Of a stretch of 64,000 nt of DNA, positions 1 to 64,000 are shown one piece after another. The first letter of the stretch is position 1. Every line of letters starts with the position of its first letter. This DNA is from Promethearchaeota archaeon. Lineage in GTDB: Archaea > Asgardarchaeota > Lokiarchaeia > Sigyniarchaeales > SOKP01. The notes beneath the pieces are model-generated. The model did no database searches, was not told the origin of the DNA, and was given only the letters and a program-made list of their open reading frames with translations. The translations under genes and the position numbers were made by a program. The stretch lies in NCBI GenBank assembly GCA_016839555.1, contig JAEOUA010000007.1, positions 262,398 to 326,397 on the forward strand, written 5' to 3'.

Positions 1-575
1 TAGCGAAAGATTCTGTTATCAGAGAAAGAGCAACCAAGCTTCTAGAAAATATTAAAAAACAAGGTATTAAAGATATGATATGTTTTCATGATGAATGCTA
101 CGGATTTTACACATCATATTGTCCAAGAAATAATATTGAACTTCCTGAAGGATTAAATCCTATTCATATATTTGAATATTTATATAATTATCTTAAAGAA
201 CATGAGTCTAAAATTCATAAATTGAATATAAAGGGGGCATATCAGAGAAATTGTTCAAATCGATTTATGCCGGAAGTTGAAGAATGGGTAGATAAAATCT
301 GTGAATTAATTGGTGTTGAACGGGTTAAAAGAAAGTATGATCGGGAAAATGCTCTTTGTTGTGGAGGTGTATTTTCAATTTTGGGAGATAAGAAATTAAT
401 AAGAGAAACTCAGAATAAACAAGTCCAAGATATGCTTGATCACGGAGCAGAATTATGTTTCTATAATTGTCCTATGTGTATGGAATCACTCGGATCGAAA
501 ATCGAAAGAAAGGGAATAAAAAATTACCTCCTAAGTGACCTCTGTCGCATGGCCCTCGGTGAAAAGATAGAATAA
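1..575 (+). CDS. Fe-S oxidoreductase, CCG-domain (HdrD/GlpC-like), 5'-truncated by window edge
   Basis: Frame is open back to position 3 (AKDSVIRERATKLL...). It has CCG-domain motifs ALCCGG and YNCPMC. Confidence 0.8.
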   Translation, partial: AKDSVIRERATKLLENIKKQGIKDMICFHDECYGFYTSYCPRNNIELPEGLNPIHIFEYLYNYLKEHESKIHKLNIKGAYQRNCSNRFMPEVEEWVDKICELIGVERVKRKYDRENALCCGGVFSILGDKKLIRETQNKQVQDMLDHGAELCFYNCPMCMESLGSKIERKGIKNYLLSDLCRMALGEKIE

Positions 576-793
576 ATTCCTTCTTTTTTATTTTATTTTT
601 ATTTTTACTATAAATCGAAAATGTCCCTCTTTCATAGATAAGATAATATTTATAATCAGAACTTTTTATTAATAACAGAGTTTTAATAAGATTAGGAATA
701 AGTGAATGATGAACTATTTTCTCTATAGAGATAGAATAAGAAAAAATAATAATAGCAGAATTTTACAAAACAATTTATCATGAGTGGACAAGT

Positions 794-1840
794 TTGAATA
801 AGGATAATCGTTTAGAACATATAATATCAAAAATTAATGCTAATCAAATTAGCAAGGAGAATGCTTCTGAATTATTAATTTCATTATTCACAGGAACTCA
901 TGATTTAAAAATTCAGTATAATTGTTTGAACATCCTTAAAAATATTCTAACAATATCAAAAAAGAATTTTGCATTTTTAGAAAATTTATTAATCTCAGAT
1001 GAGGATCCTAATATAAAATGTTTGGCAGCGGAAATTCTAATTGATAAATTTCCGGAAAGATCTTTCGATTCTTTACAATGGGAATTAGAACATGAAAAAT
1101 CACCGATTGTATTGCAAAAATTGTTTTCTATAATTAATCATTCCACTAATCAGAAAATTACTAAATTAGGGCATATAATAAATGAATGGTTAAGTGATTT
1201 TGGCCAGAGATTAACGCTCGAACCAATGGAAGCAAAATTTATTCTAGATCTTGAGACTCTGTTCGCCAAAAAAGAAGATTCTATAAACATTCTTTCTCAA
1301 GATACTTACAAATTCTATTCCATTCTATCTCAATTAGAAAATAATCAATATTGGTTTTTGATAAAGGAAAATCATTTAATAGAGTTAAAGTTCAATTATT
1401 TTAAATGGAAATTCTTAAAAAATTACCGTGGTAAAATAAATTCATTAAAACAATATAATGATTTGGATTTATTACTTTCTCTTTTAATTCAGATGAAGGG
1501 TGAACATAAAGAGTCTATAAGAATTCCTACCTCAATATCTAATCTTATATATTTAGAAAAATTAGATATTAGCGAAAACAATCTGAAAAGTTTACCCTCA
1601 TCCATAGAAAAATTAAAAACATTAAAAATCTTGGATTTGAGTTTGAATCGATTAAAATCTATTCCAGAATGTCTTTTTTCACTTAAAAATTTAAAAATAC
1701 TAGATTTAAGTTATAATAAATTGCAAACTATTCCTTCTTCAGTAAAAAATTTGAAAAAGTTAGCAGAACTCAACATAACAGGTAATAAAATTAAAGAGAC
1801 ACCTAAAATCATGAAAAATATTATTAGAAATGACTCTTAA
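794..1840 (+). CDS. Leucine-rich repeat protein with N-terminal HEAT-like helical region
   Basis: C-terminal LxxLDLSxNxLxxIP repeats (about 4). N-terminal LENLLISDEDPNIKCLAAEIL is a HEAT-like segment. Confidence 0.85.
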   Translation: MNKDNRLEHIISKINANQISKENASELLISLFTGTHDLKIQYNCLNILKNILTISKKNFAFLENLLISDEDPNIKCLAAEILIDKFPERSFDSLQWELEHEKSPIVLQKLFSIINHSTNQKITKLGHIINEWLSDFGQRLTLEPMEAKFILDLETLFAKKEDSINILSQDTYKFYSILSQLENNQYWFLIKENHLIELKFNYFKWKFLKNYRGKINSLKQYNDLDLLLSLLIQMKGEHKESIRIPTSISNLIYLEKLDISENNLKSLPSSIEKLKTLKILDLSLNRLKSIPECLFSLKNLKILDLSYNKLQTIPSSVKNLKKLAELNITGNKIKETPKIMKNIIRNDS

Positions 1841-1944
1841 ATCTATAAAAAAATAAAAGTTGATTGAAATTTCTAAGATATTGCATTAATTATATAAATT
1901 TCAAAAACATAATTTTATATCAATTATAATTATCTAATAGAAAG

Positions 1945-3669
1945 GTGAAAATTTTGTCAGAAGAAAAAAAAATGATCAATGGTGGCGATGTTTTAATTAA
2001 AGCTCTACTTAAAGAGGATGTCAAATACATGTTTGGAATCCCTGGTGGTCAATTCCTAAATATGTATGATGCTGTATATAAATGGGGCAGAGAACAAGGG
2101 ATCGAAACCATTTTATTCCGTCATGAACAAGCAGCAGCCCATGCTGCTGATGCTTATGCACGAGTCACAAATAAACCAGGAATATGTTTTGGTACGGTGG
2201 GTCCAGGCGCGCTGCATTTAGTGCCCGGAGTAGGAGCTGCATGGAGCGATAATATCCCAGTTATTGCTATCATTCCTCAAGTGTCTAGTAAGTATGATGA
2301 CTCATTTACATTACAAGGGAATTTAGATCAAATAAGTATGTTTAAACCTATTACTAAATATCAAAGAAGTATACGAGATTTAGAAAAAATACCCGACGCA
2401 GTTGAAAAATGTTTTAGACAAGCAGTTGGAGGGAGGCCTCAGCCTGTAGTGCTAGAAATATACGAAGATGCCTTTTTAGAAGAAATCGAGGAAGATAAAA
2501 TAAAAATTCCTGGTCCTGAGAAGTACCGACCACAATTAAAATCAGGAGTTGATCCCGATTCTGTCGATGAAGCACTTAATTTGTTATTAACTGCTGAAAA
2601 ACCCCTTATAGTCTCTGGAGGAGGCGTAATGATGGCGGAAGCATGGAATGAATTGAGAGAATTTGCAGAATATTTAAAAATTCCAGTAATGGCAAGCCAT
2701 CGTGGGACAGGAACTATATCAACTGATTCAGAATGCTTTATAGGATCAACAATCGCGCCTAGCTCAAATTTACATGCTGCAAGTAATTCAGATGTTATTT
2801 TAGCTCTTGGATGTAAATTCTCTTATATTTTAGCCCATGGAGATGAACCATTTTGGAATGATAATCAAAAATTAATTCAAGTAGATATCGATCCTGCAAT
2901 AATAGGCAGAGCCAAACCCATAAATTTAGGAATTGTCGCTGATTGTAAAGTATTTCTCAAACAAATATTAAATGCAGCTAAGAAAAAGGAAAAAGTAGAA
3001 AAACGAGAGTGGTTAGAAACCTTACTAGATATGTATGATAAATATAAAAAAACGTTAATTAAAAAAGGTAGTAAAGATAACGTCCCAATCTTACCGGAAA
3101 GACTTGTAAAGGATGTTTATGAATTTATGGATGAGGATGCCATCCTAATTGTAGATGGTGGAGATATCGCTTGTTACGCTTTAGAACAAATAAATGTATA
3201 TAAGCCCCGTAAACCTCAATCTCTTGTTCAGGCAATATGTATGGGACATTTGGGTACCGCAGTACCGTATTCTATCGGCGCTAAATTAGGAAAACCAGAT
3301 AAACAAGTAGTCGCTATTGCTGGTGATGGTAGCTTTATGATAAATATCCAAGATTTAGAGACTGCTGCTAGATTAAAGCTTGAAAATGTAATTATAGTGG
3401 TTGCCAATAATAATGCATGGGGAATGATAAAAAGTGGTCAAAAATTGTTTATGGGTAAGCGATATATTGATGTTGATTTACCTGAATTTGATTATGGTAA
3501 ATGTGCTGAAGGTTTTGGATGTTATGGTGAGAAAGTAACGGATCCTAACGAAATAAAACCTGCCTTAGAACGAGCAAAAAACTCCGGGAAACCTGCAGTT
3601 ATTGATGTTAAGATAAAATATGATATTCCAAATGCTACAAAGCTTTTAGGTTCGATGGGTATCCTTTAA
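1945..3669 (+). CDS. Thiamine pyrophosphate-binding enzyme (acetolactate synthase large-subunit-like)
   Basis: FGIPGG, RHEQAAAHAADAYAR, GDGSF...NNNAWG TPP motif. Confidence 0.9.
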   Translation: MKILSEEKKMINGGDVLIKALLKEDVKYMFGIPGGQFLNMYDAVYKWGREQGIETILFRHEQAAAHAADAYARVTNKPGICFGTVGPGALHLVPGVGAAWSDNIPVIAIIPQVSSKYDDSFTLQGNLDQISMFKPITKYQRSIRDLEKIPDAVEKCFRQAVGGRPQPVVLEIYEDAFLEEIEEDKIKIPGPEKYRPQLKSGVDPDSVDEALNLLLTAEKPLIVSGGGVMMAEAWNELREFAEYLKIPVMASHRGTGTISTDSECFIGSTIAPSSNLHAASNSDVILALGCKFSYILAHGDEPFWNDNQKLIQVDIDPAIIGRAKPINLGIVADCKVFLKQILNAAKKKEKVEKREWLETLLDMYDKYKKTLIKKGSKDNVPILPERLVKDVYEFMDEDAILIVDGGDIACYALEQINVYKPRKPQSLVQAICMGHLGTAVPYSIGAKLGKPDKQVVAIAGDGSFMINIQDLETAARLKLENVIIVVANNNAWGMIKSGQKLFMGKRYIDVDLPEFDYGKCAEGFGCYGEKVTDPNEIKPALERAKNSGKPAVIDVKIKYDIPNATKLLGSMGIL

Positions 3670-3757
3670 ACAAATATTTAAATATATATATTTCTATTTT
3701 TTTTCTATTTATTTTTTTCTAATTTAAAGAACTTTTAAAAAAAGAAGAAAAAAAAAA

Positions 3758-5155
3758 TTATAATTTAGATTTCTTTTCTAAGTGAAGCTTTTCTCTCTTT
3801 TCTTTTACTTCCTTTAATCTTTCCCCATCTAAGGGATATTTATAGATAACAATGAGGGCAATTAACAATGCAATAATTGGATAGAGAGACATCAAGCTGC
3901 GAAGTCCAAAAATGACTGCTGGTGTTATGTTATAAGGGTCATATACTTGCCAATCTGATATAATAAAAACCGGACCTATAACTAAAAAGACGGCAACTGT
4001 TGATAAATGCATAAGGAACATATTTACACCATAATATGCACCTTCCCTACGCATACCTGTGTTTATTTCATCCTCGTCAATAATATCCGAAATTATAATA
4101 TCGATTATATAGATTGACCCTGATAATCCTATTCCTATTAAGAAAAACATAATAAGAGCAATAATATAGTTGGATATGAACATTAAGGTGGATAAAAGAA
4201 TGATCCAAATTGACATTGAGATTAACCAGCTTTTTCGCGGTCCTATTCTTTGTACTAATGGTTTCCATAATACAGTCATGAAAATTGCTGCTGAAATGAA
4301 AGCTACACCTAATAAGATTGATAAAAGGAGTGTATCTGAAATTCCTAGAACGAATTTTCCATAAAGGGGGACAATAGCAGGAAGCATTCCATATACAAAC
4401 CAATTTGCTACCTCTGCGGGGATGTACCACATGAAAGATTTACTTTTTACACATGTTTTAAGAGATTTAATGAAACTAGGAGTTGTTTTATAATCCTCTT
4501 GAAATTCAGGCTTTTCTCTTGGAGAGAATTTTAAAAAGAGAATCCCTGGAATGATTATTATAATTGCCAATACTAATCCAAAAATCTGATATTGTGGTAA
4601 ACTCACAGGATCAGAATAATCTGTTATGAACATTCCAGGCAACACAAATGCCATAATTAACCCTACAATTGCAAATGCTTGTCTCACATTATTTGCTTTG
4701 GTGCGTTCTTCAACAGAAATGAATAATTCTGGAAAAAGAGCGGTAAAATTTACATCGTACATTGTAAAAAATAATTCAAAAATCATAATAATGATTAAAA
4801 AATAAATATAATTCGCAATCTCATTTGTTACTCCGAACGCTGAAGGAGGTGTAAATAATAAAATCATGATTAAAGCTAATGGGATTAAAGAGATCATTAT
4901 ATAAATTTTACGCCGGCCCCATTTGGTATGAGTTCTATCTGAAAGATATCCTATGAAAGAGTCATTAAAACTATTCCACAAAGCCCATATTATAAACCCA
5001 ATGACAATTAATTCTATTCTAATTCCAATTACGGCAAAATAAAAGGTGAAAACCAAAAAAGTAAAGGTTTGATATGCAGCAATATCAGATAATTGTCCTA
5101 TACTATACGAAGTAGCATATTTATATGAAAATTTTTTATTGTTAGATTCATTCAT
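3758..5155 (-). CDS. MFS transporter, GPH (MelB-like) family
   Basis: About 12 TM segments; NDSFIGYLSDRTHTKWGRR and DEINTGMRREGAYYG motifs. Confidence 0.9.
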   Translation of the reverse strand: MNESNNKKFSYKYATSYSIGQLSDIAAYQTFTFLVFTFYFAVIGIRIELIVIGFIIWALWNSFNDSFIGYLSDRTHTKWGRRKIYIMISLIPLALIMILLFTPPSAFGVTNEIANYIYFLIIIMIFELFFTMYDVNFTALFPELFISVEERTKANNVRQAFAIVGLIMAFVLPGMFITDYSDPVSLPQYQIFGLVLAIIIIIPGILFLKFSPREKPEFQEDYKTTPSFIKSLKTCVKSKSFMWYIPAEVANWFVYGMLPAIVPLYGKFVLGISDTLLLSILLGVAFISAAIFMTVLWKPLVQRIGPRKSWLISMSIWIILLSTLMFISNYIIALIMFFLIGIGLSGSIYIIDIIISDIIDEDEINTGMRREGAYYGVNMFLMHLSTVAVFLVIGPVFIISDWQVYDPYNITPAVIFGLRSLMSLYPIIALLIALIVIYKYPLDGERLKEVKEKREKLHLEKKSKL

Positions 5156-5496
5156 CTCTACTTATAATAAAATTTATTTGAATGGAATATATTTTGCTTT
5201 TTTCCTTATTAAATGTTTTATTCACATTTTCTTATTTAAAAATTATGATTTTTATAAAAAAATTATTTCACCCTAAATTTGCTAAAGGTTTTATAGGTTA
5301 TGGTGAGGAAATAATGGATTTCAAAGAATATAAAATGGATTTTTATTGAAACTCAAAATTATATTTGAATTCGAAGATGCCTCAAATTAATGATTTTAAT
5401 TAAAAAGAAAAATTTTTCAAATTCTTATGCTTTAGAGAAATAATATTAATTAATGTATATATGTTATTTTTTAATTAAAGAGATTTTATTTTCAAA

Positions 5497-7911
5497 ATGA
5501 GTTATCAACAAAGTAGCATTTTGAACACAGAGAAAGTCCAAACAAAATTTTCTCTGGAAGATTTTCCCAACTTAAAAGAATTTCGAGAATTCATAGTTCA
5601 AGGAAAAATTGAGTTTTGCATTGAACGTGCGGCATTAATGCTTGAATTTTTAAAGGAAAAGGGCGGATTGGATTATACTGATCCCATTACGCGCCAAGCG
5701 GAAATATTAAAATATATATTAGAAAATAAAAAGCCTAATATCTTTCCAAATGATCTCTTAGCAGGTTCGAGCACATCGAAGCGGAAAGGCGTCTTATTTT
5801 ACCCAGAATTCTTGGGTTTGGGTATATGGCCAGAGTTATTATCCCTCCCCATTAGGAAAAAGAATCCATATCATATAACCGAGGAAGAAATCATAAAACT
5901 GGACCAAGAGATAATGCCGTTTTGGATAGATAAAAATGTGGCCGAACTTGTGAGAAAGAAATTAGGCGACGATGATAAAAGCTATAGACTTCATGAGAAA
6001 CTTTTTTTATATATGGTTGCAAAATATAATTGTCAGAGTCATACTATTCCAGACTACCAGAAGGTTTTAAAATATGGGTTAGAGGGAATTATTAGTGATA
6101 TTACACAAAAAATGGAATATGTAACGGATGAGAAAAAGAAGTTCTATAATGGGATGAAAAATGCTTTAGAAGGTGTTGTGAGTTATGCAAACAATCTAAG
6201 TAAAGAAGCTACTCAACAGTTAAAAACGTGTGAGAATCCTGAACGTAAAATTGAGTTAAAAGAAATTTCAGAAATATGTAAAAAAGTGCCCGCAAAACCA
6301 GCGACCACATTTAGAGAGGCTTTACAAAGCATATGGATTTGTATGAATGCATTATACCAAGAACAGAATAATGTGGGTTTTAGCATCGGTCGTATTGACC
6401 AATTATTGAATCCATATTATATTCACGATATAAAGAATGGCAAACTAACAAGAAAAAGGGCTATTGAACTATTTGCTCATTTCTGGTTAAAGATCGGAGA
6501 TAATATTCCAATGGTACCAGAAAGCGGAGAAAAACTATTTGGAGCAACAGGATCCAATCAAGCTATTACCATCGGAGGATGTGATAAAGAAGGAAAAAAT
6601 TCTGTGAATGAAACAACTTTTCTTTGTTTAGATGTGGTAGAGCTTCTAAAAGTAAGAGATCCCAATTTGAATGCAAGAATTCGAGAAGATGACCCAGATG
6701 ATTATACTCAAAGAATTGCTGAAGTAATATTTAACACGGGATCTACACCATCATTAATTAGTGACAAAGCAGTAATTCCTGCTTTGCAAAAAATTGGAAT
6801 TGAAGAAAAAGATGCTAATGATTATGCGCAAGTAGGATGCTTAGAACCTAATTCTCCAGGAAGACAATTTGGACACACAGGTTCTTTATTGATCAACTGC
6901 ACGGCACCATTTATACTAGTAATGCATAATGGAAATTCAAATAAATCAAAAGATCTTGGTCCAAAAACGGGGGAACTTTCTGAGTTTACCTCATTTGAAC
7001 AATTTTTAACTGCTGTAAAGACACAATTTAAATTTATAATAGAAAATGCTACTCGTCTCAATAATGTATGTGGAGAGACATATAAATATCTTCATCCTCA
7101 ACCATTATTAAGTGCCTTATTTGAAGGTCCAATTCAATCCGGAAAGAATTTGCTTGAAGGCGGCGCAAAGTATAATTCCTCGGGAATAGCTTTTATTGCA
7201 TTAGCAGATTTAATTGATTCCTTATATGCAGTAAAAAAATTAGTGTTTATTGATAATAAATTTACCTTAGAGGTGTTAGCTGAGATTCTAAAAAATAATT
7301 TCAATGGCAATGAGAAAGAATACTCTTATATTTTAAATAAAATAAACCATTTTGGTAATGATAAAGAAGATGTTGATAAACTAGCTCAAAATCTTATAGA
7401 TTTCCTATATGAAACATGTACATCAATTAATAATTATCGTAATGGAAATTATCTTCCTGGTTATTGGTCAATGACTATACATAGTGGATTTGGAAAGGTA
7501 ACTGGTGCGTTCCCCAATGGAAAAATGAAAAGTGAACCATTTACCAGTGGATTAACTCCTTTTTCTAAAACCCAAAAAAATGGTCCAACCGCAGTTTTCA
7601 ATAGTCTTGCAAATCTTGATTGTACTAAAATGCCCAACGGAATGGCACTTAATATGAAATTTAATAAATCATTATTCAGTTTAGAAAAAAATAAGGAGTT
7701 ATTTATTTCTCTTCTAAAAGGATATTTTTCAAAGGGAGGGATGCAAGTTCAATACATAATCCAAGATGCTGAAACCTTAATTGATGCTAAGTTACATCCT
7801 GACAAATATCCCGATTTAATGGTGAGAATTAGTGGATATACTGCTTATTTTAATGATTTAAATGATCATATGAAAGATGAGATTATTAATCGAGCTATTA
7901 TGCAAATATAA
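5497..7911 (+). CDS. Glycyl radical enzyme (PFL-like family), substrate unknown
   Basis: 804 aa; Cys loop VGCLEP; Gly loop LMVRISGY near the C-terminus; SIGRIDQ motif. Confidence 0.92.
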   Translation: MSYQQSSILNTEKVQTKFSLEDFPNLKEFREFIVQGKIEFCIERAALMLEFLKEKGGLDYTDPITRQAEILKYILENKKPNIFPNDLLAGSSTSKRKGVLFYPEFLGLGIWPELLSLPIRKKNPYHITEEEIIKLDQEIMPFWIDKNVAELVRKKLGDDDKSYRLHEKLFLYMVAKYNCQSHTIPDYQKVLKYGLEGIISDITQKMEYVTDEKKKFYNGMKNALEGVVSYANNLSKEATQQLKTCENPERKIELKEISEICKKVPAKPATTFREALQSIWICMNALYQEQNNVGFSIGRIDQLLNPYYIHDIKNGKLTRKRAIELFAHFWLKIGDNIPMVPESGEKLFGATGSNQAITIGGCDKEGKNSVNETTFLCLDVVELLKVRDPNLNARIREDDPDDYTQRIAEVIFNTGSTPSLISDKAVIPALQKIGIEEKDANDYAQVGCLEPNSPGRQFGHTGSLLINCTAPFILVMHNGNSNKSKDLGPKTGELSEFTSFEQFLTAVKTQFKFIIENATRLNNVCGETYKYLHPQPLLSALFEGPIQSGKNLLEGGAKYNSSGIAFIALADLIDSLYAVKKLVFIDNKFTLEVLAEILKNNFNGNEKEYSYILNKINHFGNDKEDVDKLAQNLIDFLYETCTSINNYRNGNYLPGYWSMTIHSGFGKVTGAFPNGKMKSEPFTSGLTPFSKTQKNGPTAVFNSLANLDCTKMPNGMALNMKFNKSLFSLEKNKELFISLLKGYFSKGGMQVQYIIQDAETLIDAKLHPDKYPDLMVRISGYTAYFNDLNDHMKDEIINRAIMQI

Positions 7912-7952
7912 TAAAAATAAAAAGTCAAAATAGTTAATATGGGGCATCAATT

Positions 7953-8384
7953 ATGGAAAAAATTAAATCATGGTACTATAAATTTCTTGGAAAACTGCTT
8001 CTAGACTATTCCCACAAAAAATTAATTAAATTAAATAATAATGATCCTCTTTTTCATAAATTTGTCACCAATTTTAAAGGAAAAATAAATATCAGAACTG
8101 AGGGTAATGAAATAAATAGATTTTTAATTTTTGATGGAAAAGGAAATATTAAATATGCAAATAAGAAGGCAAATGAGCCTGATGCTTCCCTTATTTTTAA
8201 TTCAATAAAAGATCTCTATAAATTTTTTAGAAATTATGGAGATGTCTATGAAGGAATGCTTGAAAATAGATTCAAAATAAGAGGTAATTCCAATATCTTG
8301 TTTAAATATCAATTTCTCACAAATTATTTTAATCCAAAAAAAGATAAGATTAAATTGTCTTACCAATCTTTTAATAATATCTAA
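7953..8384 (+). CDS. SCP2 sterol/lipid-binding domain protein
   Basis: EPDASLIF...DVYEGMLENRFKIRGN matches the SCP2 C-terminal pattern; 41 bp downstream of the GRE. Confidence 0.65.
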   Translation: MEKIKSWYYKFLGKLLLDYSHKKLIKLNNNDPLFHKFVTNFKGKINIRTEGNEINRFLIFDGKGNIKYANKKANEPDASLIFNSIKDLYKFFRNYGDVYEGMLENRFKIRGNSNILFKYQFLTNYFNPKKDKIKLSYQSFNNI

Positions 8385-8456
8385 AGAATTTCACTAATTT
8401 CTTAAGTAGTAAACCTTTAAATAAAAAAGAAAAATTGAATTTTTTATATTTAAGGA

Positions 8457-9044
8457 TTAAATTTCTTCTACATACATATTATATATGATCAGACCCACAT
8501 AGCCAAGAGCGGTAAACACGACAAACCATTCTAATAACGGGGTTCCTATTAAAAATACAAACAATACATCTAGGATAGCAACTACAATACCATATATACC
8601 AATAGGCTTCTTGAAAGCTTCATGAAGGAATAATGCAATACTGGTTATAATCAATACGAAGAGAATTACAAAAAAGAAGATATCAGACCAAAGGACATGT
8701 AAAGTCATAAAATCTTCGGAATATACTCCTATCATTATTAACGCGAAAGCAGCAAAACATCCTATTCCTTGTCCTATTATAACGAGTATTTTATGCCATA
8801 TCTCTTCTCTGTACCATTTATAATGGCCGATAAAGAATGGAAATAATGCGATTCCTGTGGTAATGCATCCTATATTATAAAAAACAGCACCTACGGGACT
8901 ATAACTTGAATTTCCCAAATCTGAGAGCCAGTTATCCAATGGTGAATAATATGTTGGAAATAATGCTAAGGATGTAAATGTGAAAACGCAATAGAGAATA
9001 ATCACAAGCGTACCCGAAATTATACTTAAAGACAATTTTCTCAA
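8457..9044 (-). CDS. DUF998-like membrane protein
   Basis: YSPLDNWLSDLG, FYNIGCI, IGVYSED...LH motifs; about 6 TM. Confidence 0.75.
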   Translation of the reverse strand: MRKLSLSIISGTLVIILYCVFTFTSLALFPTYYSPLDNWLSDLGNSSYSPVGAVFYNIGCITTGIALFPFFIGHYKWYREEIWHKILVIIGQGIGCFAAFALIMIGVYSEDFMTLHVLWSDIFFFVILFVLIITSIALFLHEAFKKPIGIYGIVVAILDVLFVFLIGTPLLEWFVVFTALGYVGLIIYNMYVEEI

Positions 9045-9341
9045 CTTGATTTCCCTCTTTTACTATTTTATATTATTTTTTATTATTCTTTATTATTGAA
9101 TTTTTTTAAAAATCTTTAAATAATAATATACGACATTCCTATATATAAATAGATTTAAGATTTATCATACTTTTGATCCTATTTTTATATTGGTTCATAA
9201 CATCCAGATATATATGTATGAACGTGAAAGGACAGTTTCACGAAGTTAAGAACTTCATTGTTTCATATTAATTCTTTATAATTGGGTATAAAATAAGAAA
9301 TAAAAAATAGAAAAAAGAAATATTTAGAATATTTAATTTAG

Positions 9342-10124
9342 TTATCTGTTTTTCAACAGTAGATAGGTCGTATAAATAATTCCAACCGCTATTATTATAG
9401 CCGCAATTAATCCTGCTATAGCTATTAAGAGATTTAATGCTAGTTGTTTGACGAAAATACCAAATGATGCCCATACAAGTACTAATCCATAAGAGATATC
9501 CCTTCTTGTAAAAATAGTGAGAAGTCCTATTAACACTAAAACCGCAATTACTAAGATCGTAAGAATCTCTGCCAATATACCAAAGCTAGGAAAGCCAATC
9601 TCCACCAATAGGGCTGTGACTTGAGCTACAGTTGCAACAGTCAACCAACCGAAATAAACACTTATTGGTAAATGAATGAAAATTTTTTCATTCCTAGGTG
9701 CATCAGATACTGCAATATTAAGTCGTTGATATATCATAAGTAATGAGAAGAAGAGAATGAGAATTGCAACCAAAGGTAAAAAGAACACTTGATAATGCCA
9801 GAAAAATATCCATGCGATATTACCTACTGCAGCTAAAATAAAATAGGGACCAATTTTATCTAAAAATGGAAGTTCTTCCTTTTCAGATTTGAATAAATCT
9901 TTTGCTTGATATATGGCAAAGAGACCTATCAAGACATAAATTATAAACCAAATTGAGAACACATAACCTGCTGGGACAAGAAGGTTTGGATATGAGTCAG
10001 CTAATTCACCTGTTGATATGCCATTCAATGGTAGCGCATTTGCAAGCAAATTGATTATCACTGTGGCTACAAAAGCTATTATATTACCGATTTGGAATAT
10101 AAGTTTTTTTATTGAATTTTCCAT
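9342..10124 (-). CDS. TspO/tryptophan-rich sensory-like membrane protein
   Basis: PNLLVPAGYVFSIWFIIY, NIAWIFFWHY, PISVYFGWLTVAT motifs. Confidence 0.75.
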   Translation of the reverse strand: MENSIKKLIFQIGNIIAFVATVIINLLANALPLNGISTGELADSYPNLLVPAGYVFSIWFIIYVLIGLFAIYQAKDLFKSEKEELPFLDKIGPYFILAAVGNIAWIFFWHYQVFFLPLVAILILFFSLLMIYQRLNIAVSDAPRNEKIFIHLPISVYFGWLTVATVAQVTALLVEIGFPSFGILAEILTILVIAVLVLIGLLTIFTRRDISYGLVLVWASFGIFVKQLALNLLIAIAGLIAAIIIAVGIIYTTYLLLKNR

Positions 10125-10461
10125 ATTTCATCAATTTATATTTTGTAATTTAAGTTAAGGAGATTAATCGCATCTTATATATAAATCCTTTTTTAATATT
10201 TTAAAAATCTTAGTTATTATAGATAATTATTATTCCAATCGTAATTTAAATTGGAGGATGAATAAAATCTAAAATCTTTGCTGCCATATTTAATCCTATC
10301 AATTAGATTAATCAGATTTAAAAAGCGTAATAAAAAGGAAAATTCTGATTAATATTAAATTAGAATCTTATAATAAATATGATATGAGATGAAACTCGAA
10401 ATGTAGAGGATATGTATTTTTTATAATGCAATGCTTTTTTAATTTTTGAAATATTGATTAT

Positions 10462-10992
10462 GTGAAAAGAATGTTTGACCCTGGACAACTAAGTTGGCAA
10501 GATATTGAATCTGTTTTGTTAGAAGGTATGGAATATATAAATCATATAGAATCTAAACGGGAAAGAATTATTCATAAGAGTAATTATAAAGCATATAAAC
10601 CAGATTCTTCAATTATTCAAAAATTAAAAGAATTTCTTACAATCACTGATAAGAAAATGAGAATATTGACTTTAGGGGCCACATGGTGTAAAACTTGTGC
10701 TGATGTTAAACCATCGCTTATTAAGATTGTAGAAAATGTTAATTCTCCGCGTTTGAGAATTTTTCTTTTAGGTGGAGTAAAAACAACTATGGAAAGTAAA
10801 GAAAATTATTATTTTTGGGCTAAAAAATCACCTCCTGAATTTCATAATCGCAAATTTATGGTAAATCAAATCCCTATAGTCTACTTTTTTGATGAATTAG
10901 GAAAATGTCTTACCCGAATTGAGAAATATCCTAAAAATGGTCTCTCTTTTGAAAAATTTATTCTTAATATAGCAAAAAGGTATTTAAAATAA
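10462..10992 (+). CDS. Thioredoxin-fold protein
   Basis: GATWCKTC active-site motif and a cis-Pro-like QIPIVYF segment. Confidence 0.8.
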   Translation: MKRMFDPGQLSWQDIESVLLEGMEYINHIESKRERIIHKSNYKAYKPDSSIIQKLKEFLTITDKKMRILTLGATWCKTCADVKPSLIKIVENVNSPRLRIFLLGGVKTTMESKENYYFWAKKSPPEFHNRKFMVNQIPIVYFFDELGKCLTRIEKYPKNGLSFEKFILNIAKRYLK

Positions 10993-11133
10993 ATTTTCTC
11001 TTCTAATTATAAATATACTTATAAATTTTTAAAATAGTTTTTTAAATAGAAAAATAGAGTGTTATATTAAGCAAAATAATTGAAAGTATTTTGAGTATAA
11101 AAAAATATAAATTCATAAAAAGGTGTTAAAATT

Positions 11134-12150
11134 ATGAGAGGTGCAGTATATTTAGGGAAGGAAAACGTAGAGGTAAAGAATGATTTAGAAAAACCTAAAG
11201 CAGAACCTAATGAAGTGTTAATAAAGGTAAGATATTGTGGCATATGCGGTTCTGGGATAGAGTCTTTTAAGTCTGGAGGAATGTATATTCCAAACATAAT
11301 TCTGGGTCATGAGCTATCGGGGGAGATTGTTGAAATAGGTACAAATGTAAAGGGCTTCAAACCAGGAAATAGGGTCACAGTAAATCCTAATGTCCCTTGT
11401 GGAGAGTGTTACTGGTGTAAGCGCTATAAGGAAAACATGTGTATATTATCAAATAGTTCAATTGGGACAACTCAAGATGGAGGAATGGCGGAGTTCGTAG
11501 CAGTTAGAGCGGATCATGTTCATTTAATACCCGATGAAATGTCTTTTATCGAAGGAGCTTGTGTAGAACCATTGTCAAATTGTATTTATGCTGTTCGAGA
11601 GTCTGGATTCAAGGTGGGAGAAAATGCGACAGTATTTGGTGCAGGAACTATTGGATTGATGACGATTCAAGCGCTAAAGGCGACTGGTGCCAGCCAGATT
11701 TTTGCTATTGAACCTGTTGAATTTAAACAAAAAAAAGCTCTAGAATTAGGGGCAAGTAAATCCCTCGATCCAAAACAATATAATAAAGTTTCCAGATATA
11801 CTGATAGAATAGGTCCAGATCATATATTTGACTGTGTAGGCATCCCTGGTACCATTATGTCGTCGATAAATCTTATTAAACGAGGTGGCAACATCACACT
11901 TATAGGTATCCATGTGGAGCCATTTGAGATGAAAGGATGGATGCAACTGCCATTAAAAAACATTAATTTACGAGGCGTATTCAGCTTCACTCCGGAGGTA
12001 TTTCAAGCTTCCTTAAATTTGATTGCAAACAAAAAAGTGAATGCAAAAGCAATTGTGACTAAAATTATTAAACTAGATGAAGTACCGGAAATGTTTGAAG
12101 AATTAGCAAACCCACGTCATAAAGAAATTAAGGTTTTGGTGGAAATTTAA
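11134..12150 (+). CDS. Zinc-dependent alcohol/polyol dehydrogenase (MDR family)
   Basis: GICGS, GHE, CGECYWC...C structural Zn site, GAGTIG Rossmann motif. Confidence 0.92.
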   Translation: MRGAVYLGKENVEVKNDLEKPKAEPNEVLIKVRYCGICGSGIESFKSGGMYIPNIILGHELSGEIVEIGTNVKGFKPGNRVTVNPNVPCGECYWCKRYKENMCILSNSSIGTTQDGGMAEFVAVRADHVHLIPDEMSFIEGACVEPLSNCIYAVRESGFKVGENATVFGAGTIGLMTIQALKATGASQIFAIEPVEFKQKKALELGASKSLDPKQYNKVSRYTDRIGPDHIFDCVGIPGTIMSSINLIKRGGNITLIGIHVEPFEMKGWMQLPLKNINLRGVFSFTPEVFQASLNLIANKKVNAKAIVTKIIKLDEVPEMFEELANPRHKEIKVLVEI

Positions 12151-12307
12151 TTTTTTTTCCTCCTATTTGTTCAAAGATACCTTTACTTAATGTATATAAT
12201 TTTTGAAGTATTAAATACAAAAAATATCAAGATTCAAACATTATTATCACAATATAGAAAAAAAATAAAAAAAATCTTTATATATTTTAATTTGATTTTA
12301 AACGGAA

Positions 12308-13561
12308 TTATCTTTCGCTCTCAATATATTCAAGTTCCTGTCCTTTCGTTTCGTAAGGCTTCAATAATAGGGATAATAAAGGTACTAGAATTATAAGACC
12401 GGGTACTATCCAAAATCCTACCCACGCTGGAAATAGGATAAATAATAAAGAAGCTATTAATGGTCCAGTAACATAAGAAGAACGAGCAGCAGTATTTGTT
12501 ATACCTACTGCTGTTGATCGAACTTTAGTTGGAAAGATCTCGCCAAAATATACCATAATCCAAGCCAGAATTATAGGCATAAATAAGTAAATCATCCAGT
12601 AAAAAATAAACCACGATGTAATTCCTAAAAAGATAAATCCGATTGCAGACCCTACACAACCTATTATAAGCGTACCAATTCTTCCTAATTTATCCATTAG
12701 TAAACCACCAATTCCAGCTCCCACCATTGTTAATAAACCTCCTATGGTTAAAATGGTTGAAAAAGTGCCTTCAGAAAGACCTACATAATCTCTGTAAAAA
12801 TACCCCCCCCATGTAGTACCTATTTTAAAGGAAATAGTCCATAATGTATAAACAATCGAAGAAATAACTACATAAATAACGTCTTTTCTTGTTAAGAGTT
12901 TTATTGCGTCTTTAATTTTTAAGAAGGAGCCACCATGATCCACTTCCCTAGACATTTTCCATCTTTCAGTTTCTTTCATAAAATATAATGGAATGAGTAA
13001 TATAAGAAATAAGAAAAACATAATTCCGTAAGCCCATTGCCAACCGAATGCTCGAGCAATACTGGGTCCTAAAAGAGCATAAAGAGGAATTAAACCTATT
13101 AAAAATGTGATTCCTCCATTTAAACCTCTTTTTTCTGCGGGAGATTCTTCCGTAATAGGTATTTGCCAAGCATTTGATTGCGTAGCCATAATAAAAATTC
13201 CATATAATGTTATGAATAACCAAGGATTACTTGGAAATAATCCGATGAACAAAGTTGGCACAGCCAATAACGCCATCAATAGCAACATCCCTTTTTTCCT
13301 TCCAAATGCATCGAAAAACCATGCAACAAAAAAGACTAAAAATGAGATGACACCAAAAATTCCCTGCCAAAAAGCAAATTGTGACGGTTCTAACTCATAA
13401 AAAGCTAAAATATCCGTTGTAACATATGTTTCAATAAGTGACAAAAAGTTATCCATATTTCCAACAAAACCCATAAAAATTATAAGAAAGACCATATATT
13501 TTCGAGAACGTGGCTTAACTTTTCCTGCCTTTTCTTTTGCTAAAGCATCTAACTTTGCCAT
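12308..13561 (-). CDS. MFS transporter
   Basis: DAFGRK and DKLGR motifs, EIFPTKVRSTA, about 12 TM. Confidence 0.9.
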   Translation of the reverse strand: MAKLDALAKEKAGKVKPRSRKYMVFLIIFMGFVGNMDNFLSLIETYVTTDILAFYELEPSQFAFWQGIFGVISFLVFFVAWFFDAFGRKKGMLLLMALLAVPTLFIGLFPSNPWLFITLYGIFIMATQSNAWQIPITEESPAEKRGLNGGITFLIGLIPLYALLGPSIARAFGWQWAYGIMFFLFLILLIPLYFMKETERWKMSREVDHGGSFLKIKDAIKLLTRKDVIYVVISSIVYTLWTISFKIGTTWGGYFYRDYVGLSEGTFSTILTIGGLLTMVGAGIGGLLMDKLGRIGTLIIGCVGSAIGFIFLGITSWFIFYWMIYLFMPIILAWIMVYFGEIFPTKVRSTAVGITNTAARSSYVTGPLIASLLFILFPAWVGFWIVPGLIILVPLLSLLLKPYETKGQELEYIESER

Positions 13562-14017
13562 TTTTTTCTCCTACTATGTTTAAATATTTGTATTTCTATA
13601 CTTTTAAATTTAATAAAGTTTTTAATTTATTATTAAAACAATATAGTATATAAGCTTTTAAGTTTTGAATTGAGATATATGTTTTAAAATTCCATATATT
13701 AGAGTAAATATATAAACCAATTGAATTAAATAAGAATAGTAATCATGGTGAATATGAAATTTTCTTGACTCGAGTCAGAAGCATCACAGCCATTATAACC
13801 GACCCAAAAAACAGAATTTGCTATACTTTTGATTATTTGAATGCTTCTAGATTAATAATTCTTTTCCTAGATCTTTTGGTAATTTATATTATTATCGAAA
13901 TTTTCATTTAAATAAACATTTCAATCCTAATCTAATAAAATATTTCTAACAATTACAAAAATCTAAATCAGTATAATTATTTTTAAAACTATATTTTAAT
14001 TATTATTATGATATGAA

Positions 14018-14926
14018 ATGTCTAATAAAAAATTTATACCAGAACCAGAACCTAATTTAAATTTCATTGATGCACATTGTCATTTGCCATTTCCTCGTCC
14101 TAAGAAAAACGACCAATTGCCTTCGAATAATAAGCAGTATGAAGATTTTTTTGCTAAAGGAGGGAAATATTTAATATCCAGTAGTATTGATTTAACTACA
14201 CTGAATATGACTTTAGAGTTCATGAAATCCCATTCTAAAAATTATGGATTTACTTGTGGGTGGGCTCCTCAAACCGTAACTTATACTCCAGAAAGAAACT
14301 ATAAAGATGATTGGAAAAAATGGAAAGAATTTGTCCTAAATAATAGGGATAAGTATTTAGCTATTGGAGAGATTGGTTTAGATTTTCATCATGCAAAAAT
14401 ATTAAAAAAACGAGAAAAGCAAATCAGAGAATTAAAAAAGGTTTTTGAATTGACTAAATCCATTGAAAAGCCTTATATCTTACATGTTAGAAATGCCGCA
14501 CCACATGAATTTGATAAAGAAAATCCTAAGCATAGATTCAACAAAGAAGATGGCGCAACGAAAGAAATATTGAGGATTATGGAAGAATTACATATAGATC
14601 CAAAGAAAGTTATGTTTCATTGTTTTTCTGGACCACAAAAGTATGGCAGAATTTTACCCCAGAAGGGATTCTCCTTATCTGTTCCGAGCTCTGCATATGG
14701 CTTCAAACATTGGAGAGAAGTTACAAAAAATTCTCCCTTAGATTCATTATTTACAGAAACTGATAGTTATTATCAGCATCCATTTAAACGGGGGCCTGTT
14801 AATGTCCCATCAAATGTACGATATTCCATTGCTGCGATTGCCTATACTCACAATATCTCTCAAAAAATTGTCAGCGAAAAAACAATAGAAAATACTATTA
14901 ATTTCCTTAAATTGTCTATTAGTTAA
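14018..14926 (+). CDS. TatD family hydrolase/nuclease
   Basis: IDAHCH, AIGEIGLDF, LHVR, FHCFSG, TETDS motifs. Confidence 0.9.
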   Translation: MSNKKFIPEPEPNLNFIDAHCHLPFPRPKKNDQLPSNNKQYEDFFAKGGKYLISSSIDLTTLNMTLEFMKSHSKNYGFTCGWAPQTVTYTPERNYKDDWKKWKEFVLNNRDKYLAIGEIGLDFHHAKILKKREKQIRELKKVFELTKSIEKPYILHVRNAAPHEFDKENPKHRFNKEDGATKEILRIMEELHIDPKKVMFHCFSGPQKYGRILPQKGFSLSVPSSAYGFKHWREVTKNSPLDSLFTETDSYYQHPFKRGPVNVPSNVRYSIAAIAYTHNISQKIVSEKTIENTINFLKLSIS

Positions 14927-15123
14927 AGATTTTTAAAAATTATGCAATATGATTTGAATTATTGGAAATTGCTATTCTTGTTTTTTATACGTTTATATTT
15001 GGTCTATAAATATTTTTAACTATTTTAATAAAAAATCTTTACTCTATTATTATTTAAATTAGAGACTTGTTTTACTTTATAAAAGAAGCGTAAAAGAGAA
15101 TAATTAATCTTCCTCAAAAGAAA

Positions 15124-16308
15124 ATGCAGCTTTTGCAGTTATGTTGGGATGAAAGAGATCAAAATAATTTATTATTTAAATTTAGAAAAGATGTAACAGA
15201 AGAAAATGAAATAGTTGAAGAGAGTGTAGAAAAAGTTCAAATAAAATTTGAATTATTAAAAAAAAATGATAGATCTCTTCAAATTATTCAAGAACCATTT
15301 TTAATTTCAATAAGAGATATCTATTTCTCTGCAAACATGCTTGCATTTTCGGTTAAATTAGATAAACTTAATAATGTGGAAGATTTGCAAATAAGTGTAA
15401 TTCGTTTAACTATTTTTTACTATTCTGGTCAAAGAGAGGATATTTTTATTAATAAAACATTTCAATTAACTGAAATAACATATGATGACGGTCAATTTAT
15501 AGAAATAAAAGAAGAAGAGCTTATTTTTGAGAAAAAAACAACATATTCTTATAAAAAAAGAAGTGTAACTAATAAGGGAGGCTATGCTTCTAAAAATAAA
15601 AAGAATGCATGCTCAAATGCTTTAAGTCTAAACACTTTCGAATCTCCTGTAAGGACTCAGAATGGAGAAATAAGGATTCCTGTTTCTAAACATGAATTTG
15701 AAAAATGGTTAGAATTGAAAGGAGATAAACCATGGGATACGACCTTATTTATGGTACGTAAGGGCTTTAATAAATACAAGGAAATAGAAAAAGATTTAAA
15801 AGAAGCAAATATGGTGCTAAGAAAAATTGCGCTCAATAAATCATCAGCTTTTTCTGGACCTGTTTATTTACAGCCACCTCCAGACTATTCTAATCCTTCA
15901 TTCCAATTACCAACTCCTTCTCAAATTCGTTCCCCACCAACTGTAAATAATAAATATTCTTTAGATAATCCTAATGCCCAAAAAGTACTCAGAGAAAATA
16001 AGGATCCTTCTTTATTAAATAAACAAAGAGAAGTTATGAGAGAAATGAAGGAAAAATTTGAAAGAATTAATGATGTAAAACAATTGCTTAAAAAAGTACC
16101 TCAGGAAGAGCTAAATAAAAAGCGGGCGAAAACAGACCATCTGGGATTTTTAGAATTTAAGCAAAAAAAATTAGAAAAAGAGAGAATGAAAAAAATTGAA
16201 ATACTTAAAAAATTGGGTTTTAAAGATAAAGTTGAAGAATTGGCCCTTGAGGATTTAGAAGCGAAGATACAAGTTTTATTAGCAAGAGAAAAACAAAATC
16301 AAAACTAA
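15124..16308 (+). CDS. Hypothetical protein with proline-rich linker and charged helical C-terminus
   Basis: 394-aa ORF with no recognisable enzyme motif; QPPPDYSNPSFQLPTPSQIRSPP linker. Confidence 0.75.
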   Translation: MQLLQLCWDERDQNNLLFKFRKDVTEENEIVEESVEKVQIKFELLKKNDRSLQIIQEPFLISIRDIYFSANMLAFSVKLDKLNNVEDLQISVIRLTIFYYSGQREDIFINKTFQLTEITYDDGQFIEIKEEELIFEKKTTYSYKKRSVTNKGGYASKNKKNACSNALSLNTFESPVRTQNGEIRIPVSKHEFEKWLELKGDKPWDTTLFMVRKGFNKYKEIEKDLKEANMVLRKIALNKSSAFSGPVYLQPPPDYSNPSFQLPTPSQIRSPPTVNNKYSLDNPNAQKVLRENKDPSLLNKQREVMREMKEKFERINDVKQLLKKVPQEELNKKRAKTDHLGFLEFKQKKLEKERMKKIEILKKLGFKDKVEELALEDLEAKIQVLLAREKQNQN

Positions 16309-16437
16309 AAGATTTTGTTAATTTTGTATTATTCAATTAATCTACTTTTCAGTTTCCTTTCATACCTTAAAATTTTGATATATTTTGCAACATAATAAAG
16401 TTTTTTTTGTAATAATTATTCACATTTATGATTTTTA

Positions 16438-17862
16438 ATGAATATTTTACTTATATATCCTCCTTTTCCACTTGGAAAAGCGATGAGTTCGGTAATGTGT
16501 AGTCCTCCATTAAATTTATTAACCTTAGCTGGTGTTTCTAATAACCATAATATCGATATACTAGATTTAAACGTCGATCAATCATATGGAGTAAAAAAAA
16601 TACAAGATAAAATTGATAAATATGATCTAATTGGAATTACGTGTATGTCCTATACCTTTCGAATAGTTTTAAATATTTGTAAGATAGCTAAGAAAAAAGG
16701 CAAACCAACTTTATTAGGTGGTTTTCACCCTACTTTAGATCCCAACATTATTGATAAATTCGATTGTATTGATATGATTATAAGAGGTGAAGGAGAGCTT
16801 ACTTTTAAAGAGCTCTTAGATGGAAAACCTAAGAAAGATATTTTAGGATTGTCTTATAGAGAAAATGGTAAGGTTTATCATAACCCTAAAAGACCATTTA
16901 TCAAAAATCTAGATGATTTACCGTTTCCTAGAAATAATCTCGTAGATTCAAAACCATATAACTATTTATGGATTCCCGCCTGGGTATGTGAGAGTTCAAG
17001 AGGTTGTCCTTTTAATTGTGAATTCTGTTGTGTGCATGAATTTTATGAAAGAACATATAGAACAAAATCTCCAGAACGTGTTATAAAGGAATTAATGCAA
17101 GTTCCATCTACAACTCGACTCATATTTTTTGTAGATGATAATTTTACATTAAATAAAAAAAGAGTTATGCGAATTTGTAAATTAATTCAAAAAACAAAAC
17201 TAAATAAGCAATTAATGTTTGTATGTCAATCAAGGGTAGATGATATTGCAAATAATCCCGATATGGTTGAAGAAATGCATAAAAGTGGATTCATTTGTTA
17301 CTTCTTAGGGTTTGAAAGTTTTAATCAAATTGCTTTAGATCATATGGAAAAAGCATATACTCTTGATAAGGTAAAAAAGTGTATTGATGTATGCCATGAA
17401 AATGGAATAATGGTATTTGGATCCTTCATAATTGGAAATATCGGAGAGACTAAAGAAGATACTCGAAAAACCTTTCAATTAATGAAAAATCTTAGTCTAG
17501 ATTTTATGATGACCATGCCTTTAACGCCATTTCCAGGTACTAAGCTTAATGAAGAAGCGATCAATCATGGGTGGGTAGAAAAGGATCTTAAATGGGAAGA
17601 TATAAAATCTGGTGAATCAAAACCATTAATGCGTACTCCTGATTTAACAAGAGATGATATCTTAGAATTATTATCAGAGAGTTATCGCTCATTTTATGCC
17701 GATAAGATATTTATTATTAAGAAATATTTGCTTAGTTATTGGAGTTCTAAATTCAATTGGGTTAGAAGACCAAATTTAATCTTAAAATTTATTAAAAATG
17801 GAGTAACGAAATTTATTTGGAATTTAGATGAAATTGTGGATGAAAATTATCAAAAAATATAA
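16438..17862 (+). CDS. B12-binding domain radical SAM protein
   Basis: N-terminal PPLNL/GGFHPT/RGEGE cobalamin-binding domain; SRGCPFNCEFC CxxxCxxC motif. Confidence 0.92.
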   Translation: MNILLIYPPFPLGKAMSSVMCSPPLNLLTLAGVSNNHNIDILDLNVDQSYGVKKIQDKIDKYDLIGITCMSYTFRIVLNICKIAKKKGKPTLLGGFHPTLDPNIIDKFDCIDMIIRGEGELTFKELLDGKPKKDILGLSYRENGKVYHNPKRPFIKNLDDLPFPRNNLVDSKPYNYLWIPAWVCESSRGCPFNCEFCCVHEFYERTYRTKSPERVIKELMQVPSTTRLIFFVDDNFTLNKKRVMRICKLIQKTKLNKQLMFVCQSRVDDIANNPDMVEEMHKSGFICYFLGFESFNQIALDHMEKAYTLDKVKKCIDVCHENGIMVFGSFIIGNIGETKEDTRKTFQLMKNLSLDFMMTMPLTPFPGTKLNEEAINHGWVEKDLKWEDIKSGESKPLMRTPDLTRDDILELLSESYRSFYADKIFIIKKYLLSYWSSKFNWVRRPNLILKFIKNGVTKFIWNLDEIVDENYQKI

Positions 17863-17964
17863 TTATCTTTTTTTTTTTTTAATTTTTTTTCTATCAAGAT
17901 AAGAATTTCAAAATTATCAATTTTTTAAAATATTTTATTAAAATAAGAAAAAATTTGAGAGAAA

Positions 17965-19155
17965 TTAAGTGTTTACTTCAATTTCTAATTGATCTATAAT
18001 TTCTACTAAATCTAAAACTTCAAAATTGTAATTATATTTTACATTCGCATCCCCTAAGTTGGTTTTACAGAAGGGACAAGTTGAAGAAAGTACTGAAGCG
18101 CCCGTTTCTGAGGCTTCTAATAATCTATTCTCTGATATTTCCACTGCCCAATCAGGATATCCTATCTTGACGCCACCTCCCGCACCACAGCACCACGCAT
18201 GGTTCCTATTTCTTCTCATTTCCACAAAATTAATGCCAGGAATACTTTTATAGGCTTCTCTTGGTATTTCATAAAGTCCCATATGCCTTCCTAGATGGCA
18301 AGGATCATGATACGTTACGGTCTTGTTATATTCTGACTTAATTTTGATTTTTCCAGAATTGATGAGGTTTTTTAACAATTCAACGGTATGGAAGACCTCA
18401 AAATCATACTCAACTCCAAATTTCTCGAAATCTTTTTTTAAGGTTCTATAGCATCCTGCACAAGACGTGACTACTTTTTTTGCTCCCGCCTCTTTTATTT
18501 TTTCCACATTATAAGTCATAAAATCTTTGCTATATTGTGTTTGTCCCGTTCTAATCATAGGACTGGTACAACAATGTTCATCAATTAAAGTGAAATCAAG
18601 ACCCACTTTCTTCAATAGTCTTAAAGTAGAGTCTCGAAGGCTTTTTTGACGATAATTTGAGGTGCAGCCAATATAATATACCCATTCTGCTTTATCTGGT
18701 AGGTTATATTTTTTCTTTAATTGCTCATTGTCTGAATGTTTCTCTCCATAGGGATTCCACATTTCTGGATTTAATGTCCTCTCAACTAATTTTTCCTGAT
18801 TGTGCGCGGGACCGATTTTTTCAACCACTAGTTCCCTTAAAGATTCGATAATATCAACGATATAATCTGCGTGAGGAGCTTGGCATGCGTCCATACAGGC
18901 TCCACATGTTGGGCACGCAAATATGGCATCCTTTAACTCATTTGTCCACTTTAAATCTCCTAAAAGAAGTCCTCGAGCAGTTCTTATCTTTCCAGAAGCC
19001 CAAAATGACTCAAATAAAAATTTTTCACCTGAAGGACACGATTGTTCGAAGTCGGAAAATGAATATTTGCAGGTAGAACACTTGATGCAATTATCAAATG
19101 CCATCTCAAGATATTCATTATTTATTGTCGGTTTGACTTCTTGTATTTCAGTCAT
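17965..19155 (-). CDS. Fe-S oxidoreductase (GlcF/HdrD-like; 2x4Fe-4S plus two CCG domains)
   Basis: CIKCSTC, CPTCGAC, HCCTS, YHDPCHLGR, WCCGAGGG, CPFC. Confidence 0.9.
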   Translation of the reverse strand: MTEIQEVKPTINNEYLEMAFDNCIKCSTCKYSFSDFEQSCPSGEKFLFESFWASGKIRTARGLLLGDLKWTNELKDAIFACPTCGACMDACQAPHADYIVDIIESLRELVVEKIGPAHNQEKLVERTLNPEMWNPYGEKHSDNEQLKKKYNLPDKAEWVYYIGCTSNYRQKSLRDSTLRLLKKVGLDFTLIDEHCCTSPMIRTGQTQYSKDFMTYNVEKIKEAGAKKVVTSCAGCYRTLKKDFEKFGVEYDFEVFHTVELLKNLINSGKIKIKSEYNKTVTYHDPCHLGRHMGLYEIPREAYKSIPGINFVEMRRNRNHAWCCGAGGGVKIGYPDWAVEISENRLLEASETGASVLSSTCPFCKTNLGDANVKYNYNFEVLDLVEIIDQLEIEVNT

Positions 19156-20586
19156 TTATGTATTCCACCTTCCCGGATTAAAAATATTATTTGGATCTAA
19201 GCAGCCCTTAATTTTATCGAATAATTTAAGCCAGCCTGGATTTATGATTTCTCTCATTTTTTCTGTCATCCACGTAGGTGTCTTATAAGGAATGCACCCT
19301 TCTTTTATACAAAAATCAGTAATCTCTTCGAGTAGTGCGTGAATTTTGTCTTCTTCTCCCTCCTTAAATTTATTGTACCGAATGATTGGTCTGAAAATTC
19401 CATAATGTCCGGTCTTCATTATTTTCATGTAGATAAAGGACGGTACATTATATTTATGAAAAATTTTATCTACTTTAGCAATTAATTTTTCTAGTTTATG
19501 CGTGGGAGCATATGATCCGAACCAAGTTAATCCCGAATATTCTACTAAGCTAAGTAAAACCGCTGGTAAATCAAGATGACATCTGACTCGTAAATTGAAG
19601 AGTTTTGCGAATTCATCAACATCTGTAGCAACTAATTGGATTCCCTTCTTTTTTAAATCTTTAATTACCGTTAAGAAAATTTCTTTTTTTGCTTCTAATA
19701 ATTTCTCTGTTTTTGCAGATATAGGAAAAAGCGCCGCAAAATCGGGTTCACCTGGATATTTTTCTGGATCAGGGATTTCAACGGTCATTTTCACAACTTC
19801 TGTGCTTACCGCGGAAACATCTTCAACCACTCCTGAAATACCAACCTCCCTAATAACTGGGGCGATATCTGTTAACCCAGATACCATAACTAAATAGGTT
19901 TTTTTAAACGGGGGATTAGGCCACAGTTGGACGGCACATTTAGTAATTAATCCCGTCATTCCCTGCCAACATATAAAATTACCCATTAAATCAGGCATCG
20001 GATATCTCGCCCACCAGCTGTCGGGATCTGCTTCATTCTCACCGTAAAAGCAGGAGCCAATGCGTGCAATAGTCCCATCAGCAGTTATAACCTCTAAGCC
20101 ATTTATAGAATCTCCCATGGAACCTATTTTATTTGAAAGACTATTCATCCCACTTAAAATGGCGTTTCCCACAACTCCCGCATAGGGTGGAGCGTAGGGA
20201 TAGCTATATCTTAGGTTTGGGTACTTCTCGTCTAAATATTTCTTTAATTGACCAAAGGTAACTCCTGGTTCTAAAAGAGCATACATCATTGTTTCATTGA
20301 TATGAAGTATTTTATTCATCTTTTTACTGAAGTCTACTATAATACCACCCTGTTCAGGTATTGTTAATCCTCCAACATTGTTTCCTGTAATGCATGGCAC
20401 GATAGGAATAAGATTTGTATTACAAAATTTAACTAATTTTACCAATTGCTCTTTATTTTCGGGAATAACGACAAAATCAGGCATATGTGGTTTACATTCT
20501 GTCATATCATAGGAATATGGATATAAATCAACTGCTTTTTTAGATACATAATTTTCACCAAAAATATCCACTAATGTCTTATACAT
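19156..20586 (-). CDS. FAD-binding oxidoreductase (GlcD/VAO-PCMH family)
   Basis: PDFVVIP, EPGVTFGQL, GLEVITADG, DPNNIFNPG; abuts the Fe-S partner gene. The frame is open a further ~17 codons upstream. Confidence 0.9.
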   Translation of the reverse strand: MYKTLVDIFGENYVSKKAVDLYPYSYDMTECKPHMPDFVVIPENKEQLVKLVKFCNTNLIPIVPCITGNNVGGLTIPEQGGIIVDFSKKMNKILHINETMMYALLEPGVTFGQLKKYLDEKYPNLRYSYPYAPPYAGVVGNAILSGMNSLSNKIGSMGDSINGLEVITADGTIARIGSCFYGENEADPDSWWARYPMPDLMGNFICWQGMTGLITKCAVQLWPNPPFKKTYLVMVSGLTDIAPVIREVGISGVVEDVSAVSTEVVKMTVEIPDPEKYPGEPDFAALFPISAKTEKLLEAKKEIFLTVIKDLKKKGIQLVATDVDEFAKLFNLRVRCHLDLPAVLLSLVEYSGLTWFGSYAPTHKLEKLIAKVDKIFHKYNVPSFIYMKIMKTGHYGIFRPIIRYNKFKEGEEDKIHALLEEITDFCIKEGCIPYKTPTWMTEKMREIINPGWLKLFDKIKGCLDPNNIFNPGRWNT

Positions 20587-20656
20587 TTCATCCTTATTAA
20601 TATTTTTAAAAACATTCCTTTTTTCTGTTTCTGTTATTTCTATAACCCCCTTTTAT

Positions 20657-21076
20657 TTATTTAGTATTTTGATTTAATTCATAATATTTTTCATTTGGAT
20701 CGGCTGCTACCATTTTCATCGTATCAAAAAATACTTTTTTAAAAGTTAAAAGCGTTTTAATCTTATATAATCCTTTAATCTTCAATTTTCCAGATAATAC
20801 TGCTTTTACGGAACTTGTTCTCCCATAAGCCATATCTAATAAGGTGTTTAAATCCATTTCCACTTTAAGATCAGGTTTTTGCTGAATATTTTGAAATTTA
20901 AAGTTAATATGGCCGTTCTGAAAAATTACCATAACTGGATAAAAGTTCTCTACTTCTATTAAAATCTTTTTATTCCAATTTTGTACTAATTCTAAAAACT
21001 CTTCATCTTTTCTATAATTTAAGATATTATATAATGAAACGGAGAGTAAATCCTTAGGTTTTTGAATTGAAATCAT
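20657..21076 (-). CDS. SCP2 sterol/lipid-binding domain protein
   Basis: KPDLKVEMDLNTLLDMAYG...KAVLSGKLKIKG is the classic SCP2 signature. Confidence 0.85.
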   Translation of the reverse strand: MISIQKPKDLLSVSLYNILNYRKDEEFLELVQNWNKKILIEVENFYPVMVIFQNGHINFKFQNIQQKPDLKVEMDLNTLLDMAYGRTSSVKAVLSGKLKIKGLYKIKTLLTFKKVFFDTMKMVAADPNEKYYELNQNTK

Positions 21077-21252
21077 TATTGTATCATTTTTTTTATATTA
21101 ATATAAGTATCAAATTTATAAATTAATCTCCTTTTTTTATATAAATATTTAATCATTTGTTAAATAAACCATATCATTTTAAATATATTACAAGTTATAA
21201 CTTAACTATAAAAATAAATCATACAGATTAACATAGATTCAATTTTATTAAA

Positions 21253-22023
21253 TTGAAGTACAATAAGATTAAGGAAATATTAGATAATTTCTTTAAAGAA
21301 GTCCAATTGAAAGAGGAAAACGTTAACATCTACATTATAGAAGAATCACCCCTAGATATCTTCGAAGGAAAAACAATAGGAGTCCATATAGATAAATATA
21401 AAGATATTGTGCTTCAATCTGATACTGGATTAGAGTTAGGAGGGATTAATAAAACATCTTTTTCATTAATTTATCCTATAAAATCTACCAAAAATATTAA
21501 TAACACGAATAAATTAATCATAATAGGTCCAGAAATCAATGAACTTAATTCTTCACAAACTGATTTTGGGCTTTTTATATTATTAACAGTGAAGAATTTA
21601 TCAGACGAATTATATGAAAGTTTTCGAAATCTTTCTTTTATATCTAATGGCATTGAGGGTTTTGCAATTAGGAGTATTCCACGCCGATTTTGGTGTCGAA
21701 TTAGTCAAAATAGTATAAATAAGAACTTTTCTTTTCAATTCTTAGGAAATGCGATTTTATCTCTTTATAGGCAAAAGTTTGGCAAAGATATCAACTCGAT
21801 AGAAATTCTTATGATCACCAAATCCTCCAAATTGATTAATAAGTTTTTAGAGCATACCGCAGAGATTAGTAGTGAACTAAATAATCGATGGAAAGTAAAA
21901 GTAGATAATTGGAAAAAGCGGATTGATTGTGATTATGAATGGGCCTGTGAAATTTGTCCCTATTTTACATCATGTAAAAGTTTGCAAGAAATATTAGAAG
22001 AAAGGAAAAATTTAGAAATATAA
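21253..22023 (+). CDS. Acetyl-CoA synthase beta-subunit (CdhC/AcsB)-related stand-alone domain protein
   Basis: LELGG...SFSL, IIGPEI, IEGFAIRSIPRRFWCRIS resemble the ACS beta domain; C-terminal CDYEWACEICPYFTSC Cys cluster; adjacent to cooC. Confidence 0.6.
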   Translation: MKYNKIKEILDNFFKEVQLKEENVNIYIIEESPLDIFEGKTIGVHIDKYKDIVLQSDTGLELGGINKTSFSLIYPIKSTKNINNTNKLIIIGPEINELNSSQTDFGLFILLTVKNLSDELYESFRNLSFISNGIEGFAIRSIPRRFWCRISQNSINKNFSFQFLGNAILSLYRQKFGKDINSIEILMITKSSKLINKFLEHTAEISSELNNRWKVKVDNWKKRIDCDYEWACEICPYFTSCKSLQEILEERKNLEI

Positions 22024-22080
22024 TTTTATAGTAAAATAATTAAAATGAGCAGAACATTCTACTAATAATCTGAAGGATCA

Positions 22081-22839
22081 ATGAAAAATCCAAAAATTAT
22101 TGCTGTGGTTGGAAAAGGAGGTACTGGAAAGACCGCAATCACTGCTCTAATCGCTAAAGTGTTATCCGAAGATTATAATTATAAATTGCTCCTCATAGAT
22201 GCGGATCCAACCCATCCTCATTTAAGCCATATGGTAGAATTGGTTCCTCAAAAATCGCTTGAAGATATAAGGCTGGAAATAATCAAAGAAGCAATGAATA
22301 AAAAGAATAAGCTGGTGAATATAGCGGAAAATGTGGATTTTAAACTTTATAACGCTATTGAGGAAAATAAAAAATTTAGTTTACTTTCAATTGGGAATCC
22401 AGAGACAGCAGGATGCTTTTGTCCTGCTAATTCCTTATTACGGAAAGTAATAGAATCCATTTCTAAAGATTTTGAGATAGTTCTAATAGATTGTGAAGCT
22501 GGACTGGAGCAAATAAATAGGAGAGTTATTCGTAGCGTGGATGTGATTCTTATAATATCAGATATTTCCATTAGAAGTCTTGAAACCGCTCATTCTATTA
22601 AAGAAATGGCAAAAAAGTTTACTAATTATAAAAAATTAGGAGTTATTCTAAATAAAGTGAGAGGAAACATAGATAGGCTCTTAAATCATATGAATAAATT
22701 AAATTTACCTCTTCTTGGTGAAATTCCAGAAGATGAGACTATTTTGGATTTTGATTTGGAAGGGAAACCATTAATACAACTATCAAATAATTCTGAGGCG
22801 CTTCTTTCCATTAAAAAAATAGTTAAGGAGTTATTCTAA
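22081..22839 (+). CDS. cooC: CooC/AcsF-like nickel-insertion ATPase
   Basis: GKGGTGKT, IDADP, GCFCPAN metal motif, DCEAGLE. Confidence 0.85.
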   Translation: MKNPKIIAVVGKGGTGKTAITALIAKVLSEDYNYKLLLIDADPTHPHLSHMVELVPQKSLEDIRLEIIKEAMNKKNKLVNIAENVDFKLYNAIEENKKFSLLSIGNPETAGCFCPANSLLRKVIESISKDFEIVLIDCEAGLEQINRRVIRSVDVILIISDISIRSLETAHSIKEMAKKFTNYKKLGVILNKVRGNIDRLLNHMNKLNLPLLGEIPEDETILDFDLEGKPLIQLSNNSEALLSIKKIVKELF

Positions 22840-22878
22840 TTTTTAAAAATCTCAATATTAATGTTTTTAAAATAAGGA

Positions 22879-23418
22879 TTATATCTCATTATTATTTAAT
22901 TCAATGAATCTCGGTATAATCTTTAGCGCAATAAAATAAAAAGCAATTGGTGCGGCAAACCATATTAATTGTGGACCCAAGGTTATATTTCCCCCAAAAA
23001 ATTGAAATAATAAAGGATTCCAAGGAGTGACAGGATATTCCCAACCACCACTTGCAACAGCTATCATTTCTACGATGAATGAAGAAATTTGACCGTAAAT
23101 AAGTAAAACTCCCAATTGGTGAGCATTAAATTTCTCAAAATATGGTTCTTTACAAATTAGGATTATAAACCAATAGCCCAAGAGGAATAATCCACCATCC
23201 CAAAAACTTGCTGAAATCATAATTATAAGGGTCGATAAAAGCGGTGGAAACGGTGCTGGAATAAGGCATAATGGAACTTCCCAAACCAGTCCAAGGAGAA
23301 ATCCTACCCAAAAAAGAACCCACGTGAATTTTACAATATAATTTGTCCTATATAAGAGAAAAACAACTAAACAAATGGCGAATCCTGAAAAGTTAACAAA
23401 GAAGGTGAACCAGTTCAA
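22879..23418 (-). CDS. Hypothetical integral membrane protein
   Basis: About 5 hydrophobic segments; intramembrane polar motifs WEVP, WDGG, VEM...GWEY. Confidence 0.7.
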   Translation of the reverse strand: MNWFTFFVNFSGFAICLVVFLLYRTNYIVKFTWVLFWVGFLLGLVWEVPLCLIPAPFPPLLSTLIIMISASFWDGGLFLLGYWFIILICKEPYFEKFNAHQLGVLLIYGQISSFIVEMIAVASGGWEYPVTPWNPLLFQFFGGNITLGPQLIWFAAPIAFYFIALKIIPRFIELNNNEI

Positions 23419-23495
23419 AATTTTTACCTCTTATTTGAAATGTGAAATCATTTGTGATAATTTATAGATTTTATAAAATATAATTAGATACGCTT

Positions 23496-24767
23496 TTACA
23501 TCAGAGTTTCTGCGAACATTTTTAGTTTATCTCGAATGATTTTTATGGAGGTAAATCGTTTATCTCCTACATCTAAATCAATTACTAACATTGGAATACC
23601 AACCTCTTCTCTTAAAGCTTCACGGAGTATTTGGGGAACAGAGCCAAATTGTTTACAGCCAATATGGCTTGTAAAAATGAAACAATCAGCAGAATAATCT
23701 TTCGCCATTTGAATACAGTTTTCTATAAAAGGATAATAGAAATCAGTTGATTCCTTCATCATAGGATAATTCATACCCCGTTTTGCCATATCATAAAACA
23801 TAGTATCTAAATCTTTTGAAGTATCTATTAACTCATAAAAATTATAGTTAAAAATATCAAATAAAATACTCATCCCAATTTCACGATCTAACCATTCGCA
23901 TAATGATAAGTCAAAAAATATCAACATGTAGGGCCAAATACTTCTTATTTTTTCTTCTTTACCATATTGTTGTTTTTTTTTATATCTTTGCTTAGCTATC
24001 TCCAAATAATCTTCATAAAATTTTAGTTTTTGTTCTGTTCCTGAAGCAAACACAGTTACACCTGCAGAAATCGCATTAAATATATTTTCTACAGGACAGG
24101 GCACCGCTTTTCTTAATTCCAATAACTCTAATTGAAGGGGAAATACCTTATTTTCAATTTTAATGTGCCTCTTCAATTTGTCATAATCTGGTTTTTGTCC
24201 TATAATTTCTCCTAATTTTTCCAAGGCTAATCGTATTTGCTTTCCATAATACCTATAACTTTTTTCTTCATGGAGAAAAGGAATATCTGGGAGGACTAAA
24301 GGCACATTCTCGTATTCAAAAAAGGGATAACTTGCATATGTATTATCACAAGGCGCTGTTGGTGTAATAATAGCATCAAATTGAAATAAATCATCCAGCG
24401 TCATTCCCATTGCTCCTTTTTGGGAGGTGCAAGTATGAAAGGGATGTCCCCAGTTTGCCATTAGATCATAATAACGCTCAACCCCATCTGGCAATAATGC
24501 TGAAAGAAGGTATGATGTTCCTTCGATACATACAGGTACACAATCAAAACAGTAAAGATATTCTCTTTGAAAAGCGAAATGATGTCCAATAATGGGAGCT
24601 CCCTCATCAGCTTTTTCCAGAGAATCTTCTACAACCTCTTCTATACATTTAGCCCCTAATTTTAATGATTCGATTTCCCCTTTAGGAAGTATTCTCTCGA
24701 CAAGTTCTCTGGTTGAGGCAATACTATTAAGGACCATTTCATAAGGGATTGCTCTATTTTTCTTCAT
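23496..24767 (-). CDS. 2-hydroxyacyl-CoA dehydratase subunit (HgdA/B/FldB/C family)
   Basis: HTCTSQKG, APCDNT, HIGCKQ, DLDVGD motifs; likely start MKKNR at 24767. Confidence 0.85.
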   Translation of the reverse strand: MKKNRAIPYEMVLNSIASTRELVERILPKGEIESLKLGAKCIEEVVEDSLEKADEGAPIIGHHFAFQREYLYCFDCVPVCIEGTSYLLSALLPDGVERYYDLMANWGHPFHTCTSQKGAMGMTLDDLFQFDAIITPTAPCDNTYASYPFFEYENVPLVLPDIPFLHEEKSYRYYGKQIRLALEKLGEIIGQKPDYDKLKRHIKIENKVFPLQLELLELRKAVPCPVENIFNAISAGVTVFASGTEQKLKFYEDYLEIAKQRYKKKQQYGKEEKIRSIWPYMLIFFDLSLCEWLDREIGMSILFDIFNYNFYELIDTSKDLDTMFYDMAKRGMNYPMMKESTDFYYPFIENCIQMAKDYSADCFIFTSHIGCKQFGSVPQILREALREEVGIPMLVIDLDVGDKRFTSIKIIRDKLKMFAETLM

Positions 24768-24801
24768 AATAACCCATTTTTTTAGTCTAGTTAAAATTAT
24801 A

Positions 24802-25944
24802 TTAATCAATCATCTCTATAAATGCTTCAAGCCGAGTTTTTAATCTTGTAGTATCTGCTTGAAAATTTTCTCGATCAAAATTATAAACTGGAATTTTTAA
24901 CTTTTTTAACTCATGTTCGAAAAGCATATTATCACAACCATGAAGATCGCAATTATTTATTCGCTGTAAAAGAACTCCATCAATTTTGCCACTTTCTATT
25001 TCTTGCTTAACAAACTCCAGTCTACGAGGATGATCATCCATCATACGGGGACAAGATAATCGATAATAGAGGCGCTCTGTAATCCTTTCTAATGGATTTT
25101 TATTAGTATCATCTTTTACATCATCAACAATTGTTCGATTCCCAAAACATATATTATCAGAAATGATAACTACTCCCGAATTTTCAATAAGTTCTGTAAA
25201 TTCCATATTATCGACTATGCTTCCTAATAATAATATCCGTTTTTTATCGTCCATATCAATTGGTTTTCTTTCCTTCAAATAATTTAATATTCTTTTAAGT
25301 TCTTTATTAGCAATTTCTTTTGGGACAGAACTATTTGCTATTGATATTCTTAATGCTTCAGTTCCCGTTAATTTTGGATGTTCTAATATTCGCAGGTCAT
25401 AAATCTCCCTTAATAATTTGCGATTTTGATTATAAAGTTTTATGGAAGCATTAAGTTTTTCATCCGTTATAGAAACGTCAAATACTTTTTCCATATTATC
25501 TTTTAACTCATTAATTTCATTGCATAACCACTTGAACCCTTCTTGAGAAATAATATGAGGTAAGGAAATATAAAAGCGTGGAACTTGTTTGGTAAAGCCT
25601 TCTCTTTTAAAAACCACCATATCATATAATTCGAACATTCTTCTGCTGTGATCACAGCTATTACAAATAAATAACCCATCAAGGAAATCAAATACTCCTT
25701 CTAAGGCAAGATTTAAAGAGCTCCGAACAAATGAGCAAGTGAATCTAACCATGTAGGTGTCTGCTAAATCCGTGCTTTCATTGCCAGTTGCCCTTATTCT
25801 GTAAGGATATAAATCTGCTGCATCCAATAATTCTTCAGGAATATACGTACAATAATATCCTGCTATTTTTTTATTAGTTTCACTTAAAAATGGATTTGTG
25901 ATGGTATCACTAATTTTTAAAAAAGAATCTTGTTGTAAATTCAT
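24802..25944 (-). CDS. 2-hydroxyacyl-CoA dehydratase subunit
   Basis: GYYCTYIPEEL, FTCSFVRS, NSCDHSRR, NNCDLHG, RLKTRLEAFIE; likely start MNLQQ at 25944. Confidence 0.88.
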   Translation of the reverse strand: MNLQQDSFLKISDTITNPFLSETNKKIAGYYCTYIPEELLDAADLYPYRIRATGNESTDLADTYMVRFTCSFVRSSLNLALEGVFDFLDGLFICNSCDHSRRMFELYDMVVFKREGFTKQVPRFYISLPHIISQEGFKWLCNEINELKDNMEKVFDVSITDEKLNASIKLYNQNRKLLREIYDLRILEHPKLTGTEALRISIANSSVPKEIANKELKRILNYLKERKPIDMDDKKRILLLGSIVDNMEFTELIENSGVVIISDNICFGNRTIVDDVKDDTNKNPLERITERLYYRLSCPRMMDDHPRRLEFVKQEIESGKIDGVLLQRINNCDLHGCDNMLFEHELKKLKIPVYNFDRENFQADTTRLKTRLEAFIEMID

Positions 25945-25954
25945 ATAAATTTCC

Positions 25955-26428
25955 TCAAAGTTTATTCTTATAGACGCTATTTTTCCCAATCATTAAACAT
26001 TTAACTAAAGTTAAAGCAGTAAGTAAAGAACCTTTAATAACAATTTTTCTTGTAATAAATTTGGGAATAAGTTTTATCAATCCAAAAAGATTTGCTTTGC
26101 TCCTAATAATATTACTCACTACTTTCAAAACATTTTCTCTCTTTACATTCAAAATAACAGTTGCAACTGGATTATTAGCTTTTTCTGACCTGCATTCAAA
26201 ATTCTTTTTTTCTGTTACTAATTGGAAAGTTAAATATCCATCAAGAGAGGGAATATAAAGCTCAACTTCTTGACCTGCTCGTTTTCCAACATTTTGAAAT
26301 TCCGCTTCTAAACCAAATAAATCAACCAGCATGTTTGCTAATCGCGCAATATTTAAGATTCTGGTTTCTTTCAATAATGTTTTAGCTCTTCTTTCACGTT
26401 TATCCAGATCCATTATAGTTTGATTCAT
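25955..26428 (-). CDS. SCP2-like protein
   Basis: NPVATVILNV...PKFITRKIVIKGSL resembles the SCP2 C-terminus; first gene of the dehydratase operon. Confidence 0.55.
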   Translation of the reverse strand: MNQTIMDLDKRERRAKTLLKETRILNIARLANMLVDLFGLEAEFQNVGKRAGQEVELYIPSLDGYLTFQLVTEKKNFECRSEKANNPVATVILNVKRENVLKVVSNIIRSKANLFGLIKLIPKFITRKIVIKGSLLTALTLVKCLMIGKNSVYKNKL

Positions 26429-26823
26429 AAACTTTTTAATTCCTCTATAAGTTTTTAAAATAAAATTTCTAATGTTTTATAATGGTTTTTAATTTAATAT
26501 TTATTTTTCTTTTTGAATTTATAAGCCTTTTTATTATATAAATAGTTAACTTAAAAATCTTATACGAATATTGAGAAATTTTTATTTTTGTTAATAAAGA
26601 AATCTATATGCTTTTAATGAGTTTAAGTTTGATCTATTTTCATAGATAAAATTAATTTTTTAATTGAATAATTAAATTCTACAAAAAGAGTTTAAAAATA
26701 CTATTTTTTAAAAATCAATTAAAATAATAATATTTTTAATCAAGAATTTCTTACTTATCAAATAATTTATAATTTTATAAGACTTTAAAAATCTATATTA
26801 ATAATAAACCCCATAGAACTAAA

Positions 26824-27453
26824 ATGTATTGTCCACATTGTGGAAATAAAAATAAACCTAATGATAACTTTTGTCGAACCTGTGGTGCTAGACTTCTCAT
26901 AGATAATTTACCAACCAGAACTGATAATCTTCCCTCTAGTGCTGAAAATATTCAAGATATAAAAAATTTAGAACAAATATCTTCCTCAAAAAACAATAAA
27001 AATTTAGTAAATTCAAAAATTTGTGCTATATTAGGGGTTATTGCTTATATTTTACCAATAATCGCTATACTCGTAGGAATACCTCTCATTTATGTTGTTG
27101 CATCTTCTGTTCATGAAGAACTTAATCCTATTATATTTTTTTTAGATCCTCTCTATTTAGAAATGTTATTTTATCCATTTTTTATTCCATATCATAGTAC
27201 AACAATAAAAGTTATAGATGAGGCAGTAAAATCATTAGCTGTTGGATTGGGAGTTATGTTTGTAATTTTTGGTCTTATTGGGTTTATAATGGGGGTTGTC
27301 GCTAGAAAAATTAGAAGGAAAGCAGTATATTATGAGCCGGAAAGTCCTTTAAAATCAATTGGGGGTACATTTGCAATTTTAGCAATTCTTATTTCTTTTG
27401 CTAGTGGATTTATTGGGGTAGTTTTATTTAATCTACCAAATTTTTTAACATAA
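26824..27453 (+). CDS. Zinc-ribbon membrane protein
   Basis: MYCPHCG...FCRTCG followed by 3 TM helices. Confidence 0.85.
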   Translation: MYCPHCGNKNKPNDNFCRTCGARLLIDNLPTRTDNLPSSAENIQDIKNLEQISSSKNNKNLVNSKICAILGVIAYILPIIAILVGIPLIYVVASSVHEELNPIIFFLDPLYLEMLFYPFFIPYHSTTIKVIDEAVKSLAVGLGVMFVIFGLIGFIMGVVARKIRRKAVYYEPESPLKSIGGTFAILAILISFASGFIGVVLFNLPNFLT

Positions 27454-27493
27454 TAGAATAAAAATTTAAGATTAATAATTAGAGGTGATAGTA

Positions 27494-28081
27494 ATTTATT
27501 GCCCAAGTTGCGGAAAAAAAGTAGAGGGAGTTAATCAAAAGTTCTGTCAGTATTGCGGATCTAAACTTCCGACGGATAGAGAAACTTTTCAAGGCTCCAA
27601 TATATCAAACATACCAATTAGAAGAACTCCTTCTGAATATGTACCTCGACCTGTATATAATAATAGAATTAATCCTATTAGTAGCAGAAATATTCCTGTA
27701 ACATATAGAACTGTTCCTTTACAGACTTACCAGAGGAAAAAAGGACCTGCCGGGTCATTTTCAAAGATTTGTTTTTCTTTTGCATTTATATCTCTTATCT
27801 TATCATTAATCACTTTCATTTTTGGAAGCATTTCTGTGCTTTATTATCATGGAGGTGGAGTAATATACCTTGTAAAAATAGCAATTATTGAAGTATTACA
27901 TATTACTGGATTCGCATTAGGAGTTATTTCCTTAGGAATTAGAAAAATGGTAGAACGTACAGAACCTATAAATAATTATGAACAAGCGGGCCTTATTTTA
28001 GGAATTTTCGGAGTAATATTTAACGTAATAGGAGCTGTAACAGTTGTATTATCAGCTATTCCAGGAAATCCATTTTTTTAA
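27494..28081 (+). CDS. Zinc-ribbon membrane protein (possible ATT start; ORF track start 27485)
   Basis: YCPSCG...FCQYCG plus 3 TM; paralog of 26824 and 32144. Confidence 0.8.
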   Translation: MYCPSCGKKVEGVNQKFCQYCGSKLPTDRETFQGSNISNIPIRRTPSEYVPRPVYNNRINPISSRNIPVTYRTVPLQTYQRKKGPAGSFSKICFSFAFISLILSLITFIFGSISVLYYHGGGVIYLVKIAIIEVLHITGFALGVISLGIRKMVERTEPINNYEQAGLILGIFGVIFNVIGAVTVVLSAIPGNPFF

Positions 28082-28134
28082 TTTGAAATTTCCTCTTTTA
28101 TTCCTTCATAACTATGAAAATATATTTTTAAGAA

Positions 28135-29394
28135 TTAAGGAAAAAGACCTCTTAATTCTAATGCTTTTGCAAGACGTGAAACTGCTATCACATAAGCGGC
28201 AGTTCTAAGCGAGACATCCCTCTCCTTAGATAAATTATAGACTTCACCGAAGGCTTTTAATAAAATATGTCTCATTTCATTATTAATCCGTTCCAAATCC
28301 CAGAAGTAAGCATTTATATCTTGAACATATTCAAAATAAGAAACACAAACCCCACCCGAATTCGCTAAAATATCTGGGATTGCTATTATATCTTTTTCTT
28401 CTAAAAATCTATCAGCCTTTGATGTAGTGGGGCTATTTGCTCCTTCTAATATTATTTTACATTCAATATCCGCAGCATTTGAACTATTTATTTGGTTTTC
28501 AATTGCCGCAGGTACAATAATATCACAAGGAGTCGAAAAAAGGTCTTCATTAGTAATTTCTCTAGTTGAATTGCCTTGAAAATCTCCAAGTCTATTGTTT
28601 TGATTTTTCCAATCTAATAATGAATCAATATTTAAACCTTTTGGTGAGAAGACTCCGCCATCGGATTCCATAACTCCCAATATTTTTATGCCATTATCAT
28701 ATAATTTTTTTGCTATAACACTTCCTACTTTTCCAAATCCTTGAATTACTGCGGTCATTGACCCAAGATTATAATTCATTTTATCGCAAAGTGCTTTTAA
28801 TACATAAAACATACCTGTTCCTGTAGCCCCAGATCTTCCCACAGAGCCCCCTATCTCAATTGGTTTTCCAGTGACCACTTCTGGAATTGTCCTTCCTTTT
28901 TGCATTGAATAAGTGTCCATTAACCATGCCATTGTTTGAGCATCTGTCCCCATATCAGGAGCAGGGATATCTATGTCAGGACCAATCATATTGATAATTT
29001 CAGCGGTATATCTTCGCGTAAGTCTTTCTAGTTCTGCATTTGATAATCTCTTAATATCTACACATACACCTCCCTTTGAACCCCCTAAAGGAAGTTCAAG
29101 AAGGCTCGTTTTGAAGGTCATTAGAAATGCAAGTGCTTTAATCTCGTCAAGAGTGACTTCAGGAGAATATCTAATGCCTCCTTTTGCTGGTCCCCTAATT
29201 GTTGAGTGATGTACTCTATACCCTTGAAAAATTTCGATAGATCCATTATCCATTTTAATGGGAATTGAAACTATAAGAGATTTTTCTACACGCGAGAGGA
29301 AATTAACAGTATTTGGGTCTAAATTAATTTCTTTCGCAGCAATTATTAATTTCTTTTTTGCCGACTCAAATGGATTAATATCTAATGAGCTCAC
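28135..29394 (-). CDS. gdhA: Glutamate dehydrogenase
   Basis: RGPAKGGIRY, GGSKGG, DIPAPDMGT, QGFGKVG, EGANSP, PDILANSGGV. Confidence 0.95.
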   Translation of the reverse strand: MSSLDINPFESAKKKLIIAAKEINLDPNTVNFLSRVEKSLIVSIPIKMDNGSIEIFQGYRVHHSTIRGPAKGGIRYSPEVTLDEIKALAFLMTFKTSLLELPLGGSKGGVCVDIKRLSNAELERLTRRYTAEIINMIGPDIDIPAPDMGTDAQTMAWLMDTYSMQKGRTIPEVVTGKPIEIGGSVGRSGATGTGMFYVLKALCDKMNYNLGSMTAVIQGFGKVGSVIAKKLYDNGIKILGVMESDGGVFSPKGLNIDSLLDWKNQNNRLGDFQGNSTREITNEDLFSTPCDIIVPAAIENQINSSNAADIECKIILEGANSPTTSKADRFLEEKDIIAIPDILANSGGVCVSYFEYVQDINAYFWDLERINNEMRHILLKAFGEVYNLSKERDVSLRTAAYVIAVSRLAKALELRGLFP

Positions 29395-29617
29395 TTTATA
29401 TCTTATCCTATTAATTTTATGATATATAAAATTAGATTGGTTTTAATTTATTTTTTATTATTTTTTTTTTAAAAAAAATCCAATTAAAAATGAGTTGTAT
29501 GTAAAAAATTTTGATGAAATAATATTCCACAAAACCAAAAATTTCAATAATTTATAACATAATATAACTTAGATTAATAATAAAAACAAATGTAATAATT
29601 TCATTGAGTGGAAAACT

Positions 29618-30610
29618 ATGAATGAATCAAAAAAAAAACTTAAATTAACTATTCCAAAAGGAAGTTTGCAAGAAGATATATCCTCCCTTTTTGAGCAGGC
29701 AGGATTGAAGTTAAGATTTTCATCAAGTCGAGATTATCGACCCGCCATAAATGATCCTGAAATTCAAATAAAATTATTACGCCCTCAGGAAATCCCGAAT
29801 TATCTAATTGGAGAGGACGAATTTGATCTTGGAATTAGCGGTATTGATTGGGTAAAAGAGACTAACGCAGATGTAGAAGTAATATTAGATTTGGAGACGG
29901 GAGGCGTGCGAATTGTTTTTTGTATTCCAAATTTCTGGGAAAACATTAATTCACTTGATGAAATATTGAATGAATTCCACAAGAGTGGAAAAATATTTAG
30001 GATATCGACGGAGTATTTGACATTATCATTAAAATATCTTAAAAACAATGAAACTTATAAGACATTATATGGAAATAAAGATCCGATGGTAATCACTCCT
30101 TGGAAAAAATGGGGTGAAAATGAGAGAGTTAAGATATTTCTTTCTTTTGGTGCAACTGAAGCAAAACCCCCTGAAGAAGTTGATGCGATAATAGATAATA
30201 CTCAAACTGGTTCTACCTTAAGAGCAAATAATTTAAAAATAGTAGAAACAATAGATACATCAAACGCTGTCCTTATTGCTAATAAAAATGCATTGAAAGA
30301 TGAGTGGAAAAATGAAAAAATTAAAGATTTAAAAGTTTTATTGATGGGTGTAATTGAAGCATCCAAAAAACTCCACATTTTTATGAATGTCAAGGAAGAG
30401 AACCTTCAAAAAATCTTAAAAAAATTACCTGCATTAAAACGACCCACGATATCAAAATTAGCTGGTGATGATACAGATGGCTGGTATGCTATCAATACAA
30501 TAATTAAAAAAGAAGAATTTTTAAATTTAATCCCTTCTTTAAGGAAATATGCTCAAGGCCTAGTAGTTCATCAGCCAAGACAAATTCTTCCATTAGAAAA
30601 AATTAAATAG
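29618..30610 (+). CDS. hisG: ATP phosphoribosyltransferase (long form)
   Basis: IPKGSL, LRPQEIP, DLGISGIDW, GATE, DAIIDNTQTGSTLRANNL; C-terminal regulatory domain. Confidence 0.95.
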   Translation: MNESKKKLKLTIPKGSLQEDISSLFEQAGLKLRFSSSRDYRPAINDPEIQIKLLRPQEIPNYLIGEDEFDLGISGIDWVKETNADVEVILDLETGGVRIVFCIPNFWENINSLDEILNEFHKSGKIFRISTEYLTLSLKYLKNNETYKTLYGNKDPMVITPWKKWGENERVKIFLSFGATEAKPPEEVDAIIDNTQTGSTLRANNLKIVETIDTSNAVLIANKNALKDEWKNEKIKDLKVLLMGVIEASKKLHIFMNVKEENLQKILKKLPALKRPTISKLAGDDTDGWYAINTIIKKEEFLNLIPSLRKYAQGLVVHQPRQILPLEKIK

Positions 30611-30616
30611 AGTAAT

Positions 30617-31939
30617 TTGGTTGGTGTGGATATAATAAAAATAAAACAAATAAATTCAAGTATTATTAGCGAAGAAAATATAAATAAATTTATTCCTCGA
30701 AAAATATCAAATCTTGAAGAAATTAAAGATGATGTCTTAAAAATTATTGAGGATGTAAAATCTAATGGAGATAAGGCCATTATAAAATATACTGAAAAAT
30801 TTGATAAAACAATAGTCGAGAAAGATGAGATACAAGTCAAAAAAGATGAAATTCAAGAAGCCTATAGCAATATAGATAAAGAATTATTGGATGCATTAAG
30901 ATTTTCCAAAAAAAATTTAATTAAATTTCATAAAGCTCAACTGAGAAAAGAATGGTCAATCAATATTATTAAAGGGGTAAAGGCAGGGCAAATTTTCCGT
31001 CCTATTGAATCTGTTGGAATTTATGTACCTGCTGGAAGGGCAATATATCCAAGTACAGTCTTAATGGCAGCAACTCCTGCATATGTCACAGGAGTTAAAG
31101 ATCTTATTGTTTGTTCTCCACCTCAAAAAAATAGTAAAATTGCCCCAGAAATTCTTGTAGCTGCCAGTGAATTTGAAATTAAAAAAATATTTAAAGTTGG
31201 TGGTGTGCAAGCAATAGCTGCTATGGCATATGGTACTGAAACAATCCCAAGAGTATTAAAAGTGGTGGGACCGGGAAATAAATGGGTAAATGCAGCAAAA
31301 CAAATCCTTTCCAATGTGGTTGCAATAGATAATCCAGCAGGTCCCTCTGAGATATTAATAATCGCAGATGAGTCAGCAGATCACAAAAATGTTATTCTGG
31401 ATTTCATTTCTCAGATTGAGCATGATCCTGATAATATAGGAATTATTGTTTCAAATTCAGATGAGTTAATCGAAAAAATAAAACAAAATTTGAACAGCTA
31501 TATTAAGGGCGCTCAGAGAGAAAATATCATAAAATCAGCTTTGAAAAATTCTTTAATTATAAAATGCAAAACGCTTAAAGAATGTGTAAGAGTTAGTAAT
31601 TTAATCGCTCCAGAACATTTAGAAATTTTAACTAAAACCCCAAGAGAACTCATAAAAAAAGTTACTAATGCTGGAGCTATTTTCCTAGGGCTTTATTCAC
31701 CAGTACCATTAGGTGATTATTCAGCAGGTACAAATCACATATTACCTACGGGAGGATACGCAAAAGTTTACTCTGGGCTTAATATTTCTGATTTTATTAA
31801 ACATATTCAAGTTTTAGAATGTTCTCGAGAAGGTTTAAAAAAATTAAGTAATTCTTCAATGAAGATTGCAAAATTTGAAAAATTATTCGCACATAAAGCA
31901 GCTATTGAGCAGAGATTAGAAGAGAAAACACCTAAATAA
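30617..31939 (+). CDS. hisD: Histidinol dehydrogenase
   Basis: [58 protein letters not shown]. Confidence 0.96.
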
Positions 31940-32143
31940 AAATAAAATAGGTTTTTTTACTTTTTAAAATTTAACTTAATAAATATCATTATAAAAACAA
32001 CTTGATACTGAAGAATATAGAAGGATAATTAATTTTTAATATATAAAATTCTTTTTTTTTATAATAATCCATAAATTATGTTGGATTTTAAAATTCATTT
32101 TCATTTTTGGTAAATTTTTAAAAATATAATATGTGTGAGTTAA

Positions 32144-32791
32144 ATGTATTGTCCAAACTGTGGAGAAAAAATAAAGGATCCAAATCAAAAATTTTGTCAA
32201 TATTGTGGTGCTGCGTTAAAATTTGACACGGAAACATCTATATCCCAAGCAGATATAATTTCTAATAAATCAGCAACTATTCCCTCAACAGAATACACTC
32301 CCACCGATGCAAAACAAAAAACCTCTAAAAAACACTCAAAAAGATGTTTTGCCGGTGCGATGATTTCCTTTACACTATCTCTACTTACTATAATTATCGG
32401 TTTACCCCTTATTTTCTTTATAGGATCCTCTATTCACTTAGAAGAAGATCCTTTATCTATATTCTATTTTTATTACTTCCTTTTGTATTATCCTTTTTCT
32501 GGCTATTATCCTACTCCCAGATATGTTTTAGATGAAGGATTAAGAATGATAGCTCATGTATATGGAGTTCTTTTTATTCTCTTTGGTATTGCAAGCTTTA
32601 TATTAGGAATTGTTGCTAGAAGAACTAGGAGAAAAGCAATATATCGTGAGTCAAACAACGGTTTAGTAAAAGCTGGCGGGGTGCTTGCTATATTAGGAAT
32701 TATTCAAGGCATAATCGGGGCAATTATCGGAGGTATCTTGTTTTATCTTCCATTTTATGCGACACTGCTGAATTATGTTTCAGGAATTTAA
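32144..32791 (+). CDS. Zinc-ribbon membrane protein
   Basis: MYCPNCG...FCQYCG plus 3 TM; close paralog of 26824..27453 (shared SSxHxE, GxVARxxRRKAxYxE). Confidence 0.85.
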   Translation: MYCPNCGEKIKDPNQKFCQYCGAALKFDTETSISQADIISNKSATIPSTEYTPTDAKQKTSKKHSKRCFAGAMISFTLSLLTIIIGLPLIFFIGSSIHLEEDPLSIFYFYYFLLYYPFSGYYPTPRYVLDEGLRMIAHVYGVLFILFGIASFILGIVARRTRRKAIYRESNNGLVKAGGVLAILGIIQGIIGAIIGGILFYLPFYATLLNYVSGI

Positions 32792-32897
32792 TTTTAAATC
32801 AATAAACTCCTTTTTTTTTAAATTTTAGTATAAATAATTAAAATGTGCATAGAAAGCTTTATTAGTATAATTATAAAATTATTATCTAAGATTGGTT

Positions 32898-33020
32898 ATG
32901 TTAGTTATTTGTGAAGAATGTGGATTAACTCAAGAACAAGAAAAGCCCGGTAGATATTATTGTCTCCAATGTAATAAATATACCAAATATTTTGCTCTTG
33001 AATCTGAAAAAAATAAATAA
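32898..33020 (+). CDS. Putative 40-aa zinc-finger micro-protein (not in ORF track)
   Basis: Manual translation MLVICEECGLTQEQEKPGRYYCLQCNKYTKYFALESEKNK*; two CxxC pairs. Confidence 0.7.
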   Translation: MLVICEECGLTQEQEKPGRYYCLQCNKYTKYFALESEKNK

Positions 33021-33173
33021 GAAAGTAATCATAGAAATTTAAGCTATGGATTTAACTTATTTTATAAAAAATAAATCGAAATAGGAGATCTCTTATTTTG
33101 ATTTTACGGATTAATAAATTATCCTTTAAGGTATGAACAATATCTATTAAAATGTGGAAGTTATGTTATAAAT

Positions 33174-33353
33174 ATGAAGAATTATCTAATTTGTAAAAAT
33201 TGTGGATATACTTTTGAAAATATTAGAAAGAGCGGCGAATGTTATTGTCCCCAATATAAAGAAAAGAAACATTTCTATTTATTAACATTTGGATGTGGTG
33301 GAAAACCTACGGAATTATATGAAAAGATAAATGAAAATTTATTATCAAAATAG
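33174..33353 (+). CDS. Putative 59-aa zinc-ribbon micro-protein, second CxxC degenerate (not in ORF track)
   Basis: MKNYLICKNCGYTFENIRKSGECYCPQYKEKKHFYLLTFGCGGKPTELYEKINENLLSK*. Confidence 0.55.
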   Translation: MKNYLICKNCGYTFENIRKSGECYCPQYKEKKHFYLLTFGCGGKPTELYEKINENLLSK

Positions 33354-33544
33354 TAATATAGAATAATTAACAAAGAGTTGAAGTATCACAACTAATTCTA
33401 TAAAATAAAATTAATTAAATTGATTTCTTTAGATTAATATAATAAAACAAAAAGCAAACGAGTCTTAAGGAATTAAATTAAGTTAAGAATATCTGTTAAA
33501 AGAGTTAATATAAAGAATTGAATTAACATGATGGCCCAAACTCT

Positions 33545-34993
33545 TTAACCTTTTACAACGCCAATCGGAGTAAATCTTACGACTTTTTCTACTATTCCTA
33601 AGTCATGACTTACTTGAACAACTTGATCTACATCTTTATAAGCTCCAGGAGCCTCCTCCGCAATAACTCTCATTGATGCTGCTTTAAGTAAAATACCCTT
33701 ATTTGCAAGATCAGTTTGCACGACTCGGGCGGGATACTTTCTATCCGCACTCTTCCTTGACATTAAACGCCCTGCTCCATGAGCGGTTGAACCGAATGAT
33801 AAATCCATTGCTTTCTCCTTTCCTACACATAAATAAGATGCCGAACCCATCGTGCCTGGTATTAAAACAGGTTGTCCAATGCTTTTATAATCATCAGGTA
33901 TTTCTGGATGTCCTGGGGGAAAAGCTCTGGTTGCTCCCTTTCGATGTACATTTAATTTCATTTTCTTCCCATCTACTTGATGTTCTTCAATTTTAAGAAT
34001 GTTATGACATACTCCATAAATTAGATGGAGATCTAATTCATCAATATCCTTCTTAAAAAAGTTTTCAAACGATTCTCTTAGCCAATGAGTAATTAACTGT
34101 CGATTACAGAAGCCAAAATTCGCAGCACATGCCATTTGACTAAGATAATTTTGAGCTTCCTTAGTATTTGCAGGCACGCAAGCTAATTCGCGATCAGGGA
34201 CTTGAATATTATATTCTTTCATAGCTTTTTCTACCATTCTTAATGAATCTGTGCAAACTTGATGTCCGAAAGCTCTACTACCTGTATGAATCATTACCGT
34301 CACTTGTTGTTCATCATGAATCCCTACTTTTTTAGCAACATCTTTATTATAGATTCGATCTACTTTCTGTATTTCTATAAAATGATTTCCACTTCCTAAT
34401 GATCCTACTTGACCATTTCCTCTCTCTTTGGCTTTTCTCGAAACTAAACTTGAATCTCCACCTTTCAAGCACCCATTTTCTTCACAATGCTTTAGATCCT
34501 CAGCAATAGCATAACCTTTGTCTAGAGTCCAATTAAGTCCATTTTCAACAAGATTATCAAGTTCTTGATATGATACATCAATTTTCCCACTTGAACCTAA
34601 TCCGCTCGGTATATTTCTATAAATAGCATCTAATAATTCTGGTAATACTTCTCTTACTTCTTTCTCATAGAGGTTAGTTCGTAATAACCGTACACCACAG
34701 TTAATATCATAACCTACTCCACCAGGAGATATCATTCCCGTATCCGCTTTGGTTCCCGCTACACCACCTATGCAAAATCCATATCCTTGATGAGCATCAG
34801 ATAGAGCTATAGCATATTTTTTAATCCCTCTTAAGGTAGCAACATTAGCGATTTGATCGAGCGTTCTGTCTTCTTTTATTTTATTCATAATATATGAATT
34901 GGCATACACGCGAGCGGGCACCCTCATTTGGAATTTGCCAATTTTATGAGGAGCTATTTCAAAGATATTTTCTTCTATTTTCTTAACTTCCAT
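33545..34993 (-). CDS. rtcB: RNA-splicing ligase RtcB
   Basis: DAHQGYGF, GVGYDINCGVR, GSGNHF, HTGSR, HN, HRKGAT, PGTMG, HGAGR, EEAPGAYK. Confidence 0.97.
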   Translation of the reverse strand: MEVKKIEENIFEIAPHKIGKFQMRVPARVYANSYIMNKIKEDRTLDQIANVATLRGIKKYAIALSDAHQGYGFCIGGVAGTKADTGMISPGGVGYDINCGVRLLRTNLYEKEVREVLPELLDAIYRNIPSGLGSSGKIDVSYQELDNLVENGLNWTLDKGYAIAEDLKHCEENGCLKGGDSSLVSRKAKERGNGQVGSLGSGNHFIEIQKVDRIYNKDVAKKVGIHDEQQVTVMIHTGSRAFGHQVCTDSLRMVEKAMKEYNIQVPDRELACVPANTKEAQNYLSQMACAANFGFCNRQLITHWLRESFENFFKKDIDELDLHLIYGVCHNILKIEEHQVDGKKMKLNVHRKGATRAFPPGHPEIPDDYKSIGQPVLIPGTMGSASYLCVGKEKAMDLSFGSTAHGAGRLMSRKSADRKYPARVVQTDLANKGILLKAASMRVIAEEAPGAYKDVDQVVQVSHDLGIVEKVVRFTPIGVVKG

Positions 34994-35272
34994 TTTACTT
35001 CAAATATAACAAATTTTATTAATCTAAAAAAAATTATGAATAAAGTTTATAATCTGACTTACAATTTTGCTTATTTAATCGTGAATCTTTATTTGATATT
35101 TATGTATCTTTTTTGTTTAATTAATAATTTACTTTTTTTTAATTGAAAAATAAGTAGCTTTTTATAATTTTTTATTAAATATTACGAAATGAATTTAATA
35201 TCTTAAAAAATAATACAAAATAAAATTCTATATTATTTCTTCATAAACTAATTTCTAAGAAATGGTGGTACT

Positions 35273-35805
35273 ATGGAAAAAAAAAATTTATATTGGCAAA
35301 TAGGAGGTATGGTTTTTATTTTATTAGTTGGGTCATTTATGCATTTTCTTTTTGAATTGACTGGAATTGGCCCCCAATTGGTGCTATTGCTGCTGTAAAT
35401 GAAAGCGTTTGATAACATTTAAAACTAGGTTATTGGCCTTTAGTTTTTTTTGCATTCATAGAATATCAATTTATTAAGGAAGAAGTCAATAATTTTTTTC
35501 TTGCTAAACTTATTTCTGCGCTGTCTATTATTGTAATTATTCCTGTGTTTTTTTATAGCTATACTGCTATTTTAGGAGAACATATGCTTCTATTGGATAT
35601 TATTAGTTTTATTTTAGCAATCGTAGTAGGGCATTTATTAAGTTATAAGATTTTGACTAAATCTCCCTATTCAGATTCAATATCACTGCTTTCATTAATA
35701 AGAATAATAGCAATTGGTATTATTTTCGTATTATTTACGTATCTCCCTCCACATATTCCGATCTTTCAAGATTCCCTCACAGGATTATATGGGATACCTT
35801 ATTAA
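35273..35805 (+). pseudogene. Disrupted membrane-protein gene (DUF6512-like)
   Basis: ATG 35273 gives MEKKNLYWQIGG...GSFMHFLFELTG; a 1-nt frameshift near 35365 continues WPPIGAIAAVNESV**HLKLGYWP, where TGA TAA replace the expected W-E of a NESxWEHxK motif, then runs in frame into ORF 35545..35805. Confidence 0.75.
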
Positions 35806-35931
35806 TATTAGTATAAAATTCTCTCTATTTCTTTTATTTTTTTAAAATAACCTAATCTTTAATAATTAGAATAACAAATATAAAGATTGAAACTTTTAAT
35901 TATTTTAATTCAAAAAAATTAGTGAAAAAAA

Positions 35932-37716
35932 ATGTCAGATCAAGAATGGCATGTTGATGAAAACAAAGCATGGTTTAAAAAATGGTGGCCTGATGAAGTC
36001 CCAAAAAATATGAAATTTGAATCGCTTTCTTTAGGTGAATTTTTTGAGAGACAGAGGAAAAAATATGGAAAAGAAAATATAATGTGGTTTCTTGAAACAT
36101 TCATGACTTATAATGAAGCTGGAATGCACATAGATTCATTAGCAACTGCTCTTGATGATTTAGGTTTAAAAAAAGGTGATGTTGTTGGGTTATTATTACC
36201 TAATAGTTTTCAATACGTAATCAGTTTTTATGCTTGCGCTAAAATAGGAGTTATACCTACTGGAATAAATCCTACTTATAAACCACTTGAAATTTTACAT
36301 CATATACAACTCACAAATGCAAAAGCTTTAATTATTTTAGATGCGCTATATGAGGTTTTAGTTAAACCTATAATATCTAAAACAAATGTAAAGTTCATAA
36401 TATCTACTAACCTCGTTGATTTAGCATCAGGGCTTTCGGGATTTATTAAGTTTCTTGGTAAACTAATAGGAAAAATTCCAAAAGGTAAGGTTGATTTTAA
36501 GAGGACTTATGATTTTCTTGAGTTATTAAAAACACCAGCAAAACTTCCTTATGTAGGATTTGATCCCAAACAGCATTCAGCAACCTATATAATGACAGGT
36601 GGAACCACGGGAGTACCAAAAGCAACTAATTTAACGCATTTCAATGTCGTTTCAAATGCATTACAATGTGTTGCATGGCTAGGTGGAGAATCTCCTGGAT
36701 TTGCAGACCTAGGTGTTCTGCCTCTTTTTCATAGTTTTGGAATGACTGCTGTTATGAATGCATGTATTGGCTTAGGAGGCTGGATGATGCTCTTTCCCCG
36801 ACCGCCTGAAACAGAAGAATTGGTTAAAACGATTGAAAAATTACCTGCTCCCGAGGGTTTAGCATATGTGGGTGCTGAAATTCTCTTTAAACGATTGGCA
36901 GAATTTCCTGATTTAGGTAAATATAATATCATGGGAAAGATAAAAAAATGTATATCTGGAGCAGGACCTTTACACGCCCCCGTTCAAGAAAAATTCCAAA
37001 AAAATACTGGTGGGAAAATTGTTGAAGGATATGGTCTTTCGGAAGCTAGTCCAGTAGTAAGTTCAGGAAGTCTTTTCGGCGATAGTCCTTTGGGAAATAT
37101 TGGGATGCCAATCCCGGGGACGGATTGGGAAATTTTTCAAACGGATGCAGAAGATTTAAGCGATGGACCTATAGCAGATGGTCTTCCCGGTTCAAAATAT
37201 GGTGAAGAAAATACGGGAGAAATATGTGTTTGCGGTCCTCAAGTAATGAAAGAATATCTAAATAAACCAGAAGAGACAAATGCAACACTTCAAGCATGGG
37301 ATGGCAGAATCTGGCTTCGAACAGGAGATATCGGATTTATGCATGAAGATGGGTTAATCACGATTCGAGACCGTAAAAAACAGTTGATTAAAATGGCAGG
37401 TCATTCGGTCTTTCCGAAAGAGGTTGAAGAAATGTTAATGAAAAACGAGGCAGTGAACGAGGCAGCCGTTGCTGGACTTCCTGACCCAGAAGGTAAAGTA
37501 GGTGAAATTATTAAAGCATGGGTAGCATTAGAACCTGATTATGTAGGAAAAATTACTGAACAAGAATTAAAAGCATGGGCTGAGAAGAATGTAACAAAAT
37601 GGAAGGTACCAACTTTAATTGAATTCATCCCCGAAGTTCCTAAAAGTGTGCTAGGAAAAGTAGAAAGAAGAGCTTTGCAAGAAGCTGACCCTCTCTATAA
37701 GGAAAAAAAGGAGTAA
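35932..37716 (+). CDS. Long-chain fatty acid--CoA ligase (AMP-binding enzyme)
   Basis: MTGGTTGVPK, LPLFHSFG, EGYGLSEASP, RTGDIG, DRKK, PKSVLGK. Confidence 0.93.
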   Translation: MSDQEWHVDENKAWFKKWWPDEVPKNMKFESLSLGEFFERQRKKYGKENIMWFLETFMTYNEAGMHIDSLATALDDLGLKKGDVVGLLLPNSFQYVISFYACAKIGVIPTGINPTYKPLEILHHIQLTNAKALIILDALYEVLVKPIISKTNVKFIISTNLVDLASGLSGFIKFLGKLIGKIPKGKVDFKRTYDFLELLKTPAKLPYVGFDPKQHSATYIMTGGTTGVPKATNLTHFNVVSNALQCVAWLGGESPGFADLGVLPLFHSFGMTAVMNACIGLGGWMMLFPRPPETEELVKTIEKLPAPEGLAYVGAEILFKRLAEFPDLGKYNIMGKIKKCISGAGPLHAPVQEKFQKNTGGKIVEGYGLSEASPVVSSGSLFGDSPLGNIGMPIPGTDWEIFQTDAEDLSDGPIADGLPGSKYGEENTGEICVCGPQVMKEYLNKPEETNATLQAWDGRIWLRTGDIGFMHEDGLITIRDRKKQLIKMAGHSVFPKEVEEMLMKNEAVNEAAVAGLPDPEGKVGEIIKAWVALEPDYVGKITEQELKAWAEKNVTKWKVPTLIEFIPEVPKSVLGKVERRALQEADPLYKEKKE

Positions 37717-37789
37717 AAAATATTATTTAATAGTTCAGCAATAAAAACAGTATTTATAAAAAAAATTCTCATTTTTTTTTATTTTGGTA

Positions 37790-38611
37790 TTAATCTATTT
37801 CTTTTTTTGGTGGTAAAGGTATAAATTGACTTGTTCGTCTCCTATATTTGTCATATTCACTATCTCCTTCAAATCTTTTATTTATTAAACGAACACCAGA
37901 AACATTTATGATCATATATGTAATTATTATTGGTCCAAATATGGTAATAAATCCGAAAGGAATCACAAGAGACACTATATATAATCCCCACCATTGTGTT
38001 ACTTCACCAAAATAATTAGGATGCTGAGTATTACGCCATAATCCCTTATCAAACACCTTTCCTTTATTAGCTGGATCATTCAAAAATCGATATAGTTGAA
38101 TATCTCCGATAGTCTCGTAAAGAAAACCAAGTATCCATACTAAACTACCAAAGATTAAGGTTAAAGTACTTAAAGAAATCAAGCTATCTAATGGAACATC
38201 ATCATTAACATTTATAAATGACACAGGAAACACAACCAAGAAAATAATTAAACCTTGAAAAAGGTAAATTCGAAATAAACTATTAATAAGCACTTTGTTC
38301 CCCCATCGCTCTCGCATATTTTGATATCTTTTATCCTCACCTTTACCCCAATTTCTTATTAAGACATAATTAGATAATCTTATCCCCCATATAGTTACTA
38401 AAATAGTAACAATTATTTGCCTTATACCGAAAGTACCCTTTAAAAGCAAAGTTGACCATGCGACCAAAATAAATCCCCATCCGTAAAATACATCCATTAT
38501 AGAATTATCCTTTTTTAGTGATCCCACAATAAAGGCGATAAGTAAAAAACCTAATAAAAATAATCCAGTCCATCCATATATTTGCAAAATTTCAATTACC
38601 GAATCTTCCAT
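37790..38611 (-). CDS. DUF1295 / steroid 5-alpha-reductase-like membrane protein
   Basis: DNSIMDVFYG, GEDKRY, ETIGDIQL, GLWRNTQHPNYFGE. Confidence 0.88.
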   Translation of the reverse strand: MEDSVIEILQIYGWTGLFLLGFLLIAFIVGSLKKDNSIMDVFYGWGFILVAWSTLLLKGTFGIRQIIVTILVTIWGIRLSNYVLIRNWGKGEDKRYQNMRERWGNKVLINSLFRIYLFQGLIIFLVVFPVSFINVNDDVPLDSLISLSTLTLIFGSLVWILGFLYETIGDIQLYRFLNDPANKGKVFDKGLWRNTQHPNYFGEVTQWWGLYIVSLVIPFGFITIFGPIIITYMIINVSGVRLINKRFEGDSEYDKYRRRTSQFIPLPPKKEID

Positions 38612-38933
38612 AATTCTTCAACAAGAATTCTTTTTACATTACTAAAATATTATTGAATAAATGAGACTCTGCTATTATTTAAACTTATTATTAATATTAT
38701 ATAGATTTTTGATGGGTTTAATAAATGAATTAATCAGACTCAGAAAAATCTTAATAGAGTTAATATTTTCGAAACTTAAATTAAAAAACATACTATAGAC
38801 AATCGAATAGATTATTTTCGAATCATTATACATAGATTTTTGTAAAAAAGTATTAATTTTCAAAAAGAAGATAATTATTCATAAAACCTATGAACTAAAT
38901 TTAAAAACAAAATATTTAATCAATTTCTTTTGT

Positions 38934-39746
38934 CTATTTACTCATATTATATTTATTCATAAAAAATTTGAATTTTTCTGGGTTATTAAGAAAAGGCTCT
39001 AAATGATCTTCAAAAAATCTATTTTTCTTAAATTTTTTAGCAGGAACACCAGAATATATCCATCCTTCTTCTAATTTTTGGTTAACGGTTGTAGTAGACC
39101 CAGAGACTAAAATACAGTTTTGCCCAATTTTCGTGCCAGGCATTACAATAGAATGCGCCCCAATAATTACATTATCCTTGATAATTGTTTTTCTAATAAT
39201 AAATAGATTACCCGTGATAAGTGCCGATTGCACGATACTCCCTTGACCTATTATTATATTTTTTCCAAATTCAATGAATTCTGTATCAACCCATCCTTCA
39301 AAAAGAGAATTAGAAAATTTGGTTTTCACTCCAAATATTTTAAGGCAAATATTATTCATAAATGGAAAAGGTAATTTATGAGCAAGCCATATAGGCCATT
39401 TCTTGATAGTATTTCGAAGACTCCAATAGCGAAAATCTTTATTATTTTCATCTCTGAGGAACACTCCTTCTCTGGGCTTATGGATTAGATTTGCAAAGAT
39501 TAATAAGATTTTTGCGAAAAATAAAGATATTAAAATGATTGAAATATACATCAAAACTATCAGAAAAGGAAACAATAATATAAAATAGAGAAGTGTATCA
39601 AACAAGAAATTATAATATACCCAAAATTCAAATTGAACTATGAAAAGACTTACCCAAAACAAGAAAATATAGAATATAATATATTTCTTTTTTGCCAAAA
39701 TATTACTAGTAAAGGGTCCAACTTTTAATGCTGCCGGTGTTGAAAT
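38934..39746 (-). CDS. Membrane-anchored left-handed beta-helix (hexapeptide repeat) protein, type C, copy 2 (possible ATT start; ORF track start 39755)
   Basis: 2 TM, HKPREGVFLR...YW, hexapeptide repeats (IEFGKNIIIGQGSIV, IKDNVIIGAHSIVMPGTKIG), C-terminal YSGVPA. Confidence 0.85.
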   Translation of the reverse strand: MSTPAALKVGPFTSNILAKKKYIIFYIFLFWVSLFIVQFEFWVYYNFLFDTLLYFILLFPFLIVLMYISIILISLFFAKILLIFANLIHKPREGVFLRDENNKDFRYWSLRNTIKKWPIWLAHKLPFPFMNNICLKIFGVKTKFSNSLFEGWVDTEFIEFGKNIIIGQGSIVQSALITGNLFIIRKTIIKDNVIIGAHSIVMPGTKIGQNCILVSGSTTTVNQKLEEGWIYSGVPAKKFKKNRFFEDHLEPFLNNPEKFKFFMNKYNMSK

Positions 39747-39757
39747 TTTTATCACCT

Positions 39758-40675
39758 TTACTTATTATTCTCTTCGGTATCAGTAATATCTTGATCTATA
39801 TTAATCTCTTTAATTACTTTATATTTCCTATTTTCATCGACGTCCTTTTTATGAATAAATCCGTTTCTTTCTTCAGCATATTTATTTGGTTTTAATTTGG
39901 AGACAGGATTGCCAAAATATACCCATCCATGATCTAATTTTTGGTTATAATGAGTAGTTGAAAAAGCACCAATAATCGTTTCTTTGCCTACTTCTGTTCC
40001 TGGCGCGATATTAGAAACCCCACCGATAACAGTATAGTCCTCAAATCTTATCTTTTTAATGATTAGATATTTACCAAGAATCATCGAGCTCATAACTACT
40101 GCGCCTTGACCGACAGTCACCTTACGCCCTATTTCAATGAATTCTATATCTACCCAAGAATCAAACATATGACTTGATAAATGTACTTGTACACCAAACC
40201 ACTTAAAACCCCATGTATCAATCCAAGGTAAAGGATTATTATTCATAACCCATAATACTAATTTTTTCAATTGAATTCTTAAGCGCCAAAATTGATAATC
40301 TTTATTATCTTTTTCAATCTTAAAAACTCCTTGCTTTGGTTTATGTATTAAATTCAGTATAATTAAGAATAATTTTCCAAACACAGCAATTCCAAAGGCA
40401 ATTATAAAAAAATTAATTAAAATTGCTATAGGGATTAATATAATTTTCACAAATATATTTTGAATAAAAAGGATATAATTATACCAAAAAGCGACTATTA
40501 TAAAAAAAGTAATCCAAATTATTGGGATATATAATATCAGAAATCTTAAATCTATTTTATTTATTGCACTTGTAGTAACGAAATCGATCTCAAATTCTGA
40601 CTTTTTTCCCACTTCTAATATTTCAAGAAGCTTTGAATTTAAATCTCTTCTCTTATATTGATCTCTATTTATCAT
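39758..40675 (-). CDS. Membrane-anchored left-handed beta-helix protein, type B, copy 2
   Basis: IDFVTTSAI, 2 TM, HKPKQGVF...FW, IEIGRKVTVGQGAVV, YFGNPV. Confidence 0.85.
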   Translation of the reverse strand: MINRDQYKRRDLNSKLLEILEVGKKSEFEIDFVTTSAINKIDLRFLILYIPIIWITFFIIVAFWYNYILFIQNIFVKIILIPIAILINFFIIAFGIAVFGKLFLIILNLIHKPKQGVFKIEKDNKDYQFWRLRIQLKKLVLWVMNNNPLPWIDTWGFKWFGVQVHLSSHMFDSWVDIEFIEIGRKVTVGQGAVVMSSMILGKYLIIKKIRFEDYTVIGGVSNIAPGTEVGKETIIGAFSTTHYNQKLDHGWVYFGNPVSKLKPNKYAEERNGFIHKKDVDENRKYKVIKEINIDQDITDTEENNK

Positions 40676-41570
40676 TATTTACTTTCTTTTGGTTTATTCT
40701 CTTATTTTTAAAATTTTCTGCCTTTTTTAAATCATCTTCGGAAAGATCTAAATACTTCATAACTTTTCTTGGAAAAGCTCTCCTTAAAGGCACCCCAAAG
40801 TAATAGTTATTTCCTTTAAGAACATTATGTTTAGTAGCTCCCGCCATAGGTAATAGATAGGAATCATCATTTATTTCTACGCCTGGAGCTATACAGTTTA
40901 ATGCGGAGGTGGTGACATTATCTCCAACTTTTATTTTAAAATATGAAATATCTCCAAAGATTCCATCGACTGCATGTGAACTAAATCCAGAATTAACTCC
41001 AATATAGGAATTTTCACCCATTATTATCCCCTTATCTGCTCCAAATTGCTCTTCAATAACACTTCCTTTACCAATTTTATTACAACCTATAAAATTATAA
41101 AGCCAAGTAATAAGCCATGGAAACGGACCCTTATTAAAAGCATGTTTGGGATACTTTATTAAAAAACTACGAATATGATATAAATTTAAAGTTTTACTGG
41201 GGATATTTCTGGGAATTATCCCGTTTTTTGAAGGAGAAATTCTTTCCGTAATTTTCCACCAAAATTTCGTGATAGCCGCTACAAAGAATAAATGAATAAA
41301 ATATGAAACTATTAATGCAATTGGAAAGCAAAGCGAAACTATAATCCCTTCTAAACTACTAAAAATTATAATAAAACTTTCAGCATTCAAAAAATATGGA
41401 ATATATAGAAATTGTATATACATCCACATAATGATGCCGGGAAAGAGCCATGATAAGAGATATGTTGTGCCAAAGCCTAATGCATACCAATGAAATTGAA
41501 GATTTATTTCATGTTTTTCAATGGTACTTTCTGAATCCTTAATATCATTCAGTTGACTGTTTTGAGACAT
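40665..41570 (-). CDS. Membrane-anchored left-handed beta-helix protein, type A (His-containing), copy 2
   Basis: 2 TM, GIIPRNIPSKTLNLYHIRSF, KIGKGSVIEE, SSHAVDGIFG, YFGVP. Confidence 0.85.
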   Translation of the reverse strand: MSQNSQLNDIKDSESTIEKHEINLQFHWYALGFGTTYLLSWLFPGIIMWMYIQFLYIPYFLNAESFIIIFSSLEGIIVSLCFPIALIVSYFIHLFFVAAITKFWWKITERISPSKNGIIPRNIPSKTLNLYHIRSFLIKYPKHAFNKGPFPWLITWLYNFIGCNKIGKGSVIEEQFGADKGIIMGENSYIGVNSGFSSHAVDGIFGDISYFKIKVGDNVTTSALNCIAPGVEINDDSYLLPMAGATKHNVLKGNNYYFGVPLRRAFPRKVMKYLDLSEDDLKKAENFKNKRINQKKVNNDK

Positions 41571-41785
41571 TTTTTTTTGAGATACTTATTATTTTAAAAA
41601 ATATTATTTGTGAATCTTTTTTTTCTTCTAAATAACGCTTAAAATATTTAATATAATCTTTATAATTTTATTATAAATAGTAAATAAAAGGCTTATGCTT
41701 ATAAAAAAAAGATATTTATTTATAAAAAATCCCTATAAACGGGATTATTTTATATCAAATAATGTTAAATTTTGGGTATAATTGA

Positions 41786-42670
41786 CTAAACTTTATTTAT
41801 TTTTTTTTCTTTCTTTTCTAAGTATTCACGATATTCGTCTTGATGCTTTCGATAATATTCTCGATACATCTCTTCAAGTCTCTCTTCAGATGCAACTTTA
41901 TATCTAATTTTTTCTTCTAATCCATCTTCAAAAAATCTATTTTTCTTATATTTTACTGCGGGAATTCCATGATATATCCATCCGTCTTCTAATTGTTGCT
42001 CTACTGTTGTAAGCGACCATGAACTTAAAACCGCATTTTTTCCTATATGGGTTCCGGGCATTACTACGGAATGAGTACCGATTCTTACATTATCTTCAAT
42101 AATTGTTTTTCTTATAATTAATAAATTTCCTATAATCACAGAAGATTGGATATGGGATGCTTGACCAACTACTACATTATCTCCAAATTCTATGAATTCT
42201 GTATCCACCCATCCCTCAAAAAGAGAATTAGAAAATTTGGTTTTTACCCCAAACATTTTAAAACAGATATTATCTAAAAAAGGAAAAGGGAATTTATGTG
42301 CTAACCATACAGGCCATCGTTTTATAGTATTTCGAATACACCAGTATCGATAGTCTTTATCTTTTTTATGTCTCAAAAATGTACCTTCTCTCGGTTTATG
42401 TAAGGCATTTGCAAGAATTAATATACCTTTAGCAAAAATTAATGAGAATAATACAAGTTCTACATACCAAAGGAATGTAAAAACAGGAAGATAAATATAA
42501 AAATGAATAGGGCGATCCCAGCGCCAGGCCCATTTCCAATAAAGCCAAAATTGTAGTAAAATAGGCAAAAAACTTATCCATATCAAAAAAATATATAATA
42601 AAATATACCGCTTTTTAGGTAAAATTGTTGGTGTAAATGGCCCGACTCTCATGCTTGTAGGTACAGACAT
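41786..42670 (-). CDS. Membrane-anchored left-handed beta-helix protein, type C, copy 1
   Basis: Close paralog of 38934..39746 (identical FGVKTKFSNSLFEGWVDTEFIEFG). Confidence 0.85.
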   Translation of the reverse strand: MSVPTSMRVGPFTPTILPKKRYILLYIFLIWISFLPILLQFWLYWKWAWRWDRPIHFYIYLPVFTFLWYVELVLFSLIFAKGILILANALHKPREGTFLRHKKDKDYRYWCIRNTIKRWPVWLAHKFPFPFLDNICFKMFGVKTKFSNSLFEGWVDTEFIEFGDNVVVGQASHIQSSVIIGNLLIIRKTIIEDNVRIGTHSVVMPGTHIGKNAVLSSWSLTTVEQQLEDGWIYHGIPAVKYKKNRFFEDGLEEKIRYKVASEERLEEMYREYYRKHQDEYREYLEKKEKKINKV

Positions 42671-42721
42671 TTTTAACTCAACTAATAAGTTTTTTTATAT
42701 TTTATATTTTGAATTATTTTC

Positions 42722-43684
42722 TTAGTTTTGATCTTCATCGTTCTTACTAGTTACTTTTTCTTTTAATTCTTCTTCAATATTAACCTTATGTTTCACGATT
42801 TTTTCTTTATCATAGTCTACATGCTTTTTTGAGATTACATCTCTTCTTTCTAATGCATATTCATTTGGCTTTAATTTTCGAGCGGGTATCCCAGCGTACA
42901 CCCATCGAGGTTCGATCATCTGATTAAACAATGTGCACGTCGCGGCTCCAGTTACAGATTCCTTTCCTACAATTGTACCCGGGGCAATTGTAGATTCTCC
43001 CCCAATTACAGTATGATCATCAAGGATTACTTTTTTAATAATAAGATACTTCCCAACCACCATTGAACTCATTACTACTGCTCCTTGACCGACCATCACC
43101 CTCCTACCGAACTCCACAAATTCAATATCGCACCATGCATCTAAAAGATGACTAGAATTATCTATATTGATACCAAACCATTTAAAGGCAAACACATCCA
43201 CCCAAGGGAGTGGCCAATTGTTCATCAACCAAATAACAAGTTTCTTAATTTCTATTCGTAAACACCAGAATTCAAAATCATTATCCCCTAATTCTGCTTT
43301 AAAAATACCTTCTTTTGGTTTGTGAATCAAATTTACAATTATTAAGATTAATTTACTCATTAAAAGACATCCAAACGTGAAGATTGTAAATATGGCAAAA
43401 ATATGTGCGGGAAGTAGACAGAAGAATATTACTAAATCGAAAGTCTGTTTTCTATAGAAGTAAATTAATAAATTTCGATCAAAAAAAGTCCAGAAATAAA
43501 GAAGGCTCATGATTCCCGAAATCCAGATGATTGGGATATAAACAATGAGAAATTTTAAATTGATCCGAGAGATGGCGCTCGAGGTCACGAAATCAATGAT
43601 ACATTCGTCGTCATCCTCATCCTTAGCGGAGTTTTTATTTTCATTATTATCTTCATTATCAGTTAATTCTTTACCATTATTCAT
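42722..43684 (-). CDS. Membrane-anchored left-handed beta-helix protein, type B, copy 1
   Basis: Paralog of 39758..40675 (IDFVTSSAI, VGQGAVVMSSM, GKYLIIKK). Confidence 0.85.
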   Translation of the reverse strand: MNNGKELTDNEDNNENKNSAKDEDDDECIIDFVTSSAISRINLKFLIVYIPIIWISGIMSLLYFWTFFDRNLLIYFYRKQTFDLVIFFCLLPAHIFAIFTIFTFGCLLMSKLILIIVNLIHKPKEGIFKAELGDNDFEFWCLRIEIKKLVIWLMNNWPLPWVDVFAFKWFGINIDNSSHLLDAWCDIEFVEFGRRVMVGQGAVVMSSMVVGKYLIIKKVILDDHTVIGGESTIAPGTIVGKESVTGAATCTLFNQMIEPRWVYAGIPARKLKPNEYALERRDVISKKHVDYDKEKIVKHKVNIEEELKEKVTSKNDEDQN

Positions 43685-43691
43685 TTCTTAT

Positions 43692-44591
43692 TCACTTCTT
43701 TGAGTTTTGTTTATTGTCTTCATATTTTTGATATAGGTTATCTGCTTTTTTAAGATCCTCATCGCTAACTTTTAAATATTCTTTTAATTTTCTTTTAAAT
43801 AGCCGACGTATGGGCATCCCGAAATAATAATAATCTCCTTTATTTTCAGTAAATTTTAAGGCTGCCCCTAAAGGAAAAATATAACTATTATCTTTTAATT
43901 TAGTTCCCGGTGCTATTGGGGCTTCTGGGCCTACTGTACAATTATCTCCTAATCTTATCTTGAAATAATATACATTTCCGAAAATGCCCTCTACGAGGTG
44001 GCTTGCTAAAGCTGCATTTGGAGCCAGATAGCAATTTCTCCCCGTATCTACAAATTTTTCTCCTAAAATTTCTTCTTCAATAGTAGTTCCTTTTCCATAA
44101 TTTGTCGCTCCAATAAAGTTAAAAACCCAGGTAAACAACCAAGGAAAAAGGCCCTTCATAACCGCATTTTTAGGATATTTTAAGATAAAAGAACGGATAT
44201 GATACAAATTTAATGTCTTACTGGGGATATTTCTGGGAATTATACCTTCTTTTGAAGGTACAATTCTTTCACTTACCCAATACCAAAATTTAGTAACCAT
44301 TGCAGCTATAAGTATATGCAAAATATAAGAAAATATAAGGACTAATGGAAAACTTAGAAATGATATGAGGGGGTCTAATTCTGTAAAAAGCGTTATAAAA
44401 TTGTCTGTTTCTAAACAATAGGGTAAGAAGTAGAAAAAAATATAAAAGAAAAATAATAATCCGGGAATCGCCCAAGAGAGAAAATAACAGGAGATAAATC
44501 CCAGAGCGCACCATTGAAATTTCCAAGATGGCTCTTCTTTTGTTATCTCTTCTTGGTCTTTTTCTGGCTTCAGTTTTTTACTTTTATTCAA
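43692..44591 (-). CDS. Membrane-anchored left-handed beta-helix protein, type A (His-containing), copy 1
   Basis: Paralog of 40665..41570 (GIIPRNIPSKTLNLYHIRSF, ASHLVEGIFG). Confidence 0.85.
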   Translation of the reverse strand: MNKSKKLKPEKDQEEITKEEPSWKFQWCALGFISCYFLSWAIPGLLFFFYIFFYFLPYCLETDNFITLFTELDPLISFLSFPLVLIFSYILHILIAAMVTKFWYWVSERIVPSKEGIIPRNIPSKTLNLYHIRSFILKYPKNAVMKGLFPWLFTWVFNFIGATNYGKGTTIEEEILGEKFVDTGRNCYLAPNAALASHLVEGIFGNVYYFKIRLGDNCTVGPEAPIAPGTKLKDNSYIFPLGAALKFTENKGDYYYFGMPIRRLFKRKLKEYLKVSDEDLKKADNLYQKYEDNKQNSKK

Positions 44592-44870
44592 GATGATTCA
44601 CTTTTTTAATGAAAAGGATAATTTATTATAAATTTTGATGAAAAACCATCATTAATTAATTATATAACTTCATACTCTTTATTTTATAAGATATACTTCA
44701 GTTTATAATAATTTTCCTATCTTTTTTTATTTATATAGGGATATTTTTTATTTTATAATGATGTGTTAATAATAAATAACTTAAATCTATAAAATAATGT
44801 ATGAAATATAATTTCAAAAACATTTAAATCTTATTTGATAAAAAAAATTATTACTACTTAGAAAATAATC

Positions 44871-47117
44871 ATGACGAAAAATAAAAGTTCTTTTACCTTA
44901 TCCGATCTGTATCCAAAATATGTAATTAATAGCAAAGGTGAGAAAAAATCCTTTGATGAGTCTAAAATAGCTTCGGTCTTAAATAAAGAAACTGGATTAG
45001 ATATGCATATCGCGGAAAAAGTAGCTGAAGATGTATTAAGAAAAATTATTGGATTAGGGGTTGAGGAAATAACTACTAATTATTTAAGGGAATTAGTATG
45101 CGTTGAATTAACCCAGCGTGGAATGAATAAATATCGGAATCTATTTGCTCGAGCTATCAACTTGGAAGATATCAGTTTCAAGTTGGATAAATCATTTGTA
45201 GAACAATATAAAGCAAAAAATCCCGATTGGGGTCCATTGGGCTATTTTACCTATAAAAGAACTTATGCTCGAATCATCGAGGAAGAGAATCGAAAAGAAG
45301 AATTTTGGGAAACTCTTAAGAGGGTAGTAGAGGGGTGTTATTCTATCCAAAAAGAACATTGTAAAAAATTAAGCCTACCATGGATTGAAGAAAAAGCACA
45401 GAAATCTGCACAAGAAATGTGGAAAAAGATATGGAACTTTAAAATGACCCCCCCAGGAAGGGGTTTTTGGATGATGGGAACAGAATTCATAAATCGTCAT
45501 GGTTCTATGGCACTTAATAATTGCGGTTTTGCCTCTACGGCTGATATTGATTTAAAATACTCAAAAGCATTTGAATTTGTGATGGACGCTCTAATGCTAG
45601 GAGTAGGAGTGGGATTTGATACAAAAGGGGCGGGAAAACTCACTATTAAAAAGCCTCAAGAAGGTCATTTTGATTATACTATTCCAGATAGTAGAGAAGG
45701 ATGGGTGGAAGCCCTTAGATTAATATTAGAAGCTTATTTCATCGGAAAACAAATTCCAAAATATGATTTTTCTGAGATTCGACCTACAGGGGCACCAATT
45801 AGAGGGTTTGGCGGTATTGCTTCAGGACCAGGCCCCTTAAAAGAAATGCTTAAAGATATTCAACAATTATTAGAAAAAAGAATTGATCAACCAATTACAT
45901 CATTAGATATCCTTGATATTATGAATTATATTGGGAGATGCGTTGTTGCCGGAAATGTTAGAAGGTCTGCCGAAATTGCTTTAGGAGATCCAGCAGATTT
46001 CGACTTTATTACCAGTAAACAAGATAAGCATAAATTATATTCTCACAGATGGGCTAGTAATAATAGTATTTTTGCTTATAAGGGATTAGATTATTCTTTT
46101 ATCGCAGATCAGATTGCGGTGAATGGCGAACCAGGTGTTTTCTGGCTGGAAAATGCGAGAGCATTCTCACGAATGAAAGAAGCTCCAGATTATAAAGATA
46201 AAAAGGCAGCTGGGGTAAACCCGTGTGGAGAACAGACTTTGGAATCATTTGAATTGTGTTGCCTTGTAGAAACCTTTCCATCTCGGCATGAATCTTATGA
46301 AGAATATCAGGAAACACTAAAATATGCGTATCTCTATGCAAAATCAGTCACTTTAGTCAACACTCATTGGAAAGAAACTAATGCTGTGATGCTAAAAAAT
46401 AGAAGAATGGGAATATCTCAAACAGGAATAATTGAAGCGTTTGTAAAGCATGGAAGACACACTATGTTAGAATGGTGTGATAAAGGTTATAATTATTTAA
46501 AACAATTAGACGAAACCTATTCAGACTGGCTATGTGTTCCTAAGTCCATTAAATTGACCACTATAAAACCCAGCGGGACCGTGAGCATTTTAGCAGGAGT
46601 AACTCCAGGGATCCATTATCCTCATTCAGAATATTATATCCGAAGAGTAAGAGTTTCCAGCAATTCCGATTTAATACAACCTTTAAAAGAGGCAGGATAT
46701 CCGATATATAATGATAAATACTCAAATAATTCAGTTGTCGTGGAATTTCCTATTCATGAAGAAAATTTCGATCGAGGAAAAGATCATGTATCTATTTGGG
46801 AGCAAGCAGAAAATGCTGCAGCATATCAAAAATATTGGTCCGATAATCAAGTTTCTATCACAATTACCTTCAAACCAGAAGAGGTGAAAGAGATTCAATA
46901 TGTGCTTGAATGCTATGAAGACAAACTAAAAGCTGTGAGCTTTTTACCTCTCAAGGAACATGGCTATGAACAAGCCCCTTATGAGAAAATCACCAAAGAA
47001 GAATATGAAAGAAGAATATCAGAGGCGAAACCTCTTAATTTAAAAAAGACAGCAGATAAAGCCATAGGTGAAAAATTTTGCGACAGCGATACCTGCGAAT
47101 ATGATTATACTCAATGA
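44871..47117 (+). CDS. nrdJ: Class II (adenosylcobalamin-dependent) ribonucleotide reductase with N-terminal ATP-cone
   Basis: N-terminal VINSKGEKKSFDESKI ATP-cone; TYKRTYAR, PPGRG, LNNC, GNVRRSA, NPCGEQ, TTIKPSGTVS; C-terminal CDSDTC. Confidence 0.92.
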   Translation: MTKNKSSFTLSDLYPKYVINSKGEKKSFDESKIASVLNKETGLDMHIAEKVAEDVLRKIIGLGVEEITTNYLRELVCVELTQRGMNKYRNLFARAINLEDISFKLDKSFVEQYKAKNPDWGPLGYFTYKRTYARIIEEENRKEEFWETLKRVVEGCYSIQKEHCKKLSLPWIEEKAQKSAQEMWKKIWNFKMTPPGRGFWMMGTEFINRHGSMALNNCGFASTADIDLKYSKAFEFVMDALMLGVGVGFDTKGAGKLTIKKPQEGHFDYTIPDSREGWVEALRLILEAYFIGKQIPKYDFSEIRPTGAPIRGFGGIASGPGPLKEMLKDIQQLLEKRIDQPITSLDILDIMNYIGRCVVAGNVRRSAEIALGDPADFDFITSKQDKHKLYSHRWASNNSIFAYKGLDYSFIADQIAVNGEPGVFWLENARAFSRMKEAPDYKDKKAAGVNPCGEQTLESFELCCLVETFPSRHESYEEYQETLKYAYLYAKSVTLVNTHWKETNAVMLKNRRMGISQTGIIEAFVKHGRHTMLEWCDKGYNYLKQLDETYSDWLCVPKSIKLTTIKPSGTVSILAGVTPGIHYPHSEYYIRRVRVSSNSDLIQPLKEAGYPIYNDKYSNNSVVVEFPIHEENFDRGKDHVSIWEQAENAAAYQKYWSDNQVSITITFKPEEVKEIQYVLECYEDKLKAVSFLPLKEHGYEQAPYEKITKEEYERRISEAKPLNLKKTADKAIGEKFCDSDTCEYDYTQ

Positions 47118-47285
47118 TTAAAATTATTGTTAATAAAGCATAACAATCATTTTTAAAATTTCACAATCATATTATTTCTTTAACTAATTAATCAAAATTT
47201 TCATAAGAAAATTAAAAAACAAAAAATTATAAATTGGTATATAAAAATATTTTAATTAGAAAAAAAAATAAAAGAGTTGATTATT

Positions 47286-48299
47286 GTGGCGAAAGATAAA
47301 GAGAAAGAAGAAAAAAAAGAAGAAAAAGAATCGAAGAAACCTGAAGAGAAGAAAGAAATCGATTTAGAGAATCTGGAACAATATTCTGTGAGAAAATTAC
47401 GTAGTATCGCTAAGGATAACAATATTAGCATCCCTTCGGGCTCGAATAAGGAGGAGATTATTCGAATTATTCAAGAAGGAACTGGAATTATAGAGATCCC
47501 GGAGGATTACGTATACAAGGACATAAAAGTGGAGTTTTGGCGAACAAGGCTTCACGACGAGGAGCTTGGCATTCATCAGCAAATGAAATATGAGGCGAAG
47601 ACCCGTTGGTTTTCAAAAAGTTTTGATATCGAAGGAAAAGTCTCTTTTGATGGAGAAGAAGCATATATCATTGCATTTAATAAAGAGGAATGGAATGAAG
47701 GATGGGAAGATAATGAGGAGCCTACTCGGCTCAGACTACGTCTCTTTACCATTTTAGAAGAATCATTGGAAAGTAGACCTGAAGGAGGTAATTATAAAGG
47801 GGGAATAGAATTAAGTATTGCGCATTCTATATTACAAAGCTATGAAGTAAAGCGTCCATCACCAGTATTTTTTATACAACTACCCAAAGACAATCGATTA
47901 ATAAAAATTGTAAGAGCACGGAGACTAATAGGTACAAGGTGGACATGGCCAATACTGCCTGAAGAAAAAGAAGATAAGTTTCAAATGATAACAGCGATGG
48001 GTAAGGTAGGCTTAGGTAGAAATTACGATATTTCAATCGGAGATAAAAAGATTGCTCGCATTGACGGCCAACGTATTCAGAAAGAATTTGAAATCCAAAT
48101 CTATGATAAAGATTACTCTGAAGATGATACTTTTATTCACCAACTAATACTTTTTGCTTGTGCATGTAATTTTATGCAAGATTGTGAAGACATGATCGAT
48201 GCTCTTTATAAAGATATGAAGAACACAGGCACCTCAGATTACAAAATTCCAAAATCGGAGAATGATTTATTCCGAAACCCAAGAATGATGAGGAGATAA
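47286..48299 (+). CDS. Hypothetical protein: Rho_N/SAP-like helical domain plus possible tubby/LURP-one-like domain
   Basis: LEQYSVRKLRSIAKDNNISIPSGSNKEEIIRII is a helix-extension-helix motif; beta-rich C-terminal part ends in a hydrophobic helix (FIHQLILFACAC). Likely GTG start at 47286. Confidence 0.65.
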   Translation: MAKDKEKEEKKEEKESKKPEEKKEIDLENLEQYSVRKLRSIAKDNNISIPSGSNKEEIIRIIQEGTGIIEIPEDYVYKDIKVEFWRTRLHDEELGIHQQMKYEAKTRWFSKSFDIEGKVSFDGEEAYIIAFNKEEWNEGWEDNEEPTRLRLRLFTILEESLESRPEGGNYKGGIELSIAHSILQSYEVKRPSPVFFIQLPKDNRLIKIVRARRLIGTRWTWPILPEEKEDKFQMITAMGKVGLGRNYDISIGDKKIARIDGQRIQKEFEIQIYDKDYSEDDTFIHQLILFACACNFMQDCEDMIDALYKDMKNTGTSDYKIPKSENDLFRNPRMMRR

Positions 48300-48442
48300 T
48301 ACTCAAATCAAAGTATTTTAATTTTAAATAAGTTTATTTTTTCTCTTCTTTTATTTTAATTTTAAATGCCCGGATAATTCTCTAGGATTCATAAGATTTA
48401 ATATTGTTTTTTATTTGATTAGATAGTTCTATACCTTAAAAC

Positions 48443-48616
48443 TTAATAATTTCTTGATCTTTCAAAAATCCCTCCACAGACTGCTAGTATTGCTCCACAA
48501 GCGATAAGCCCAATACCGAACAAAGTAAAAATCCCTCCTACAACAAAGATTACTATAATCCCAATTATAATTATGATTATACCAATAATTAATCCTAAGA
48601 TTTTAAAAGTTTCCAC
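48443..48616 (-). CDS. Putative 57-aa two-TM membrane micro-protein (not in ORF track)
   Basis: GTG start gives METFKILGLIIGIIIIIIGIIVIFVVGGIFTLFGIGLIACGAILAVCGGIFERSRNY*. Confidence 0.7.
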   Translation of the reverse strand: METFKILGLIIGIIIIIIGIIVIFVVGGIFTLFGIGLIACGAILAVCGGIFERSRNY

Positions 48617-48798
48617 ACCTCATTTATATTTTTTAAATAATACTTTTTTAGTAAAGAGAATATTCAAATGTTTCTACAAACTCACCTAATATTTTTTTCA
48701 AATATAAAAAGAAGAGCTAATTAAAATCAAAAATTATAAAAAATTGAAAGAAAAAAATCAATAAAATAAAAGAATTTAAGCTTTCTATATTATCTTTT

Positions 48799-49572
48799 TC
48801 AACCTACATTTAGCTTTTTCCATTCAATGTAGCCTTTGGTTTCTTTTCCTTTATACATCGCATTATTTCCGGTTTTCTTTTTATATACTTTTCGTAATTG
48901 TTTTTCGCTCATTTCTTTCAATTGTTCTCTCCTTATTAGCTCTTCAACTTCTTCTTCCTCTTCTATTCTTTTAATTTGTTTCACTATGAAATACACGCCG
49001 TGGTTCCAAAAGACGAATACAAGAAATACTATGATTATCCAAATAAATCCAAAAACTCCTATATCCACAAGCCATTTCCATACGATTCTATGACCAAACA
49101 AGAATTTAAATCCTTCTTTTATTGCGTCTGAAAGCTCCGGAATAAATCCAAGAAGAAGAAAAAATGTAGCAATCGAGGCGCCTATAATCACCACTCCGAT
49201 TAGCCATCTCAATAGAGCATAATCTTCATATTTCTTAGCCACTTCCCGATCCTTAAAAAGAGCTTTACATATTGTAAGCATACCTCCGCGGAAAGCAGCA
49301 TAAAAAAGTACGATGAGTAGTACATGCCCAGTAACGATACCAGTAATGATGGCTATAATATACCCTACATGGAGTTCTAATAATTCTTGAAATAATCCTT
49401 GTTCTATCATATTTTTTATGATATAGACCCAAACACCCACCACAATAAAAATTGTACATATAATAGTGCAAAAATAAAACGTTTTGGCGATTGCGAGGTC
49501 CCAGCGGCTATATTTATGCAGAGGATCTTCTGCCAGTTTTGGAGCTCGCCTTGTTCTTCTCCCTCGTGCCAT
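48799..49572 (-). CDS. Hypothetical 4-TM membrane protein with small C-terminal soluble motif
   Basis: Two similar 2-TM units; C-terminal YKKKTGNNAMYKGKETKGYIEWK. Confidence 0.8.
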   Translation of the reverse strand: MARGRRTRRAPKLAEDPLHKYSRWDLAIAKTFYFCTIICTIFIVVGVWVYIIKNMIEQGLFQELLELHVGYIIAIITGIVTGHVLLIVLFYAAFRGGMLTICKALFKDREVAKKYEDYALLRWLIGVVIIGASIATFFLLLGFIPELSDAIKEGFKFLFGHRIVWKWLVDIGVFGFIWIIIVFLVFVFWNHGVYFIVKQIKRIEEEEEVEELIRREQLKEMSEKQLRKVYKKKTGNNAMYKGKETKGYIEWKKLNVG

Positions 49573-49683
49573 TTTTAAATTACCCTACGATATTTTTTCT
49601 AAATTATTCTATTAATTCTTAATATATTTAATTTTACTTTTTAAGTTTTTTAAGTTTATTTATTAAAGAAAAAATTTTGAAAT

Positions 49684-50190
49684 TTATCTCTCGATTTTGG
49701 TTCCACAATTGGGGCATTTTTTAACATTCGATTTAATCTTACTGCCACAATAAGGGCAAAAGATTTCTTCTGGTAATTCTTTTTTCTCTTTTTTCTTCTT
49801 TATTACTTCCTTTTTTGTTTCTGGTTCTTTTTTTTTCGTAATTTTTTTCCCTGCTCTTTTAAGCACTTTTTCTCTGGCAGTTCTTGGTTCTATTTCTTCT
49901 TCAACGAAGGGTTCTTCTGAAACCTCTAATTTCGCTCCACATTCTGGGCAGTATTGCTTTCTCTTAGTTATAAAGTAATAAAGCAAGAAAGGAACAATTC
50001 CCATTAATGGACCGAGAATCACGCCCCATACAAAATTGATTAAGAGAGGTATTAATCCAATTCCTATTAAAGCAACGATTATAATCCCCCAAACCAGTTT
50101 TTCAGAAGATTTAAGTTGCTCTCTTGCGACTTTACTTTTATCAATTTCTTCATCGCAAACTTTACAATAATAATATTTTTTTGCTCCCAT
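49684..50190 (-). CDS. Zinc-ribbon membrane protein (CxxC pair split by 2 TM, plus C-terminal double CxxC)
   Basis: CKVC, hydrophobic hairpin, CPECG; CPYCG...CPNCG. Confidence 0.8.
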   Translation of the reverse strand: MGAKKYYYCKVCDEEIDKSKVAREQLKSSEKLVWGIIIVALIGIGLIPLLINFVWGVILGPLMGIVPFLLYYFITKRKQYCPECGAKLEVSEEPFVEEEIEPRTAREKVLKRAGKKITKKKEPETKKEVIKKKKEKKELPEEIFCPYCGSKIKSNVKKCPNCGTKIER

Positions 50191-50379
50191 AGTTTTTCAA
50201 TCTTTTTAATCTCAAATTAATTATAATAGATATAATAAGCATTAGTAATTATAGCTTCTTATAATAGTTAGTAATAATCTTATATAATATTTTTTAATTG
50301 ATTATAATATTAAAAGAATTTTGAGTTAATATTTTACTCTTTATCGTAATTAATCTTACCGAATGTAATTGAACTTAAT

Positions 50380-51714
50380 TTGAACGAATTAGTCTCTAAA
50401 TCAAATACTTTCTATATGGAAACCTATGGATGTGCCGCTAATAAAGCAGATTCAAATATTATGGAGCATCTTTTACGTGAATCTGGGTATATTAAGACAG
50501 ATTTTAAAGAAGCTGAATTTATTATAATTAATACATGTGGTGTGAAACAACAGACTGAAAATAAAATTAAGGCACGACTCAAAAAGCTATATAAATATTC
50601 CCTTAATCATCCACATAAAAAATTTATCATTGCAGGGTGCCTCCCTTTTATTGCACCAAACTATCTAAAAAAAATCCAGATTATTTTTCCTACTTTTTCA
50701 GCGATTATAGATTTAAATAGTATTGAAAAAATTTCTGAAATTGTTAATGTGATAGAGAAAGGAGAAAAAAATCTACTCTATATTTCGAATAAAAAAATTG
50801 ATAAATCAAAGTATATGATTTCTTATCCAAAAGGTAAAATCACGGGAATAATCCAAATTTCAGAAGGATGTCTTGGTGCGTGTACTTATTGTTGCGTAAA
50901 AAACGCGAGAGGGATATTAAATTGTTATAGCCCACAAAACATAGTAAAAACTATTGAACATCAATTACTTCAAGGAATCAAGCAAATATATTTAACCTCA
51001 CAAGATTGTAGTGTTTATGATTTTGATTCAATTCAATTAGGAGAATTAATTGAAAAAATTAATAACTTACCATTCCAGTTTTTTCTACGTATAGGAATGC
51101 TTAATCCAAGCTTTCTTATTGATAATCTTAAGCAATTAATTAAAATATTGAGGTTTGAGAAAGTTTATCAATTTTTACATATTCCCATTCAATCTGGAAG
51201 CAATAATATCCTTAAAAAAATGAGTCGACCCTATTTAATTAAAGATATTATTAATCCCTTATATCAACTTAGGAAACAGTTTCCTTATTTAACAATCTCA
51301 ACAGACATAATATGTGGCTTTCCTAGAGAAAGTGAGTATGATTTCTATCAAACTATTAATTTTATAAAATGGTTAAATCCCGAAATATTAAATATCTCAA
51401 AATTTACCCCTCGTCCTGGTACCAAGGCAAAAAAAATGGATCAGTTAAATAATAAAATTATAAAAAATCGTTCGATGAGATTATCTTCTGTTTTTCGAAA
51501 TAATTTAGAGGTGATTAATCAAAAATGGTTAGAATGGCAGGGAAAAGCCTTATTATTGCATGAAACCGCAATAAAAAATCAAGCTTTTGGAAGGAACTTT
51601 GCTTATAAAAATATTCTCATAGATAATTATACTGGATCTTTTGGTAAATTTGTGGATTTAAAGATTATCAAAGTTGATGGATTTAATTTGTATGGAAAAA
51701 TAATAGAAAAATAA
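50380..51714 (+). CDS. tRNA methylthiotransferase, MiaB-like (archaeal/eukaryotic MtaB type)
   Basis: ETYGCAAN and INTCGV (UPF0004 domain), EGCLGACTYC radical SAM motif, HIPIQSGS, TDIICGFP, TRAM-like C-terminus. Confidence 0.9.
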   Translation: MNELVSKSNTFYMETYGCAANKADSNIMEHLLRESGYIKTDFKEAEFIIINTCGVKQQTENKIKARLKKLYKYSLNHPHKKFIIAGCLPFIAPNYLKKIQIIFPTFSAIIDLNSIEKISEIVNVIEKGEKNLLYISNKKIDKSKYMISYPKGKITGIIQISEGCLGACTYCCVKNARGILNCYSPQNIVKTIEHQLLQGIKQIYLTSQDCSVYDFDSIQLGELIEKINNLPFQFFLRIGMLNPSFLIDNLKQLIKILRFEKVYQFLHIPIQSGSNNILKKMSRPYLIKDIINPLYQLRKQFPYLTISTDIICGFPRESEYDFYQTINFIKWLNPEILNISKFTPRPGTKAKKMDQLNNKIIKNRSMRLSSVFRNNLEVINQKWLEWQGKALLLHETAIKNQAFGRNFAYKNILIDNYTGSFGKFVDLKIIKVDGFNLYGKIIEK

Positions 51715-51725
51715 AAATAGAATAG

Positions 51726-51796
51726 GTTGGCACATCCCGCGCAAGGGTAGTCTTGTCCAATCTTAGATTTTTATTGAACAATCATCCTAGACCAAC
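51726..51796 (-). promoter_or_regulatory. Eukaryote-like SECIS element of vhuU
   Basis: Minus strand: GUUGGU CUAGG AUGA UUGUUCAAU AAAAAUCUAAG AUUGGACAA GA CUA...CCAAC. AUGA/GA core, 9-bp upper stem, A-rich apical loop, lower pairings UAG/CUA and GUUGG/CCAAC. Confidence 0.75.
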
Positions 51797-51934
51797 ATTT
51801 AATTGTCGAGAGTAAAGCTCTTTGCCCTCTTCATCAACAACCGTGATGTGAGCAGCACACGATAGTCAGCAATCATAACATCTAACTATCATTTCTAAGA
51901 GATTTACTAACCCTTCGTCTACTTCTTCACTCAT
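51782..51934 (-). CDS. vhuU: Selenocysteine-containing [NiFeSe]-hydrogenase small peptide VhuU (not in ORF track)
   Basis: MSEEVDEGLVNLLEMIVRCYDC-U(TGA 51868-51866)-LSCAAHITVVDEEGKELYSRQLNVGLG*. It supplies the C-terminal DxUxxCxxH motif missing from the upstream large subunit. Confidence 0.92.
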
Positions 51935-52010
51935 TTTTATTCAAATTTATTTTAAGACAATTGGAAATATATTTTAAAATATTAATAATAGAAATTTCAT
52001 TATATATTGC

Positions 52011-52898
52011 TTATTTGAGATTATGTTTTTCTAATAAATCTGTCGCTCTCGCTCGATGATATTTCAAGCCAATTTCTTCTGAACTTATTCCAAAAGCAAG
52101 TGCTAATAATTCTGTCAAATATAAAATAGGGATATTATATTCAACATCAAACATTTTTGAAAGATTTCGCTGATTTGTATCCATTTGTTGAAAACATGCA
52201 GGACAATTAACAATAAATGCTTCAGCTCCAGCTTTTAATGCACTATCAAACTTGTTTTTAAGGATTTGCATCGCTGGTTCTTCCTCTGCATGACTTGTTC
52301 CTGCTCCACAGCAGAGCATCTCCTCCTCGTAATCCACAGGAATAGCTCCAGTAAGTTTTACGATTTCTCTTAACTTCTTAGGCTCCATTGGATCATCTGT
52401 TTGTAAGATTTCTGAAGGTCTTACATAATGACATCCCGTATGACATGCTACCTTTAATCCTGTTAAATCTTTAACAATATTTTCTTTAATTTTATCAGGG
52501 TTTATAGCATGGATTATCTCCACAAAATGCTTTACATTTATTGTTCCACTGAATTCTTTGTCGATTGATTTTAAAATATCATTAACTTTCTCTTTTTTAT
52601 GTTCATCATTTATTAATTCTTGATTTGCGACTTTCAATGTTTGGAAACATCCATTGCATAATGAAATAATATCTTTTCCTTCATTTTCAGCAATAATTAG
52701 ATTCCGAGCTGCCATAGCTAACCAGCTTTCATGATCCACTTGTTTAAGTCCAGTAGGATCGGGACAGCAAGAAAAAGGTCCTTCAGAAGTTTTGATATCA
52801 AGAATATCAAACACTTTTCTAGCAGAAGCTTCAATAAAGGGAATCCTATTTCCAATTACACATCCTTCAAACATCTTGTATTCTTTAACTTTTGCCAC
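52011..52898 (-). CDS. hdrB: Heterodisulfide reductase subunit B
   Basis: FEGC, SCCPDP, LCNGCF, HTGCH, CCGAG, NCPACF double CCG domain. Confidence 0.93.
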   Translation of the reverse strand: MAKVKEYKMFEGCVIGNRIPFIEASARKVFDILDIKTSEGPFSCCPDPTGLKQVDHESWLAMAARNLIIAENEGKDIISLCNGCFQTLKVANQELINDEHKKEKVNDILKSIDKEFSGTINVKHFVEIIHAINPDKIKENIVKDLTGLKVACHTGCHYVRPSEILQTDDPMEPKKLREIVKLTGAIPVDYEEEMLCCGAGTSHAEEEPAMQILKNKFDSALKAGAEAFIVNCPACFQQMDTNQRNLSKMFDVEYNIPILYLTELLALAFGISSEEIGLKYHRARATDLLEKHNLK

Positions 52899-52902
52899 TT
52901 TC

Positions 52903-53412
52903 TTACTCCTCTTTATTTTTTTCTAAAATTTTGTTTAATTTAGTTCTATTTAAAATTTTTTGAACCTCTTCTATATTTGGAGGTTTTATTTCAGGAAGGT
53001 TAAATTGAGCACGCCTTCTCTCAACAGCAGACTGCATAGGAATGGCTTTCCCACTTTCATAAATACTACTTGCTTGACTTATAAAATATTTAGGACCTTC
53101 CTCTCTTTTGATGCTCATGTTCTTTAAAGCTGTGAATATTTCTGTGAGTTCAATATTTTGTGGGCATACTTCATCGCAAGTATCACAAATTGTACATCCC
53201 CATAAATTAAATGTATCCTCTACTCCAAATATAATCGATTTAAAACCTAAAAATGATGATAAAATGAGACTCCGTGGATCATATCTCTCAGGAACTATAT
53301 CTGAGACAGGACAATTATCCGTACAGCGATTACATTGATAACAATATTTGAGAGTTTCATTAATGTGAGCATCCATCACAATTTTTTTTAATTCGTAATC
53401 TATACTAACCAT
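52903..53412 (-). CDS. hdrC: Heterodisulfide reductase subunit C
   Basis: CYQCNRCTDNCP, WGCTICDTCDEVCP. Confidence 0.92.
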   Translation of the reverse strand: MVSIDYELKKIVMDAHINETLKYCYQCNRCTDNCPVSDIVPERYDPRSLILSSFLGFKSIIFGVEDTFNLWGCTICDTCDEVCPQNIELTEIFTALKNMSIKREEGPKYFISQASSIYESGKAIPMQSAVERRRAQFNLPEIKPPNIEEVQKILNRTKLNKILEKNKEE

Positions 53413-53468
53413 ATCTTTTCACTTTTTTGATTATTCTTTTAGCTAATAAAATATTTTATAATTTAGAT

Positions 53469-54773
53469 TTATTTAATCCATGGATCTGGTAAATTTAGTC
53501 CATCTAAAGCATTTTCTTCGAATATTTGTTTCGCGGTATGCATCAATGATTTTTCAATGCCAGCAATATTATGATTAGTTGCCACCATGAGATTCAGTTT
53601 CTTGCAGATACCTTCCTCGTCTGACCATATATTGTAAACGAGCAACCCACGTGGAGCTTCAGTGATTCCCACTCCCACTCCTTCTTTCGGCTCAATATCT
53701 AACGTTTTACAATCAGGATTCACAATATCAGGATCTTCTAATAAAACTTTAACATTTTCGATAGCTTCTACCGTTTCAATTAATCTTGCCCAATGATAGG
53801 CAAACGTATGATGGGAAATTTCACCTAATTTCGCTCTAAACGCCTCCAATGCTTCTTGAGCTAAGGGGGTCGCCATCTTATCGGCGGCATTGATCATCGC
53901 AAGAGTATTAGCTCGATATATACCCTCTGGATATCCTGCAGGTTTATAATAGGTATGTGTTGCATACGAATGTTTTGGGATATGCTCACCAATTACCTCC
54001 AAATACTCATGCACATCATGATCTATCTTTTTACCATCGGGAGTAACTACCCTAATATCGCCCTCATAAATATCATGAATTCCGTTTTTTGTCATTCCCA
54101 GATAATATGTAGGTACAACTCCTATATTCGCCACGATATCCCAATAATCTTCCACTACTTTTAAGCCGATGTCTACCGTCTTTTTTGTGAATTCAATTTG
54201 TTCGTCGATCCTTTTTAAGAATTTATCGCGGGCACTCTCGTCCATCGGCTTTTTCATTCCACCTACAATTGCGGAAATTGGGTGTACTGATTTTCCTCCA
54301 ATTTCTTCGCATAATTTCTGCCCAAAATCCATCATCTTTAAGGCCATTTTGCCAACTTCGGGCATTTTATTGATAATATGTACTACATTTCGTAATTTAG
54401 GATCCGCAAATGGTCCGACTAAAAAGTCTGGGGCGGCTAATGCGTAGAAATGCAATAAATGAGATGAATATTGCTTAGCATTCATAATTAACTGCCGCAA
54501 TTTATATGCGGGATCAGGAATTTCCACATCCCATGCATCTTCAACCGCTTTAGTAGGGGTAAGATGATGTGGGATTGGACAGATTCCACAAATTCTAGGG
54601 GTAATCCTTGGAACATGTTCGCAATATCTCCCCTCCACGAATTTCTCAAAGAATCTTGTGGAGGTTATATTAAATTGAACATCTTTCACTTTTCCATCAT
54701 CATCAATAACTACATGTAAATCGCCATGCCCCTCTAATCGAGTAACTGGCTCAACTTTTATCTCTTTCACCAT
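53469..54773 (-). CDS. vhuA: Group 3c [NiFe(Se)] hydrogenase large subunit lacking the C-terminal DPCxxCxxH (split, VhuA-type)
   Basis: EPVTRLEGHG, RFFEKF, PRICGIC, EAPRG, VATNHN; ends LPDPWIK without the second CxxC. Confidence 0.9.
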   Translation of the reverse strand: MVKEIKVEPVTRLEGHGDLHVVIDDDGKVKDVQFNITSTRFFEKFVEGRYCEHVPRITPRICGICPIPHHLTPTKAVEDAWDVEIPDPAYKLRQLIMNAKQYSSHLLHFYALAAPDFLVGPFADPKLRNVVHIINKMPEVGKMALKMMDFGQKLCEEIGGKSVHPISAIVGGMKKPMDESARDKFLKRIDEQIEFTKKTVDIGLKVVEDYWDIVANIGVVPTYYLGMTKNGIHDIYEGDIRVVTPDGKKIDHDVHEYLEVIGEHIPKHSYATHTYYKPAGYPEGIYRANTLAMINAADKMATPLAQEALEAFRAKLGEISHHTFAYHWARLIETVEAIENVKVLLEDPDIVNPDCKTLDIEPKEGVGVGITEAPRGLLVYNIWSDEEGICKKLNLMVATNHNIAGIEKSLMHTAKQIFEENALDGLNLPDPWIK

Positions 54774-54778
54774 TTTAT

Positions 54779-56188
54779 CTATTCTCCCTCCTTGAACTTA
54801 TCATGATATTTATGACCTATAGAACTGTCCGCTAAGGTAAATCTATTAAATAAACCAGCAGGATCCTTTATTATCTTCATGACTTCCTCAGGATCTTGGT
54901 CTGCTGTTAATGAACCTAATGTACTGATAAATTTAGCCCCTTGATCTTTAACACCGACAGGTGGACCATAACATCCAAGACAAGGAGCATTTGCTTTATT
55001 AGGACAGATTGCACCGCAACCTGCTTGAGTTACTGGACCCAAACAGATATATCCTTGTTCTAAAAAGCATTTTTCTTGATTTGGAAGTCCCTCATAATCT
55101 CGTTTTAATGCAACTGGAACTTTATCAACAACATCCCTATTACAATGACTACAAACAGTTTTAGAACTAAATTTGAAATTAGGATCATCCTTTAATAAGA
55201 ATAAAGCGACTCCAATTATTTCATCAATAATATTGTTTCCTGTAGGACTTACATCTAAAACCAATTTAGAACCATTATCAGTTTCTATTTCTTTTATTTT
55301 AAAACTTTCTGGCTCATAAGCTAATCTTTGCAGTAAATCTCCTCTGAAATAAAAATTTGTAATATTTGATACACCTAAGTATAAATCTAAAAAATGTTGT
55401 AAACTCGCAGCATTTTTTTCATTTAATAAGTCAATATTTTCGATTAATGATTTTAATTGTTTTGCTTTCTTACTTGGATTTGAGGTGGGTCTAAAACATC
55501 CATAACAATAATCATTATTATTTGGACACAATAAATCACAACCAGCTGCGGTAATTGGACCATAACATAATTCTCCCTTATCAAGAAAACATCCTTCTTC
55601 AAATAAATCACAAGAATCACATACACAACCATCTTTATTAACAGATTCTGGCACTTCTCCTACTAATGTGAGCAAATAATATATTGCGGCAATAATATTT
55701 TCAGTTCTAGGAGGACATCCAGGAATAAAAACATCAACATCCACGATATCCTTTACATTAATAATGTAATCTTCAAAACCAGGAACGTTTTCTGTTGGTT
55801 CCGCGGGTTTTTTATCAGTTATAGATTCTGCTTCAATAAATTTTCTATTAACTAACTCCTCTATATCATATAAATTTGCTAATCCTTTAACACTTCCATA
55901 ACAAGCACAAGCTCCTAATGCCACAACAATCTTGCATTTCTTTCGGATTAATTTGACATGTTCGGTATCTTCTTTTGTTCTGGCGACACCCTCAATGAAA
56001 CCTACAACGATTTCCCCATCATCCCTTTCTTTTAAAGAATCTAATTTGTAATCTACAACTGCGGGCCAATAAACAATTTCTAACTCTGGTAAAATAGGTA
56101 ATAATTCGAGGTGCGCGTTTAATAAGCTCTGATAACAGCCCCAGCAGCTTGATAACTGCATAAATGCTACTTTGACTTTTTCTGGCAT
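54779..56188 (-). CDS. mvhG: Hydrogenase small subunit MvhG/VhuG with duplicated C-terminal Fe-S domain
   Basis: SSCWGC, GACACYG, IPGCPP; two CFLxxGxxCxGPxTxAGC...CxGC modules; likely start MPEKVK at 56188. Confidence 0.88.
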   Translation of the reverse strand: MPEKVKVAFMQLSSCWGCYQSLLNAHLELLPILPELEIVYWPAVVDYKLDSLKERDDGEIVVGFIEGVARTKEDTEHVKLIRKKCKIVVALGACACYGSVKGLANLYDIEELVNRKFIEAESITDKKPAEPTENVPGFEDYIINVKDIVDVDVFIPGCPPRTENIIAAIYYLLTLVGEVPESVNKDGCVCDSCDLFEEGCFLDKGELCYGPITAAGCDLLCPNNNDYCYGCFRPTSNPSKKAKQLKSLIENIDLLNEKNAASLQHFLDLYLGVSNITNFYFRGDLLQRLAYEPESFKIKEIETDNGSKLVLDVSPTGNNIIDEIIGVALFLLKDDPNFKFSSKTVCSHCNRDVVDKVPVALKRDYEGLPNQEKCFLEQGYICLGPVTQAGCGAICPNKANAPCLGCYGPPVGVKDQGAKFISTLGSLTADQDPEEVMKIIKDPAGLFNRFTLADSSIGHKYHDKFKEGE

Positions 56189-56428
56189 CTTTTTTTCAAT
56201 CTTTTCTTGTATTATAATTATTATTATTGATTTTGAAAATTTTAAATGTATTAAAAAATTTGTCAAAAAATCTGATTGTAATAAGTTCCCCATTCCCAGA
56301 CCTTAATACAAAAAAACTTTTACTTCACGTGTAAGAACTCAGGATCAAAATTAAAAATTACTATTAATTTTGAAAACTCAATTAGTTTAAGATTAGAAAA
56401 TTCAATATATTTAATTATTATAGATTAT

Positions 56429-57175
56429 TTAATCCTTTTTTGGTAAAATAAAACCGATATATGCGCATATCATTCCCGTTAATTGAAATATCCATGCTAA
56501 GAAGTAAAAAGGAGTAAAATGACGGAAACCTACCATTACTAATAATCGATCTATTAAAAAGGCTAATAATACCATCATAAAATTGAACGACATTAATGTT
56601 AAGGAGATCAACTTTTTCTTAATAAAAGCATCTTTAGCGGTTTTATAGCCTCTCCAAGTTCGAACTGAAAATGGTAAAAAGACAATAAAAACTTCAATAA
56701 ACACAAAAAGGAAACATAACGCATCTAAGAATGTGTTTCCCCTTGCATATATAATAAATCCAAAAAATATCGTGAATAGAGTATATATTACAAAAGAATA
56801 GGTACCTAAATTACGAAAATCCTCTTCATAAATATTAATTTTAAAAAAGTATCCAAAAAAAGCGGCTGCTGAAACTAAGGCAAGGCTTATCCGAAAATCC
56901 ACAATTCTCAAAAAGAACCAATTTAATGGGGTGTAAGGATATGTTTCTTGTGGTGCATTATATATGTAATCCAACTCTGTAAATAGCGTAATAATTTTAG
57001 AAAACAATGAAAAAATAACAGCAAAAAGTATATTTAAAAATAATAAAAATAGATAAAGTGTCTGGCGATTTCGGAATTGATAATATTTTTTGTATGTTAA
57101 TAACAGAATTACTAGAGTAGAGGGAAAAATTAACAATCCTTCATAAAATGCACCGACAACAACGATAATATCCAT
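56429..57175 (-). CDS. Hypothetical polytopic (~7 TM) membrane protein
   Basis: About seven hydrophobic segments; no recognisable catalytic motif. Confidence 0.75.
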   Translation of the reverse strand: MDIIVVVGAFYEGLLIFPSTLVILLLTYKKYYQFRNRQTLYLFLLFLNILFAVIFSLFSKIITLFTELDYIYNAPQETYPYTPLNWFFLRIVDFRISLALVSAAAFFGYFFKINIYEEDFRNLGTYSFVIYTLFTIFFGFIIYARGNTFLDALCFLFVFIEVFIVFLPFSVRTWRGYKTAKDAFIKKKLISLTLMSFNFMMVLLAFLIDRLLVMVGFRHFTPFYFLAWIFQLTGMICAYIGFILPKKD

Positions 57176-57436
57176 ATTTTCTATAAAAAATTTATTCTAT
57201 TAAAAATTATTTTATACTCAACAGAAATATTTAAGTTCGTTCTTATAAGGTAAGAATTACTATAATATTTAAATGAAATTGTAAGTGAAATCTACTTCTA
57301 AATTACTTTATAAAATTAAATTTAATCAGATTTTAATTTTTGATTATGTTTTACTTTTTATAAAATATTTTTTTTTAAAAGTTCAACACACTTAATTAAA
57401 AAAATTAACCTATTTTAATCTATATCGACAGAGAAA

Positions 57437-58894
57437 ATGGTTAAATATTCGAAATTACGAGAGAATCGAAAAAACATGGAAAAAAATATATTCACTCAGG
57501 ATGATAAAACAAAAAATCTAGATTTAATCACTAAGACCTGGCCTAGTTTAGTATCTTACCTTTCCTATGCATTTACTTTAGCAACTTTATATATAAATAT
57601 CATAATTATTTCTAATATTATTTGGCCTAATGATGATTTTCATTCTAGTGAAATTGGGTTATTATTTGGAATTTCAACCTACGTAATGGCATTCTCTGGA
57701 TTAATTTTTGGTAATTTGGCTGATAAAGTATCCAGAATAAAATTATTATCTCTATCAGTATTTTTTTTTGGGATTGGATTCATACTAAATGGTTTTGCTC
57801 CTCCTGAAATGGGGACATATACATATCTTTATTTTTTTATTTGTGTTCTAATTAGAGGATTTTTTAGTGGAGGGTTTTGGCCTATTATTAATTCGTATAT
57901 AACTGATAAAACCAATGAAGATGAGAGATCTCAATTTTTTGGGATTTTAAATGCGACATTTCAGATAATTCAATTAATAGGTATGATTATTGCGGCGATT
58001 ATGTTTCAAAGTGGTTTATGGAAACTCTATTTTTGGATTGTTGGATCTTTTATTTCTTTTCTAGGGATAATTTTACTAAAAGCTGATGAGCCTAAACGTG
58101 CATCAACGAGAGAGGAATTAAAAGATGTAATCTCAAATGAAAATATCTTATATGAATATCGATTAAATAAAGATTCTATAAAAGAGACTATTTTGAAACC
58201 TACAAATATCATTGCATTCATAGAAGGAATTTTCACCACTGTTTTATTATCTATTCCAGATTTTTTGCTTATAGCTTATTTTGAATCTGAGCCCCATAAT
58301 TTTTCTCCAATTGTAGCGAGTATCTTTATGATTATGTTTGGAGTTCCTGGTACTGTGTTTGGTTCAATTATATTCTCGAGGTTTTCTGATGATTTAGCAA
58401 AAAGGAATATAAAGAACCGTGTATATATGATAATTTTTTCTTTAGTCGGAATATTTCTTATTTTTTTAATAGTTTTTTCACTTCCTATCCCCCATTTTAC
58501 TATTCAAGAAGGAAATGATTTAATTCTTATTTTATCATTTCCTATTACATGGATATTAGGATTAGTTGCTTTTCTTGCCCGTTCTATTTTGGGATTATAT
58601 AATATTAATCAACCTCCATTACTACAAAAAATAAATCTTCCTGAAGCTCAAGGGTTCATAAGTTCGGCAAATCAGTTTTTAGAAAGTATCGGCTATGGCA
58701 CAGGACCAATCTTAGCAGGAACATTATTATTATTGTTTAATCAAAATTATCAAATTACTGTTACTTTAACAATGTCTATGGGAATTCTTGGGGCATTTTT
58801 TTGGGTTTTTGCTATAAAATGGATTGAAGAAGATTCTAATCGAATTTCAATAATATTACAAAATCGAAAAGACCAATTGAAAGAGAAAAGTTGA
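57437..58894 (+). CDS. MFS transporter
   Basis: FGNLADKVSR, ERSQFFG, about 12 TM. Confidence 0.88.
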   Translation: MVKYSKLRENRKNMEKNIFTQDDKTKNLDLITKTWPSLVSYLSYAFTLATLYINIIIISNIIWPNDDFHSSEIGLLFGISTYVMAFSGLIFGNLADKVSRIKLLSLSVFFFGIGFILNGFAPPEMGTYTYLYFFICVLIRGFFSGGFWPIINSYITDKTNEDERSQFFGILNATFQIIQLIGMIIAAIMFQSGLWKLYFWIVGSFISFLGIILLKADEPKRASTREELKDVISNENILYEYRLNKDSIKETILKPTNIIAFIEGIFTTVLLSIPDFLLIAYFESEPHNFSPIVASIFMIMFGVPGTVFGSIIFSRFSDDLAKRNIKNRVYMIIFSLVGIFLIFLIVFSLPIPHFTIQEGNDLILILSFPITWILGLVAFLARSILGLYNINQPPLLQKINLPEAQGFISSANQFLESIGYGTGPILAGTLLLLFNQNYQITVTLTMSMGILGAFFWVFAIKWIEEDSNRISIILQNRKDQLKEKS

Positions 58895-59056
58895 ATTTAA
58901 TATAATAATTAATCTAAAATTTAGAGTTTAAGAAAATATTATGATCTTTAATCTAATAATTCAATTAAAATTTTGAAATAACTATTAGTTAAATAATTTA
59001 AACAGCTTAAAAAATTATAGAAAAAGATTATAAATAAAATATTTTTAAGAAATTTT

Positions 59057-59866
59057 TTACGCGGCGATATATAATCTGCCATTAGTTTCCTTTTTAATGG
59101 AATGATCCCCACTATACTCGATGAATTTACCTTTTATCTTTTCCCCATTTGCCAATTCTATCTCATTTACCTCTCCAACTTTTTTGTAAGAAGGAAGTTT
59201 TCTTGATACTTTTCCCTTAACTATGATAGTTCCCCATGCTTGGTCCGCTCCAGTACATCTATCAACGTCTCCATCTACAACTATAGTCCCTCCATGATTG
59301 TGAATTCCTAAAAAGCTTCCAGCTCCTCCACAATAAAGCATCGGCCACTTATTAGCATTTTTCGAATTTCGTGCCCAAAGCATCGCTTCATTGCCAATTG
59401 TGCCCTTTACTCTAATAACACCATCTTTCATGCCTATCCAGAATCCACGATAAGCAGAACCAACATAATGTCCAGCATTTCCATTTATTTCTAATTCTCC
59501 TCCTTTTAACATAGCACCAGCCCAATCATCTGCATCACCATTGACCGTTATCTTTCCTCCTTTCATCTGATTTCCTACATGCATACCAACATTGCCATTA
59601 ATAACAATTTCACCAGTAGACATTTTTTCTCCAATTCTTTTGACTTTTGATAAATCACCATCGATTACGACTTTTAACTCGTCTGCTTTTCCATTTTTGC
59701 CTTTAACTTCAAAATAATCAGACAATTTTACTTTCTGACTCCCTAAATATAATTCTAATGCTTTAATCTCATTTAAAGATTTCTCTGCAAAAGTATCTGG
59801 AGAAATAACATCTGCTTCTAAGGGAAATTCAGGCTGTTTTTTTAATTTAAGTGTTATTTCTGCCAT
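59057..59866 (-). CDS. fwdC: Formylmethanofuran dehydrogenase subunit C
   Basis: PLEADVISPD; GXGXG beta-helix repeats (GEKMSTGEIVINGNVGMHVG, GSAYRG); likely start MAEIT. Confidence 0.92.
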   Translation of the reverse strand: MAEITLKLKKQPEFPLEADVISPDTFAEKSLNEIKALELYLGSQKVKLSDYFEVKGKNGKADELKVVIDGDLSKVKRIGEKMSTGEIVINGNVGMHVGNQMKGGKITVNGDADDWAGAMLKGGELEINGNAGHYVGSAYRGFWIGMKDGVIRVKGTIGNEAMLWARNSKNANKWPMLYCGGAGSFLGIHNHGGTIVVDGDVDRCTGADQAWGTIIVKGKVSRKLPSYKKVGEVNEIELANGEKIKGKFIEYSGDHSIKKETNGRLYIAA

Positions 59867-59867
59867 T

Positions 59868-61199
59868 TTATTTCTCACCTTTTTTTTCTTTGACTTTTTC
59901 TATAAGACGTTCTAGTATTTCTAAATCAGTTAAGCATTCACCCGGTGCATCTTTAACTTTTCTGAGTCGTAAGGGTACGTGATCCATACGATAAGCAGTT
60001 CCTTCACATTCTATTCCTGCAATTGCTGGTGGTAGTACTACATCTGCGAATGCTGATGTTGGGGTTTCATGAGGTTCTACTGCTATTAAGGGATGTTTAA
60101 ATAGAGATTTAACGGATTCTGCCGGAAAATTACTTGCTGGATCTGATGCCACAATTAAAGAGGCATCAATTTCATCCCGCATTAAAAGATCAACGGAAGA
60201 AAACTCTCCGGGATTATAACGTGGATATCCTCTGGAAAAATCAATGGAATAAGCATAACCAGTATTCCAAGTAAACACAGTGTTTGCTCCCGCTACATTA
60301 TAATGACCTCTCATTGGTGTTATTAAAAATTTCGTATGATCATTTAATTCTCTTGTTAAGCATATGGCAGCATCTATATTTCTATGGTGAGCCAAAGTTT
60401 GGGTTAATCCCATCCCGAAGAAAATTACTCCAAAACTGCAACTCTTAATAACATCAACTAATTCCTTAATTTTACTGATTGGAACCCCTGAAACTTCTTT
60501 TTCATCTAATTCTACTTCTCTTAGTAATGCTCGTATCGCATTAAATAATTCATAATCTTCGTTTGGATTAACTTGAATATGTAAATCGGCTATTTGAGCT
60601 GTGTGAGTATTCCTTGGATCAATTACTACAACAAATCGATCATTTCTCCCATCCTTTCTGAAATATCCTCTTATAAACTCACTATATCTACCGAGATGCC
60701 TTGGATGGGCATGAACAGGATTAGAACCCCAGAAAATTACTAAATCTGCTCGATTTTTATATTCTCCGAGGGTAGATGTGGGAATGCCAACATCTTGCTC
60801 CGCAAGTAAACTTGGACCGTGACATACAGAAGCTGTATTGTCTAATATACATCCCAATATTTCAGCTAATTCCACTCCTTTCCCTTGAGCTTCGCATTCA
60901 GTACTTGAAAAGCCATATAATAATGGTCGCTTGCTCTTAATTAATATCTCAGCTGCTTTATCAATTGCTTCTTCCCAAGATACTTCTTTATGTTTACCAT
61001 TTTCTCGTATTAATGGTTTTTCAAAGCGATGTTCGCCTGGATTAGAAGAATAAAATTTTGCAGTACCAATTTGACATGCATTTCTTACTTCTACTACTAG
61101 ATTTGTTGTTAAATCAATATCTACTTCTAAATCATCACATAAAGTCCCGCAAAAAGGACACACTACATCATAAACAGTTTTAATTTTTCTTTGTACCAT
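59868..61199 (-). CDS. fwdB: Formylmethanofuran dehydrogenase subunit B (Cys form)
   Basis: VCPFCGTLCDD, ASVCHGPS, HAHPRH, PMRGHYNV, GTAYRMD. Confidence 0.95.
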   Translation of the reverse strand: MVQRKIKTVYDVVCPFCGTLCDDLEVDIDLTTNLVVEVRNACQIGTAKFYSSNPGEHRFEKPLIRENGKHKEVSWEEAIDKAAEILIKSKRPLLYGFSSTECEAQGKGVELAEILGCILDNTASVCHGPSLLAEQDVGIPTSTLGEYKNRADLVIFWGSNPVHAHPRHLGRYSEFIRGYFRKDGRNDRFVVVIDPRNTHTAQIADLHIQVNPNEDYELFNAIRALLREVELDEKEVSGVPISKIKELVDVIKSCSFGVIFFGMGLTQTLAHHRNIDAAICLTRELNDHTKFLITPMRGHYNVAGANTVFTWNTGYAYSIDFSRGYPRYNPGEFSSVDLLMRDEIDASLIVASDPASNFPAESVKSLFKHPLIAVEPHETPTSAFADVVLPPAIAGIECEGTAYRMDHVPLRLRKVKDAPGECLTDLEILERLIEKVKEKKGEK

Positions 61200-61200
61200 C

Positions 61201-61599
61201 TTATTTAACCTCCCTTAGTTGCTTTATTAATTCTAAGGCGACTAATACTTTTGCCCCCTTCATAACCTCAACCTTCGCTTTCATCCCTTTAAATGTTGGT
61301 GTACCAGTAGATTGAGTATCTGGATTTACGACTTGATTTGCCCATGGTCCCATTGGAATAAAAATAATACCTGGGTGAGGTCCTTCTTCTGTTAGTATTG
61401 AATGGACAATAACCTCTCCATATTCAGTAATGACTTTCACTGGGGTTCCCGCCATACAATCTAATTTTTTAAAATCTTCTTTATCAAATATACAGATTGC
61501 TGCGGCTCTTACATTTTCTCTGGTGGTTTTTCTCCCTTCTAAAGCAATGCCTTGATTAATTGTTCTTCCCGTTAATAAGATTAAATTATCTATACTCAT
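61201..61599 (-). CDS. fwdD: Formylmethanofuran dehydrogenase subunit D
   Basis: LLTGRTINQG, FIPMGPWAN, TGTPTFKG. Confidence 0.93.
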   Translation of the reverse strand: MSIDNLILLTGRTINQGIALEGRKTTRENVRAAAICIFDKEDFKKLDCMAGTPVKVITEYGEVIVHSILTEEGPHPGIIFIPMGPWANQVVNPDTQSTGTPTFKGMKAKVEVMKGAKVLVALELIKQLREVK

Positions 61600-61600
61600 A

Positions 61601-62326
61601 TTACGACTCCTCCTCTTTTTTCAGACTCCATCTTAAGGTTTTTAATCGCTCTATTAATGGATCCCAAAAGATTTCATTATAATCACCAGAATATTTTACT
61701 TCAGTTATTTCAAGCTTAATTGCTCCTGTGGGACATGCATTATCACATGCTCCGCAGAACACGCATTTTTTCTCATCTACAACTACATTAGGTACAGATT
61801 TCCATCCTTCTTTTGATTTTTCCGGGACTGTGATTGCTCCACTTGGACACACTATGGCGCATGAATCACATCCACCAGCACACTCTTCGTCTGCAATACT
61901 AATAGTTCCTTCCCTATAGGATTTTACAACCCTTTCCTTTCCATCATTGCTTGTAATTTTTTTTGCCTCAAAATCAAGTCTAGGGACCGCCTTTTCTTTA
62001 ACTAGGGGAAGTTCATCCAAAGGAATTTCTTTTCCGTTTTTTTTCAAAGTCAAGGCTCCAAAAGGACATATATAAACACAAGTACCGCAAAAGACACATT
62101 TACTCGGATCGTATACTTCTGGAATAATATCTTGAGTAGTTGGGAATCGACGTGAAGCAGCAATGGGACCTCGTGAAACAGCCTCCTTGGGACAGACTCT
62201 GCCACACGTTCCACAGCCAGTACACTTTTCTCTATCTAAAATTAATTCTCTATTTTCAGTGAGAAATTGAATTTTAACCTTTTCTTTCCCTTCAGCTATT
62301 TCTCTTGATATTTTTGGAAATGACAT
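61601..62326 (-). CDS. fwdF: Polyferredoxin FwdF-like (four 4Fe-4S motifs)
   Basis: CTGCGTCGRVCP, CVFCGTCVYICP, CAGGCDSCAIVCP, CVFCGACDNACP; likely start MSFPK. Confidence 0.8.
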   Translation of the reverse strand: MSFPKISREIAEGKEKVKIQFLTENRELILDREKCTGCGTCGRVCPKEAVSRGPIAASRRFPTTQDIIPEVYDPSKCVFCGTCVYICPFGALTLKKNGKEIPLDELPLVKEKAVPRLDFEAKKITSNDGKERVVKSYREGTISIADEECAGGCDSCAIVCPSGAITVPEKSKEGWKSVPNVVVDEKKCVFCGACDNACPTGAIKLEITEVKYSGDYNEIFWDPLIERLKTLRWSLKKEEES

Positions 62327-62333
62327 CTTTTCC

Positions 62334-62591
62334 TCACTCCATCTCAAGTATTTGTAAATTTATGGCTTGCTGAGGGCATGATCTTAAACAAACTCCGCAA
62401 CCATCGCAATTTACACTTCTTTGCTCAACGTATATAGGGCGAGCAATACCATTTTTAACTAAAATAACTGCATTCTCATCGGTTAATTTTCCTTTCTTTC
62501 TTAATTGATCAAAATTTATGGGACAACTTACCACACATACATTACAACCCGTACAGAGATTATGATTTATTTTAATTTTATAAACTTGCAT
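62334..62591 (-). CDS. fwdG: Ferredoxin FwdG-like
   Basis: CTGCNVCVVSCPIN, CDGCGVCLRSCP; position in the fwd operon. Confidence 0.75.
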   Translation of the reverse strand: MQVYKIKINHNLCTGCNVCVVSCPINFDQLRKKGKLTDENAVILVKNGIARPIYVEQRSVNCDGCGVCLRSCPQQAINLQILEME

Positions 62592-62596
62592 ATATT

Positions 62597-63031
62597 TTAA
62601 CCCTCCTTTCTTAATGGATTTGGTCCTAATTCTTTTAATTCATGTACAAATTCTTCAACAATTTCAGTTAATTCTGCTCCTTCTGAAGCAGAGACAAAGG
62701 AATATTTTACACGTTTAGGATTAATACCAAATTGTTTTAAAAGAAGATGAAGCATGGGCATTTTCCTAATCGTTTTTAAATTACCCTCCACATAATGGCA
62801 ATCTCCGGGATGACAGTGCGAAACTAATACACCGTCAGCACCGTTTTTGAGTGCATCTAACACAAACTGAGGATCGACCCTTCCTCCACACATAACTCTC
62901 ATAATACGTAAATTGGCAGGTCTTTGGATACGTGAAGTCCCTGCCTGATCCGCTCCAGCGTATGTACACCAATTGCAGCATATACCCAAAATGTAAGGGT
63001 CGAATTCTTCACTTTTCGTCATTATTTTCAC
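62597..63031 (-). CDS. mvhD: Methyl-viologen-reducing hydrogenase delta subunit (Cys form)
   Basis: CCNWCTYAGADQAG, RVMCGGRV, GADGV, CHPGDCHY, SASEG. Confidence 0.95.
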   Translation of the reverse strand: MKIMTKSEEFDPYILGICCNWCTYAGADQAGTSRIQRPANLRIMRVMCGGRVDPQFVLDALKNGADGVLVSHCHPGDCHYVEGNLKTIRKMPMLHLLLKQFGINPKRVKYSFVSASEGAELTEIVEEFVHELKELGPNPLRKEG

Positions 63032-63510
63032 GTTTGATGTAAATTACTTAAAACAGATTTAATTTTATTTTAAGATTAGGTTTAGTTGTTAAACTATTTA
63101 ACTATTTAAATTATAAAAAATATATTAAATTTATTAAAGAAAATCTTAAGTCAGTAAATTAAATTAGTTTGAGACGATATATCCATCGATTCATATCGAT
63201 AAAATTCCTCAATTATACAATTTTTTTTTATAAATAAGCAAAAATTAAAGATGGAAACATTTATACCTCAATTTTTTTTTAGCAACATTATCTTCTTCTA
63301 CTTATAATAAAAAATTTATCATAAAAAGTTGATAGAGAAGGAGCATATTTGGGTGGTATCCCGATAGCTTTAGCTATTGAAATAAAACATAATAATATTA
63401 TAGTATTTGAATTTATTTCCTTTAATTGTTTAAATAATAAATGAATTTTGTTAATTTTTATCATTGATGTAAGACATTATTTAAAATAAACTCGTTAAGA
63501 ATGGAAAGGT

Positions 63511-64000
63511 ATGAGAACAAATAGAAGAAGAGCATTATATTGCATATATACTTTATTATTAATTTCTTGTATTTCAAATTTTCCTGCGTCTTCAGGAATT
63601 TACATTCCGTATCCCCTTATAGCTTCTTCAATAAACCAATCATCAGAACCGACCATCTCAGATTATTTTAAATCATATTTTGGACATGATTTAGATGAAC
63701 CCTATTGGTCAATTATTTATGATTTTGCTGGAAATCAAACAGTGCAAGATTTTAATCCCGGAACTTATGAAGATCTTCGATATGAAGGGGTTAATGATAG
63801 TGATCCTAATGTAAATGCTAATTTCTTTATGGGATGGAATAGTCTCAGAAATGTCCATAGCTTTTATTTTGCAATGCAAAATTACACATGGGATGCAGGC
63901 AATGATATAGCATATGGATGTGCTCCTTACCAATATTTCTTACAGCATTTCCGAGTTCCCACCACCAATACTCACGTCTTTATCTTAAATAAATTTCTGG
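63511..64000 (+). CDS. Putative secreted/surface protein, 3'-truncated by window edge (not in ORF track)
   Basis: MRTNRRRALYCIYTLLLISCISNFPASS... has a basic N-region and hydrophobic core; frame open to the window end; several N-x-S/T sequons (NQS, NQT, NDS, NYT). Confidence 0.8.
   Translation, partial: MRTNRRRALYCIYTLLLISCISNFPASSGIYIPYPLIASSINQSSEPTISDYFKSYFGHDLDEPYWSIIYDFAGNQTVQDFNPGTYEDLRYEGVNDSDPNVNANFFMGWNSLRNVHSFYFAMQNYTWDAGNDIAYGCAPYQYFLQHFRVPTTNTHVFILNKFL

Follow-up and report, generated by a model that had tools for sequence, protein, structure and literature searches.

On the minus strand of the window (the whole stretch of DNA analysed, 64,000 nucleotides from a Promethearchaeota archaeon), six co-oriented genes form two consecutive A-B-C cassettes, and the ORF listing of the window places them exactly where a first-pass annotation had described a duplicated three-gene cassette. 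Cassette 1 consists of A1 (44591-43692, 299 aa), B1 (43684-42722, 320 aa) and C1 (42670-41786, 294 aa), and cassette 2 of A2 (41570-40665, 301 aa), which overlaps the next gene by 11 nt, B2 (40675-39758, 305 aa) and C2 (39755-38934, 273 aa). About 40 nt past the C1 stop, at 41724..41746 on the same strand, a hairpin resembling a terminator (AATCCC-loop-GGGATT) leads into a T-run, and a 215-nt AT-rich spacer precedes A2; going by the sequence, the hairpin and T-run suggest that the cassettes form two transcription units. Further along, a gene encoding a DUF1295 membrane protein of the steroid-reductase/ICMT-like superfamily (37790..38611, minus strand; Pfam DUF1295, E 2e-67) is co-oriented with the cluster, 322 nt downstream of C2, and a gene for a FadD-like AMP-forming acyl-CoA ligase (35932..37716, plus strand; Pfam AMP-binding) is convergent with it.

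All six proteins have the same build, i.e. a hairpin of two transmembrane (TM) helices that is joined through a helical linker to a left-handed beta-helix (LbH). Two TM helices, a PxxG linker, a hexapeptide beta-helix and a YxGxP end had already been recognized in the first-pass annotation, and hydropathy, AF2 models, Pfam and family alignments agree on each of these elements. Two long N-terminal hydrophobic helices are present in every module (hydropathy and AF2 models), the family alignments show conservation of both the linker motif (HKPREG, HKPKEG or PSKEG) and the YxGxP motif at the end, and Pfam Hexapep matches all six proteins, with C1 (42.4 bits), C2 (34.9) and B2 (28.9) over the 27-bit gathering cut-off and A1, A2 and B1 under it. 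The proteins were also said to lack fused NRPS adenylation and thiolation (A/T) domains, and indeed Pfam and NCBIfam scans of the six returned hexapeptide/LbH families only. Stretches rich in lysine and arginine precede TM1 and trail TM2 and fit an in-out-in topology; the LbH domains would then be cytoplasmic. A natural C-A-B fusion protein is modelled by AF2 as one compact body (pLDDT 81, pTM 0.83), each module of which contains two TM helices, a strand, two helices and an LbH, as does each module of the published PosA model (PMC10522769). C1 by itself folds poorly in AF2 (pTM 0.50), and the complex prediction for A1+B1+C1 scored 0.84 versus 0.83 for a control in which B was replaced by an unrelated protein, so the two complex scores do not discriminate.

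That A, B and C are distinct subfamilies, each nearest to its counterpart in the other cassette, is borne out far beyond chance by pairwise BLASTP: counterparts are 49% (A1/A2, E 9e-110), 51% (B1/B2, E 4e-101) and 61% (C1/C2, E 4e-122) identical, versus 35-38% for B against C and 21-25% for A against B or C within a cassette. Polar motifs are strongly conserved in each family and specific to it, as seen in the family alignments. C is the most conserved of the families, with a mean column identity of 73%, and C subunits are mutually 60-90% identical (a mixed alignment of single C proteins and AB fusions was left out, since in it B modules were mis-registered onto the C module). In the C tree, C1 and C2, the latter with a clade of shorter proteins, fall into separate, well-supported clades that both have orthologues in other genomes, and the duplication is therefore old. 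The two cassettes are ancient paralogues whose specificities probably differ.

The order A-B-C, or an AB fusion plus C, is found in essentially all of 78 loci, frequently with 4-nt overlaps between genes. Natural fusions of A to B (in locus L003, 585 aa, and P0128), of C to A (P0122, P0124-P0127) and of all three as C-A-B (P0121 and P0123, 797-805 aa) all obey the cyclic order A>B>C>A. The distributions of A and C match: 89 of the 91 genomes sampled from one GTDB family (f1) have them, the same two genomes being without both, and they are present in 8-9 of 9 genomes of its sister family (f2) and in 1 of 200 from the rest of the phylum, under GTDB-based sampling. The proposed triad thus holds up genome by genome, with its order kept, its members naturally fused and A and C co-occurring, and what falls away is an Asgard-wide spread, as nearly all carriers belong to these two families of a single GTDB order. 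Such a spread is hinted at by the NCBI labels of some MAGs (Thor-, Odin-, Hod- and Hermodarchaeota) and is contradicted by the GTDB-based sampling. Within this one Lokiarchaeal order the system is near-universal, multi-copy and highly conserved, and our literature searches found no paper on it. Many genomes have an AB-AB-C layout, i.e. two AB fusions with a single C, and dedicated 1:1:1 cassettes are therefore not the rule everywhere; G301, a complete genome, has an intact C that sits 1 Mb away from its AB genes.

H198 of A1 falls in one alignment column with His115, the catalytic residue of LacA (a weak sequence similarity, E 0.002), and is invariant in the A family alignment; the candidate catalytic codons are at 44000-43998 (His198 of A1) and 40976-40974 (His199 of A2). 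In the column of LacA His115, histidine is found in 124 of 124 A modules, 0 of 119 B modules and 0 of 91 C modules, B having serine throughout (119/119; an MSSM motif in B1) and C having alanine, serine, methionine or threonine. A true Pls (P0255) has a LacA-type histidine only in the last of its three modules, stand-alone triple-module proteins have one only in module 2, and single-module relatives all have it. Retention of this general base in A alone, read from the alignments, points to one active site per complex, with A1 and A2 probably being the catalytic subunits. B and C have invariant histidines at other positions (H179 in B, H125/H200 in C).

One may also consider that the six genes encode independent homotrimeric membrane acetyltransferases that are clustered through tandem duplication only, since solved LbH acyltransferases are homotrimers and single-module relatives bearing the histidine exist (e.g. 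P0224). However, the catalytic histidine is missing from all 210 B and C modules examined, the fused C-A-B protein is one body in its AF2 model, and a fixed order, fusions in cyclic order and strict co-occurrence of A and C are unexpected for independent enzymes, making this the least probable of the readings that we weighed. Degeneracy of two out of three protomers could, alternatively, mean that the LbH trimer has no enzymatic function at all and is a membrane scaffold or a 6-TM export pore, comparable to the gamma-carbonic-anhydrase-like (gamma-CA-like) heterotrimer of complex I, whose subunits are among the PDB sequence matches (gamma-CA matches in both NCBIfam and PDB are weak). Such a non-catalytic role appears improbable to us, as the histidine of A is invariant in 124 of 124 modules and is also present in Pls, in which polymer formation requires the C-terminal domain (PMC10522769), and as the polar motifs of each family are so strongly conserved.

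Of the NCBIfam models, TIGR02353, which represents Pls/PosA synthetases, was the top match for the B and C proteins (B1 27.9, C1 46.5, B2 29.4 and C2 43.2 bits), and in the same scan it matched neither A1 nor A2. All six proteins are under its curated cut-off of 423.1 bits, the B and C matches span the LbH part only, and sub-threshold matches of this kind are unspecific, being found in 13 of 14 control genomes, for which reason we rejected them as proof of kinship with Pls. The likeness to Pls C-domains put forward in the first-pass annotation finds its support in a profile comparison, in which the C-family profile matched P0255, a bona fide Pls/PosA NRPS that scores 471 bits on TIGR02353, with an E-value of 1.6e-16 over C positions 24-257, i.e. 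over TM, linker and LbH and thus the whole module. The hhalign probability for homology to Pls modules is 94.8-96.4%. The six proteins themselves are not members of Pls. No solved structure of a Pls/PosA C-terminal region was found by sequence or fold search.

What the complex might use as donor is best approached through carriers and neighbouring genes. In the organism's own genome, which is 92% complete, we found neither a PP-binding domain nor an ACPS/Sfp-type PPTase, and of 41 family genomes, 5 have PP-binding domains; carrier domains being so rare, acyl-CoA would be the likelier donor. Thus, of the initial suggestion of an acyltransferase or polyamide machine, acyl transfer is favoured and the aminoacyl/polyamide option is weakened by the missing carriers and PPTases. 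A possible supplier of acyl-CoA is the FadD-like ligase, which matches the NCBIfam long-chain-fatty-acid--CoA ligase model with 351 bits, below the cut-off. Its orthologue lies directly 3' of C and on its strand in loci L007 and L008 and is convergent in L009-L011, the link to the ligase being limited to a few closely related genera. In the nearest relatives, genes for a FadD-like ligase, for an enoyl-CoA hydratase and for an alpha/beta-hydrolase are found within or beside the cluster. A DUF1295 gene adjoins the C2-type cassette in loci L009, L010, L011, L067 and L083, and its product may be a partner of cassette 2. Across loci, the neighbours that are conserved most widely are a CxxCxxCC protein (55 of 78) and a Zn-ADH (39 of 78), both of which are missing from the window. 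These two proteins have no obvious fit with an acyl-CoA reading.

The same neighbourhood bears on another alternative, a carrier-dependent poly(amino acid)/peptide polymerase in which an ABC trimer resembling Pls C1-C3 would be served in trans with an aminoacyl thioester by a separate adenylating enzyme and a carrier. Such a machine would account for the homology that modules show with a genuine Pls/PosA NRPS, for the single-histidine architecture common to both and for the presence, in this lineage, of an adenylating enzyme of the ANL superfamily next to the cluster. Yet the scores of this enzyme place it with fatty-acid CoA ligases and not with amino-acid adenylation domains, the own genome yielded no carrier domain or PPTase, the PP-binding count of 5/41 stands against 89/91 for ABC, and the TIGR02353 scores of 28-46 bits are to be set against a cut-off of 423. 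We therefore regard a polymerase of this type as very unlikely.

The idea of one heterotrimer per cassette, as first put forward, is supported by the kept A-B-C order, the natural fusions, the co-occurrence of A and C and the restriction of the histidine to A, and we consider it likely that each cassette encodes a 1:1:1 A-B-C membrane acyl-transfer trimer with a single active site, for which acyl-CoA is the likeliest donor. In the arrangement that we infer, A, B and C, one copy each, would assemble into a membrane-anchored pseudo-threefold trimer, with six TM helices (three hairpins) in the membrane and three MAT/GAT-like LbH domains side by side on its cytoplasmic face. The active site would be located at the interface between A and a neighbouring subunit, whereas B and C would be non-catalytic protomers that shape the substrate or serve as scaffolding. 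Acyl-CoA would offer the same pantetheine arm as that presented by the carrier domain of Pls, and the acceptor may be a membrane-associated or exported molecule (a lipid, glycoconjugate or polymer), cassette 2 being perhaps linked to the lipid-type DUF1295 membrane enzyme.

The local links to acyl-CoA and lipid-type enzymes make the system a candidate for an undescribed modification of the membrane or envelope. A much more far-reaching version, which we hold to be unlikely, is that of a carrier-independent, single-site membrane acyltransferase family that would pass acyl groups from the acyl-CoA of neighbouring FadD-like ligases to a lipid of the archaeal membrane or to an exported surface polymer, with transfer possibly coupled to passage through the six TM helices, as Pls may do for its polymer. 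Lokiarchaeia would then possess a lipid- or envelope-modifying machine not described before, in several specialised isoforms, and the polymerisation domain of Pls would be an NRPS-captured offshoot of a wider 2TM+LbH superfamily characterized by "one histidine per trimer".

Epsilon-poly-lysine, which is in commercial use, is made by the C-terminal domain of Pls/PosA, the catalytic residues of which are, to our knowledge, undefined. The Asgard system and the Pls C1-C2-C3 region appear from the models to share a module in which a 2-TM hairpin is followed by one strand, a pair of helices and an LbH of about five turns, with three such modules making up a pseudo-trimer of 6 TM helices, and they have in common a single LacA-type histidine among three modules. 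They differ in that the Asgard system is encoded by three genes (or AB plus C) whereas Pls is one chain of three tandem modules, in that Pls has adenylation and thiolation (PP-binding) domains and the Asgard proteins have neither, and in the module bearing the histidine, which is A (the middle one in C-A-B fusions) versus module 3 in Pls. HMM scores do not sort B and C onto Pls modules 1 and 2, and weakly favour the pairing of A with module 3. A natural split version, whose subunits can be separately expressed and mutated, would make structure and mechanism tractable, and the pattern of a single histidine in each (pseudo)trimer yields a prediction for Pls itself, concerning the histidine of module 3, that can be tested directly.

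Other known proteins share parts of this design. Stand-alone proteins with three 2TM+LbH modules (P0188, P0213/P0278 of ~680 aa, and P0269, which has an N-terminal SDR domain) also have no A/T domains and carry their histidine in the middle module, like the Asgard C-A-B fusions, and their TIGR02353 scores are intermediate (168-184 bits); they are, however, single polypeptides in other genomic settings, and their modules cannot be sorted into A, B and C. P0213 is adjoined by sugar-nucleotide/glycosyltransferase genes. The best solved structural matches to the module are in the maltose/galactoside O-acetyltransferase family (MAT, LacA/GAT and VCA0836): the module's cytoplasmic part superposes on whole MAT/GAT acetyl-CoA-dependent acetyltransferases, including their N-terminal helices (VIA Z 13-14, ~150 of 185 residues, rmsd 2.7-3.0), at a sequence identity of 12-20%. 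MAT/GAT enzymes are soluble and have three active sites per homotrimer, whereas the Asgard proteins have 2-TM anchors and differing protomers, with the histidine in one of them. Lastly, in the mitochondrial complex I of plants and protists, the gamma-CA-like heterotrimer consists of membrane-attached LbH proteins with degenerate protomers. Its subunits belong to a different LbH subfamily, have no TM hairpins and are associated with a different proposed chemistry, and by analogy the resemblance would be one of design and not of descent.

The six genes are minus-strand ORFs that form two copies of an A-B-C cassette, as the first-pass annotation had proposed: A1 (44591-43692, 299 aa), B1 (43684-42722, 320 aa) and C1 (42670-41786, 294 aa), then A2 (41570-40665, 301 aa), B2 (40675-39758, 305 aa) and C2 (39755-38934, 273 aa). 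Gaps in cassette 1 are 7 nt (A1-B1) and 51 nt (B1-C1); in cassette 2, A2 and B2 overlap by 11 nt and 2 nt separate B2 from C2. A hairpin with a T-run lies about 40 nt past the C1 stop, ahead of the AT-rich inter-cassette spacer of 215 nt, which makes it likely that A1B1C1 and A2B2C2 are two transcription units. The architecture described earlier (two TM helices, a PxxG linker, a hexapeptide beta-helix and a terminal YxGxP) was confirmed by hydropathy and AF2 models, both giving each protein two long N-terminal helices, by Pfam Hexapep matches in 6/6 proteins, and by family alignments in which PxxG and YxGxP are both kept. BLASTP likewise bore out that A, B and C are distinct, each nearest its counterpart in the other cassette (A1/A2 49%, B1/B2 51%, C1/C2 61% identity; B vs C 35-38%, A vs B or C 21-25%). 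C1 and C2 fall in different well-supported clades of the C tree that both contain orthologues from other genera, which makes the cassettes old paralogues. Two close relatives encode a 157-aa AN1-type zinc-finger/HEAT protein between the cassettes (L009:3084-3557, L010:8995-9468), where the window has its spacer only. The divergent neighbour of A1 is a class II (B12-dependent) ribonucleotide reductase (44871-47117, plus strand), which adjoins a split-type ABC cassette in 14 loci, probably as conserved synteny without a functional link.

The proposal that A, B and C are separate subunits of a membrane heterotrimer is supported by gene order, cyclic fusions, the predicted C-A-B fold and the co-occurrence of A and C. 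Species-representative genomes yielded 168 loci in a scan, and 78 distinct loci were analysed; virtually all have the order A-B-C, or an A-B fusion and then C, often with 4-nt overlaps. A frequent layout is AB (~609 aa), a CxxCxxCC gene on the opposite strand, AB (~625 aa) and C (~316 aa). Natural fusions were found in each arrangement permitted by the cyclic order A>B>C>A, namely A-B (L003, 585 aa; P0128; 86 AB ORFs in the loci), C-A (P0122, P0124-P0127) and C-A-B (P0121, 805 aa; P0123, 797 aa), and no B-A, A-C or C-B fusion was seen among the fusions in relatives and loci. AF2, run on a natural C-A-B fusion with a 30-row alignment whose modules were correctly registered, gave a mean pLDDT of 81 and a pTM of 0.83, and showed a unit of two TM helices, short strand, helix pair and LbH coils three times over, with low-confidence linkers in between; C1 alone reached a pTM of only 0.50.

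By hhalign, A, B and C are homologous across TM2, linker and LbH (probability 98.9%). A1 His198, numbered by counting from the alignment, aligns in phmmer with His115 of E. coli LacA, the known general base; in the hhalign comparison B has Ser in this column and C has Ser or Ala. When all modules cut from the loci were counted, the column held His in 124/124 A and Ser in 119/119 B, and Ala (58), Ser (31), Met or Thr in the 91 C. In P0255, a true Pls-type NRPS, only module 3 has the His; in the stand-alone triple-module proteins P0188, P0213 and P0269 only module 2 has it, the place of A in C-A-B fusions; all three single-module relatives (P0224, P0236, P0249) have it. This one-His pattern in ABC, Pls and triple-module proteins supports a catalytic role for A, with partner protomers that would be degenerate, and we consider a heterotrimeric single-site acyltransferase a fairly probable model.

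A second, two-gene [2TM+LbH] system exists in the same genome (G000:C12:233060-234547; L004:6067-7740, minus strand), where a 271-aa protein has His in the catalytic column and the adjoining 244-aa protein has Phe. Both score 54-70 bits on TIGR02353, the NRPS terminal domain model, above the window proteins. About 1 kb from them is a gene (482 aa) resembling ADP-forming acyl-CoA synthetases, and P0224, from Nanoarchaeota, is likewise beside ACD-type genes.

Close relatives of the C protein (60-90% identity) number in the hundreds, every one labelled as an Asgard MAG, and such NCBI labels hint at an Asgard-wide spread. We reject this reading: when 300 genomes of the phylum (≥80% complete) were sampled with GTDB balancing, 89/91 from the window's family, 8/9 from the sister family and 1/200 from the other 28 families carried the C family (E≤1e-60), and 89/91, 9/9 and 1/200 the A family (E≤1e-40), both being missing from the same two genomes of the window's family. 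Thus, of the conserved triad sought across Asgard genomes, the gene order stood and the wide spread did not, the system being characteristic of a single Lokiarchaeal order. C proteins sharing 62-70% identity with those of the window also occur in MAGs titled Thor-, Odin-, Hod- or Hermodarchaeota (L019, L032, L034, L037, L045, L051, L053, L063, L067, L069, L077); these titles are probably at odds with GTDB taxonomy.

Several variants were observed. The complete chromosome CP070831.1 (G301, locus L029) has an AB-AB locus (C1:1920544-1925193) whose terminal C is cut to its first ~138 residues, an intact solitary C ~1 Mb away (C1:2934842-2935756), and several C-A + B cassettes. In the sister family (G196:C1:1116061-1117906, G291:C1:4138672-4140389) an A-like gene precedes a single 432-443-aa C/B-like gene in place of separate B and C, which may be a two-component form. 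Long-type C orthologues mostly carry a conserved acidic terminus, ...(E/D)(W/Y)(E/D)DFDDGFNI, after a Lys/Glu-rich helix in the C-family alignment; this tail, missing from window C1 and C2, resembles a short linear docking motif.

Links of the cassettes to the FadD-like ligase (35932..37716, plus) and DUF1295 gene (37790..38611, minus) are lineage-limited. In the nearest relatives, L007 and L008 (C 82-83% identical), the ligase lies downstream of C in the same orientation, and an alpha/beta-hydrolase and an enoyl-CoA hydratase, with an epimerase too in L008, lie between B and C; in the window and L009-L011 the ligase is convergent, behind DUF1295. Besides the window, five loci, L067 and L083 among them, have DUF1295 next to a C2-type cassette. 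The neighbours seen most widely are CxxCxxCC (55/78 loci) and Zn-ADH (39/78), both missing from the window. The CxxCxxCC protein (131-138 aa, PF03692, putative Zn/Fe-chelating) is encoded between AB genes on the opposite strand, e.g. in L021, L025, L036, L037, L051 and L063; its homologues in this genome, on contigs C5 and C10, are all distant. The bacterial P0213 (680 aa, [2TM+LbH]x3; L085:7001-9043) lies in a sugar-nucleotide/glycosyltransferase cluster with an EryCIII-like glycosyltransferase, a GMC oxidoreductase, an SDR, an RmlA-like nucleotidyltransferase and epimerases, which hints that carrier-less superfamily members acylate glycoconjugates.

Acyl-CoA is the usual donor of LbH acyltransferases, and charge distribution fits cytoplasmic LbH domains. 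No PP-binding domain or ACPS/Sfp PPTase was found in this genome (92% complete), and PP-binding occurs in 5/41 genomes of the family (≥90% complete); we therefore infer that delivery of the donor by a carrier, the Pls arrangement, is unlikely and favour acyl-CoA, while any specific substrate would be a tentative assignment.

Sequence and fold searches of the PDB found no Pls C-terminal structure. The nearest solved structures are maltose/galactoside O-acetyltransferases, whose whole chain (~185 residues, including the N-terminal helices) superposes on residues 642-797 of the C-A-B model (Z 13-14, ~150 aligned, rmsd 2.7-3.0), so that each module, as modelled, consists of a TM hairpin and a complete MAT/GAT-like acetyltransferase domain. 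As suspected, the archaeal membrane system is undescribed in the literature that our searches found, yet homologous to the known Pls polymerisation module. TIGR02353 is the top NCBIfam match for B and C, at 28-46 bits vs a cut-off of 423 and over the LbH part only, and such weak matches are unspecific (13/14 control genomes). In an exhaustive search, the C-family profile (positions 24-257) matched P0255 (1713 aa; TIGR02353 471 bits, plus an amino-acid adenylation domain) with E 1.6e-16, and hhalign aligned C and B with Pls module 1 (probability 95%) and A with module 3 (96%), giving the profile similarity that had been anticipated and pointing to module-level homology; on HMM scores A is the weakly preferred match to module 3, and B and C are not distinguished for modules 1 and 2. 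The window proteins and the Pls polymerisation domain thus share module homology, a common design and the one-His rule, whereas Pls reaches the TIGR02353 cut-off and has A and T domains in a single chain; the window proteins have none of these, as predicted for the A and T domains, and membership of the Pls/PosA family is rejected. Within the LbH acyltransferase superfamily, we rate the ABC system as a split, carrier-less and probably heterotrimeric relative of the Pls polymerisation domain.
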